Positions 1 through 64,000 of a stretch of DNA of 64,000 nt are shown here, piece after piece. Position 1 is the first letter of the stretch. Each line of letters begins with the position of its first letter. The translations under genes were made by a program, and so were the position numbers. This DNA is from Macrostomum hystrix (lineage: Eukaryota > Animalia > Platyhelminthes). Below the pieces are notes generated by a model, which made no database searches, was not told the origin of the DNA, and saw only the letters and a program-made list of their open reading frames with translations. Location of the stretch: positions 2,976,001 to 3,040,000 of the forward strand of contig CATNEN010000012.1 of NCBI GenBank assembly GCA_950097015.1. Direction: 5' to 3'.

Positions 1-3000
1 GATTCTGTCCCACACCCTCAGATTCTGTCCCAAACCCTCAGATTCTGTGTCCCACACCCTCAGATTCTGTCCCACACCCTCAGATTCTGTCCCACACCCT
101 CAGATTCTGTCCCACACCCTCAGATTCTGTCCCACACCCTCAGATTCTGTCCCACACCCTCAGATTCTGTCCCACACCCTCAGATTCTGTGTCCCACACC
201 CTCAGATTCTGTCCCACACCCTCAGATTCTGTCCCACACCCTCAGATTCTGTGTCCCATACCCTCAGATTCTGTGTCCCACACCCTCAGATTCTGTGTCC
301 CATATCCTCAGATTCTGTGTCCCATACCCTCAGATTCTGTGTCCCACACCCTCAGATTCTGTGTCCCATACCCTCTGATTATGTGTCCCACACCCTCAGA
401 TTCTGTGTCCCATACCCTCAGATTCTGTCCCATACCCTCAGATTCTGTGTCCCATACCCTCTGATTCTGTGTCCCATACCCTCTGATTCTGTGTCCCATA
501 CCCTATAATTCTGTGTCCCATACCCTCAGATTCTGTGTCCCATACCCTCAGATTCTGTCCCACACCCTCAGATTCTGTGTCCCATACCCTCAGATTCTGT
601 GTCCCATACCCTCTGATTCTGTGTCCCATACCCTATAATTCTGTGTCCCATACCCTCAGATTCTGTGTCCCATACCCTCTGATTCTGTGTCCCATACCCT
701 CTGATTCTGTGTCCCATACCCTCTGATTCTGTGTCCCATACCCTATAATTCTGTGTCCCATACCCTCAGATTCTGTGTCCCACACCCTCAGATTCTGTCC
801 CATACCCTCAGATTCTGTGTCCCATACCCTCTGATTCTGTGTCCCATACCCTCAGATTCTGTGTCCCACACCCTCAGATTCTGTCCCATACCCTCAGATT
901 CTGTGTCCCATACCCTCTGATTCTGTGTTCCATACCCTCAGATTCTGTGTCCCATACCCTCAGATTCTGTGTCCCATACCCTCTGATTCTGTGTCCCATA
1001 CCCTCTGATTCTGTGTCCCATACCCTCTGATTCTGTGTCCCATACCCTATAATTCTGTGTCCCATACCCTCTGATTCTGTGTCCCATACCCTCTGATTCT
1101 GTGTCCCATACCCTATAATTCTGTGTCCCATACCCTCAGATTCTGTGTCCCATACCCTCAGATTCTGTGTCCCACACCCTCAGATTCTGTCCCATACCCT
1201 CAGATTCTGTGTCCCATACCCTCTGATTCTGTGTCCCATACCCTCAGATTCTGTGTCCCATACCCTCAGATTCTGTCCCACACCCTCAGATTCTGTCCCA
1301 TACCCTCAGATTCTGTGTCCCATACCCTCTGATTCTGTGTCCCATACCCTCAGATTCTGTGTCCCACACCCTCAGATTCTGTCCCATACCCTCAGATTCT
1401 GTGTCCCATACCCTCTGATTCTGTGTCCCATACCCTCTGATTCTGTGTCCCATACCCTCAGATTCTGTGTCCCATACCCTCAGATTCTGTGTCCCATACC
1501 CTCTGATTCTGTGTCCCATACCCTATAATTCTGTGTCCCATACCCTCAGATTCTGTGTCCCATACCCTATAATTCTGTGTCCCATACCCTCAGATTCTGT
1601 GTCCCATACCCTCAGATTCTGTGTCCCACACCCTCAGATTCTGTGTCCCATACCCTCAGATTCTGTGTCCCATACCCTCAGATTCTGTGTCCCATACCCT
1701 CAGATTCTGTGTCCCACACCCTCAGATTCTGTGTCCCATACCCTCAGATTCTGTGTCCCATACCCTCTGATTCTGTGTCCCATACCCTCTGATTCTGTGT
1801 CCCATACCCTATAATTCTGTGTCCCATACCCTCAGATTCTGTGTCCCATACCCTCAGATTCTGTGTCCCACACCCTCAGATTCTGTGTCCCATACCCTCA
1901 GATTCTGTGTCCCATACCCTCTGATTCTGTCCCATACCCTCTGATTCTGTGTCCCATACCCTCTGATTCTGTGTCCCATACCCTCTGATTCTGTGTCCCA
2001 TACCCTCTGATTCTGTGTCCCATACCCTATAATTCTGTGTCCCATACCCTCAGATTCTGTGTCCCACACCCTCAGATTCTGTCCCATACCCTCAGATTCT
2101 GTGTCCCATACCCTCTGATTCTGTGTCCCATACCCTCAGATTCTGTGTCCCACACCCTCAGATTCTGTCCCATACCCTATAATTCTGTGTCCCATACCCT
2201 CTGATTCTGTGTCCCATACCCTCTGATTCTGTGTCCCATACCCTATAATTCTGTGTCCCATACCCTCAGATTCTGTGTCCCATACCCTCAGATTCTGTGT
2301 CCCACACCCTCAGATTCTGTCCCATACCCTCAGATTCTGTGTCCCATACCCTCTGATTCTGTGTCCCATACCCTCAGATTCTGTGTCCCATACCCTCAGA
2401 TTCTGTCCCACACCCTCAGATTCTGTCCCATACCCTCAGATTCTGTGTCCCATACCCTCTGATTCTGTGTCCCATACCCTCAGATTCTGTGTCCCACACC
2501 CTCAGATTCTGTCCCATACCCTCAGATTCTGGGTCCCATACCCTCTGATTCTGTGTCCCATACCCTCTGATTCTGTGTCCCATACCCTCAGATTCTGTGT
2601 CCCATACCCTCAGATTCTGTGTCCCATACCCTCTGATTCTGTGTCCCATACCCTATAATTCTGTGTCCCATACCCTCAGATTCTGTGTCCCATACCCTAT
2701 AATTCTGTGTCCCATACCCTCAGATTCTGTGTCCCATACCCTCAGATTCTGTGTCCCACACCCTCAGATTCTGTGTCCCATACCCTCAGATTCTGTGTCC
2801 CATACCCTCAGATTCTGTGTCCCATACCCTCAGATTCTGTGTCCCACACCCTCAGATTCTGTGTCCCATACCCTCAGATTCTGTGTCCCATACCCTCTGA
2901 TTCTGTGTCCCATACCCTCTGATTCTGTGTCCCATACCCTATAATTCTGTGTCCCATACCCTCAGATTCTGTGTCCCATACCCTCAGATTCTGTGTCCCA

Positions 3001-4245
3001 CACCCTCAGATTCTGTGTCCCATACCCTCAGATTCTGTGTCCCATACCCTCTGATTCTGTGTCCCATACCCTCTGATTCTGTGTCCCATACCCTCAGATT
3101 CTGTCCCATACCCTCTGATTCTGTGTCCCATACCCTCTGATTCTGTGTCCCATACCCTATAATTCTGTGTCCCATACCCTCAGATTCTGTGTCCCATACC
3201 CTCAGATTCTGTGTCCCACACCCTCAGATTCTGTCCCATACCCTCAGATTCTGTGTCCCATACCCTCTGATTCTGTGTCCCATACCCTCAGATTCTGTGT
3301 CCCATACCCTCAGATTCTGTGTCCCACACCCTCAGATTCTGTCCCATACCCTCAGATTCTGTGTCCCATACCCTCTGATTCTGTGTCCCATACCCTCAGA
3401 TTCTGTGTCCCATACCCTCAGATTCTGTGTCCCACACCCTCAGATTCTGTCCCATACCCTCAGATTCTGTGTCCCATACCCTCTGATTCTGTGTCCCATA
3501 CCCTCAGATTCTGTGTCCCATACCCTCAGATTCTGTGTCCCATACCCTCAGATTCTGTGTCCCATACCCTCAGATTCTGTGTCCCATACCCTCAGATTCT
3601 GTGTCCCATACCCTATAATTCTGTGTCCCATACCCTCAGATTCTGTGTCCCATACCCTATAATTCTGTGTCCCATACCCTCAGATTCTGTGTCCCATACC
3701 CTCAGATTCTGTGTCCCACACCCTCAGATTCTGTGTCCCATACCCTCAGATTCTGTGTCCCATACCCTCAGATTCTGTGTCCCATACCCTCAGATTCTGT
3801 GTCCCATACCCTCAGATTCTGTGTCCCACACCCTCAGATTCTGTGTCCCATACCCTCTGATTCTGTGTCCCATACCCTCTGATTCTGTGTCCCATACCCT
3901 CTGATTCTGTGTCCCATACCCTCTGATTCTGTGTCCCATACCCTCTGATTCTGTGTCCCATACCCTATAATTCTGTCCCATACCCTCAGATTCTGTGTCC
4001 CATACCCTATAATTCTGTGTCCCATACCCTCAGATTCTGTGTCCCATACCCTCAGATTCTGTGTCCCACACCCTCAGATTCTGTCCCATACCCTCAGATT
4101 CTGTGTCCCATACCCTCTGATTCTGTGTCCCATACCCTCAGATTCTGTGTCCCATACCCTCAGATTCTGTGTCCCACACCCTCAGATTCTGTCCCATACC
4201 CTCAGATTCTGTGTCCCACACCCTCAGATTCTGTGTCCCACATGT
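1..4245. repeat. 22-bp minisatellite (GATTCTGTGTCCCATACCCTCA, with 20-bp variants), truncated by window start
   Basis: Direct tandem repetition; contains a 1130-bp higher-order duplication (identical ORFs at 1123 and 2253). Confidence 0.97.
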
Positions 4246-4254
4246 ACAGTGGGA

Positions 4255-4325
4255 CATTCTGTGTCAAAACCTGTCGGAGATTTTGTGTCAAAACCTGTCG
4301 GAGATTTTGTGTCAAAACCTGTCAG
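4255..4325. repeat. 24-bp tandem repeat, about 3 copies (CTGTCGGAGATTTTGTGTCAAAAC)
   Basis: Direct repetition. Confidence 0.85.
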
Positions 4326-5439
4326 AAAATATCTAACACGCTAGTCTATAATCTATAGAACTAGTCAAATTTTTCTCACAGTCATACTTTTGTTACACAA
4401 AAATTGACGAAGGCGTGAAACTGAAACGATGTGTCTGCACAAAATGTTCACAGGTAGCTAAAATTGTGCAATACATAATTATATCCCTTACTTCAACAGT
4501 GTAGCAGTTTAACTGAGCCATTAATTCACCAATATACACTGGGTACAAATATATGTAAAGAGGCGTGTAATAGGGCCACAACATGCACAGTCCAACTGCG
4601 AACTAGCCAATATGAGATTTCCTATTTTTTCCTGTCCACCTATTCTCTCTCCTTCACTGCATGCGGCGCATAGTTGTTTAGTTGTGTTTAGTTGCTGCAA
4701 CCCCTTGTGATATAGAAAACTTCAGTATTACAGACTGTACACACAACTCACGATTTAAAATGCTTTCCTTCTCTAAATAGCATTATTTATTGCTTTCGCC
4801 TTTCGAAAGAAAACATAACCTCAAAAAGCTGGCAAGCAGCACAGTAATTATTCTCCTTGGTGGGCCCGTGTTTTGCTTATTCTCTTCAGTGAGGCTAAAA
4901 TATCGGCAAACAGTGACAGCAGTATCAGCAACAGCAGCAGCATCAGGTAAAGTTCATTCGTGAGATTTTTACCCGAATATATTTATTTTTCTCTCTTGTC
5001 ACAATTGAATATCATCTTTGCCGTTAGTCCATGGTGTGACGGAAAATACTTTGTACTTTGAAACGCAAAAAATATATGCTACCATCATCATAGTCTATGG
5101 TAGAAATGGACGACAAAGAGAACAAGCGAGCTCTCTTTCTGGGCATCTTCTTGCAGAATTGCTTTGGCATCTTCTATTCTTTTGTCTCACTGCTAAGCCC
5201 AAACTTTTCTGTCTTTACGGCAACATTGAAAGCGCTGCTCAAACAGCTCAAACAACTAAACAGCATCTTTACTCAATTCAACGCTATTTCAAGTCTTTAT
5301 GCTTTCATCCTAATATCTTTCTGCTTTAAATAAACAACTGTTCTCTATAGGATCAAAGATTCTAGTACACAATAGCGTAAAGTGCGTCTGAGAAAATTGA
5401 GACATCCGCCATCCTGCTTCTTGAGTCCTTTTAAACGGA

Positions 5440-6405
5440 GCAACCCACACCCCATGACTGATGTAGCTAATTGCCTTCCCACACTCTATGGTCGACGTGG
5501 CTAATTGCCATACCACTGCACTCTATGATCGACGTGGCTAATTGCCATTCCACACTCTATGGTTGATGTGGCTAATTTCCATTCCAAACTCCATAGTCGA
5601 TGTGGCTAATTGCCATTCCACACCCCATGATTGATGTAGCTAATTGTCATCCCAACACTCTATGGTCGATGTGGCTAATTGTCATCCCACACTCTATGGT
5701 CGATGTGGCTAGTTGCCATTCCACACCCCATGATTGATGTAGCTAATTGTCATCCCACACTATATGGTCGATGCGGCTAATTGCCATTCCACACCCCATG
5801 ATTGATGTAGCTAATTGTCATCCCACACTCTATGGTTGATGTGGCTAATTTTTATACCACACTTTATGGTCGATGTGGCTAATTGCCATTCCACACTCTA
5901 TGGTTGATGTGGCAAATTGCCATTCCACACCCCATGATTGATGTAGCAATTGTCATCCCACACTGTATGATTGATGTAGCTACTTGCCATTCCCCACTCT
6001 ATGGTTGATGTGGCTAATTGCCATTCCACACCCCATGATTGATTTAGCTAATTGTCATCCCACACTCTATGGTTGATGTGGCTAATTTTTATCCCACACT
6101 TTATGGTCGATGTGGCTAATTGCCATTCCACACTCTATGGTTGATGTGGCAAATTGCCATTCCACACTCTATGGTTGATGTGGCAAATTGCCATTCCACA
6201 CCCCATGATTGATGTAGCAATTGTCATCCCACACTCTATGGTTGATGTGGCTAATTGCCATTCCACACCCCATGATTGATGTAGCAATTGTCATCCCACA
6301 CTCTTTGATTGATGTAGCTAATTGTCATCCCACACTGGATGATTGATGTAGCTACTTGCCATTCCACACTCTATGGTGGATGTGGCTAATCGCCATACCA
6401 CAGTC
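5440..6405. repeat. 34-bp minisatellite (CCACACTCTATGGTTGATGTGGCTAATTGCCATT)
   Basis: Degenerate tandem repetition ending about 70 bp before the first PH exon. Confidence 0.92.
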
Positions 6406-6478
6406 TGTGATGGATAATGTTTATTGACGATATTAGCTCGTAATAATCCAGCGAGCCACACTGCATCTATTCCAGACA

Positions 6479-9400
6479 ATGAATCAGCAGGTGATCATTA
6501 AGGCGGGCTACCTGAAGAAGCAGACCCTGACAACTGGGCCAGCTAGTTTCCTGCGTCGTGCCACCCGTCGGTGGTTCGTCTTCCTGCTATTCGGCGGCCT
6601 GCCCTCCCTAGAATATTACGAGGACGCCAACGCGGCCACAAGCGACCCGCCAATCAACTCGTTCGATCTGCGCGGCTGCAGCCGGGTCACCAGATCGCCA
6701 GACGAGCCTAGCAGTTTTGTCATGGCCCTGGCCGATCGCATGCTCACCCTCACCGCCGACTCGGAGGCCGAGGCCGACGAATGGGCTGACACTCTGGCCA
6801 GGAATCTGGCGCACCTGGCCGCCAGGAGCAAGCCGGATAACATCTATGGCACCCTCGGGGACAGCGAAGACGACGATGATGAGGATGACGACTATCACAA
6901 TGAAAGTTGCAGGTACGGCGGAGTCCATTTTCGTGGTAATTCCTCACCCGTTCTCTGTTTTAATCCGCAACCTGTTCTCCCGGCATAATGCCTGGCCTAT
7001 TCCACGTGCTAATCTCTTTCCTGTTCTTAGTCTTAGATTCTCGTGAAATTCCACCATAGGGATTAAAAACTTGGTTGATTGACGTCAGCGTCGTCTAGAT
7101 ATTCAGCAATTCCCGTCGAAGACCAACGCGACAAGGACAACAAACATTGCGCTGTATAATCTTCTATGGCGAATCCATGTTGGTTCAACAGTACGTTAAA
7201 AGTATGTTAATAGTATGTTAATAGTATGTTAATAGTATGTTAATAGTATGTTAATAGTATGTTAATAGTATGTTAATAGTATATGTTTATTGTATGTAAG
7301 CCACATGTAGTTAACAATATAATCAATACTGTTTAATCAACAACAATGGTTAAATGATGAATTTTTGAGACCAGAAAAATACTGCCTGTATTGGTATTAT
7401 TCAACGACGAGAATCGTTGAATATCTCGCCGATGCCGATGCTTAGTGATTCTGGAAGTTGTTTCATTGGATGGAGCGGAAAATTTAAGCCCGTGTTCTAG
7501 ATTTTCATGGTGATTGGTTGAATATTTTGGGAGATACAAAAAAGATAAATGTTGATATCTGAAATTCCTCCGTGGTTTTTCCACTGTTAATCCGAGATTT
7601 TCTTATTCCCCTCGCAGCAAAAAGCATCCGGAAGTCCAGCCGCTCCCAGCTGCTCAGCCTGAGCCCGCTGATGACAGCACGGCCGACGATTTAATAGACT
7701 TCAATTCCGACGATATCGAAGGATTGAAGCTAATGGAGGCCGAAGAAGATAACAGGAAAAGGCAGACAGGGCGCGGACAAAGACCTCGCCGGCGAGGTGA
7801 AGTGCTTCGCGAGCTGCACCGTCTTGAAGATCGGATGCGGCATGAGCGGGGCGAGGCCGGCGTTCAGGACCTTCGGGACGAGCTGCAGAGCGTCTATAGC
7901 ATTTATGAGGGAGGCCAGGCGGATGGCGACGAGGTAGATGTTCATTAGGGAGGGTCACAGGTGTACATCGGATAGAGAGAATGAATGTACATTGGGGAGA
8001 GGGCATGAATGTACATTGGGGAGAGGGCATGAATGTACATTTGGGAGAGGGCATGAATGTACATTGGGGAGAGGGTATAAATCTCATTCTTGGAGTAGGT
8101 TACGTCGGGTAATGTACATAGCAAATGAACTTAAATGTACTTATCGGCAGATTAGAATTTAACATAAGGTGGGTTATACAGTACACAATGAGCAGACTAA
8201 TGAATGGATTATCTATAACCCTGTACTCAAAAAACAACATTGACCAGACCGCCGCAGAGGACTCCGACGCCAGAAACGCAGCCCAATTCGCCGAGCTGGA
8301 CGCCATGAGCGCGGAGGCCTATACTGCGCTGGAGGGCAAGTTCCGCGAGCTGGAGGACTGGGACGCCCTCACCCGGCTGCGCACGCGGCGCAACCGCTCC
8401 GCCGTCGGTGCGTTCCGCCCCAATCCGGATCCGCCTCCCTACCAGCACCTGACCAAGCCGGTTGTGGTGTCGGGATTCTTCGATAGGAAGGTCCGTGCAA
8501 AATCCTTTATTGCGAGAGATTGTGTTATTCAGCCCATGTATAATTTATCCCCTGTATATTTTTCCCACGTAAAACAAGCAAATTATACTTCAAAATAAAC
8601 CATAAGTTCCAAACTATTCTAAGTTCAAAATTATCCAAAATTAAATTATTATCCCAGATTCCAGATTATCCCACCTCCAAATTATCCCAACCTGAAAATT
8701 ATCCCAACTGAAAATTATCCCAACTGAAAATTATCCTAGATTCCAGATTATCCCACCTCCAAATTACCCCAACTGAAAATTATCCCAACTCCAAATTATC
8801 CCAACTCCAAATTATCCCAACTCCAAATTATCCCAACTCCAAATTATCCCAACTCCAAATTATCCCAACTCTCCTCCAGGCAGACATCAGCGTGGAAGAG
8901 ACTGAGGGTGGCCAGTTTGTCGTGAACACGCTGGGTCCTGGCGGGCCGCGCCTCAGCCCGCTCTGCGCCTCAGTCGAGCGGTTGAAGCGCCAGATCCTGC
9001 ATCCTGGCGGAGTTCAGCTTCACTGCATCCCGGAGGACCTGCTGAACAATGTGGCCGTAGTCCTCTGCGCTGGTCGCCTGTGGATCGCTGGCTGGAATAG
9101 GAAGGCCACCCGACTGCACGGCTGCCTGCACGTGGGCGACCAGGTAGACGGGGAAGGCCTACATAATCCTGACAGAATGGATTGCTAGCCTATTCCTTAA
9201 ATGGATTGCTAGCCTATTCCTTAAATGGATTGCTAGCCAATTCCTTAAATGGATTGCTAGCCTATTCCTTAAATGGATTGCTAGCCTATTCCTTAAATGG
9301 ATTGCTAGCCAATTCCTTAAATGGATTGCTAGCCTATTCCTTAAATGGATTGCTAGCCTATTCCTTAAATGGATTGCTAGCCTATTCCTTAGATGGATTG

Positions 9401-11520
9401 CTAGCCTATTCCTTAAATGGATTGCTAGCCTATTCCTTAGATGGATTGCTAGCCTATTCCTTAAATGGATTGCTAGCCTATTCCTTAAATGGATTGCTAG
9501 CCAATTCCTTAAATGGATTGCTAGCCTATTCCTTAAATGGATTGCTAGCCTATTCCTTAAATGGATTGCTAGCCTATTCCTTAAATGGATTGCTAGCCTA
9601 TTCCTTAAATGGATTGCTAGCCTATTCCTTAAATGGATTGCTAGCCTATTCCTTAAATGGATTGCTAGCCTATTCCTTAAATGGATTGCTAGCCTATTCC
9701 TTAAATGGATTGCTAGCCTATTCCTTAAATGGATTGCTAGCCTATTCCTTAAATGGATTGCTAGCCTATTCCTTAAATGGATTGCTAGCCTATTCCTTAA
9801 ATGGATTGCTAGCCTATTCCTTAAATGGATTGCTAGCCTATTCCTTAAATGGATTGCTAGCCTATTCCTTAAATGGATTGCTAGCCAATTCCTTAAATGG
9901 ATTGCTAGCCTATTCCTTAAATGGATTGCTAGCCTATTCCTTAAATGGATTGCTAGCCTATTCCTTAAATGGATTGCTAGCCTATTCCTTAAATGGATTG
10001 CTAGCCTATTCCTTAAATGGATTGCTAGCCTATTCCTTAGATGGATTGCTAGCCTATTCCTTAAATGGATTGCTAGCCTATTCCTTAAATGGATTGCTAG
10101 CCTATTCCTTAAATGGATTGCTAGCCTATTCCTTAAATGGATTGCTAGCCTATTCCTTAAATGGATTGCTAGCCTATTCCTTAAATGGATTGCTAGCCTA
10201 TTCCTTAAATGGATTGCTAGCCTATTCCTTAAATGGATTGCTAGCCTATTCCTTAGATGGATTGCTAGCCTATTCCTTAAATGGATTGCTAGCCTATTCC
10301 TTAAATGGATTGCTAGCCTATTCCTTAAATGGATTGCTAGCCTATTCCTTAAATGGATTGCTAGCCAATTCCTTAAATGGATTGCTAGCCTATTCCTTAA
10401 ATGGATTGCTAGCCTATTCCTTAAATGGATTGCTAGCCTATTCCTTAAATGGATTGCTAGCCTATTCCTTAAATGGATTGCTAGCCTATTCCTTAAATGG
10501 ATTGCTAGCCTATTCCTTAGATGGATTGCTAGCCTATTCCTTAAATGGATTGCTAGCCTATTCCTTAAATGGATTGCTAGCCTATTCCTTAAATGGATTG
10601 CTAGCCTATTCCTTAAATGGATTGCTAGCCTATTCCTTAGATGGATTGCTAGCCTATTCCTTAAATGGATTGCTAGCCTATTCCTTAAATGGATTGCTAG
10701 CCTATTCCATAAATGGATTGCTAGCCTATTCCTTAAATGGATTGCTAATCTATCGTAGACGAGACAAACGATTGCTACTCCATCCCTAGGAAAAAAAGCA
10801 ATGGACTGCTAATCTATCCGTTAGAAGAACCAATGGATTGCTAATCTATCCCTTCGAATTCCCGTCTCCTCAGGTGGTTGGCGTTGACGGCTTCAGGCTG
10901 GAGTCGCTGGAGCACACCAGGCGCATCCTGCAGGGCTCCTCCGGCCGCGTAGCCGTGAGACTGCGCCGGCTGCCACATGGCAAAGCCTTCTGCGTTCGAC
11001 GTCCGGATGGCCGATCGCTGGGACTCGTGACTACAGGCCAGAAAGCGGAGGTGGCTCACGTGCAGCAGGTGACTAGGGCTGGATGATTGAATTACCTGTT
11101 TGGGTCTCACGTAGAAATGACCTTGCATTAGTCCTTGACCTAATTAATATATTATCTACCCTGAATTATCAGTTATCTACCCTGAATCATCTGTTATCTA
11201 CCCTGAATAATTTATTATCTACCCTGAACCATCTGTTATCTACCCTGAATCATCATTCCCCTCAGGACGGGCTAGCGGCAGCGCACGGTCTAGCCTACCG
11301 CACAGCTGGTGTCCTTGACGACGCAAACTTCACCACCTGGACACTGACAGAGGTGAATGGCCGTCCGCTTAGTCTATGGCCAGAACCGAAGGAGGTAACA
11401 CACCGCCTGTCGGCCAATGGCACCGAGATCAGTTTGGTGGTGCAGCCCACTGATCTGGTGAGGGCGATGCGGTCACAGCTGAAAAAACTGCCCAACTACA
11501 AGCAGTTCGTTGTGGGTTAA
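6479..11520 (+). CDS. PH domain + C-terminal tandem PDZ-like adaptor protein, 7 exons, about 596 aa
   Basis: Exons 6479-6912, 7107-7190, 7618-7933, 8248-8490, 8880-9143, 10874-11068, 11266-11520 join in frame with GT-AG introns (1791 nt). PH motifs KAGYLKK..RRWFVF..LEYYED..ADEWADTL; PDZ-like LHVGDQVVGVDG and TLTEVNGRPL..ISLVVQP. Exon 2 is the least certain. Confidence 0.82.
7195..7290. repeat. 11-bp intronic repeat (GTTAATAGTAT)
   Basis: Starts within about 5 nt of the donor at 7191. Confidence 0.9.
7975..8075. repeat. 24-bp intronic repeat (GAATGTACATTGGGGAGAGGGCAT)
   Basis: About 4 tandem copies. Confidence 0.9.
8590..8870. repeat. 16-bp intronic repeat (AAATTATCCCAACTCC)
   Basis: Runs to within about 10 nt of the acceptor AG at 8878-8879. 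Confidence 0.9.
9176..10860. repeat. 24-bp intronic minisatellite (GGATTGCTAGCCTATTCCTTAAAT)
   Basis: Nearly perfect array to about 10750, then degenerate units up to the acceptor at 10873. Confidence 0.97.
11150..11255. repeat. 21-bp intronic repeat (TATCTACCCTGAATCATCTGT)
   Basis: About 5 copies ending just before the acceptor at 11265. Confidence 0.88.
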
Positions 11521-12094
11521 GCTCGCGTGAACAAAAAAAAGATTGCGCTTAGTAACGAGCGACTGAACAATAGCGAAATATACGTCCTGCTAATTTTATT
11601 TTTCAGCTACACTACGCGACGAACTTCATAAATAGTATTTATGGTTTATTAAACGTTCGCATTGTCAAATACTCGTGTTATTTAAATTTTTGCACATCAA
11701 ATTTATCCCAGTGCTAACCCTTGTGAAGGTTAGGGCAATCAGCTATTGTAAGTACTGTAACGTGTGTGGTTAATAGCCTTCATGCTTGAAATTTTGTTTA
11801 CACTAGTTACATGTAATAATGTCTTAAAACTTAAAAAAATATAATCCAAGCTATAGATATTTATTCCGGGTTTATTCCAGGAAAGAGTGTGGTCAAACAA
11901 AACGAAAAACTCCTAGACGGATCATCTATGTGCTGTAACAAAAAAACTAGTGGAAGCAGTAATGATTAAAATTTTCCTGAAAATAAGAAGCTTTTTCTAC
12001 TATGTTTACTTTCGTTTTAAAGAAATTTCCTTAAAGTTTTATTTAGGCATTCAATAAACATTTTTGGTACACAGCAGTTTGTTGATGCATCGAT

Positions 12095-12300
12095 TCCATG
12101 ATTCGGAAATTCAGTGACTCGAAAATTCGGTGATTCGGAAATTCTAAGATTCGGAAATTCTAAGATTCGGAAATTCTAAGATTCGGAAATTCTATGATTC
12201 GGAAATTCTAAGATTCTGAAATTCTAAGATTCAGAAATTCTGAAATTAAGAAATTTTAAGATTAGGAAATTCTAAGATTCTGAAATTCTAAGTTTCTGAA
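12095..12300. repeat. 16-bp repeat (ATTCGGAAATTCTAAG)
   Basis: Degenerate tandem copies. Confidence 0.88.
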
Positions 12301-12307
12301 ATGTGTA

Positions 12308-12572
12308 TTTTAGGGAATGTGCAGTTTAGGGAATGTGCAGTTTAGGGAATGTGCAGTTTAGGGAATGTGCAGTTTAGGGAATGTGCAGTTTAGGGAATGT
12401 GCAGTTTAGGGAATGTGCAGTTTAGGGAATGTGCAGTTTAGGGAATGTGCAGTTTAGGGAATGTGCAGTTTAGGGAATGTGCAGTTTAGGGAATGTGCAG
12501 TTTAGGGAATGTGCAGTTTAGGGAATGTGCAGTTTAGGGAATGTGCAGTTTAGGGAATGTGCAGTTTAGGAA
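12308..12572. repeat. 16-bp repeat (TTTAGGGAATGTGCAG)
   Basis: About 16 perfect copies. Confidence 0.95.
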
Positions 12573-12861
12573 GCCGGCTGTAGTAACAGGACAGCAGAAC
12601 AGTTTTGAAACGGGGAATTCAATGGAATTAATGTCACAGCTGCATTTATTTATTCAAAGTTCCATTGGCATCGACAAGCGTACACTTTTTTTCGAAAAGG
12701 ACAAGATATTGGCAAATTTGGTTTTGGCAAGCAACGGGTTTTTAGAAAAGAAAGGAAAAATATGAGAAAAAAAATTTAGGCACATGAAGCTGGAGATAGG
12801 ACGAAATCTTGTGAAGAGCAACTTTTCGTGATTTAATTTTCTGGTTAAGGCAACACAAAAA

Positions 12862-13203
12862 GGAGGGTCGGTGGCAGAGCGACTAACGCGTTTTCCTGCC
12901 GCACCAAGGTCCCTAAGTTCGATTCCGCTGCGAGGCCAAATTTATTTGAGGCGCAGCCGCGGAGAGAAGGCTTGGGGAGCAATTCACGCCCTTGAGGGCC
13001 AACCTCCATGGCACAGTGAGAGTGTGCACTGCCTGACGATGAGAAAGTCAGGGCAGATGTACAGCGTACAGTATCTGTGTGCGTGTGTGCTCAGGAGTCA
13101 GCGAAATGGGCAGAACTGCCTCCTCGCTGACTGCGGGTGTCTAGTGTCACCGAATGATGTGCCATTTTCCGCAACCCTCCTGCAATTATTACTATTATAA
13201 TAA
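12862..13203 (+). mobile_element. tRNA-derived SINE, family B copy 1
   Basis: A-box-like TGGCAGAGCG and B-box-like AGTTCGATTCC in the head, ATT/ACT-rich tail; similar to copies at 15661, 22890 and 44775. Confidence 0.85.
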
Positions 13204-13239
13204 CAAAAAACTAAAAGTAGTACGAGTTCAGATCAGTAT

Positions 13240-15195
13240 TCACGGGCCCATGATGGCCTCAATCGAGTGATCGCTGAGTCGCCTCTTCAAGCTTCGGCAG
13301 GCAGCAAGGCCTTCAGACACACCGTTGACGTTGCTGCTGCTGCTGCTGCTGCATATGTTATTGCTTTCGTTTGACAAGCAAGCTGGACGATAAAAGTACA
13401 TTGTTGGATCTTGCTGGATCAGCGGCATCGGAGGCAGCGTCAGCGGTAGCGGCGGAGGCGGCGGCGGCGGCGGCGGGAGAAAAGGCAATGGCACGGACAG
13501 CTGCGGCGGCGGCCCGGCCGTCCAGCCTGAAAGCTGCGGCGCCCCGGTCAGCATCAGCAGACGAGCCCAGAGTAGCGGTGAGATCGTCGGCAGCGTCGGC
13601 ACTGTCGGCACTGTCGCGGCTGGCGGCAGAGGCGCCTGAAGTGGCGGCGCTGGAATCTTTGCCGGCGGTTCATCATCGACGAAGCTGTAAATGGTGCCAA
13701 CCTCTCCGCAGACGCTGCTGCCGCGGCTGCTGGCATTGTTACTGTTCTGTATTGATTCGGCGGCAGAGTTGGCGGTTGCAGATGACGGCTGCACTGGATC
13801 ATCCACCGCAGGACTGCTTGCCTGAAAAAGAACGACAAAAAATTGATTACCATTCATGTTTATCCCAAGGGATGTTTATCCCAAGGGATGTTTATCCCAA
13901 GGGATGTTTATCCCAAGGGATGTTTATCCCAAGGGATGTTTATCCCAAGGGATGTTTATCCCAAGGGATGTTTATCCCAAGGGATGTTTATCCCAAGGGA
14001 TGTTTATCCCAAGGGATGTTTATCCCAAGGGATGTTTATCCCAAGGGATGTTTATCCCAAGGGATGTTTATCCCAAGGGATGTTTATCCCAAGGGATGTT
14101 TATCCCAAGGGATGTTTATCCCAAGGGATGTTTATCCCAAGGGATGTTTATCCCAAGGGATGTTTATCCCAAGGGATGTTTATCCCAAGGGATGTTTATC
14201 CCAAGGGATGTTTATCCCAACGGATGTTTATCCCAAGGGATGTTTATCCCAAGGGATGTTTATCCCAAGGGATGTTTATCCCAAGGGATGTTTATCCCAA
14301 GGGATGTTTATCCCAAGGGATGTTTATCCCAAGGGATGTTTATATAAAGGGATGTTTATATAAAGGGATGTTTATCCAAAGGGATGTTTATCCCAAGGGA
14401 TGTTTATTCCTTGGGTTTTTCATCCTAAAGTTCGTAAAATTGTCTAACCTTTCCGATTGCACGTTCAGTAGGCAGTCGGGAACCGCCGTTGTACAGCGCC
14501 TTGACATCCTCCCAGCTGTGCAGCAGCTCGCTGCTTGGCTCCGTGTCTGCCAGCGTCAGATGTCGCCGCCAGGCGTTGAAATTGGCGGCGTCGGGCTGCC
14601 GAAATTCCGTGACATTGGAGGCCTCCGGATCGGCCGGCCGGTGGCAGTGAAAGATGAACTTGTTCGGGGAGAAGAACTCGCGGCACTGCCAGCACATCAC
14701 GCATCTGTCGATTGTTGATTAAACGTGCGAAATAAATTGCGGGATGATTTAGCGGCTCTGAGTTTCTATGAGTTCTCTGAGTTCACGCCCTAGAGGGAAA
14801 AGATCGGGTACCAACCTGGCCCTGGAGCTGGTGTACCTATCGGGCCAGAAGCTGCCCCGGCAGCCCCAACCGCAGGCGTGGCCAACGTTGAACTGAAAGC
14901 CAGACGGCAGTCTTGGCCGTTCGGTTTCGCCCAGGAAGGAGCGGACGAGGCGCTCTGCCTCGCGCCTAGTGATTGTACCGCAGCGTTTGGCGCTAGCCGG
15001 CATGGCGCCAAACCGGCGCAGGCTGTCTAGCTGGCGCGGTGTGCACTGGACGCAGGTGATGCCCAAGGCTACTCGCCTATTGTGAATATCGTTGTAGGTG
15101 TGGCCGGAGAGCAGGCGAGACGAGATTTGGGCCAGGCAGAGGCGTTCCTCGCCATTCAGGCGCAGCGAGGCCATGGGCACTCCGTGCAGGGTCAC
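13240..15195 (-). CDS. SKOR: SKI family transcriptional co-repressor (SKOR1/2, Fussel-like); start codon unresolved
   Basis: Exons 15195-14816, 14704-14449, 13821-13240 are in phase. DHD/SKI motif ERLCLAQIS..YNDIHNRRVALGITCVQCTP..GAMP..RCG.ITRREAERLVRSFLG and SMAD4-binding motif CGWGCRGSF..SSRARCVMC..FFSPNKFIFH match SKOR rather than SKI or DACH. Confidence 0.93.
13855..14405. repeat. 16-bp intronic minisatellite (GGGATGTTTATCCCAA)
   Basis: Near-perfect array in SKOR intron 14448-13822. Confidence 0.96.
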
Positions 15196-15276
15196 CTTTT
15201 GATTGGGTGAATTTGGCGGGTTGCAATCTGTGTTCTTGAGCAAGACACTTAATACTCGATTGTTTTACTAGTTTTG

Positions 15277-15500
15277 GGGATTGTAGCCAGGACTCACGAC
15301 TTGAAGGTCTTGGGTTCGATTCCCGACTCCACTGGAGCAATTTTTGTTCTTGAAGGAATAGCAACTTCACTCTGCATTGCTTCAGTTCACCCAGGTGTTA
15401 AATTGGTAGCAGCATCAGCTGGGGAAATTGAGAGTCCATGGACTGAACAGCCGTACACAGCCTTCAGATGCGCTGCGCAACAGCTGCGGCTTTGCTGTCG
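15277..15500 (+). mobile_element. tRNA-derived SINE, family A copy 1 (head partly deleted)
   Basis: GGTTCGATTCCC B-box; body TGCATTGCTTCAGTTCACCCAG..CAGCATCAGCTGGG..GTCCATGGACTGAACAG matches 49870-50120 reverse. Confidence 0.82.
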
Positions 15501-15660
15501 GCTTGCCATGACAAAACTATATATACACATATTTTCCATGCTACAGCTGCGTGAACTATAGCAAGGGATAATTAACTGTGCGGGCGGCTCAACGACGTAA
15601 TTAAGTTTCGATGGACTGAGATTCGAACTACCGACCGCTCTACCAGTTTCCCTTGTTGAT

Positions 15661-16040
15661 GGAGGGGGTGAGTAGCTGAGTGGTTAGCGCGTTTGCCTCT
15701 CGCACCAAGGTCCCTGAGCTCGATTCCGCGGCGAGACCACATTCATTTGAAGCGCAGCCGCGGAGAGAAGGCTTGCGGGCTTGTCGTGCAATTTACGCTC
15801 TTGAGGGCCAACCTCCAAGGCACAGCGAGAGTGTACACTACCTGACGATGAGAAAGTCAGGGCAGATGTACACACCTGTGTGAGCGTGTGCCTGCGTACA
15901 GTATCTGTGTGCGTGTGTGCTCAGGAGTCAGCGAAATGGACAGAATTGCCTCCTCGCTGGCTGCGGGTCTAGTGTCACCAAATGATGTGCCATTGCCCGC
16001 AACCCTCCTGCAATTATTATCATATTACTATTATTATTCC
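15661..16040 (+). mobile_element. tRNA-derived SINE, family B copy 2
   Basis: TAGCTGAGTGGTTAGC A-box, GCTCGATTCC B-box, ATT-repeat tail; colinear with 12862-13203. Confidence 0.87.
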
Positions 16041-16689
16041 CTTGTTAATTCTACTAAATATCTAGTATTCAGTTTAGTGGTGATAAATACTCACCTGGCC
16101 AATTTCGCTCCCATCATTGTCAGTCTTCAGTTCAGCCTCTGTGCTGCTCATTTTTGAACTCAAAAACTTAAGACTGTCTGTTTTGTTCTTTTATAAAAGA
16201 ATTTCTTTGCGGCAGCTGCAACAGTGGAGCACATGTGGCTTGAGCACAGACGCATATTTTGTCATTAAGAATCGCGTCACCTACACCCCAGAGTTTGCAG
16301 TGACAGGTGGGATTAATTTTTCTCGTTCCCAAATTCTTCCCACCTATGCGCTATTGGTCAGTTTGCGGGAAGTGAATTCAGAGGAAGACTAGTGCTACCA
16401 GTCTTCCTTCCTACAGTTGTGCATAATTTTTTGGGGGTGCTTTGAGATCTTTGACAACTGGTTGCGGGATTGCTAAAGTGTGTTCCACCTCCCACACAAT
16501 TTTTTTAGATAGCTTTATCAGCGTCATAATTCAACCATAGCCTACCTGAAATTTCATCGGGTGCTTTTTAATTCCATTTCTACATTTTTACCTGTTTAAA
16601 GCTTCGGCGTATCTGTGACACATTCAACTTTTCCACAACTAGTGAAAACTATCACTTCTGGATGTTCTTAGCTATGTGACATTTAATTG

Positions 16690-19600
16690 CCCAAACCGAA
16701 TCGTATCCAACCCGAATCTTATCCAACCGAGTCTTATCTGACCCGAATATTATCCAACCCGAATCTTATCCAACCGAGTCTTATCTGACCCGAATCTTAT
16801 CCAACCCGAATCTTATCTGACCCGAATCTTATCCAACCCGAATCTTATCCAACCCGAATCTTATCTGACCCGAATCTTATCAAACCCGAATCTTATCTGA
16901 CCCGAATCTTATCCAACACGAATCTTATCTGACCCGAATCTTATCCAACCCGAATCTTATCCAACCCGAATCTTATCCAACCCGAATCTTATCTGACCCG
17001 AATCTTATCCAACCCGAATCTTATCTGACCCGAATCTTATCAAACCCGAATCTTATCTGACCCGAATCTTATCCAACACGAATCTTATCTGACCCGAATC
17101 TTATCCAACCCGAATCTTATCCAACCCGAATCTTATCTGACCCGAATCTTATCAAACCCGAATCTTATCTGACCCGAATCTTATCCAACCCCAATCTAAT
17201 CCAACCCGAATCTTATCCAACCCGAATCTTATCCAACCCTAACCTTATCCAAACCGAATCTTATCCAACCCGAACCTTATCCAACCCGAATCTTATCCAA
17301 CCGAGTCTTATCTGACCCGAATATTATCCAACCCGAATCTTATCCAACCGAGTCTTATCTGACCCGAATCTTATCCAACCCGAATCTTATCTGACCCGAA
17401 TCTTATCCAACCCGAATCTTATCCAACCCGAATCTTATCTGACCCGAATCTTATCAAACCCGAATCTTATCTGACCCGAATCTTATCCAACACGAATCTT
17501 ATCTGACCCGAATCTTATCCAACCCGAATCTTATCCAACCCGAATCTTATCTGACCCGAATCTTATCAAACCCGAATCTTATCTGACCCGAATCTTATCC
17601 AACCCCAATCTAATCCAACCCGAATCTTATCCAACCCGAATCTTATCCAACCCTAACCTTATCCAAACCGAATCTTATCCAACCCGAATCTTATCCAACC
17701 CGAATCTTATCTGACTCGAATCTTATCCAACCCGAACCTTATCTAAACCGAATCTTATCCAACCCGAATATTATCCAACCCGAATCTTATCCAACCCGAA
17801 TATTATCTAACCCGAATCTTATCTTACCCGAATCTTATCCAACCCGAATCTTATCTGACCCGAATCTTATCCAACCCGAATCTTATCCAACCCGAATCTT
17901 ATCCAAACCGAATCTTATCTGACCCGAATCTTATCCAACCCGAACCTTATCCAAACCGAATCTTATCTAAACCGAACCTTATCCAACCCGAATCTTATCC
18001 AACCCGAACCTTATCCAACCCGAATCTTATCCAAACCGAACCTTATCCAACCCGAATCTTATCTGACCCGAATCTTATCCAACCCGAATCTTATCCAACC
18101 CGAATCTTATCCAACCCGAATCTTATCTGACCCGAATCTTATCCAACCCAAATCTTATCTGACCCGAATCTTATCCAAACCGAATCTTATATGACCCGAA
18201 TATTATCCAACCCGAATCTTATCCAACCCGAATCTTATATGACCCGAATCTTATCCAACCCGAATCTTATCTGACTTGAATCTTATCCAACCCAAATCTT
18301 ATCTGACCCGAATATTATCCAACCCGAATCTTATCCAACCCGAATCTTATCTGACCCGAATATTATCCAACCCGAATCTTATCCAACCCGAATCTTATCC
18401 AACCCGAATCTTATCCAACCCGAATCTTATCTGACCCGAATCTTATCCAACCCAAATCTTATCTGACCCGAATATTATCCAACCCGAATCTTATCCAACC
18501 CGAATCTTATATGACCCGAATCTTATCCAACCCGAATCTTATCCAACCCGAACCTTATCCAAACCGAATCTTATCTAAACCGAACCTTATCCAACCCGAA
18601 TCTTATCCAACCCGAACCTTATCCAACCCGAATCTTATCCAAACCGAACCTTATCCAACCCGAATCTTATCTGACCCGAATCTTATCCAACCCGAATCTT
18701 ATCCAACCCGAATCTTATCCAACCCGAATCTTATCCAACCCGAAAATTATCCAACCCGAATCTTATCCAACCCGAATCTTATCCAACCCGAATCTTTTCC
18801 AACCAGAATATTATCCAACCCGAGTCTTATCCAACCCGAATATTATCCAACCCAAATCTTATCTGACCCGAATATTATCCAACCCGAATCTTATCCAACC
18901 CGAATCTTATATGACCCGAATCTTATCCAACCCGAATCTTATCCAACCCGAATCTTATCCAACCCGAATCTTATCCAACCCGAAAATTATCCAACCCGAA
19001 TCTTATCCAACCCGAATCTTATCCAACCCGAATCTTTTCCAACCAGAATATTATCCAACCCGAGTCTTATCCAACCCGAATATTATCCAACCCGAATCTT
19101 ATCCAACCCGAATATAATCCAACCCGAATCTTATCCAACCCGAATCTTATCCAACCCGAATCTTATCCAACCCGAATCTTATCCAACCCGAATCTTATCC
19201 AACCCGAATATTATCCAACCCGAATCTTATCTAACCCGAATCTTATCCAACCCGAACCTTATCTAAACCGAATCTTATCCAACCCGAATATTATCCAACC
19301 CGAATCTTATCTGACCCGAATCTTATCCAACCCGAATCTTATCCAACCCGAATCTTATCCAAACCGAATCTTATCTGACCCGAATCTTATCCAACCCGAA
19401 TCTTATCCAACCCGAACCTTATCTAACCCGAATCTTATCTAAACCGAATCTTATCCAACCCGAATCTTATCCAACCCGAACCTTATCCAAACCGAATCTT
19501 ATCTAAACCGAACCTTATCCAACCCGAATCTTATCCAACCCGAACCTTATCCAACCCGAATCTTATCCAAACCGAACCTTATCCAACCCGAATCTTATCT

Positions 19601-21180
19601 GACCCGAATCTTATCCAACCCGAATCTTATCCAACCCGAATCTTATCTGACCCGAATCTTATCCAACCCAAATCTTATCTGACCCGAATATTATCCAACC
19701 CGAATCTTATCCAACCCGAATCTTATATGACCCGAATCTTATCCAACCCGAATCTTATCTGACCCGAATCTTATCCAACCCAAATCTTATCTGACCCGAA
19801 TATTATCCAACCCGAATCTTATCCAACCCGAATCTTATCTGACCCGAATATTATCCAACCCGAATCTTATCCAACCCGAATCTTATCTGACCCGAATATT
19901 ATCCAACCCGAATCTTATCCAACCCGAATCTTATCCAACCCGAATCTTATCCAACCCGAATCTTATCCAACCCGAATCTTATCCAACCCGAATCTTATCC
20001 AACCCGAATATTATCCAACCCGAATCTTATCTAACCCGAATCTTATCCAACCCGAACCTTATCTAAACCGAATCTTATCCAACCCGAATATTATCCAACC
20101 CGAATCTTATCTGACCCGAATCTTATCCAACCCGAATCTTATCCAACCCGAATCTTATCCAAACCGAATCTTATCTGACCCGAATCTTATCCAACCCGAA
20201 TCTTATCCAACCCGAACCTTATCTAACCCGAATCTTATCTAAACCGAATCTTATCCAACCCGAATCTTATCCAACCCGAACCTTATCCAAACCGAATCTT
20301 ATCTAAACCGAACCTTATCCAACCCGAATCTTATCCAACCCGAACCTTATCCAACCCGAATCTTATCCAAACCGAACCTTATCCAACCCGAATCTTATCT
20401 GACCCGAATCTTATCCAACCCGAATCTTATCCAACCCGAATCTTATCTGACCCGAATCTTATCCAACCCAAATCTTATCTGACCCGAATATTATCCAACC
20501 CGAATCTTATCCAACCCGAATCTTATATGACCCGAATCTTATCCAACCCGAATCTTATCTGACCCGAATCTTATCCAACCCAAATCTTATCTGACCTGAA
20601 TATTATCCAACCCGAATCTTATCCAACCCGAATCTTATCTGACCCGAATATTATCCAACCCGAATCTTATCCAACCCGAATCTTATCTGACCCGAATATT
20701 ATCCAACCCGAATCTTATCCAACCCGAATCTTATCCAACCCGAATCTTATCCAACCCGAATCTTATCCAACCTGAATCTTATCCAACCCGAATATTATCC
20801 AACCCGAATCTTATCCAACCCGAATCTTATCCAACCCGAATCTTATCCAACCCGAATCTTATCCAACCCGAATCTTATCCAACCCGAATCTTATCCAACC
20901 CGAATCTTATATGACCCGAATCTTATCCAACCCGAATCTTATCTTACCCGAATCTTATCCAACCCGAATCTTATCCAACCCGAATCTTATCCAACCCGAA
21001 TCTTATCCAACCCGAATCTTATCCAACCCGAATCTTATCCAACCCGAATCTTATATGACCCGAATCTTATCCAACCCGAATCTTATCTTACCCGAATCTT
21101 ATCCAACCCGAATCTTATCCAACCCGAATCTTATCCAACCCGAATCTTATCCAACCCGAATCTTATCCAACCCGAATCTT
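16690..21180 (+). repeat. 16-bp minisatellite (TCTTATCCAACCCGAA), about 4.5 kb
   Basis: Direct repetition; 800-bp (50-unit) higher-order duplication between 19261 and 20061. Confidence 0.97.
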
Positions 21181-21399
21181 AATGCTTAATGCCACCAAAT
21201 TGGATGGAGTCTGGTCGGCTCCGAACTGAGGACCAGTATTGAAGGCTTCTTTTTTGAATACTATATAATTGTGGTAGTCTTCCTAATTCGGACCGAGCAC
21301 CATTGTTGTCTGTTTTTTGACTAACTTGCAGAATCGACTTGCAGATTCTAAAATTAATTCTCTCTATAAGGTTCCGATCCCAAGTACCCAGTGCTTAGG

Positions 21400-21460
21400 T
21401 GAATGAATTGTGCTTAGGTGAATGAATTGTGCTTAGGTAAATGAATGGTGCTTAGGTGAA
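21400..21460. repeat. 19-bp repeat (GTGCTTAGGTGAATGAATT), 3-4 copies
   Basis: Direct repetition. Confidence 0.8.
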
Positions 21461-22689
21461 TCAAATTAGTTTCAATTCCGTCAGTTCTTATATTCGCTGT
21501 GAACAATTGTCAAAAATTAGCATCAAAACATGTGTTGCATCTTTCACTTATTAAACAAAGAGCTGAGTAGTGCGGGCTAAGAGAATGAGGGCTTTTGCGT
21601 GGGAGTTCTCACTTGACTCAGCCAAAATCGGGGGGGGTCTTTGTCGCAGAGTCGTAAAGTTTCCGCTGACGCAACGAAAATTACCAAAAAAGGCAAAGCC
21701 AAGGTAGTGAATTTGTGTGGAATATAAAATAACTGTTGCATCGCAGCCCGGTCATTGGGCCGGGGTGGGGTGGGTCGCGAGCGTCCCACATGAATAATGT
21801 TTGCAAGGATGGGAGAAATTAACAAGAATTTTTATTCCCACGCATTTCTCCCTGAACCCTGAGAGGCGTCTCCGTGTCTGGCCGCCCCTGTCTCTCCCAC
21901 CCCCGACAATAAAACTCTTTGATAAACTACCTGCTGGTCAGCGAAGCATTGCTGTGGGCACGGAATGGCTATTTAATTACGCTGGTAGTTAGTAAAAATG
22001 CCCACTTTCCCAAATGGTTGCCGCCGCAGCCGCTTCTCCCCTTCGGGAGCGGCTGGAAACCACCCACCCCTCCTCCGGCCCCCGCAGATCCTCATCTGTC
22101 ACTGGGTCTGCGCGGGTGAGTTGGAAGGGAGAAGAAACATAGGTAGTAAGCTGATGCCGACCTGATCTAAACAGGACAGTCCTCTAAAAACTTGTTGTTA
22201 ACCTCCAATTGTTCGTTCAGCTTTCAATTGAATGAATTAAATTTTTGATAATCTTTGAGTATTATATAATCTAGTATGACTGAATGAAAAGCTCTTGCCA
22301 GCGACAGACAGCCCGCATGTGGGATCCGCTCCAAAACTGGATGGCTGGTGGGCACGGTAGGGTGACTATACGATTATGAAAATACAAGTCCAATATGGGT
22401 GCTCTCAATTAAAATATTCATATCAGAAGCGGTCGGTGCTCAAGCTAACACGGGCTAAAAACCAAAAACTTTGGTAAAAGCAATTTCGTAAATGGACAAA
22501 GGCAAGAGGGTAAATGCTATGATAGGCTAGCCCGCAGCTTTCTCATCGTTTAACTGTGCACAGAGTGAACCCAGCGAAAACCTGATTTTATTTGTCCGGC
22601 GTCAGATCGTACTTCTGGTCCGGCATGCTTTTCCTGGATTTCTACAGGATCTAGAGCTCCTTAACTGCTCTTTATTGCAAGAAGTCTAT

Positions 22690-23385
22690 CATCCCTCCCC
22701 TGTCTCATCTCTTCCCTGTCTCATGTCTTCCCTGTCTCATCTCTTCCCTGTCTCATCCCCCCTGTCTCATGTCTTCCCTGTCTCATACCCCCTGTCTCAT
22801 GTCTTCCCTGTCTCATCTCTTCCCTGTCTCATGTCTTCCCTGTCTCATCTCTTCCCTGTCTCATGTCTTCCCTGTCTCATCTCTCCCGTAAATAATTATG
22901 ATAATAATTTCAGGAGGGCTGCGGGCAATAGCACATCATTTAGTGACACTAGACCCGCAGCCAGCGAGGAGGCAATTCTGCCCATTTCGCTGACTCCTGA
23001 GCACACACGCACACAGATACTGTAAGCAGGCACACTCACACAGGTGTGTACATCTGCCCTGACTTTCTCATCGTCAGGCAGTGTACATTTCACTTTGCCT
23101 TGGAGTTTGGCCCCCACAGGCGTAAATTGCACGACAAGCCTCCAAGCCTTCTCTTCGCGGCTGCACCCAAAAGAAATGTGGCCTCGCCGAGGAATCAAGC
23201 TCAGGGACATTGAGGCAAACGCGTTAACGCTCTGTCACCGGCCCCCCGATGTCTCCCGTGTCTCATCTCACCCGTGTCTCATCTCACCCGTGTCTCATCT
23301 CACCCGTGTCTCATCTCACCCGTGTCTCATCTCACCCGTGTCTCATCTCTCCCGTGTCTCATATCTCCCGTGTCTCATCTCTCAA
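22690..23385. repeat. 16-bp repeat (CCTGTCTCATCTCTTC / CCCGTGTCTCATCTCA) split by a SINE
   Basis: Arrays at 22690-22890 and 23250-23385 flank SINE B copy 3. Confidence 0.88.
22890..23248 (-). mobile_element. tRNA-derived SINE, family B copy 3
   Basis: Reverse complement is colinear with 15661-16040. Confidence 0.85.
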
Positions 23386-23798
23386 ATGTAATCTTTTCCG
23401 TTTTTCGCTTATCCTTTTTCTCGTCCTTCCCCTGTCAGTCTGCTATGTTGTTCTTTGGCCTTTTTACACTCGTGAGACAAAAAAGTTTGCCGACTGTCGC
23501 AGTGACAGTCTTTGAGGGTCTGCAATCTTCCCAAGGGTGTCGAATTTTCAGACGCTTGCTAGTCAACACTTTGATACGTAAAATTGTATAAAATTAGCTG
23601 AAACATATGTCAGAGCATATTTGCATGACAATAATATGTAAATTAATGTTACAGGCATTGATCGTCTGTGGCAACTTAAAGTACAAAATTATATCGGTGA
23701 CAGAATTTCTGCATGAAAAAATTTCCCGTGATTGTCAATTTCCAAGAATGTAACTAAACATATCTCTTATCCAGTTATTGTAACACAAGCACAAAACA

Positions 23799-24887
23799 GG
23801 TTTCGATTGGATAAGATTCGGGTTGGATAAGATTCGGGTTGGATAAGATTCGGTTTGGATAAGATTCGGGTTGGGTAAGATTCGGGTTGGATAAGATTCG
23901 GGTTGGATAAGATTCGGGTTGGATAAGATTCGGTTTGGATAAGATTCGGGTTGGATAAGATTCGGGTTGGATAAGATTCGGGTTGGATAAGATTCGGGTT
24001 GGATAAGATTCGGGTTGGATAAGATTCGGGTTGGATAATATTCGGGTTGGATAATATTCGGGTTGGATAAGATTCGGGTCAGATAAGATTCGGGTTGGAT
24101 AAGATTCGGGTCAGATAAGATTCGGGTTGGATAAGATTCGGGTTGGATAAGATTCGGGTTGGATAAGATTCGGGTTGGATAAGATTCGGGTTGGATAAGA
24201 TTCGGGTTGGATAAGATTCGGGTTGGATAAGATTCGGGTTGGATAAGATTCGGGTTGGATAATATTCGGGTTGGATAAGATTCGGGTTGGATAATATTCG
24301 GGTTGGATAAGATTCGGGTTGGATAAGATTCGGGTTGGATAAGATTCGGGTTGGATAAGATTCGGGTTGGATAAGATTCGGGTTGGATAAGATTCGGGTT
24401 GGATAAGATTCGGGTTGGATAAGATTCGGGTTGGATAAGATTCGGGTTGGATAAGATTCGGGTTGGATAAGATTCGGGTTGGATAAGATTCGGGTTGGAT
24501 AAGATTCGGGTTGGATAAGATTCGGGTTGGATAAGATTCGGGTTGGATAAGATTCGGGTTGGATAAGATTCGGGTTGGATAAGATTCGGGTTGGATAAGA
24601 TTCGGGTTGGATAAGATTCGGGTTGGATAAGATTCGGGTTGGATAAGATTCGGGTTGGATAAGATTCGGGTTGGATAAGATTCGGGTTGGATAAGATTCG
24701 GGTTGGATAAGATTCGGGTTGGATAATATTCGGGTTGGATAAGATTCGGGTTGGATAAGATTCGGGTTGGATAAGATTCGGGTTGGATAAGATTCGGGTT
24801 GGATAAGATTCGGGTTGGATAATATTCGGGTTGGATAAGATTCGGGTTGGATAAGATTCGGGTTGGATAAGATTCGGGTTGGATAAG
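23799..24887 (-). repeat. 16-bp minisatellite, inverted copy of the 16690-21180 unit
   Basis: (GGATAAGATTCGGGTT)n is the reverse complement of (AACCCGAATCTTATCC)n. Confidence 0.96.
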
Positions 24888-25206
24888 TATTATTTGAGGA
24901 CTCATTTTTCTTCGAGCTAGCATTTTAAGTGTCAAGGTCAGGTAGTTTGAGTATTCACAGTTAGTCAAATATCTGTGCACATGTTTTTTTAAAACGAAAA
25001 TGCAAATTCATAGAAGTGACGTGCCTCAGTTATGCCCAGCGGAGGATATGCATGCTAAGAGAACAAAATTGTCGATATTCGGCCAGCGTTTGTCTGTGGA
25101 AAGTTTTCTTGGCAAATTTATTCCGAAATTATGCAAAGTTCTGGCAATAAAAAGCATGCAATAATCGCGGGCTGGGAGTTGTCATTGCCCAGACGCAAAG
25201 TTTGTC

Positions 25207-28200
25207 ATGCAGGTTTCTGACAAGGCTAGCATTTTCTATGCCGACTCCGGCGCAGGAGCGGCTGAGGGCTATCGCCGCCTCTGGTACCGATTCGTAAACG
25301 GGCATTCGCCGTCCAAGACAATCTGCCTGGCTGCAGCAGCTGCTCTCTTCGGGCTCGTCGCCGTAATCTTTGTCTGCCTTTTCGCCGCCTCCAGTCAAGC
25401 CTCGCAGCTGAGGAGCGATGGCCGCGATGGTGCCGGCGACATCTGCCTGACTGTGCCCGACTGTCTGTCGGTGGCGGCCACAGCGGCGCATCGAATGAAC
25501 GTCAGCGCGGAGCCTTGCGTTGATTTCTATGAATTCGCGTGCGGCGGATATGACACCGGGGCGTCTGGACACAGTGGCAATGTCCTGGCAGATATGGAGT
25601 CTGCTGCAAAGAGAATGATGTCTAAGAGTCTGGCTAATACTGGGGCTAATGTTGGGGCTAGACGACCCGGCTGGGCTGTCAAGCTGGGCCAGTTCTATGC
25701 TGGCCAGTTAGATGCGTCGAGAATTTTGACACGTTGAGCTACTCAGCAAATCCGCTGCTGCCGGAGCTGCGAGCGATGGGAATCGGAGAATTCCTACTGG
25801 GTGGCGGCTTCGGCGGCGGGGACGGCAGTGTCAGCGGGGCGTTCGGCGTGGTTAGCGGGCATTTCTATGCGCACTCGCTGTTCGCTGCCCGAGCTGTGTG
25901 GAGCGACTACCTGCACAGGACAGGCGACGACAAGCGGTACATGATCTGGGTGAGGACGAGACTAAAATATCAGAGCAGTATTTGGAATCGAAGCAAGAAA
26001 AGTAGCTAAGGAATCGAAGCAAGAAAAGTCGCTAAGGAATCGAACCAAGAAAAGTAGCTAAGGAATCGAACCAAGAAAAGTAGCTAAAGAATCGAACCAA
26101 GATAAGTAGCTAAGGAATCGAACCAAGAAAAGTAGCTAAGGAATCGAACCTAAAAAAGTAGCTAAGGAATCGAGCCAAGAAAAGTAGCTAAGGAATCGAG
26201 CCAAGAAAAGTAGCTAAGGAATCGAGCCAAGAAAAGTAGCTAAGGATTCGAGCCAAGAAAAGTAGCTAAGGAATCGAACCTAAAAAAGTAGCTAAGGAAT
26301 CGAACCTAAAAAAGTAGCTAAGGAATCGAACCTAAAAAAAGTAGCTAAGGAATCGAACCTAAAAAAGTAGCTAATGAATCGAACCAAGAAAAGTAGCTAA
26401 GGAATCGAACCTAAAAAAGTAGTTAAGGAATCGAACCAAGAAAAGTAGCTAAGGAATCGAACCTAAAAAAGTAGCTAAGGAATCGAACCTAAAAAAGTAG
26501 CTAAGGAATCGAACCTAAAAAAGTAGCTAAGGAATCGAACCTAAAAAAGTAGCTAATGAATCGAACCAAGAAAAGTAGCTAAGGAATCGAACCTAAAAAA
26601 GTAGTTAAGGAATCGAACCAAGAAAAGTAGCTAAGGAATCGAACCTAAAAAAGTAGCTAAGGAATCGAACCGAGAAAAGTAGCTAAGGAATCGAACCAAG
26701 AAAAGTAGCTAAGGAATCGAACCTAAAAAGTAGCTAAGGAATCGAGCCAAGAAAAGTAGCTAAGGAATCGAGCCAAGAAAAGTAGCTAAGGAATCGAGCC
26801 AAGAAAAGTAGCTAAGGAATCGAGCCAAGAAAAGTAGCTAAGGAATCGAGCCAAGAAAAGTAGCTAAGGAATCGAACCTAAAAAAGTAGCTAAGGAATCG
26901 AACCTAAAAAAGTAGCTAAGGAATCGAACCTAAAAAAGTAGCTAATGAATCGAACCAAGAAAAGTAGCTAAGGAATCGAACCAAGAAAAGTAGCTAAGGA
27001 ATCGAACCTAAAAAAGTAGTTAAGGAATCGAACCAAGAAAAGTAGCTAAGGAATCGAACCAAGAAAAGTAGCTAAGGAATCGAACCTAAAAAAGTAGTTA
27101 AGGAATCGAACCTAAAAAAGTAGCTAAGGAATCGAACCGAGAAAAGTAGCTAAGGAATCGAACCAAGAAAAGTAGCTAAGGAATCGAACCTAAAAAGTAG
27201 CTAAGGAATCGAACCTAAAAAAGTAGCTAAGGAATCGAGCCAAGAAAGTAGCTAAGGAAGCGAACCAAGAAAAGTAGCTAAGGAATCGAACCTAAAAAAG
27301 TAGCTAAGGAATCGAGCCGAGAAAAGTAGCTAAGGATTCGAGCCAAGAAAAGTAGCTAAGGAATCGAACCTAAAAAAGTAGCTAAGGAATCGAATCTAAA
27401 AAAGTAGCTAAGGAATCGAACCTAAAAAAGTAGCTAAGGAATCGAACCAAGAAAAGTAGCTAAGGAATCGAACCTAAAAAAGTAGTTAAGGAATCGAACC
27501 GAAAAAAAGTAGCTAAGGAATCGAACCAAGAAAAGTAGCTAAGGAATCGAACCAAGAAAAGTAGCTAAGGAATCGAACCTAAAAAAGTAGCTAAGGAATC
27601 GAGCCAAGAAAAGTAGCTAAGGAATCGAGCCAAGAAAAGTAGCTAAGGAATCGAGCCAAGAAAAGTAGCTAAGGATTCGAGCCAAGAAAAGTAGCTAAGG
27701 AATCGAACCTAAAAAAGTAGCTAAGGAATCGAACCTAAAAAAGTAGCTAAGGAATCGAACCTAAAAAAGTAGCTAATGAATCGAACCAAGAAAAGTAGCT
27801 AAGGAATCGAACCAAGAAAAGTAGCTAAGGAATCGAACCTAAAAAAGTAGTTAAGGAATCGAACCAAGAAAAGTAGCTAAGGAATCGAACCAAGAAAAGT
27901 AGCTAAGGAATCGAACCTAAAAAAGTAGTTAAGGAATCGAACCTAAAAAAGTAGCTAAGGAATCGAACCGAGAAAAGTAGCTAAGGAATCGAACCAAGAA
28001 AAGTAGCTAAGGAATCGAACCTAAAAAGTAGCTAAGGAATCGAACCTAAAAAAGTAGCTAAGGAATCGAGCCAAGAAAAGTAGCTAAGGAAGCGAACCAA
28101 GAAAAGTAGCTAAGGAATCGAACCTAAAAAAGTAGCTAAGGAATCGAGCCGAGAAAAGTAGCTAAGGATTCGAGCCAAGAAAAGTAGCTAAGGAATCGAA

Positions 28201-31200
28201 CCTAAAAAAGTAGCTAAGGAATCGAATCTAAAAAAGTAGCTAAGGAATCGAACCTAAAAAAGTAGCTAAGGAATCGAACCAAGAAAAGTAGCTAAGGAAT
28301 CGAACCTAAAAAAGTAGTTAAGGAATCGAACCGAAAAAAAGTAGCTAAGGAATCGAACCAAGAAAAGTAGCTAAGGAATCGAACCAAGAAAAGTAGCTAA
28401 GGAATCGAACCTAAAAAAGTAGCTAAGGAATCGAGCCAAGAAAAGTAGCTAAGGATTCGAGCCAAGAAAAGTAGCTAAGGAATCGAACCTAAAAAAGTAG
28501 CTAAGGAATCGAACCTAAAAAAGTAGCTAAGGAATCGAACCTAAAAAAGTAGTTAAGGAATCGAACCAAGAAAAGTAGCTAAGGAATCGAACCTAAAAAA
28601 GTAGCTAAGGAATCGAACCTAAAAAAGTAGTTAAGGAATCGAACCAAGAAAAGTAGCTAAGGAATCGAACCTAAAAAAGTAGCTAAGGAATCGAACCGAG
28701 AAAAGTAGCTAAGGAATCGAACCAAGAAAAGTAGCTAAGGAATCGAACCTAAAAAGTAGCTAAGGAATCGAACCTAAAAAAGTAGCTAATGAATCGAACC
28801 AAGAAAAGTAGCTAAGGAATCGAACCAAGAAAAGTAGCTAAGGAATCGAACCAAGAAAAGTAGCTAAGGAATCGAACCGAGAAAAGTAGCTAAGGAATCG
28901 AACCAAGAAAAGTACAAGCGTATCTAAGGAATCGAAGCAAGCGAACCAAAGTCAAAAGTAATCCAAATTATAAGTCCGAAGTTTTTTGACAGGTCGGAAT
29001 GAACTCACGCAGCGAAGTGCTATTTGTTCCTCGGGTAAGCTTTGATGTGTTCTAGCTCGTATTGTTAGTACTTTAATATGTACTTATAAAAATTGCTACC
29101 TATTTTAAGGAAAAGGAATCTTATAGAAGCCTTATCAAGGACGTGGCCGGCATGCTAATCAGGGACGCTGGCAGCAATCAGACGAATCACATAAACATAT
29201 TGAACACTTTTGCTAACGACGTGCTCTATGTTGAAGAACAGGTGCAGTTGGTAAGTCATAGCTTTTTATTACTATTGGAAGTGTGGGAAAATATTACTAA
29301 AGTATTGGAGGCATATTGCAGAAGGAACAGAAAGACAAAGAACAACTGCAGGATGACTGAAGGATGACTGCAGGATGACTGAAGCATGACTGAAGGATGA
29401 CTGCAGGATGGCTGCTGGATGACTGAAGGATGACTGCAGGATGGCTGCTAGATGACTGCAGGATGACTGCAGGATGGCTGCTAGATGACTGCAGGATGGC
29501 TGCAGGATGACTGCAGGATGGCTGCTAGATGACTGCAGGATGGCTGCTGGATGACTGCAGGATGGCTGCTGGATGACTGCAGGATGGCTGTAGGATGTCT
29601 GCTGGATGGCTGCTGGATGGCTGCAGGATGCCTGCTGGATGGCTGCTGGATGGCTGCTGGATGACTGCTGGATGAGTGCAGGATGACTGCAGGATTAATC
29701 AAGGACTAAAGCAACACGCAGCTGTTCGACTAACTTGTTGCAGATTCACGAAAAGGTGCTCCACGATGCCAAGCCGTCCGAGGTGACGGCCGATCACCCG
29801 GCCAACTTAGCCAAGGTGAGCGAACTCACCAACCGGTTATCATCGCACATTGACTTCCGTGCCTATCTGGCTTACATATTCGAGCCAGTAATGAAGATTA
29901 CCAATGAGACACGGGTATTGGTTAGCGACTGGCACTATGTGGACTTGCTCAAGAACTGGTTCGACAGTATGCACAGAAACAGCTCTGTTGAGTTCAAAAG
30001 GTGAGCGAATCGTTATTTTGCGAAAAAAACTAATTTCAGGTAAAGAACTAACAATCATGCTTCGAATATTGCTTATTACATTAGAAACGTATTTTTATTG
30101 AAGAAAAATTCAGAACTATCTCACCTGGACACTTCTGGTCTACTTCCAATGGGATCTGAGCGGTGAATACCGTCTTAAATTCGCCGCCTATCGCCGGATT
30201 ATTTGGCCTAGCGATGGCCTGGCAGCGGACGATTATGGCAACGCTGCAGCTGACTGTCTGGAGACAGTTCGCTGGGGCATGAACCAGGCACTTTCGGCGC
30301 TGTTTGTGCGAAATCACTTTGGACCGGGCGACAAGGAGAGAGTATGCAATTTACAGAATAACCAATCGATAATTTTTTTTAACTCTTAACTAAAAGGAGT
30401 GGGGTGGTTGTGGGTAAGGGGCTCCAGCATGGGGATGGCACGGAGGCTCGGAGTTGAAAAGTCGGAGCACGTGAAAATCTATAATTGGATCGCGTTAGCT
30501 AGTGAGAGGCCGCAGACAGAGTGAGGCTAATCAACAGGCATGAAAGTAAGAGAAGAGGAAAAGCGATAGGCATGGCGTGAGGGAGTGGGGCAGGGGTGCT
30601 AAAATAGAACTCACGAGTGTGGAGTGAGGTGGTGGGGCGGGGTGCTAGAATAGAACTAACAAGTGTGGAGTGAGGTGGTGGGGCGGGGTGCTAGAATAGA
30701 ACTAACAAGTGTGGAGTGAGGTGGTGGGGCGGGGTGCTAGAATAGAACTAACAATTGTGGAGTGAGGTGGTGGGGCGGGGTGCTAGAATAGAACTAACAA
30801 TTGTGGAGTGAGGTGGTGGGGCGGGGTGCTAGAATAGAACTAACAATTGTGGAGTGAGGTGGTGGGGCGGGGTGCTAGAATAGAACTAACAAGTGTGGAG
30901 TGAGGTGGTGGGGCGGGGTGCTAGAATAGAACTAACAAGTGTGGAGTGAGGTGGTGGGGCGGGGTGCTAGAATAGAACTAACAATTGTGGAGTGAGGTGG
31001 TGGGGCGGGGTGCTAGAATAGAACTAACAATTGTGGAGTGAGGTGGTGGGGCGGGGTGCTAGAATAGAACTAACAATTGTGGAGTGAGGTGGTGGGGCGG
31101 GGTGCTAGAATAGAACTAACAATTGTGGAGTGAGGTGGTGGGGCGGGGTGCTAGAATAGAACTAACAAGTGTGGAGTGAGGTGGTGGGGCGGGGTGCTAG

Positions 31201-34200
31201 AATAGAACTAACAATTGTGGAGTGAGGTGGTGGGGCGGGGTGCTAGAATAGAACTAACAATTGTGGAGTGAGGTGGTGGGGCGGGGTGCTAGAATAGAAC
31301 TAACAATTGTGGAGTGAGGTGGTGGGGCAGGGGTGCTAGAATAGAACTAAAAAGTGTGGAGTGAGGTGGTGGGGCAGGGGTGCTAGAATAGAACTAAAAA
31401 GTGTGGAGTGAGGTGGTGGGGCGGGGTGCTAGAATAGAACTAACAATTGTGGAGTGAGGTGGTGGTGTCAAAGGAGGTACTTGGGAATGAGATAAATCAT
31501 GAGATGGATCTGGTGCTCAAGAAAAGTGTTGGCTATAAACAAGTTCTTCTGCTTGTGTAAGATAAAAAAAGCTGTGTTTTCCAACCTGTTGTTGACAATT
31601 TACATAGGCGAACGCATTGTTCGAAAGCATGCGTGCAACCATCAAGAAGGGCGTCGATCAGATTGACTGGATGGACTCCAAGACAAAACGGCGGGCCAAG
31701 CAGCGGTTGGACAGCATTGTAGAGAAATCTGGCTATCCAAATGAGGCTCTGAATGATACTTACCTGGATTCTGAATTCAAGGGAGTGAGGAATTCTCATT
31801 GCTTCTCATTAAATTTTGAGTCACGATGTCATTGATCTAAAAGCTGTGTATCGTTGATCGTTCATTTGTACTGAAACTTGTTAGCTTTGATCCGCAGATC
31901 AATCCGAATGCTGACAGCTACCTCAGCCTCATTATGAGCTGCGTCAACTATTGGAAGCGACAGCAGGCCATGCTGCTCATCAGGCCCTATAACCCGCTGG
32001 ATTTTCGGCACTGGAGCCAGCTGTGGCAGACAAGTCTAGATTATCGGCCGTACGACCAAGAACTGCTGGTTCAGGCGGGCGCCTTGCAGTTGCCGCTGTT
32101 TCCCGCATCGCCAGCGTCACTGAAGGGCCTACCGCAGCTGCTGGCATTCAGCGGCACTGGGAGCCTGATGGCGCACGAGATCTTGCAGGCCTTCGACTTC
32201 AGCAGTGAGTGGCCTTGAAGTCTGTTGGATGATGTCCTTGAAGTCTGTTGGATGATGTCCTTGAAGTCTGAGGGATGATGGCCTTGAAGTCTGAGGGATG
32301 ATGGCCTTGAAGTCTGAGGGATGATGGCCTTGAAGTCTGTGGGATGATGGCCTTGAAGTCTGTTGGATGATGGCCTTGAAGTCTGTTGATGATGGCCTTG
32401 AAGTCTGAGGGATGATGGCCTTGAAGTCTGTTGATGATGGCCTTGAAGTCTGAGGGATGATGGCCTTGAAGTCTGTGGGATGATGGCCTTGAAGTCTGAG
32501 GGATGATGGCCTTGAAGTCTGTGGGATGATGGCCTTGAAGTCTGAGGGATGATGGCCTTGAAGTCTGTGAGGATGATGGCCTTGAAGTCTGAGGGATGAT
32601 GGCCTTGAAGTCTGTGGGATGATGGCCTTGAAGTCTGAGGGATGATGGCCTTGAAGTCTGTGGGATGATGGCCTTGAAGTCTGAGGGATGATGGCCTTGA
32701 AGTCTGTGAGGATGATGGCCTTGAAGTCTGAGGGATGATGGCCTTGAAGTCTGTTGATGATGTCCTTGAAGTCTGTGGGATGATGGCCTTGAAGTCTGTG
32801 GGATGAGGGCCTTGAAGTCTGTGAGGATGATGGCCTTGAAGTCTGTTGATGATGTCCTTGAAGTCTGTGGGATGATGGCCTTGAAGTCTGTGGGATGAGG
32901 GCCTTGAAGTCTGTGAGGATGATGGCCTTGAAGTCTGAGGGATGATGGCCTTGAAGTCTGTGAGGATGATGGCCTTGAAGTCTGTTGATGATGGCCTTGA
33001 AGTCTGTGAGGATGATGGCCTTAAAGTCTGTGAGAATGTTGGCTTTTGAAATTGTGGAAGATCCCTCTGAAAAAATATATCATTGTCATCATTGATCGTC
33101 AGGAGTCAGGAGCCATTGTTGTCATGGTCTCCTCGTAGGTGTAAAAACTACAAAAACAGCTTACTTATTTCTTAGATCATGCGTACGAGGCCAGGCGCAG
33201 TGGTGGCTGGTGGTCAGAAGCGACAGTTGTCGAGTATCACAGACGAGCAAAGTGTGTGTTAAACCTGTGCAAGGTAAAAATACACCTATTTTGACTTGAC
33301 TCGTACGTAACTGCGTTCTACAGCTAGTGTTTTTTTATTTCGAGTCCATGAGCCTTTATTCTGAATCCAAATCTTACCTGCCGAAATGCAAGTCCTATCT
33401 GTCGAAACCCCAGTCCCAACTCTCGAAATCCTAGTACTACCTGTCGAAATCCCAGTCCTATCTCTCGAAACCCCAGACCAATCTGTCGAAACCCCAGTCC
33501 CACCTGTCGAAATCCTAGTACTACCGGTCGAAATCCCAGTCCAATCTGTCGAAACCCCAGTCTCACCTGTCGAAATCCAAGTCCCACCTGTCGAAATCCA
33601 AGTCCCACCTGTCGAAATCCAAGTCCCACCTGTCGAAATCCAAGCCCTACCTGTCGATATCTAAGCCCCACCTGTCGAAATCCAAGTCCCACCTGTCGAA
33701 ATCCAAGTCCCACCTGTCGAAATCCAAGTCCCACCTGTCGAAATCCAAGCCCCACCTGTCGAAATCCCTGTCCTTCCACTTATATTCCTCAACCAAAGCC
33801 ATCCGACTGTCAAAGCCTCAATCTAAGCCGGCCATTGTTGCAGTCAAATTCTCGTCAAATCCGCACCTGTCACCTTGTAAACTTTAGACGCATGCGAAAA
33901 GTGCCCAGCAGATGGTTTTGCATAGCAACTGGACCGCTAGGGAATTAGCTGCGTTGCGCTACGCTCGAGTCGAGTTCGATGCATACAGGCGGACAACTGG
34001 ACAGACGGACAAGAGGCTGCCGCTGATGGGTCGCACGGATGAGCAAATATTTTACATTCTTTACATGCAGGTGAGACAGATCATCATGAATAAAAAACCG
34101 TAAAGCGACCGAAAGCGAATACGCTCGCAGACGAAAAATGAGTAACTATTTCGATCCGCAACTGCGACCCACAGAAATTCTGTCACGCGAGGGGCGCCAA

Positions 34201-34975
34201 CAGCGTGGCTCGCAATACCGGGCGGGGCGCCGGCGACTGGCGACGCGGTCTTGGCGGGGAATTTCAGGAGGCCGGCACCGACTTGGAATACGACAGTGTC
34301 ATCATCCCGGAAAAGACTCTGCAAGTTGCTAAACTGGCACTTTTTTAGGATCTGGGACAGAGTTGGGATCTGGGATGGTGGGCTGTACAACCTGAGGATC
34401 TAGGAGAGTGGCTGTTTAACCAGAGGATCTGGGAGAGTGGCTGTTCAACCTGAGGATCTGGGAGAGTGGCTGTTCAACCTGAGGATCTGGGAGAGTGGCT
34501 GTTCAACCTGAGGATCTGGGAGGTGGCTGTTCAACCTGAAGATCTGGGAGATTGGCTGTTCAACCTGAGGATCTGGGAGAGTGGCTGCTCAACCTGAGGA
34601 TCTGGGAGAGCGGCTGTACAACCTGAGGATCTGGGAGAGTGGCTGTACAACCTGAGGATCTGGGAGAGCGGCTGTACAACCTGAGGATCTGGGAGAGTGG
34701 CTGTACAACCTGAGGATCTGGGAGAGCGGCTGTACAACCTGAGGATCTGGGAGAGTGGCTGTTCAACCAGAGGATCCAGGTGGCCAGTGGTTGTTTAACA
34801 TGGGGATTTAGGGTATCTAGTTGTATCGGTCAGTCTCATATTTCTGCCGCGCTGCATCCGCAGGGCAAACACGGTGCTGATGAATTCGCCCGGATTCTCG
34901 CAAGCTTTCGGGTGCAGGCCGGGCAGCCAGATGAATCCAACAGCCAACAGCTGGACAAGGTGCAGCCTCTATTAA
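25207..34975 (+). CDS. Neprilysin/M13 peptidase-like type II membrane protein, predicted catalytically inactive, about 814 aa; one apparent frameshift near 25735
   Basis: Exons 25207-25949, 28993-29034, 29110-29250, 29744-30000, 30104-30341, 31608-31784, 31898-32204, 33176-33273, 33888-34070, 34175-34320, 34864-34975. N-terminal TM helix; M13 motifs MNVSAEPCVDFYEFACGG, NYLTW, IDWMD..KSGYP, WWSEAT..AKC, FSQAFGCRPGSQMNP. Confidence 0.88.
25980..28940. repeat. 26-27-bp intronic minisatellite (GAATCGAACCAAGAAAAGTAGCTAAG)
   Basis: Fills the first NEP intron; about 830-bp higher-order duplication. Confidence 0.96.
29345..29695. repeat. 12-bp intronic repeat (GACTGCAGGATG)
   Basis: Direct repetition. 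Confidence 0.92.
30590..31465. repeat. 46-bp G-rich intronic minisatellite (GGAGTGAGGTGGTGGGGCGGGGTGCTAGAATAGAACTAACAATTGT)
   Basis: About 19 copies. Confidence 0.95.
32211..33035. repeat. 23-bp intronic minisatellite (GATGATGGCCTTGAAGTCTGAGG)
   Basis: Starts immediately after the GTGAGT donor at 32205. Confidence 0.95.
33365..33780. repeat. 21-bp intronic repeat (CCTGTCGAAATCCAAGTCCCA)
   Basis: Direct repetition. Confidence 0.92.
34345..34780 (+). repeat. 29-bp intronic minisatellite (GGCTGTTCAACCTGAGGATCTGGGAGAGT)
   Basis: Same unit as 41550-43570. Confidence 0.94.
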
Positions 34976-35789
34976 GCGTGTTCGTGAGGCACTACTGATA
35001 GATACTCTCGAGTAGTATGATTTGCACATTGAAATGAAGACCTGTCATTATAAACCAGTCCAAATACTGCTAGATCCGATTTTCAAATAAAATAAACAAA
35101 CGATCAATCATTTGAATTATAATTTATTGGCAATATTGATTTCATTGTTTAAGAATTTAAGATTCTTACGGTGGGTTAGCAAGTAGCCATTATATTTAGT
35201 AGACTTCAGCATAAAAAATTCTTCACTATTTGCTGCAGGAAAAAGGAAAAATTGTTTAACATATCTATAAATATCAAACAGCCGATTAAGCATGATAATG
35301 AGGCGAGCGAAATCATTCTAGTGAAATTGTTTTCAGATAAGTGAAGTAACACAAATAGCATAAAACATTAATTATTTGATAATTATGAATTAATCAAGTA
35401 GTCAATCAAGACAGTGCGCTAATTAAAGACTCGAAAAGATCAGAAAACAAATCATTCTAGTCAGCCGCTTACTAAATTTAGAAACTGCGAAATATAGAAG
35501 CACATTTTGTGTAAAAAATTTGCCCAATAATTTAGAAGACAGCTTGGAGGTAAATAGAGTTGAGAGGGATAAAAAAGTAGGGATTAGCTATGATCATCAC
35601 TTTGCTGCTGCTGCTGCTCCTAGTGGAATGAAATCACGGTGCGGAAAAGCTGAAGGCAGAAAATTTTCATGTGCAGATTGTAAGGACCGGTGTCGAAAAC
35701 AGTTTCTAAAATAGCACAACACCAGTCGATCGACTGGAACACGTGAGCTTTGAATTGAACGTAAACGCTACTGCTTCACGAACTTCGCG

Positions 35790-36260
35790 TACCCACCACT
35801 TCATTTTCTCGCGCTGGGCTACATACCCACCACCTTATTTTCTCTCGATGGGCTGCACCCACCACCCCATTTTCTTTCGCTGGGCTACACCCACCACCTT
35901 ATTTTCTCTCGATGGGCTGCACCCACCACCCCATTTTCTTTCGCTGGGCTACACCCACCACCTTATTTTCTCTCGATGGGCTGCACCCAACACCCCATTT
36001 TCTTTCGCTGGGCTACACCCACCACCTTATTTTCTCTCGATGGGCTGCACCCAACACCCCATTTTCTTTCGCTGGGCTACACCCACCACCTTATTTTCTC
36101 TCGATGGGCTGCACCCACCACCCCATTTTCTTTCGCTGGGCTGCACCCACCACCCCATTTTCTCTCGCTTGGCTACACCCACGACCCCATTTTCTCTCCC
36201 TGGGCCGCACCCACCACCCCATTTTCTGTCCCTGGGCCGCACCCACCACCCTATTTTATT
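35790..36260. repeat. 32-bp (64-bp dimer) intergenic minisatellite
   Basis: CACCCACCACC(TT/CC)ATTTTCT(C/T)TCG(A/C)TGGGCT(G/A) units between the convergent 3' ends of the NEP-like and PNP genes. Confidence 0.92.
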
Positions 36261-36947
36261 TCTCTCGTTTGATCTGCACACACTACCAAGTCTTTAGTAA
36301 TCAGTAGTATTACAATGTACATTAGCAACCGGTAAAAATTGAACTGACAGCATAAACTACAAGCTAACTTATCTAACTAAAAGCGAATAGTCAGTTTAGG
36401 CAACTGTTCAGAAGACAGGCAAAGAACTGATTACAGGAGGACAAACCAGATGATCAAGCGCTAATCGCTAGAAAGTTAACAGTGTAATGTTTATAGTTAC
36501 TAAATGGGAAGACAGAAATAGCTAGATCGCCAGACGCTGCGTTAATAGAGAAAGAAGAAAATGAAAACAATAACAAGTTTCACTCATCAAGACTTGGGTG
36601 TAAAACCAAAAAACACGTGCACATCAATAAAGCGGGAAAAAGGTTCACTCCAACAAGGCCAAGCTGCCTAAGCCAAGCACAATTGTGTGGTAGCAAAACA
36701 GATAATTGGGTATCATTTAGAATTCGGTATCCTTCAGTATTGATCCCTTCGAATTGTGGTACAAAAAACGATTAGACGGACATGCACAAAACACAAAAAT
36801 TGTTTATTAATGGCATCGAGCGTATTGAAAACAAGCAGCAAGGGAGCACCACTGGTGGATAACATCTGGGCAATAAAAAGCCGGCTGTATATACTACCAA
36901 CAGTTTAGAGTAGTCAGCGGTGCGCAGTTAAAACCTATTCTCCGCTC

Positions 36948-39900
36948 TTAGGCCAGCTGAAGTAGCACGGATTTGGCGAAGGCGGCGGCCTGCAGGCTGG
37001 CGTACGGCTGCCAGACGGTGCCCTTCTGGCCGTCGTGATAATCGGCGCAGCCGCGCACAACTAGGAATGAGCTGCAGCGATTACCAAGGATGCTCTCTAG
37101 CACCTGGTCGAATTCGGTGTCGTAGCCAAGTAGGCCGCGCTCGTCAGCGAAAGCGGTGCGCAGGTAAGTGTCGGACACTACTGGCTTGCCGCAGCCAAGC
37201 GGACCCAGCCGCACCATTGGCCAATTGCCAACGCGATCGATGGTTGGCGGCGCAATCTCAATCACCTGGCCGTCGCCAAGCTGCATCTGAACTTTGTCTT
37301 CGACACCCTCCGGTCTGGCAAAGTCTGGCAGTAGGCTAGCCACCTCGGCAAACAGCTGATTCCAGGGCGCCTAAATCGGGTTTTTAAGTTGAGAAAGTTC
37401 AACTGAGGGGTTTGGGGACTGAGAAAGTCGATGTTTTAGTGAATTAAGCTGCTGATTTCTGAGCAAGTTGATTTCTATGAAACTAGATTTCAAAGGAAGT
37501 TGATTTCTAAGAAATTAGATTTCATAGGAAGTTGATTTCTAAGAAAATAGATTTCAAAGGAAGTTGATTTCTAAAAAAACTAGATTTCAAAGGAAGTTGA
37601 TTTCTAAGAAATTAGACTTCAAAGGAAGTTGATTTCTAAGAAATTAGATTTCAAAGGAAGTTGATTTCTAAGAAATAAGATTACAGAGGCTGTTGACTTC
37701 TGAGAAAGTTAATTTAGGATGTTGTTGATTTAGAAAGTGGATTTCTGAGAACGTTGTTTTCTAAGAAAGTCTATTTTGGATGCTGTTGATTTCTAAGAAT
37801 TAACATTTGTTTATAAGCAAGTCGATTTCGAAGGAAGTTTTTTAAAAGGATATTTTAATTGAGAAAACTGATACTTAAGAGTTTATTCTTAAGAAACTTG
37901 ATTTCGGAGGCGGTTCATTTCTAAGAAACTTGATTGCGGGGAAGTTAATTCCTGAGAACTGCAAAAGCTGTAGGTTACGGAGGAAGTAACTAAATTGCCT
38001 TTTTGCTAAACACAGGACGCAAGAGAAGTAAAAAAGAAAATACTTGATAAATCTGCATATTATAATCTGTGCTAACATTCTCAAAGCTCGGCCCAAACTC
38101 GTTGACCAGACTGGCTGAGTTGCGCAACAGAATCGGATTGGGAATCTTCCAATTCTTCAGGTTGAAGCTAAACTGGCCAGACTCGTCTTCGTCAACATTG
38201 TCGCAGTAGATATAGGCGCTGTCCTGCTGGCGATTCGGTGAGGCCACGATGATGTCACCGAGGCGGCTGCTCTGGGCCAGGTCGCCCAGGTTGCACACGG
38301 AGCCGCAGACGCCAACTAGGAGCACGTGCTCAATATCCTGTAGGTGAAATGCCACAATTGAGATTAATGTTTCCAATTTAAAGCAATCAGGGGAATTAAT
38401 TACAATGAGCTGGAATTTAAACGCCTGAACTCCCAGGGCTGGAATTCGAACTCCCGACCTCCCAGGGATTTGAACTCCCGACGCCCACGAATCCGAACTC
38501 CCGACCTCCCAGGGAATTGAACTCCCGACGCCCAGGGATTCGAACTCCCGACCTCCCAGGGATTTGAACTCCCGACGCCCAGGGATTCGAACTCCCGACC
38601 TCCCAGGGATTTGAACTCCCGACGCCCAGGGATTCGAACTCCCGACCTCCCAGCGATTTGAACTCCCGACGCCCAGGGATTCGAACTCCCGACCTCCCAG
38701 CGGTTTGAACTCATAAACTTCCAGGGATTCGAGCTATCGACGCCCAGGGATTCAAACTCGCGACTTCCCAGGGATTCGAACTCATGATCTCCCAGGGATT
38801 CGATCTCCCGACCTCTTGGGGATTCGGCTTTTAACCACTGGACTACAATCTCCATTGTAACAATAGCAAATTGAGGAACTAATTAGATACCTGGAAGGTG
38901 CCCAACAGCCGGGTAGTGGTATTGCCGCTAGCAATCTTGGCTCGCCTATCGCGACCAACAGCCGGCAGTTTGGTGCTGACGCACTTGTGCCGGCCAATAA
39001 AGCCGATAGTGTAGACGTGAGAATCACCGCCTTTAGTCTCGTAGCGCACGTATGTAGTCTTGTCCTGCATCATGGCGTCCACGGCGCGCTTCTCGCACAT
39101 CAAATTAGTGATGATGGCCACTGTGGGCTTGTCCTTCATCTTGGTGATGACGTCCATGTTGCCCTCCGGCATCACTTCCACCTTGCCCATACCCAGGTCG
39201 GCGTTCGCTTCATCGTTAGCCACGCGCAGTACGTAGGCAAACTTGCCCTTGTGCTTGCCCTCCATGGCCATGCGATGGATGCGCTCCTCTGAGAGCATCT
39301 GGTCCAGGATGCGAACAACCAGCTTCTCGTCCTGGCGAATCACCCTGCGGCAGTGCGGGACAGGCAAGTGGACGGGTCAACCATAGTGCTATGGACTTGG
39401 CAAATGCTTACAGGAGTTTAACGGACTGGCAGGTGAAGTGGCAGATAGGTAGTTAAAGGACAGGCAAGTGAAGTGGCAGATAAGCAGTTGAAGGACTGGC
39501 AGGTGAAGTGGCAGATAAGCAGTTGAAGGACTGGCAGGTGAAGTGGCAGATAAGCATTTAAAAGACTGGCAGGTGAAGTGGCAGATAAGCAGTTGAAGGA
39601 CTGGCAGGTGAAGTGGCAGATAAGCAGTTGAAGGACTGGCAGGTGAAGTGGCAGATAAGCATTTAAAAGACTGGCAGGTGAAGTGGCAGATAAGCAGTTG
39701 AAGGACTGGCAGGTGAAGTGGCAGATAAGCAGTTGAAGGACTGGCAGGTGAAGTGGCAGATAAGCATTTAAAAGACTGGCAGGTGAAGTGGCAGATAAGC
39801 AGTTGAAGGACTGGCAGGTGAAGTGACAGATAAGCAGTTGAAGGACTGGCAGGTGAAGTGGCAGATAAGCAGTTGAAGGACTGGCAGGTGAAGTGACAGA

Positions 39901-42900
39901 TAAGCAGTTGAAGGACTGTCAGGTGAAGTGGCAGATAAGCAGTTGAAGGACTGGCAGGTGAAGTGGCAGATAAGCAGTTGAAGGACTGGCAGGTGAAGTG
40001 GCAGATAAGCAGTTGAAGGACTGGCAGGTGAAGTGGCAGATAAGCAGTTGAAGGACTGGCAGGTGAAGTGGCAGATAAGCAGTTGAAGGACTGGCAGGTG
40101 AAGTGGCAGATAAGCAGTTGAAGGACTGGCAGGTGAAGTGGCAGATAGGGAGTGAAAGTGACTAGGCAAACTGAACTTACTTGGACAGCTCCTCAGTAGT
40201 GAGCACATTGGGATAAGCCTCCTCAATGGTGCGCATCAGTTGCTCCTGAACTCTAACCTCCAACGGCCTTGTGTCCCGTTCTGTGAATGATTTAAACCAA
40301 GAAACTTTTACTTAGTTTAATCGTTCACGCTTAATGCTTCAGGACTAAAGCGAGTTTATTGTTAACGACACGGATCAGGAAAAAGTAGTCTCACTAACAA
40401 CTATGCATCTCGTCAGCAAGGCATTACAAGAGTTCATTTATATAAAACTTAAAACCAAGCTGACAGTTGCCGCTCACTGCTGATTATCTAGCTGACAATT
40501 ATGGTTCACTGCTGGTTATCTAGCTGACAATTGTGGTTCACTGCTGGTTATCTAGCTGACAACTGTGACTCACTGCTGATTATCTAGCTGACAACTGTGA
40601 CTCACTGCTGGTTATCTAGCTGACAACTGTGACTCACTGCTGATTATCTAGCTGACAATTATGGTTCACTGCTGGTTATCTAGCTGACAATTGTGGTTCA
40701 CTGCTGGTTATCTAGCTGACAACTGTGACTCACTGCTGATTATCTAGCTGACAACTGTGACTCACTGCTGGTTATCTAGCTGACAACTGTGACTCACTGC
40801 TGATTATCTAGCTGACAATTATGGTTCACTGCTGGTTATCTAGCTGACAATTGTGGTTCACTGCTGGTTATCTAGCTGACAACTGTGACTCACTGCTGAT
40901 TATCTAGCTGACAACTGTGACTCACTGCTGGTTATCTAGCTGACAACTGTGACTCACTGCTGATTATCTAGCTGACAATTATGGTTCACTGCTGGTTATC
41001 TAGCTGACAATTGTGGTTCACTGCTGGTTATCTAGCTGACAACTGTGACTCACTGCTGATTATCTAGCTGACAACTGTGACTCACTGCTGATTATCTAGC
41101 TGACAGCTGCGGCTCACTGCTGATTTGTTAACAGCAATTGTTCAAACTTTTCTAACACAGATCTAGATCTTATTTCATTAAAACGGATAGACAGCAAATA
41201 AATTGAGCAGAAAACTAACAAAAAATACAACAAAATTCTGCACCGAAACAAAGCGGTCAAAAATATACTGGCAACATATAGCAGCAATAAAATAGCAAGC
41301 CAGGCACCAAAACTGCTAAAAGGCGATAAAAGGCATTCAAAAGGAACAGTAATACATACAAACAAAACGATAAATGGATAGCGACCTTTTATAAAAATTC
41401 TTGAGTCTTACCAGAAAATGGCACGTCTAAAATGGTGACAGGAAAGCATTAAAATATCAACGATTAATAGAATGCGCTCTCATGGCTACTTTCGGTGAAG
41501 TGAAGTAGAGAGACGAGAAAGGTGATAGAAAAGGAAACTGCTGAAACAGTGCCTGCTCAACCTGAGGATCTGGGAGAGCGACTATTCAACCTAAGGATCT
41601 GGGAGAGTGGCTGTTCAAGCTGAGGATCTGGGAGAGTGGCTGTTCAAGCTGAGGATCTGGGAGAGCGGCTGTTCAAGCTGAGGATCTGGGAGAGTGGCTG
41701 TTCAAGCTGAAGATCTGGGAGAGTGCCTGCTCAACCTGAGGATCTAGGAGAGCGGCTATACAACCTGAGGATCTGGAAGAGTGCCTGCTCAACCTGAGGA
41801 TCTGGGAGATTGGCTATTCAACCTGAGGATCTGGGAGATTGGCTATTCAACCTGAGGATCTGGGAGATTGGCTATTCAACCTGAGGATCTGGGAGATTGG
41901 CTATTCAACCTGAGGATCAGGGAAAGTGGCTGTTCAACCTGAGGATCTGGGAGAGTGGCTGTTCAACCTGAGGATCTGGGAGATTGGCTATTCAACCAGA
42001 GGATCTGGGAGAGTGGCTGTTCAACCTGAGGATCTGGGAGATTGGCTATTCAACCTGAGGATCTGGGAGATTGGCTATTCAACCTGAGGATCTGGGAGAT
42101 TGGCTATTCAACCTGAGGATCAGGGAAAGTGGCTGTTCAACCTGAGGATCTGGGAGAGTGGCTGTTCAACCTGAGGATCTGGGAGATTGGCTATTCAACC
42201 TGAGGATCTGGGAGAGTGGCTGTTAAGCCTGAGGATCTGGGAGAGTGGCTGCTCAAACTGAGGATCTGGGACAGTGCCTGCTCAACCATAGGATCTGGGA
42301 GAGTGGCTGCTCAACCTGAGGATCTGGGAGATTGGCTATTAAACCTGAGGATCAGCGAGAGTGGCTGTTCAACCTGAGGATCTGGGAGAGTGGCTGTTCA
42401 ACCTGAGGATCTGGGAGAGTGGCTGTTTAAGCTGAGGATCTGGGAGAGTGGCTGTTCAAGCTGAGGATCTGGGAGAGTGCCTGCTCAACCTGAGGATCTG
42501 GGAGAGCGGCTATACAACCTGAGGATCTGGGAGAGTGCCTGCTCAACCTGAGGATCTGGGAGATTGGCTATTCAACCTGAGGATCTGGGAGATTGGCTAT
42601 TCAACCTGAGGATCTGGGAGATTGGCTATTCAACCTGAGGATCTGGGAGAGTGGCTGTACAACCTGAGGATCTGGGAGAGTGGCTGTTAAGCCTGAGGAT
42701 CTGGGAGAGTGGCTGCTCAAACTGAGGATCTGGGACAGTGCCTGCTCAACCAGAGGATCTGGGAGAGTGGCTGCTCAACCTGAGGATCTGGGAGATTGGC
42801 TATTAAACCTGAGGATCAGGGAGAGTGGCTGTTCAACCTGAGGATCTGGGAGAGTGGCTGTTCAAGCTGAGGATCTGGGAGAGTGGCTGTTCAAGCTGAG

Positions 42901-44133
42901 GATCTGGGAGAGTGGCTATTCAACCTGAGGATCTGGGAGATTGGCTATTCAACCTGAGGATCTGGGAGATTGGCTATTCAACCTGAGGATCTGGGAGATT
43001 GGCTATTCAACCTGAGGATCTGGGAGAGTGGCTGTACAACCTGAGGATCTGGGAGAGTGGCTGTTAAGCCTGAGGATCTGGGAGAGTGGCTGCTCAAACT
43101 GAGGATCTGGGACAGTGCCTGCTCAACCTGAGGATCTAGGAGAGTGGCTGTTCAACCTGAGGATCTGGGAGAGTGGCTGTACAACCTGAGGATCTGGGAG
43201 AGTGGCTGCTCAACCTGAGGATCTGGGAGAGTGGCTGCTCAACCTGAGGATCTGGGAGAGTGGCTGTACAACCTGAGGATCTGGGAGAGTGGCTGTACAG
43301 CCTGAGGATCTGGGAGAGTGGCTGCTCAACTTGAGGATCTGGGAGAGTGGCGGTACAACCTGAGGATCTTTGAGAGTGGCGGTACAACCTGAGGATCTGG
43401 GAGAGTGGCTGCTCAACCTGAGGATCTGGGAGAGTGGCTGTACAACCTGAGGATCTTTGAGAGTGGCTGTACAACCTGAGGATCTTTGAGAGTGGCTGTA
43501 CAACCTGAGGATCTTTGAGAGTGGCTGTACAACCTGAGGATCTGGGAGAGTGGCTGTACAGCCTGAGAATGTGGGCACCTATAGCGTATTATATTATATA
43601 GAACTTGGTTGATCAAATTAATATATTAAGCAAATATATCGAGGTAAATTGATGAATCGCAGCCGTGAAAAACCTAGCAAGGTTAGTTAAGTACATAAAA
43701 TAGCGGAGCTCACCTTCCATGCCTTCGATGACAGCCTCGCTCTTGTCCAATGGAATCACGTCCAGATGAATGCGCGAGACGTTATTGTACTTTTCTAGCA
43801 GCATGAGGCGCATGACCCGCTTAATAAAGCTAGCATAGTCCTTGGGCACATGGCCAGGCGTGATCAGGTCGTTGAAGAACATGAAGGATGTTTGCACTAG
43901 GAAGCTGGTGACCTTCTTTTGAAGAGACGGAACAAACCAGAAGTGCAACTTGCGGTTTTCCTGTAAAACGCAGTAAATATTTTGCCCATTTAAATTCTTC
44001 CTATAAAACATAAGGAATTGAATTGATAATGGTCAGCCACTTACCGCTCGCACATCCTTAGTGTCCTGATTAACCACGAAGCACTTGTACGTGATTTCAG
44101 ATTCCGAATCGGCCAACGGTGTGTAAGCACCCT
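36948..44133 (-). CDS. N-terminal domain + winged helix + purine-nucleoside-phosphorylase/MTA-SAH nucleosidase (PNP_UDP_1) fold protein; first coding exon unresolved
   Basis: Exons 44133-44045, 43960-43714, 40280-40181, 39344-38891, 38337-38077, 37370-36948 are all phase-compatible. PNP-fold motifs VAIIT..CEKRAVD, HVLLVGVCG..RLGDIIVA, GYDTEF, FLVVRGCADY..WQPYAS..AAAFAK. Confidence 0.85.
37440..37850. repeat. 32-bp (2x16) degenerate intronic repeat (GATTTCTAAGAAATTA-GATTTCAAAGGAAGTT)
   Basis: Alternating 16-bp subunits. Confidence 0.85.
38420..38825. repeat. 23/24-bp intronic repeat (GAACTCCCGACCTCCCAGGGATTT)
   Basis: Alternating units. Confidence 0.92.
39420..40150. repeat. 35-bp intronic minisatellite (GGACTGGCAGGTGAAGTGGCAGATAAGCAGTTGAA)
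   Basis: Direct repetition. Confidence 0.95.
40465..41125. repeat. 32-bp intronic minisatellite (CTCACTGCTGATTATCTAGCTGACAACTGTGA)
   Basis: Direct repetition with a 5-unit higher-order pattern. Confidence 0.94.
41550..43570 (+). repeat. 29-bp intronic minisatellite, same family as 34345-34780
   Basis: Direct repetition. Confidence 0.95.
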
Positions 44134-44624
44134 CTGCGCAGATTGTGGATAGGCTAAGTAAGTGAACTTCTGTTTCTACTTGCACCCAGCGAATTTTTAT
44201 ATAACATAGACCGAGAATATGAGTGCAGAATGCTAGCTTAAAATTCAGCAGACAGTTTTTTTGCCAATGCGGAGTACAGTTGATTAATATTTCATTTTGC
44301 TTTCGACAAATACATAGTCATTTCGATCGCTCTGCAGGATTTGCAGGAAAGAGAGAGAAAGACTAAACAGACACGTCAGACGCATAAGAGCACCCGAATT
44401 CAGAATACTAAGGGCGGCATGCACAAGCGAGCATAATAGCAACCCTAAACTGGATTTGGATGGGTTAGCATCCATAAAGGCCAAGTGGCACTAATCTACC
44501 CACGATAAGTCTGTTCAAAACCAACCAATCGACTGGACCAAATGTTTGTCGCTATGCACAAAAAATCCACTGTAAGCCTGAGAAACCTGCGAACAAAAAT
44601 AATAACTTGTGGGCAACAGCACAT

Positions 44625-45097
44625 TATTTGGTCACACTAGACCCTAAGCCAGCGAGGTGGCAATTCTGAACGTTCCGCTGACTCCTGAATGCAGACACCA
44701 CAGATACTGTACGCAGGCACACTCTCACACAGGGTGTGCACATCTGTCCTGACTTTCTCCTCATCGTCAGGTGTTAATCATTTAGTGACAGTAGACCGCA
44801 GCCAGCAAGGAGGCAATTCTGCCCATTTTGCTGACCCCTGAGCACACAAGCACACGGATACTGTACGCAGGCAATTGCTCACATAGGTGTGTACATCTTC
44901 TCTGACTTTCTCATTGTTAGACAGTATAAACTTTCACTATTCTTTGGAGGTAAGCACTCAAGGGCGTGAACAGCACGACAAGTACTCAAGCCGTCTCTCC
45001 ACGGCTGCGTCACTAATGAATGTGGCCTCACTGCGGAACCGAGCTTAGGGACATTGCTGCGAGAGGTGAACACATTAGACCACTCTGCCACTCACCC
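44625..45097 (-). mobile_element. SINE family B: near-full copy (44775-45097) plus a 3' fragment (44625-44765)
   Basis: Reverse complement has head GGGGTGAGTGGCAGAGTGGTCTAA..GCTCGGTTCCGC and the family body. Confidence 0.8.
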
Positions 45098-45462
45098 CCA
45101 TCGTCAGGGGTTGGTTAAGGCAGAAGACATTGTCAAAGAAAAGACAGAAAATGTCTAATGTAAGCCTGAGAATAAAAATATTTGAGAAGATGTCCACTTA
45201 AAGGTCTATATAAAATCTTGATAATCTCCATATAAAAAGAACAATATACTTACTATCATCAACAATGGCCTTGTAAACAACAATGCCAACATTGACACCA
45301 GTGGCAATGTGGGCCACCTGGTTGGTGTCAATATTATCCTTGGAGCTGCGCACACACTCCATTGTTGTCATTTGGCCACGCCTAATTGGCGTCATAACAA
45401 TCACCCAGTCTGACTCCATGCTGATATTATGGCTGCAATGCATATTAAAAGTAAACATTTTA

Positions 45463-46152
45463 GGAAGTGCTTATTCCCACGGTCCCGTGCCGATAATTTT
45501 AATTTTATCCACACGGATCCGTGCCGATAATTTTCTGCTTATCCACACGGCAGCTTATATGAATGGTTTCCGCGCATTTCGGTGCCTGTGCTTTTCGGTG
45601 CCGAGCGTTTCGGTGCCCGGTCTTGCTTTTCGGTCCCCATCCAATTTTGCATTGTCAGTCAGTAAAGCGCTTTATAACTGATGATAAACAATACTTAAAT
45701 ACAAATTGTGGCTAATATGCCTGTCCTTGCGCGTTTATTATCCTTTGTTTTTTTCTACCGTTTGAAAGCTTACGTTTCTGAGAAACACTGCTAAAATGTA
45801 ATTTGCTCCATTGCCTTTTGAATGTACACAACGCAAAGTCGACAAATCGACAATCTGACATTAATGTTGGTTAATGAATGTGTAGGTCGAAATGTAGAAC
45901 ACAGTCGTAACACACTGGCAACTTTGTCGATCTATTGGCTCGAGGGTTCAACAAAACGTTCAAACCCGAAAGGGCTTTGTTTCAAAAAAACAGAACCGTG
46001 TGGATAAAATTGAAATTAACGGCACGGCATATATAAAGAGTTGTAGACCTATTCATACAAGCTGCCGTGTGGATAAGCAGAAAATTATCGGCACGGATCC
46101 GTGTGGATAAAATTAAAATTATCGGCACGGGACCGTGGGAATAAGCTCTGCC
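45463..46152. mobile_element. MITE family A copy 1 (Mutator-like), about 100-bp TIRs, 9-bp TSD AACATTTTA
   Basis: Ends GGAAGTGCTTATTCCCACGG... and ...CCGTGGGAATAAGCTCTGCC; TSD at 45454-45462 and 46153-46161. Confidence 0.9.
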
Positions 46153-47031
46153 AACATTTTAACAAAAATTTAAATATAATTATTTTTATTGTTCTTTTCT
46201 ATTTTTAAACACTTTTTTGCTTGTTCATGCACATGCTTTGTAATATTATATATTGTTTAAACAAAAACTTTTTACCATATGAATGATACCAAGGATTATA
46301 TATACATAAAAGACATGACTTGTATAAATTAAAGATTATTACATTTGTATTACATTTGTATAAACTAAGAATTTTACTGTTTATTTAATAATGTCAGCAT
46401 TGACCAGATTTACAAATTGAGCATATTAAAGATTCAAAGCAATAAACTCAAGATTAGGCCTACTTAATTGCCTGAAAAATTAAGCCATTGGATTAAGACC
46501 TATGTGATCAAGCTTGTAGAAAAAAAAACCTTTTTTGCTAATTATGCTCATTTTTTATTTTTTTATTTATTGATAAAACTTTGAAAGGTTTTGAGTATAG
46601 ATGCATTAGCACTAACCAGTCTAAACTAAACAATTTACTCATTAGTACATGCTCAACTGTTTCATTGCTTACAAGAAGATTAAAGTTTTATTTAAAGAAC
46701 CCTTAAATATTCTGTCTATTAAGTAATATTCAACTTTAGAAATACTGAAAATTCTAGCAGCAAATTAATATCTGCTTGCCTCATTCTAATCTGGCCTAAC
46801 CTGGCCACTACAGTTCAAATCTAAGCAAAGGAATAGGAATTCACTTAAAAAGCCTTAGAATAGAAGGAAAATGTTTCAATTTAAGGCCCTAAATTAAATT
46901 GTAATATTTAAAGTTGGTAACAGCCCATCTCAGTAAAATGTTACCGAAAATATAGAAACACTTATTCAGAATAAAACTTTGGTGTAAGTCCAACTAACAA
47001 TTAACAAATGATATGTTATATATGATATGTA

Positions 47032-47989
47032 GGTACCTGGACACTTCGTCATCTTACAACTTTGTCATCCAGATTACGATCTGTCCAATATCTGAGAGGG
47101 TGGATGACAAAGAGACTTAGACTTGCACAGACACTTCGTCATCCATAAAACAAAAGTTTTCAAAGTTATAACAGAACCACCCCTCCTCACATCGTGTTGG
47201 CACCTATCTTTCAACTCTTATATTGAAATCAGTTCTGACACCTCTTTTTGACAATTTAGAGTGTGAAGTGTGATCACACCACTGCCCCACCACGGTCCCA
47301 GGTCATTTCGGTGACAGTCATTTCAGTGACAACTCAAGTCATTTCAGTGACACACTTGGTCAGATTGGTGACAACTATTTTTGCAACTAAATATGCTAAA
47401 AACTGCCTTCCATTTTAACTATGCACACATATAAAATATTAATTTAATAATGCTATAAGTATTAATAAGAAGCTGCATCGCTCTGATTAAGTCTGGGTTT
47501 TACTTTAAATGAGTTAAATTATTAAATTATTTAATGAGTGGTCAATAGTTTTAATAGTTATTCGTTCCTAATTAAATGTGTATAATAATTATTTTTCTAG
47601 TTTTGGATTGACAAGGCGAGTGCAGGCTTTAAGCAGCTGCTGGATCGTGGAAGGCAGTTTTCTCAGCATATGTAGGTGCAAAAATAGTTGTCACCGAACT
47701 GACCAATTCTGTCACCGAAATGACTGTCACCGAAATGTCTTGTCACCGAAATGACTGTCACCGAAATGTCTTGTCACCGAACTGACCTGGGACCCCCCAC
47801 CACCCCACACTCACTTTATTGATGACAAACTTGATTGCTTGTTATTAGTAGATGACGAACTGACAAAACTTTAAAGCATGCCAATTGGCTAGATGACGAA
47901 GTGTCCTACCTTCCAAGTGGATGACGAAGTTGTAAGATGACGAAGTTGTAAGATGACGAAGTTGTAAGATGACGAAGTGTTTAGGATCC
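47032..47989. mobile_element. MITE family B copy 1, GG...CC ends, 8-bp TSD GATATGTA, host of a nested MITE
   Basis: GGTACCTGGACACTTCGTCATCTTACAAC / GTTGTAAGATGACGAAGTGTTTAGGATCC; TSD at 47024-47031 and 47990-47997. Confidence 0.85.
47294..47794. mobile_element. MITE family C nested in B copy 1, 9-bp TSD CCCCACCAC
   Basis: GGTCCCAGGTCA...TGACCTGGGACC with TIRs of about 120-150 bp built from GTCATTTCGGTGACA repeats; TSD at 47285-47293 and 47795-47803. Confidence 0.92.
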
Positions 47990-49027
47990 GATATGTATAT
48001 ATATGAATATACTAACAGTCTAGAAAGTATGACGATAAACCACTAGGTCACTTATTTTAAATGCCAAGAAGCAGAACTCCCGAATAAATATACCGATATA
48101 CTGTAAGCTCCACGAAATCAAAATCCATTACAAACACGGAAGAATATATCTAACAATTTTTAATTTTACCGAATACATGAATACCGAAAATGTGCATTTC
48201 TGTGAATGAATCAATGCATGCATTTAAATAACAACAAATAGTTTTTTATGGCCCATGGTTTTAATTTAAAACTTAAACAGTTTATTTATAAAAAGATAGT
48301 TTAAAATACTTTAAACAGTGACATAAAAATGCTTTTTTAGAATACGGCAGTCTATTTCGTTTCAAAACACTGGTCTGGAGTTGACCAGGCCCTCTCGCGG
48401 CAGGTTATAATTAAATGCAATAATGACGTATTAGTGCTCAGATTGATTATAAATAGAAGCTTACGCAATTATTTTTCTTTCACATCATAGAAACGAAAAT
48501 TGCGGCCTGTAAAGGTAGTAAAGCTTGAGTTTTACCTAGATCTAAGTTCAAACCTACACAAAATGACAAAAACTGTTTTTGTACACCTGAAATATGATCT
48601 TGGATCAAACTTATATCTAAGTTATAGTTAAGCCCTAATATCTTACGAAAGCTTTAGGCCTAGCTAGCTATAGTAGACAGTCCCGTCTCCTTTTCCTGAG
48701 AGTGAGACTAGTACACTACCTAACAGCTGCTATTTTTGTCAAGTATAAGTATAAGTGCCTTATTTAAAATAGTAATAGCTCCATAGTCATTAAATTTCAT
48801 TGACAAAGCCATGTAGCTCATCAGTTTCTTTATTGTTTGCTTATTATTTTTTGTAGCCAGAAGCCAGCTATCAGTCAAAATATTGCTTTGTTTTTTTGTA
48901 GCTTAGTAGGCCTAATATAGACATTTAATTTAGTTCCTTGTTCATTTCAAACATTGTAAAACTGAAAACTTTGGCTTTATAGTTTGAATAGCTCTTATAC
49001 AAAATTTTAAAAGGCTTTTTTATTAAT

Positions 49028-49722
49028 GGCAGGGCTTATTCCCACGGTCCAGTGCCAATAATTTCAATTTTATCCACATGGATCTGTGCTGATAATTTTC
49101 TTATCCACATCCACTGCTTATCCACACAACAGCTTGTATGAATAGGTCTAAAACTCTTTATATAGGGCCTAAATATGCTGTGCCATTAATTTTAATTTTA
49201 TCCACTTGGTTCTGTTCTTTGAAATGAGGCCCTTTCAGGTTTGAACATTTTGTTGAACCCTCAAGCCAATAGATCAACAAAGTTGCCAGTGTGTTACGAC
49301 AATATTCTACATTTCAACCTACACATTCATTAACTGACATTAACGTCATCCTTTTAATTATTGTAATAACAACTTACTAAATCTTTTGTCATCGTTATAT
49401 GTTTTCATTTGAATTGTATTGACTTACAACAAAGTAAGAAATCTATCAAAGAAAATTATGTGAGTCAACCAGCATAATTCTAGTCAGCACCAAACTTGTC
49501 ACACATTATACATCATTGTTATTCTTTATACTATGCATTGATAGTGTACACTATACACTATTCTCTGAAGCAAAAGCCTTTTGCTCAGAGAAGAATAGGT
49601 AGGGACTTGTAAGTATACCTATTCATATAAGCTGCTGTGTGGATAAGCAGAAAATTATCGGCACGGATCCATATGGATAAAATTGAAATTATCGGCATGG
49701 GACTGTGGGAATAAGCACTTCC
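49028..49722. mobile_element. MITE family A copy 2 (opposite orientation), 9-bp TSD TTTATTAAT
   Basis: Same TIRs as 45463-46152; TSD at 49019-49027 and 49723-49731. Confidence 0.9.
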
Positions 49723-49869
49723 TTTATTAATAGGTCCTATTTACAAGCAATCTATATTAATGCATTTGCTAGGCACTTGTACATGAATATAAGGGATCCT
49801 AGACACTTTATCATCTTAATCATAATAATAATTGATTACACATGCCCCAATTGGATCAGATATGCAACC

Positions 49870-50120
49870 AACAGCACAGCCGCAGCTAATGTGCAGGGCA
49901 TCTGAAGGCTGTGTACAGCTGTTCAGTCCATGGACTGGGGGGACACCACATACCCTCAATTATCCCAGCTGATGCTGGTACCCATTTAATGGCTGGGTGA
50001 ACTGAAGCAATGCAAAGTTAAGTGTCTTGCTAAAGGACACAAATAGTTCTAGTAGAGTTGGGAATCGAACCCCCGACCTTCAAGTTGTGAGTCCGACGCT
50101 CTAACCACTAGGCTACAACC
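49870..50120 (-). mobile_element. tRNA-derived SINE, family A copy 2 (most complete)
   Basis: Reverse: GGTTGTAGCCTAGTGGTTAGAGCG..GGTTCGATTCCC then GTGTCCTTTAGCAAGACACTTAAC..CACCCAGCCATTAAATGGGTACC. Confidence 0.88.
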
Positions 50121-50128
50121 TCTTAGAA

Positions 50129-50553
50129 TCATCTTACAACTTCATCATCCACTTTGAATGTAGGATACTTCATCATCTAGCCAATCAGCATGCTTTAAAG
50201 TTTGGTCAGTTTGTCATCTACTAATAACAAGCATTGTAGTCTATAGACTCAATTAACAGATGCTTCTGTGTACATGTACAAGTATATGTCAAAATGAAGC
50301 TGAAGTGAGACTGTCCCCTCCTCCTTTCTCATTCTAGACTTGGGACCAGACAATGGCAGAGTTCCGACCACAAAGTTGAAAGATAGGTGCCAACACAATG
50401 TGGGGAGGGGTGTTTCTGTTCTAACTTTGAAAACTTTTATTTTATAGATGACGAAGTATCCACAAGTCTAAGTCACTTCGTCATCTACCCTCTGAGATAT
50501 TGGATAGATGTCATCTTAATGACAAAGTTGTAAGATGACAGTGTCCAGGGACC
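50129..50553. mobile_element. MITE family B copy 2 (reverse, one end eroded)
   Basis: Arms are colinear in reverse with 47032-47210 and 47837-47975; ends GTGTCCAGGGACC. Confidence 0.8.
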
Positions 50554-51849
50554 AAATATAGCATGTATTAGAGATAAAACAAATATTCAGTAAAATTGGT
50601 GCAAAAGTTTATTCTAATAACATCACAAAATGGTGCATGTTGGACAATAGTAGTAGTAGTAGTAGTAGTAATAGTAGTAGTAGACCTGGCTCAGGTAGAG
50701 TACCCATTAGGCCAGTAATGACAAGTATATTTGAAAAGTATGCACAATATAACTTATATTTATGTATTGTGGTGTTATGTATAGACAATATTAGGCCTAT
50801 AAATAATTTTGAATATTAAATCCTACATTGTAAATACAACATGCTAATTCTACATCAGTTTTGTTATAGCTTTAGAGACTGCTAAAGTTCATATGGTCTT
50901 TAAGTTGTCATTTTATCAGTGTACTGATACAACATGTAATATGCAAATAAGCCAAGAATTCTAGTTACTGTTTCCAGAGCAATGTGTCATTGTGGAAATG
51001 TTTTTGCTGTAGCAATTTTGTGCTTAGCAGTTCATTCTAGCAATATGCCAGTTGTGACTAGGCCTAGGCCTATGTCTTGAGATTAAAAAATACTGAAGGT
51101 GCTAAAACTTTATATTTTAGTGACAATGTCACAGTAGTCGTCTGCTCAGTTCCACTCTACCCCACCCCAACTCTAATTGGTTGCTCGCAAAATATGCTCT
51201 CAGTGGGGTGCTTTTTGCAGGAGTTTTAAATAGATGAAAAAATAGCCTAGTACTAAAAAGCAAAGGCATCCAAGTGCCCAGCAACTGATTAGGATTAGCA
51301 TGAATCAACATTCATCACTGAGGCAGTCTAGGCCAGTCTAGGCTAGCCACTGGATATGATTAGAATTTGGCCTAATTTTAAAAAAGCCTATATCAAAGTA
51401 AAAAGTTCTTATTATTAGCTTCCCTATCAAAACTAATCATAGCTAGCTCTAAGGCAAAAAAGTTTCATATTTTTTACATATTACATATATAAAAATAGCA
51501 TGAAACCATATCATTTTAAGTGTGTGATCAAAAGTTTATATGAATAAAAAATTGGTGAATTTTTGTCGGGGTAGAACTTGGCCATATGTGAAGCCAAGAG
51601 CATAACTGTAGCTATTGTCTAGTGAGAATAACTGATTTATGTTTTTTTACAATCCCACTTTTCCTATGTCTTATATTTGAAACTAAATTACACAATTAAC
51701 TATTATTAACCATTATGTTGTATTACGAAATGATAATCACCAAAAAATTTAAATTGATTGGTATATCTAAACAATTTTGTGGTTTAGCTACATATGACTG
51801 TTTAGACAACTAGGTGGTCACCATACTAACTTTTGATTTCCCCATCTGC

Positions 51850-52000
51850 TGCTAGTATTCATTTAACAGGTGGGTAAACTGAAGCAATGCTGAGTTAAGT
51901 GTCTTGCTAAATGACACAAATTGTTTTTATAAAGTCAGGTGTTGAACCCCCAAACCTTTCAGTTATGAGTCTGATGCTAAAGCTATTAAGCTTGTAAAGA
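51850..52000 (-). mobile_element. SINE family A copy 3 (degenerate)
   Basis: GGGTAAACTGAAGCAATGC..AAGTGTCTTGCTAA matches 49990-50040. Confidence 0.7.
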
Positions 52001-52197
52001 CAAGCACATTCAATCTAATATTGATATACAAGCAGAAAAAATCCAATTGTTAAAAAGCTACAACCAAAAATAGAAAATATTTTTTCTGGCCTAACATTGA
52101 ACTTTAGCTCAGTCTATGAAATGAAATAATATTGACAAAATTACATCTTTTTACCCCGATTTCCAGTACTAATCAATCGTACAATCTAGAGACAGCC

Positions 52198-52698
52198 ATG
52201 CCCGTGTTTGTATCGCTGCCAACTGGTGACAAAGTCACCAAGCAAGTCGCCGAAGCTGACACCGTAGCCGATCTTAAAGCCTGGGCCAGCGAACAGTGCG
52301 GCGCCTCGCCCCTGAGCCTAGCCGTGTTCGCCAACTCTGGCGATGCCCTGCCCGATGATGCCCGCATCGCAGAGGTGAGTTGCTTGACGTCTTCTGCAAT
52401 AGCAACAACCCGCTGTATAACTAAAACAATGCTCTATAAAATGCTAACATTCTTGTCAATCTAGGTTGCCACTGACGGCGCCGCCCTGGACGTGCAGCCG
52501 CTGCTACCTGGCGGTAAGGTGCACGGCTCTCTAGCTCGCGCTGGCAAGGTGCGCGGCCAGACACCCAAAGTGGCCAAGCAGGAGAAGCGCAAGTCCAAGA
52601 CTGGTCGGGCTAAGCGCCGCAATCAGTATAACAAGCGCTTCGTGGCCACCGTTAATCTGCCAGGCGGCAGGCGCCGCGGACCCAACGCCAACTCTTGA
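52198..52698 (+). CDS. FAU: Ubiquitin-like FUBI - 40S ribosomal protein S30 (eS30) fusion, 136 aa
   Basis: Exons 52198-52374 and 52465-52698; LPGG|[42 protein letters not shown]. Confidence 0.97.
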
Positions 52699-52834
52699 AA
52701 GACCGGAAGAGATCTAGGACGGACACATCGGTTGATTTGATTGATAGAAAAGACACATTGCGTTTTGGATCATTTGATCATTGTTGGATGTTTGACTAAG
52801 TGGCTAAAATCTTTTTCGGTCAGTTTTGTCTTTA

Positions 52835-52840
52835 AATAAA
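52835..52840 (+). terminator. Polyadenylation signal (AATAAA cluster) of FAU
   Basis: AATAAATAAA about 140 nt after the FAU stop, followed by further AATAAA-like hexamers. Confidence 0.65.
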
Positions 52841-53109
52841 TAAAGAAAATAAAAGTAATAAAAGCCACGGTTCTGAAAGAAAGAATAAGATTTCTTTGGA
52901 TATTCAACTACATTAATACTTTAATGTTCAAAGCGGGCAACAGACAAATCGCAGAAAGTTCCAGATAGTACCATTCCCAAGACGATAACGCAACAAGCTG
53001 TGTAGATATTTTTTTTCGGGTTTAGTTTATCTACTTAGATCACACTATAAAGGTTATAAAATCTCTGTTGCAGCAGAAAGACAGGTCTGAGTTTGTTTAT
53101 CAATTTCAG

Positions 53110-56100
53110 GCAATTCGATCTGCAGCCGCTCTGCTTTTGCGGCGGCATCAGCCGTCGGTTCTGCGCCGTCTGGTGTCCTCCACTGCCAATTCGCCTCCGT
53201 TAACAACGGATATTCATCCTGGCTTGAAGCGTAAATCTTTCAATAGATTAACCGACTCGGATTTAGCCGCCTTTGAAAGCATCGTTGGCCGCGATCACGT
53301 GATTACAGAGCCGGACGATGTACTGCCCTACAATGTGGATTGGATGCGCATCTGCCGCGGTCAGGGTCAATTAGTGCTCCGACCTAGGACTACGGAGGAG
53401 GTTAGCTAGTGTTTTATTGTACTTTTCTATAGTGTTCTGGTTTTTCTCTGCTCGTCATTAATCGGCTATTTTGGCTTGATGACTTTTGGTTTGTTACTGT
53501 CTCTTTCCATCTTACATTCGCTGCAGTCTCCTTTGTTATAATTGGCTACGCATTCCCGATCTTCTGTTTGGCTACGCTTTCCCGATCTTCTGATTGGCTA
53601 CGCATTCCCGATCTTCTGTTTGGCTACGCTTTCCCGATCTTCTGATTGGCTACGCTATCCTGATCTTATTGGCTACGCATTCCCGATCTTCTGATTGGCT
53701 ACGCTATCCTGATCTTATTGGCTACGCATTCCCGATCTTCTGTTTGGCTACGCTTTCCCGATCTTCTGATTGGCTACGCTCTCCTGATCTTATTGGCTAC
53801 GCTCTCCCGATCTTCTGATTGGCGACGCTAACCTGATCTTATTGGCTACGCTTTCCCGATCTTCTGATTGGCTACGCTCTCCCGATCTTCTGTTTGGCTA
53901 CGCTATCCTGATCTTATTGGCTACGCTTTCCCGATCTTCTGATTGGCGACGCTATCCTGATCTTATTGGCTACGCTTTCCCGATCTTCTGATTGGCGACG
54001 CTATCCTGATCTTATTGGCTACGCTCTCCCGATCTTCTGTTTGGCTTCGCTTTTCCGATCTTCTGATTGGCGACGCTATCCTGATCTTATTGGCTACGCT
54101 TTCCCGATCTTCTGATTGGCGACGCTATCCTGATCTTATTGGCTACGCTCTCCCGATCTTCTGTTTGGCTTCGCTTTTCCGATCTTCTGATTGGCGACGC
54201 TATCCTGATCTTATTGGCTACGCTCTCCCGATCTTCTGTTTGGCTACGCTTTTCCGATCTTCTGATTGGCTACGCTATCCTGATCTTATTGGCTACGCTA
54301 TCCTGATCTTATTGGCTACGCTCTCCCGATCTTCTGTTTGGCTACGCTTTCCCAATCTTCTGATTGGCTACGCTATCCTGATCTTATTGGCTACGCTCTC
54401 CCGATCTTCTGTTTGGCTACGCTTTCCCAATCTTCTGATTGGCTACGCTCTCCCGATCTTCTGTTTGGCTACGCTTTTCCGATCTTCTGATTGGCTACGC
54501 TATCCTGATCTTATTGGCTACGCTCTCCCGATCTTCTGTTTCGCTACGCTTTTCCGATCTTCTGATTGGCTACGGTCTCCCGATCTTCTGTTTGGCTACG
54601 CTTTTCCGATCTTCTGATTGGCTACGCTATCCTGATCTTATTGGCTACGCTCTCCCGATCTTCTGTTTGGCTACGCTTTCCCAATCTTCTGATTGGCTAC
54701 GCTATCCTGATCTTATTGGCTACGCTCTCCCGATCTTCTGTTTGGCTACGCTTTCCCAATCTTCTGATTGGCTACGCTCTCCCGATCTTCTGTTTGGCTA
54801 CGCTTTTCCGATCTTCTGATTGGCTACGCTATCCTGATCTTATTGGCTACGCTCTCCCGATCTTCTGTTTCGCTACGCTTTTCCGATCTTCTGATTGGCT
54901 ACGGTCTCCCGATCTTCTGTTTGGCTACGCTTTCCCGATCTTCTGATTGGCTACGCTATCCTGATCTAATTGGCTACGCTCTCCCGATCTTCTGTTTGGC
55001 TACGCTTTCCCAATCTTCTGATTGGCTACGCTATCCTGATCTTATTGGCTACGCTCTCCCGATCTTCTGTTTGGCTACGCTTTCCCAATCTTCTGATTGG
55101 CTACGCTCTCCCGATCTTCTGTTTGGCTACGCTTTCCCAATCTTCTGATTGGCTACGCTCTCCCGATCTTCTGTTTGGCTACGCTTTCCCAATCTTCTGA
55201 TTGGCTACGCTCTCCCGATCTTCTGTTTGGCTACGCTTTTCCGATCTTCTGATTGGCTACGCTATCCTGATCTTATTGGCTACGCTCTCCCGATCTTCTG
55301 TTTCGCTACGCTTTTCCGATCTTCTGATTGGCTACGGTCTCCCGATCTTCTGTTTGGCTACGCTTTCCCGATCTTCTGATTGGCTACGCTATCCTGATCT
55401 AATTGGCTACGCTCTCCCGATCTTCTGTTTCGCTACGCTTTTCCGATCTTCTGATTGGCTACGCTCTCCCGATCTTCTGTTTGGCTACGCTTTCCCGATC
55501 TTCTGATTGGCTACGCTATCCTGATCTAATTGGCTACGCTCTCCCGATCTTCTGATTGGCTACGCTATCCTGATCTTATTGGCTACGCTCTCCCGATCTT
55601 CTGTTTCGCTACGCTTTTCCGATCTTCTGATTGGCTACGCTATCCTGATCTTATTGGCGGTGTGCGGTAGTTTCGTCTTTACACGTTATGCCTTTTATAT
55701 TTTACAGTTTGCGTGTCTGCGTTTACACTTTGTGCGATTTACAGTATGCCTTTACACAGTTTGTGCCCTTTATATTTTACATTTGTTACAGAAAAACGAA
55801 ATAAGCAACATCGTTCAAATTATTCAACTTAAAATTCATAGGCATTAACAATTACATACTTTACATACTTTATATACATAGCAGACAGCTGGCTTCAAGC
55901 CGCAATACAATAATGCTATGAACGTAACTGATAAAAATGTGCAAAATTATAACAAAAAGTATACAAAACTATGGAATATCTATTAAAACGTTTGTTCCAC
56001 TATATGTTCGTGCAATAGTGTTAGTAAAGTAAAAAGACGTACACAAAATATTTGTATTATATATAGTAAACTGAACGTAGGACTAGGGCAGACGAAACGA

Positions 56101-59015
56101 CCGCATCGTATATTGGCAGACGAACTAGGGGCAGACGAAACGACCGTCAACCTTATTGGCAACGCTCTCCCGATCTTCTAATTGGCTACGCTTTCCCGAT
56201 CTTATAATTTGTTACGCTTTCCCGATCTTCTTATTGGCTACACTTTCCCGATCTTATAATTTGTTACGCTTTCCCTATCGTCTTATTGGCTACGCTTTCT
56301 CGATCTTCTAATCGGCTAAATTTCCCGATCTTATAATTTGTTACGCTTTCCTGATCTTCTTATTGGCTACACTTTCCCTATCGTCTTATTGGCTACGCTC
56401 TCCCGATCTTCTAATTGGCTACGCTTTACCGATCTTATAATTTGTTACGCTTTCCCGATCTTCTTATTGGCTACACTTTCCCGATCTTATAATTTGTTAC
56501 GCTTTCCCTATCGTCTTATTGGCTACGCTTTCTCGATCTTCTAATCGGCTACACTTTCCCGATCTTATAATTTGTTACGCTTTCCCGATCTTCTAATCGG
56601 CTACACTTTCCCGATCTTATAATTTGTTACGTTTTCCTGATCTTCTTATTGGCTACACTTTCCCTATCGTCTTATTGGCTACGCTTTCTCGATCTTCTAA
56701 TTGGCTACACTTTCCCGATCTTCTTATTGGTTACGCTTTCTCGATCTTATGAATAGCTGTCTTTGGTTCTCAAAATCTCACATATCTTATTACGTGCCAA
56801 TTTTCTCACCTGTCAAAAAATGTTCACTCAAAACCAATTACAGGTAGCCGCCATTGTTCGCCTCTGCAATGAACGCCGGCTGGCTCTAGTGCCGCAGGGT
56901 GGCAACACCGGCCTAGTTGGCGGCTCTGTGCCACTATTCGACGAGATAGTCGTCTCAACTAGTCGGATGAACAGTTTGATTAGCTTGGATCCGGTCTCCG
57001 GGGTTCTGGTGGCGGAAGCCGGCTGCGTACTGGAGCAGCTTGACAAGGAAGCCGCCTCTGTCGGCCTGATGATGCCGCTGGATCTGGGCGCCAAGGGCAG
57101 CTGCCAGATTGGCGGCAATTTGGCCACCAACGCGGGCGGCCTGCGGCTGCTGCGCTATGGCAGCCTGCGGGGCACCACGCTGGGTCTGGAGGCCGTCCTA
57201 CCAACTGGCCAAGTGCTTGACTGCCTGTCGAAACTGCGCAAAGACAATACCGGCTACGATATTAAACAGCTGCTTATTGGCAGCGAGGGCACACTGGGCA
57301 TTATTACTAAGGCCGCTATTCTGTGCCCGTCTAGGCCTAAGTCTGTCCAGCTAGCCTTTCTGGGTTTGGAATCGTTTCAGGTGAGATTTTTGATGCTCAG
57401 ATTTGCATCCATCAATTTCTTCAGGGACATCATACCCCCGATTGTTCAGGGACACCATACCCCCGATTGTTCAGGGACACCATACCCCCGATTGTTCAGA
57501 CACCATACCCCCGATTGTTCAGGGACACCATACCCCCGATTGTTCAGACACCATACCCCCGATTGTTCAGGGACACCATACCCCCGATTTTTCAGAGACA
57601 CCATACCCCCGATTGTTCAGGGACACCATACCCCGATTCTTCAGACACCATACCCCCGATTGTTCAGGGACACCATACCCCCGATTGTTCAGGGACACCA
57701 TACCCCCGATTTTTCAGAGACACCATACCCCCGATTGTTCAGGGACACCATACCCCGATTCTTCAGACACCATACCCCCGATTGTTCAGGGACACCATAC
57801 CCCCGATTGTTCAGGGACACCATACCCCCGATTGTTCAGGGACACCATACCCCCGATTGTTCAGGGACACCATACCCCCGATTCTTCAGACACCATACCC
57901 CCGATTGTTCAGGGACACCATACCCCCGATTGTTCAGGGACACCATACCCCCGATTGTTCAGGGACACCATACCCCCGATTGTTCAGAGACACCATACCC
58001 CCGATTGTTCAGAGACATCATACCCCCGATTGTTCAGGGACACCATACCCCCGATTGTTCAGAGACACCATACCCCCGATTGTTCAGGGACACCATACCC
58101 CCGATTGTTCAGGCTCACCATACCCCCATTGTTCTGGGACATCATTTCTCCGATTGTTCAGGGATCATTCCCCCATTGTTCAGGGACGCCATCATTCCAA
58201 TTCAGTACATCTTCCTATTTGTCCCATTCAAGGATACTTCACCCAATTATTTAGGGACACTTTGCACTAGCACCAGCCTATTGCAGCTCAAGTAATGCAA
58301 AGCATTCAACAATCGCTAGGCCGTGCTGAACACCTACCGTCTGGCCAGACGCAGCCTCAGCGAGATTCTCTCCGCTTTCGAATTCATCGACGCCGAGTCG
58401 ATGCGGGCGGTGACGCAAAATCTAGGACTGAGCTGTCCTCTAGGTGAGCACAATTTCTACGCCCTAGCCGAAACATCCGGATCCAGCGAGGCGCACGACC
58501 GAGAGAAGCTAGACGCCTTCTTGGACTCGGTGATGTCCGCTGATGTTGGCGCCGCTGATGGCACCGTGGCCCAGGATGCTAGCCAGTTTAGCCGCCTGTG
58601 GGCACTGCGCGAGCGCATTGTTGAAGGCCTATTAGTTGACGGCTACGAGTACAAGTACGATGTTAGCCTGCCCTTAGAAGACATCTATTGCCTAGTGGAG
58701 CACATGCGAACTCGCCTAGCTGGCCGGGTCATCCGCACGGCAGGCTATGGCCATCTGGGTGACGGAAATCTGCACCTGAATTTCACTACCAAGCAGTTCA
58801 ATTCGGATGTGCTAGCTCTAATTGAGCCGCACGTATTTGATTGGGTGCGAGATAGGCGCGGCTCCGTTAGCGCTGAGCACGGCCTCGGCCTGAAGAAGAG
58901 CCAGTACATTAGGCATAGTAAATCAGATCTGGCTGTTAGGATTATGAATCATGTTAAACAACTGTTGGATCCTAATGGCATTATGAATCCCTACAAAGTC
59001 TTACCGGATGTTTGA
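53110..59015 (+). CDS. D2HGDH: D-2-hydroxyglutarate dehydrogenase, mitochondrial (FAD-linked oxidase); no genomic start Met found
   Basis: Exons 53110-53400, 56844-57380, 58320-59015, all phase 0. Motifs [115 protein letters not shown]. Confidence 0.96.
53530..56750. repeat. 23-26-bp intronic minisatellite (TTGGCTACGCTCTCCCGATCTTCTGA) interrupted by a MITE
   Basis: Arrays 53530-55658 and 56153-56750; 329-bp higher-order repeat between 54439 and 54768. Confidence 0.95.
55659..56152. mobile_element. MITE family D, GG...CC ends, 8-bp TSD TTATTGGC
   Basis: Left GGTGTGCGGTAGTTTCGTCT versus reverse of right GGTTGACGGTCGTTTCGTCT; TSD at 55651-55658 and 56153-56160. Confidence 0.8.
57420..58150. 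repeat. About 25-bp intronic minisatellite (GGGACACCATACCCCCGATTGTTCA)
   Basis: Direct repetition in D2HGDH intron 57381-58319. Confidence 0.94.
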
Positions 59016-59299
59016 CTCTAAATAACTGTGCTGCTGTCTTTTTATTTAGTTTTTTTTCTGACTTCAAAGACAGGTAATTGCCTAGCGTATGTGCAATATT
59101 CGAGCTGAGCCCTGATATGTCAAAGATCTGGGGCAAAGCAAACTAAAATGACATGCGGGTCATAGACTCAGAGAGAGAATCTAATATACGACAGTGGGTG
59201 GGATAGGTATAGATTAGATGGATGGTAGAGATGATAGACGTGAGATGAGGGATAAGACAAAAATATGAGTCAAATGAGGATGAGACATGAAAGAGATGA

Positions 59300-60380
59300 G
59301 ACACATCAGAAATAAGGCACATCAGGCATGAGGCACATCATGCATGAGGCACATCAGGCATGAGGCACATCAGAGATAAGACACATCAGGCATGAGGCAC
59401 ATGAGGCACGTCAGAGATGAGACACAGAGATGAGGCACATCAGAGATGAGGCACGTCAGAGATAAGGCACATCAGGCATGAGGCACATCAGAGATAAGAC
59501 ACATCAGGCATGAGGCACATGAGGCACGTCAGAGATGAGACACAGAGATGAGGCACATCAGAGATGAGGCACGTCAGAGATAAGGCACATCAGGCATGAG
59601 GTACATCAGAGATGAGGCACGTCAGAGATAAGGCACATCAGGCATGAGGCACATGAGGCACGTCAGAGATAAGGCACATCAGGCATGAGGCACATCAGAG
59701 ATAAGACACATCAGGCATGAGGCACATGAGGCACGTCAGAGATGAGACACAGAGATGAGGCACATCAGAGATGAGGCACGTCAGAGATAAGGCACATCAG
59801 GCATGAGGCACATCAGAGATAAGACACATCAGGCATGAGGCACATGAGGCACGTCAGAGATGAGACACAGAGATGAGGCACATCAGAGATGAGGCACGTC
59901 AGAGATAAGGCACATCAGGCATGAGGTACATCAGAGATGAGGCACGTCAGAGATAAGGCACATCAGGCATGAGGCACATGAGGCACGTCAGAGATGAGAC
60001 ACAGAGATGAGGCACATCAGAGATGAGGCACGTCAGAGATAAGGCACATCAGGCATGAGGTACATCAGAGATGAGGCACGTCAGAGATAAGGCACATCAG
60101 GCATGAGGCACATGAGGCACGTCAGAGATGAGACACAGAGATGAGACACATCAGGCATGAGGCACGTCAGAGATAAGGCACATCAGGCATGAGGTACATC
60201 AGAGATGAGGCACGTCAGAGATAAGGCACATCAGGCATGAGGCACATGAGGCACGTCAGAGATGAGACACAGAGATGAGACACATCAGGCATGAGGCACG
60301 TCAGAGATGAGACACATCAGGCATGAGGCACGTCAGAGATGAGACACATCAGGCATGAGGCACGTCAGAGATGAGACATG
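59300..60380. repeat. 16-bp-based intergenic minisatellite (GAGATGAGGCACATCA and variants)
   Basis: Direct repetition; the reverse strand shares GTCTCATCTC with the 22690/23250 arrays. Confidence 0.92.
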
Positions 60381-60854
60381 AAAGTGTTGGAAGGAGGCGT
60401 TGGCCTGCAGTTTTGAGTTTGCCGACCCATTGTCAAGATTGATTTATAATCCCTGTGTTACTAGCGTCTTTCTACCGTCCAAAATATTTTCATTATATTT
60501 TGTGATATAACTTCCAATAATTTGTGAAATCTTTGGTTTGCTTAAATGACCTTCGTTCGCGGTAAGTGACCGATTATGATACAATTTATCCATAATGATT
60601 TTTTAATGCGATTGTCCGATTGACGATTTTTAGTAAATAGATTTCCTATACATAGATTCGGAAAATTGTAACTATTTCTGTCTTAAGCGTTTTCTCTTAT
60701 ACTCGTTAACTGTCATACTGTGTCTTAATGCAGGAAATACTCGTAGTTGGGTTTTAAGCAACGATTAGAAATCACTAGATCATGGTCGCTAAACACGATT
60801 TTAGATTTACAGCTGCCAATCGCTGTCACTGTCGCCAGGTGCGCCTACAGGTTG

Positions 60855-62035
60855 TTAGGTGGCGCGCTCCACATATTCAACATTCAGCGAGATACACTTC
60901 TGGTTGCGTTCGATCAGCTTGTCAAAGCCAGCTTTCCAGTAGTTGGCATCAAACTGATTCAGGGATTTTTTGTCTGCATGAATAATCTCATCTCGATTCG
61001 TAAAAATCTTGCCGCGCATTGGCATCCTCATCGGACCGAATAAGTGAAAGTCAGCGATGACGAGGTCAGGACTGTAGGCAGGTGGTGCAACTGGTGGTGC
61101 AACCAAGCTCTTCCACCTTGGCTTTCGTCTGAGCGGCTGCGTGAGGTCGCGCATTGTCCCAAAGGTTGCGCGACCTCTCGACCTCACACCACATGCGTCA
61201 AAACACACAGTGCACATGACACTCTGCGTCCAGGCCGACTTCATTGCCTTTTGGTGAGGGTGGCAGCCTCTAGGGCCCCAATGCATTGACTGCTGCTTTG
61301 TCTGTGGCTGGAACATGGGCAGCGGTGTCTCGTTCAGCTCCTTGAATTTGATGTCGCCAATGTCATTCCAAAGCGCCAAGTTCTCCAGTAATGCACACGA
61401 GCTTTCCTGTGTTGCTGTCAGCACACGCGGAACCCACTTCGCGCAGATCTTTGAGTATCCCGCATGTTGCAGAATGCGGGACACAGGCGAATTGTGGATA
61501 CCACACACGCTCTCCATTTCACGTACACTCGCAGACGGATTATCTTTCAAATATTTAAGGACAGCAGTCGCTTTGTCTTGTCCTGTGCTCGAGCGTGGGC
61601 GGCCAGATCGAAGGGCATCAGCAGCATCAGTAACACCATCAGCAGCGAGTCGATGATGCTCGAACACTTGCGTGCGACCAAGAGCATGAACACCAACTAC
61701 AAGGCGCACCTTATTAAAGGTCTGCGTCGCTGTTTTACCCTCTCGTTGACATGCCATGATAAAGTGGCGCTGACTCTCCTTAGACCCATTATTTTTGGTC
61801 GACTCATTTCGTCACTATCACAGCTAAATAGTGTCGACATCTAAATCGTGTCTGCAGCTCTTTAAGGTTGAACCTTGCTTTATCTCTCACGTAGGCTGCG
61901 GTAGACTCGTGTGCACAAAATTCAAGGAAACATTTTTTCTCTGGCCAGGCCAGGTATAATTAGATTTTCAGCCTAATCAGACTCAATTTGTACTCAGGAC
62001 AAACAATAATCCGGAAACTTTTGCAGCACCCCTCG
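60855..62035 (-). mobile_element. Decayed mariner (Tc1/mariner) element: internally deleted transposase ORF 61757-60855 and 5' TIR
   Basis: Mariner motifs GRPRS, KWVPRVLT, PAYSPDLVIADFHLF, GFDKLIER..KCI...EYVE; TIR (TA)CGAGGGGTGCTGCAAAAGTTTCCGG at 62035-62011. No second TIR seen. Confidence 0.88.
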
Positions 62036-62112
62036 TATAAATACAAATTTCAGCAGCGATTCTGTACTTTTCAAGCCTACATTCGCCATTAAACAAGCAA
62101 ACAAATAGTAAA

Positions 62113-64000
62113 ATGGCCGCAGCAGCCGCTGATCAGGATTCGCTTCATCGCGAGCAGGCACGCCAGCAAGATCCCTGGGCGGCACAGCAGTATAGCCTGC
62201 TAGATGCTCCCTGTTCACAAATGATGAACAGGAACAGTGCCGGCAGTGGTCACCGTGTGTATTCGGACGATGCTGACGATGATAGCACAATCCAGACGCC
62301 TCCAGGCGGACAGGACGTCCACAATTGGACAATGGAGGGCGCCAATGCCTCGCCTTCGCCGCACGAACTGCTGGACACTTCGCTGAAAATGCTGTTCCGC
62401 TCCCAGGAGAAGATTGTCGATCTGAAGCGCATGATTAATCACCTGATCGAGGCCGATGCTGTCCTTCATCCGGGCGAGACGGTCAGTTTCCTGCTTTTCC
62501 CAGAATTCACCCTTCCCAACCTCCTCATCCTCACCGTCTTCGAAACTTAGCTAGCTAGCACTTAGCACTTAGCTAACCCCTGTTCCCGATGTACGTACGG
62601 CCTAACCCCTGTTCCCGATGTACGTACGGCCTAACCCCTGTTCCCGATGTACGTACGGCCTAACCCCTGTTCCCGATTACACACCGCCTAACCCCTGTTC
62701 CCGATGTACGTACGGCTTAACCCCTGTTCCCGATGTACGTACGGCCTAACCCCTGTTCCCGATGTACGTACGGCCTAACCCCTGTTCCCGATGTACTTAC
62801 GGCTTAACCCCTGTTCCCGATGTACGTACGGCCTAACCCCTGTTCCTGATGTACGTACGGCCTAACCCCTGTTCCCGATGTACGTACGGCCTAACCCCTG
62901 TTCCCGATTACACACCGCCTAACCCCTGTTCCCGATGTACGTACGGCCTAACCCCTGTTCCCGATTACACACCGCCTAACCCCTGTTCCCGATGTACGTA
63001 CGGCCTAACCCCTGTTCCCGATGTACTTACGGCTTAACCCCTGTTCCCGATGTACGTACGGCCTAACCCCTGTTCCTGATGTACGTACGGCCTAACCCCT
63101 GTTCCCGATGTACGTACGGCCTAACCCCTGTTCCCGATTACACACCGCCTAACCCCTGTTCCCGATGTACGTACGGCCTAACCCCTGTTCCCGATTACAC
63201 ACCGCCTAACCCCTGTTCCCGATTACACACCGCCTAACCCCTGTTCCCGATGTACGTACGGCCTAACCCCTGTTCCCGATTACACACCGCCTAACCCCTG
63301 TTCCCGATGTACGTACGGCTTAACCCCTGTTCCCGATGTACGTACGGCCTAACCCCTGTTCCCGATGTACGTACGGCCTAACCCCTGTTCCCGATGTACG
63401 TACGGCCTAACCCCTGTTCCCGATTACACACCGCCTAACCCCTGTTCCCGATGTACGTATGGCCTAACCCCTGTTCCCGATGTACGCATGAACTAAACCC
63501 ACTGCCCAATATACACCCAAAATAACCCTTGTTCCCAATGTACACATGACCTAAACTCTGTGCCCAATGTAACCCACCCTGCCTCAGATTCTAAGCAGGC
63601 TCAATCCTTCTCATTTCTCGCTTCTGTCAAACAGAAAGACGCATTTTTCCAACGCAAGGCTGTAAAAAATTTTTCAGGCTGGCGGCGTCGATGCCATCAA
63701 CGAGAAGTGGCAGCCGCTGCAGCTGCACCATGCGCCAGTGCAGATGCGGCAGCAGCCACCAGCTCGCCAGAGACAGCAGCAGCAACCCGATTTCAACTCG
63801 CCGCCCCAGCTAGTGGGTCGCGGATCAGGAAATCTCATTAAAGAAAATGAAGAGGTAGGAAATCAAATGCAACTAAATTTTCTTATTACGCTACTGACCA
63901 GTAGAGTCGTGCGCTTATTTGATACGAATTATTTCTATACCCAACCAGCTGAAGGCGGTCAACAAGCAGTGGCACGAGTTCTGGTCCAACCAGAAGGCTC
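62113..64000 (+). CDS. Coiled-coil protein with a TNIP/ABIN-like motif; 3' part outside the window
   Basis: Exons 62113-62481, 63678-63854, 63949-end are phase 0 compatible; the junction peptide LIKENEE|LKAVNKQWHEFWSNQK resembles, from recall, ABIN EELLEVNKQWD. Confidence 0.6.
62572..63500. repeat. 29/25-bp intronic minisatellite (AACCCCTGTTCCCGATGTACGTACGGCCT)
   Basis: Direct repetition in intron 62482-63677. Confidence 0.95.

Follow-up and report, generated by a model that had tools for sequence, protein, structure and literature searches.

A Macrostomum D-2-hydroxyglutarate dehydrogenase gene that lacks a start codon of its own and probably begins at the AUG of the trans-spliced leader

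In a 64-kb stretch of Macrostomum hystrix DNA (hereinafter, the window), two adjacent genes are encoded on the same strand, in the order FAU, D2HGDH. As judged from sequence, the gene at 52198-52698 is FAU, which encodes a ubiquitin-like (Ubl) protein fused to ribosomal protein S30, and the gene at 53110-59015 is that for D-2-hydroxyglutarate dehydrogenase (D2HGDH), an FAD-linked oxidase. The features of the locus are as follows.

52160..52166, + strand: FAU trans-splice acceptor, tttccAG; 52166 is the first aligned position of contigs from four runs
52167..52197, + strand: FAU 5' UTR, read from the sequence
52198..52374, + strand: FAU exon 1, divergent ubiquitin-like half, 59 codons, phase 0 (contigs; reading frame)
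52375..52464, + strand: FAU intron, GT..AG; joint present in the contigs of all four runs
52465..52698, + strand: FAU exon 2, ribosomal protein S30 half and stop codon (Pfam Ribosomal_S30)
52699..52883, + strand: FAU 3' UTR (contig ends, AATAAA); its end is taken from contig ends, which do not prove a poly(A) site
52884..53102, + strand: spacer, either part of an intercistronic precursor or the D2HGDH outron; without RNA contig in four runs
53103..53109, + strand: D2HGDH acceptor, probably trans-spliced, atttcAG; contigs of runs X6 and X7 align from 53109; fits [T/C]TNCAG
53110..53214, + strand: presequence-like N-terminus without ATG, preceding the region alignable to the solved human enzyme
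53110..53400, + strand: D2HGDH exon 1, 97 codons, phase 0 at both ends (contigs; frame)
53401..56843, + strand: D2HGDH intron 1, with arrays of a 26-nt tandem repeat
56844..57380, + strand: D2HGDH exon 2, FAD_binding_4 (Pfam)
57381..58319, + strand: D2HGDH intron 2, with one array of a 25-nt tandem repeat
58320..59015, + strand: D2HGDH exon 3, FAD-oxidase_C and stop codon (Pfam)

The FAU reading frame extends from the ATG at 52198-52200 to the TGA at 52696-52698. Its second exon matches Ribosomal_S30 with an E-value of 5.2e-27 (Pfam), and the Ubl half matches Pfam ubiquitin weakly, at 16 bits, which is under the cut-off; its position and length fit. The 3' UTR contains AATAAA at 52835, 52848 and 52857, and the FAU contigs terminate at 52868 and 52882-52883. 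In D2HGDH, exon 2 matches FAD_binding_4 (4e-33) and exon 3 matches FAD-oxidase_C (2e-52), and exon 1, which is followed by the donor GTTAGC after 53400, aligns to the human structure 6LPN. Animal D2HGDH sequences share 65-74% identity with exon 2, the best match of which in the protein database, at 93% identity, is from M. lignano; a full-length protein from the species of the window was not found there. A repeat is present at 49.9-50.1 kb of the window, and a search against Rfam detected no RNA family in the window.

When the 5' end of D2HGDH was examined, no start codon could be assigned to it. Exon 1 begins with GCA, directly after tttcAG (the AG at 53108-53109), and its opening letters are GCAATTCG. 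Upstream, the frame is open as far as a TAG at 53023, and this stretch contains no ATG; downstream, the first in-frame ATG is at 53344-53346, which becomes residue 79 once a Met is added. The spacer holds only two ATGs, at 52788 (M-F-D-stop) and at 52924 (14 codons, then TAG). The initial annotation had described the same arrangement, namely, a phase-0 acceptor TTTCAG|GCA at 53109/53110, which is located 411 nt downstream of the FAU stop and 270 nt downstream of the first AATAAA, the lack of an in-frame ATG before 53344 and spacer ATGs that run into stops, and all of these statements and coordinates were confirmed. The in-frame alternative acceptor that it gave at 53073 (53072-53073) is also present, and two further ones were found, at 53075-53076 and 53090-53091.

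The RNA evidence consists of assembled contigs (31-mer graph) from four runs; such contigs miss minor forms, RNA ends and precursor RNAs. By this evidence, D2HGDH is intact, spliced and expressed, with a near-full-length RNA of ~1.7 kb. Contig depth was ~1100-2500 for FAU and ~43 for D2HGDH, and depth of this kind cannot rank genes. At FAU, the contigs of all four runs carry 21-26 loose 5' letters that are identical to the terminal part of the leader published for M. lignano. The longest of these loose ends, with 26 letters, equals positions 9-34 of the published 35-nt leader; the last G of the leader falls on the acceptor G at 52166, and the match runs up to ...TTGCAT. The AG of this acceptor (52165-52166) fits the published motif [T/C]TNCAG. 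The Macrostomum leader ends in ATG (PMC10468722), so that the equality of the FAU loose ends with it bears out the previous supposition that an AUG-terminated leader is in use in this organism.

The D2HGDH contigs show the same geometry at their 5' ends. Runs X6 and X7 each gave a near-full-length contig (1708 and 1690 nt, respectively), which begins at 53109/53110 and carries exactly 22 unaligned 5' letters (two of two runs). GCA is preceded by a G, which the leader also has at this place. The 22 letters had no match in the 3.6 kb upstream (49501-53108), and the FAU intron is the sole joint reported across 52100-53500. Since joints with sides of 21-23 letters are detectable, being reported elsewhere in the window, and none leads to the upstream sequence, the 22 letters do not come from these 3.6 kb. 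Moreover, a 31-mer graph would leave 21-26 letters of a sequence that is common to thousands of mRNAs, and a unique 5' exon would not be trimmed to that length in both runs. We therefore strongly infer that the 22 letters are the spliced leader. Thus, the acceptor at 53109/53110, which the initial annotation had proposed to be trans-spliced, is indeed used in mature RNA with a foreign 5' end, and the cis-spliced upstream ATG exon that it had named as a condition for abandoning the idea was not seen within 3.6 kb. No copy of the SL RNA gene was found in the window even with three mismatches allowed, and an exact scan of JGI metagenome contigs with the first 26 nt of D2HGDH exon 1 gave no match.

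Comparison with M. lignano showed that the absence of a start codon is not a peculiarity of one genome. The D2HGDH protein is 83.6% identical to its M. lignano orthologue, and both species share the gene order FAU, D2HGDH, next gene, with FAU directly upstream of D2HGDH in all three M. lignano genomic copies; thus, the synteny in another flatworm that had been suggested as a check was observed. The M. lignano proteins (PAA70035.1, PAA70026.1 and PAA69983.1; UniProt A0A1I8H6V4 and relatives) resemble the one from the window in lacking Met, which is the case in seven of the seven annotated D2HGDH proteins, and in having Ala at the homologous first codon, and their entries are annotated as 5'-partial. 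Exon 1 of the three genomic copies is devoid of ATGs and encodes Leu where the window has Met79, so that an ATG-less exon 1 is common to the two species. Because the RNA contigs use the exact acceptor and because the ATG-less state is shared with the M. lignano orthologue, the absence of ATG together with the position of the acceptor exceeds chance. There are also differences. The presequence is strongly diverged, with ~60% identity across exon 1, and the spacer in M. lignano is ~800 nt long and includes a 353-nt tandem repeat, whereas no tandem repeat was found in the spacer of the window. The base homologous to the A of the acceptor is T (ttcCTG) in the three Mlig_3_7 copies, whereas the UniProt models, which are based on an older assembly, imply CAG; the acceptor base thus differs between two M. 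lignano assemblies. At the DNA level, alignment is confined to the coding exons and to some 50 nt of the FAU 3' UTR, and the spacer shows no conservation with M. lignano, so this comparison says nothing on promoters. The supplementary tables searched for the M. lignano papers contained no entry for D2HGDH or its locus names; the prefixes of M. lignano locus tags group similar transcripts into clusters and do not indicate membership in an operon.

The N-terminus encoded by exon 1 resembles a mitochondrial presequence in its charge and length. The first 34 residues after an added Met include five Arg, the charge is +5, and no acidic residue occurs before position 35. The conserved xDW motif is at residue 76 when one Met is added; in 11 animal orthologues with a Met of their own, it is found at 72-116. 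The human crystal construct (6LPN) aligns from residue 39 onward only. These observations support the view that the protein is complete in length, to judge from its orthologues, once a single Met is added, and they are in agreement with the Arg-rich, acid-free presequence of the initial annotation. The amphipathic moment of this segment is not above that of shuffles (478 of 2000 shuffled sequences reach it). The N-terminus would be expected to direct mitochondrial import.

Taken together, these data suggest that D2HGDH most probably takes as its start codon the terminal AUG of the trans-spliced leader. According to this explanation, both FAU and D2HGDH would be matured by trans-splicing of the 35-nt leader of the genus, which in D2HGDH would be joined to codon 2 (GCA) at 53109/53110; the expected junction is TTATTGCATG then GCAATTCGATC. 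The leader AUG would be in frame with D2HGDH, as the exon starts at a codon boundary and no stop intervenes. With the leader joined at codon 2 and no ATG in the genomic sequence, the leader AUG would be the only possible initiator; it would open a protein of 508 residues, the first ~35 of which form the Arg-rich, acid-free presequence of mitochondrial type, and ribosomes presumably initiate there. The proposal that mitochondrial targeting depends on trans-splicing would then hold true, and it appears to have been too narrow, because the translation of the whole functional protein, rather than its targeting only, would need the leader AUG. At FAU, the same AUG would be stopped at once: it reads AUG-UAC-UAA, a two-codon upstream ORF (AUG-UAG at the homologous site in M. 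lignano), and FAU would use its own ATG 29 nt downstream.

Other sources of the start codon are conceivable, and the foremost among them, although improbable, is a small 5' exon with an ATG of its own that is joined to 53110 by cis-splicing, in which case the leader AUG would not be the initiator. Against it stand the lack of a joint to any place in 49501-53108 in an analysis that reports joints with sides this short, and the length of the tail, which is exactly 22 letters in both runs and so falls within the 21-26 range of the true leader on FAU; a micro-exon inserted between the leader and exon 1 would push the tail past this range. The G before GCA, the same as in the leader, and an N-terminal length that is already complete with one Met also speak against such an exon. 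Internal initiation, either at Met79 or from a non-AUG codon, to yield a presequence-free protein, has in its favor the in-frame ATG at 53344, but this Met is Leu in M. lignano, where exon 1 has no ATG whatsoever, and a start at Met79 would delete ~40 conserved residues alignable to the solved human enzyme. A variant of this reading, that the gene is a 5'-truncated pseudogene, is at odds with an intact, spliced gene and its near-full-length RNA, and we consider either version very improbable. Finally, the AUG could come from FAU, if the donor of FAU exon 1 were cis-spliced to the D2HGDH acceptor to produce an in-frame fusion of the Ubl half with D2HGDH. Both sites are in phase 0, FAU exon 1 likewise ends in G, and a shared exon would likewise be trimmed in a 31-mer graph; yet a joint from 52374 to 53110 occurred in none of the four runs, although joints with such sides are reported, and the fusion would bury the presequence, which makes this the least probable source of the AUG. 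The micro-exon, Met79 initiation and the fusion were all rejected as improbable.

The start at the leader AUG is to be distinguished from the question of whether the two genes are cotranscribed. FAU and D2HGDH may well be processed out of a single precursor beginning upstream of FAU, which would make the pair a candidate operon; the initial annotation had proposed a dicistron under a ribosomal-protein promoter. The distance from the FAU contig ends to the D2HGDH acceptor is 226-241 nt, FAU itself is trans-spliced as the upstream gene of the pair, and, by distance alone, the pair falls under the definition of an operon used for M. lignano, namely, adjacent genes on the same strand, of which the downstream one is trans-spliced, at a repeat-adjusted distance of <1 kb (PMC8629364). 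A real contender, somewhat short of probable in our estimate, is that the leader supplies the start and there is no operon, D2HGDH being transcribed from its own promoter within the 226-241 nt of the spacer with subsequent removal of a short outron. TATA-like words occur in the spacer near 53045 and 53055 and precede the acceptor by 50-65 nt, and ~60% of the trans-spliced M. lignano genes are outside operons (PMC8629364). These words are not kept in M. lignano, although nothing non-coding is, and the adjacency of the two genes is kept there even though 353 nt of the 800-nt spacer are tandem repeat. No contig of the four runs covers 52883-53108, as would be the case with a separate promoter; however, contigs drop rare forms, so the lack of a bridging contig is not evidence against a precursor.

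The leader-supplied start, if correct, explains why D2HGDH of M. lignano was deposited as 5'-partial. Gene models in trans-splicing flatworms should permit a start at the leader AUG, for otherwise intact genes appear truncated and targeting signals are overlooked. The present gene would be one more RNA-supported case, kept in two congeners, in which the synthesis of a mitochondrial enzyme is wholly dependent on trans-splicing, and both fates known for the leader AUG, the immediate stop (in FAU) and Met1 (in D2HGDH), would adjoin in a single gene pair. A gene of this kind may easily lose its own ATG because a presequence tolerates almost any N-terminal sequence. Conceivably, although we regard this as an unlikely generalization, leader-AUG starts are enriched among the nuclear genes for mitochondrial proteins of Macrostomum, such that trans-splicing is obligatory for part of the mitochondrial proteome, with FAU-D2HGDH as a conserved operon that displays both fates of the AUG.

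Utilization of the AUG of a flatworm leader as the initiator is not new: the mechanism has been known since the work of Cheng et al. (2006, J Biol Chem 281:733; as cited in PMC9851317 and PMC12582326), and the present case leaves it unchanged. In the Schistosoma mansoni mRNAs of that study (Cheng, Cohen, Ndegwa and Davis 2006), as represented in the citing papers, AUG likewise forms the end of the leader, an ORF without ATG follows the acceptor in phase, and the leader AUG serves as Met1. By contrast, the host here is a free-living macrostomorph rather than a trematode, D2HGDH does not come from that work so far as the citing papers convey it, and translation, tested there with reporters, is deduced here from sequence. 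The closest counterparts of the gene pair are the distance-predicted operons of M. lignano (Ustyantsev and Berezikov 2021, PMC8629364), which similarly consist of adjacent genes on the same strand, <1 kb apart and both trans-spliced; the first gene is also trans-spliced in 82% of them (PMC8629364), and this class is defined by distance alone, as is the membership of FAU-D2HGDH in it. The SL2 operons of Caenorhabditis elegans show the same close succession of the 3' end of the upstream gene and the downstream trans-splice acceptor. However, Macrostomum has a single type of leader, with no specialised SL2, and the leader of the nematode lacks a terminal AUG and hence supplies no Met1.

Inspection of the region downstream of FAU confirmed that the first exon of D2HGDH lacks an ATG, and re-reading of the sequence bore out each coordinate that the initial annotation had assigned to the two genes. 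The features of the region are as follows.

52198-52374, plus strand: FAU exon 1, with the ATG start; divergent ubiquitin-like half, weak Pfam match
52375-52464, plus strand: FAU intron, GT..AG
52465-52698, plus strand: FAU exon 2, with the TGA end; Pfam Ribosomal_S30, 5e-27
53110-53400, plus strand: D2HGDH exon 1, directly 3' of atttcAG; donor GTTAGC
56844-57380, plus strand: D2HGDH exon 2, FAD_binding_4
58320-59015, plus strand: D2HGDH exon 3, FAD-oxidase_C
53541-55652 and 56155-56748: tandem arrays in D2HGDH introns, 26-nt unit, about 84 and 23 copies
57420-58192: tandem array in a D2HGDH intron, 25-nt unit, about 32 copies

The three D2HGDH exons comprise 507 codons and a stop, the first of them starting 411 nt past the FAU stop. 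The frame of exon 1 is open upstream to a TAG at 53023, and no ATG occurs in this frame between that TAG and 53344, where the first in-frame ATG is indeed located, as had been claimed (residue 79, counting one added Met). The two ATGs of the spacer between the FAU stop and the D2HGDH acceptor at 53109 run into stops, again as originally described, after 3 codons (52788) and 14 codons (52924). The intron arrays generate long spurious ORFs, such as a 510-codon ORF at 56763-58295 that consists of exon 2 and translated repeat; a tandem array is present also in the FAU intron of M. lignano.

The absence of a start codon is shared with Macrostomum lignano. The D2HGDH protein is 83.6% identical to its M. 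lignano counterpart over the whole length, and exon 2 is 93% identical to M. lignano and 65-74% identical to other eukaryotes, mostly animals. The proposed examination of gene order in another flatworm gave the same arrangement, S30/FAU, D2HGDH and a coiled-coil/zinc-ribbon gene, in three M. lignano contigs, the last gene being represented in the window as well, from about 62185. Protein identity and gene order together assign the window to a Macrostomum species near to the sequenced M. lignano line but distinct from it. None of the seven M. lignano D2HGDH proteins, from two annotations, has an initiator Met; they start at the homologous Ala or within a few codons of it, and the three NCBI entries are named partial. 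In the three genomic copies, not one ATG is found in the exon 1 frame from the in-frame TGA to the donor, and Met79 of the window is replaced with Leu. The presequences of the two congeners have diverged to about 60% identity, yet both are start-less, and this common state argues against an assembly error as well as against an internal start. In the Mlig_3_7 assembly, the A of the acceptor is replaced with T (ttcCTG, followed by GCC) in all three contigs (L001, 7992-8000; L002, 4977-4985; L003, 4971-4979); the UniProt models from an older assembly begin with F-Q, implying ttcCAG, so that the two assemblies differ by one base, the acceptor A. Use of a further in-frame AG in M. lignano, 27 nt downstream, would yield M-LLLRRRP.

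The N-terminus encoded by exon 1 had been described as an Arg-rich, acid-free presequence, and its composition agrees with this description, with five Arg and no acidic residues before position 35 once a Met is added. By composition and position, it is a putative presequence: the solved human D2HGDH aligns to the window protein only from residue 39 onward. A 10-residue stretch would fit the R-10 motif, in its loose form, of presequences that are cleaved in two steps. In helical hydrophobic moment, the N-terminus does no better than shuffled sequences (478 of 2000 reach its value). With the added Met, the conserved xDW motif is at residue 76, within the range of 72-116 observed in 11 animal orthologues with a Met of their own, and therefore D2HGDH misses nothing beyond one Met.

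Logan contigs from four RNA runs of two studies, placed on 49501-53500, point to the source of this Met. In all four runs, a FAU contig starts on the G of the acceptor tttccAG (52166), and each carries 21-26 extra 5' letters ending ...TACTGCGAAGACTCAATTTATTGCAT which, together with that G, are the 3' part of the published 35-nt M. lignano leader, whose final letters are ATG (PMC8629364). FAU itself is therefore trans-spliced, and an AUG-terminated leader, on which the original proposal depended, is present in these contigs. The leader AUG at FAU reads AUG-UAC-UAA, a two-codon upstream ORF, with the gene's own ATG 29 nt downstream, and AUG-UAG is formed at the homologous acceptor in M. lignano (L001, about 6078-6116); in both species, the immediate stop is a conserved means to neutralise the leader AUG where the gene starts at an ATG of its own. 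The base just 5' of the FAU ATG, 52197, is a T in the contigs of organisms A and B, whereas those of organism C have the same base as the window, a C; this is likely a strain or species difference.

For D2HGDH, contigs of 1708 and 1690 nt from two runs of organism C align from 53109, the acceptor G, through to the exon 1 donor, and the rest of each contig has the length expected of exons 2 and 3 with about 160 nt of 3' UTR. The contigs themselves bear out use of this acceptor, the only one used for D2HGDH among the contigs listed, with exactly 22 foreign letters 5' of it in both runs that match nothing in 49501-53500. That these letters are the leader, as first proposed, we infer indirectly, from geometry, tail length, joints and micro-exon length. 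Because the alignment begins on the acceptor G, GCA is preceded in the RNA by a G, as in ...CATG, and this arrangement repeats that of the FAU acceptor. From sequence common to thousands of mRNAs, a 31-mer assembly graph leaves a tail of 21-26 letters, and trimming to 22 letters in two independent runs would not be expected of a unique 5' exon. A cis-spliced upstream ATG exon, the alternative envisaged initially, was sought among the joints listed: the FAU intron is the only joint within the FAU-D2HGDH stretch, although joints with sides of just 21-23 letters do appear elsewhere, so neither FAU exon 1, nor the spacer, nor any other part of the 3.6 kb upstream is the origin of the 22 letters. 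If a micro-exon lay between leader and exon 1, the tail would exceed the range found at FAU. Splicing to either of the other in-frame acceptors, 53073 and 53076, would bring acidic residues into the N-terminus (MQKDRSEF...). No leader copy was found within the window. With the one indirect step, we consider it quite probable that the leader AUG supplies the D2HGDH start codon.

The case for a dicistron is more evenly balanced. The 3' ends of the FAU contigs lie at 52868 and 52882-52883, 11-26 nt past the last AATAAA, leaving 226-241 nt of repeat-free DNA before the D2HGDH acceptor. In M. lignano, adjacent trans-spliced genes less than 1 kb apart after repeat adjustment are assigned to operons, with a distance peak near 100 bp (Ustyantsev and Berezikov, PMC8629364); operons there account for 15% of genes overall and for 40% of those that are trans-spliced (PMC8629364). 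The window pair falls within this limit, a rule of distance alone, and so does the M. lignano pair, with a spacer of about 800 nt that includes 353 nt of tandem repeat. D2HGDH may instead have its own promoter in the spacer, where TATA-like words occur at about 53045 and 53055; comparison with M. lignano is of no help here, so far has the non-coding DNA diverged, and no contig of the four runs covers 52883-53108, contigs being of a kind that does not display rare precursors. We lean slightly towards a FAU-driven FAU-D2HGDH dicistron as a plausible candidate.

Two copies of a repeat, at 49900-50125 and 51850-51990, the second degenerate, have a core that resembles a reverse-complement tRNA (...GGTTCGATTCCC...), with no tRNA called there by ARAGORN or Rfam; hundreds of RNA contigs (90-95% likeness), with many variable joints, stack on the first copy, and the repeat is probably a tRNA-derived SINE of high copy number. 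From D2HGDH to the gene that follows it in the shared order (59016-62112), the distance is about 3.1 kb, against about 1 kb in M. lignano. This interval holds a 300-codon ORF (60855-61757, minus strand) with no Pfam match, and it may represent an inserted mobile element.

The use of a start codon supplied by the leader is already known in flatworms. The flatworm leaders reported all end in AUG. For Schistosoma mansoni, passages in PMC9851317 and PMC12582326 relate, after Cheng et al. 2006, that 28% of trans-spliced mRNAs have the leader AUG in frame and that more than 40 cDNAs rely on it for translation start; the Macrostomum leader, according to a passage in PMC10468722, probably includes its final ATG as a start codon. 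D2HGDH is a further case of this established mechanism.
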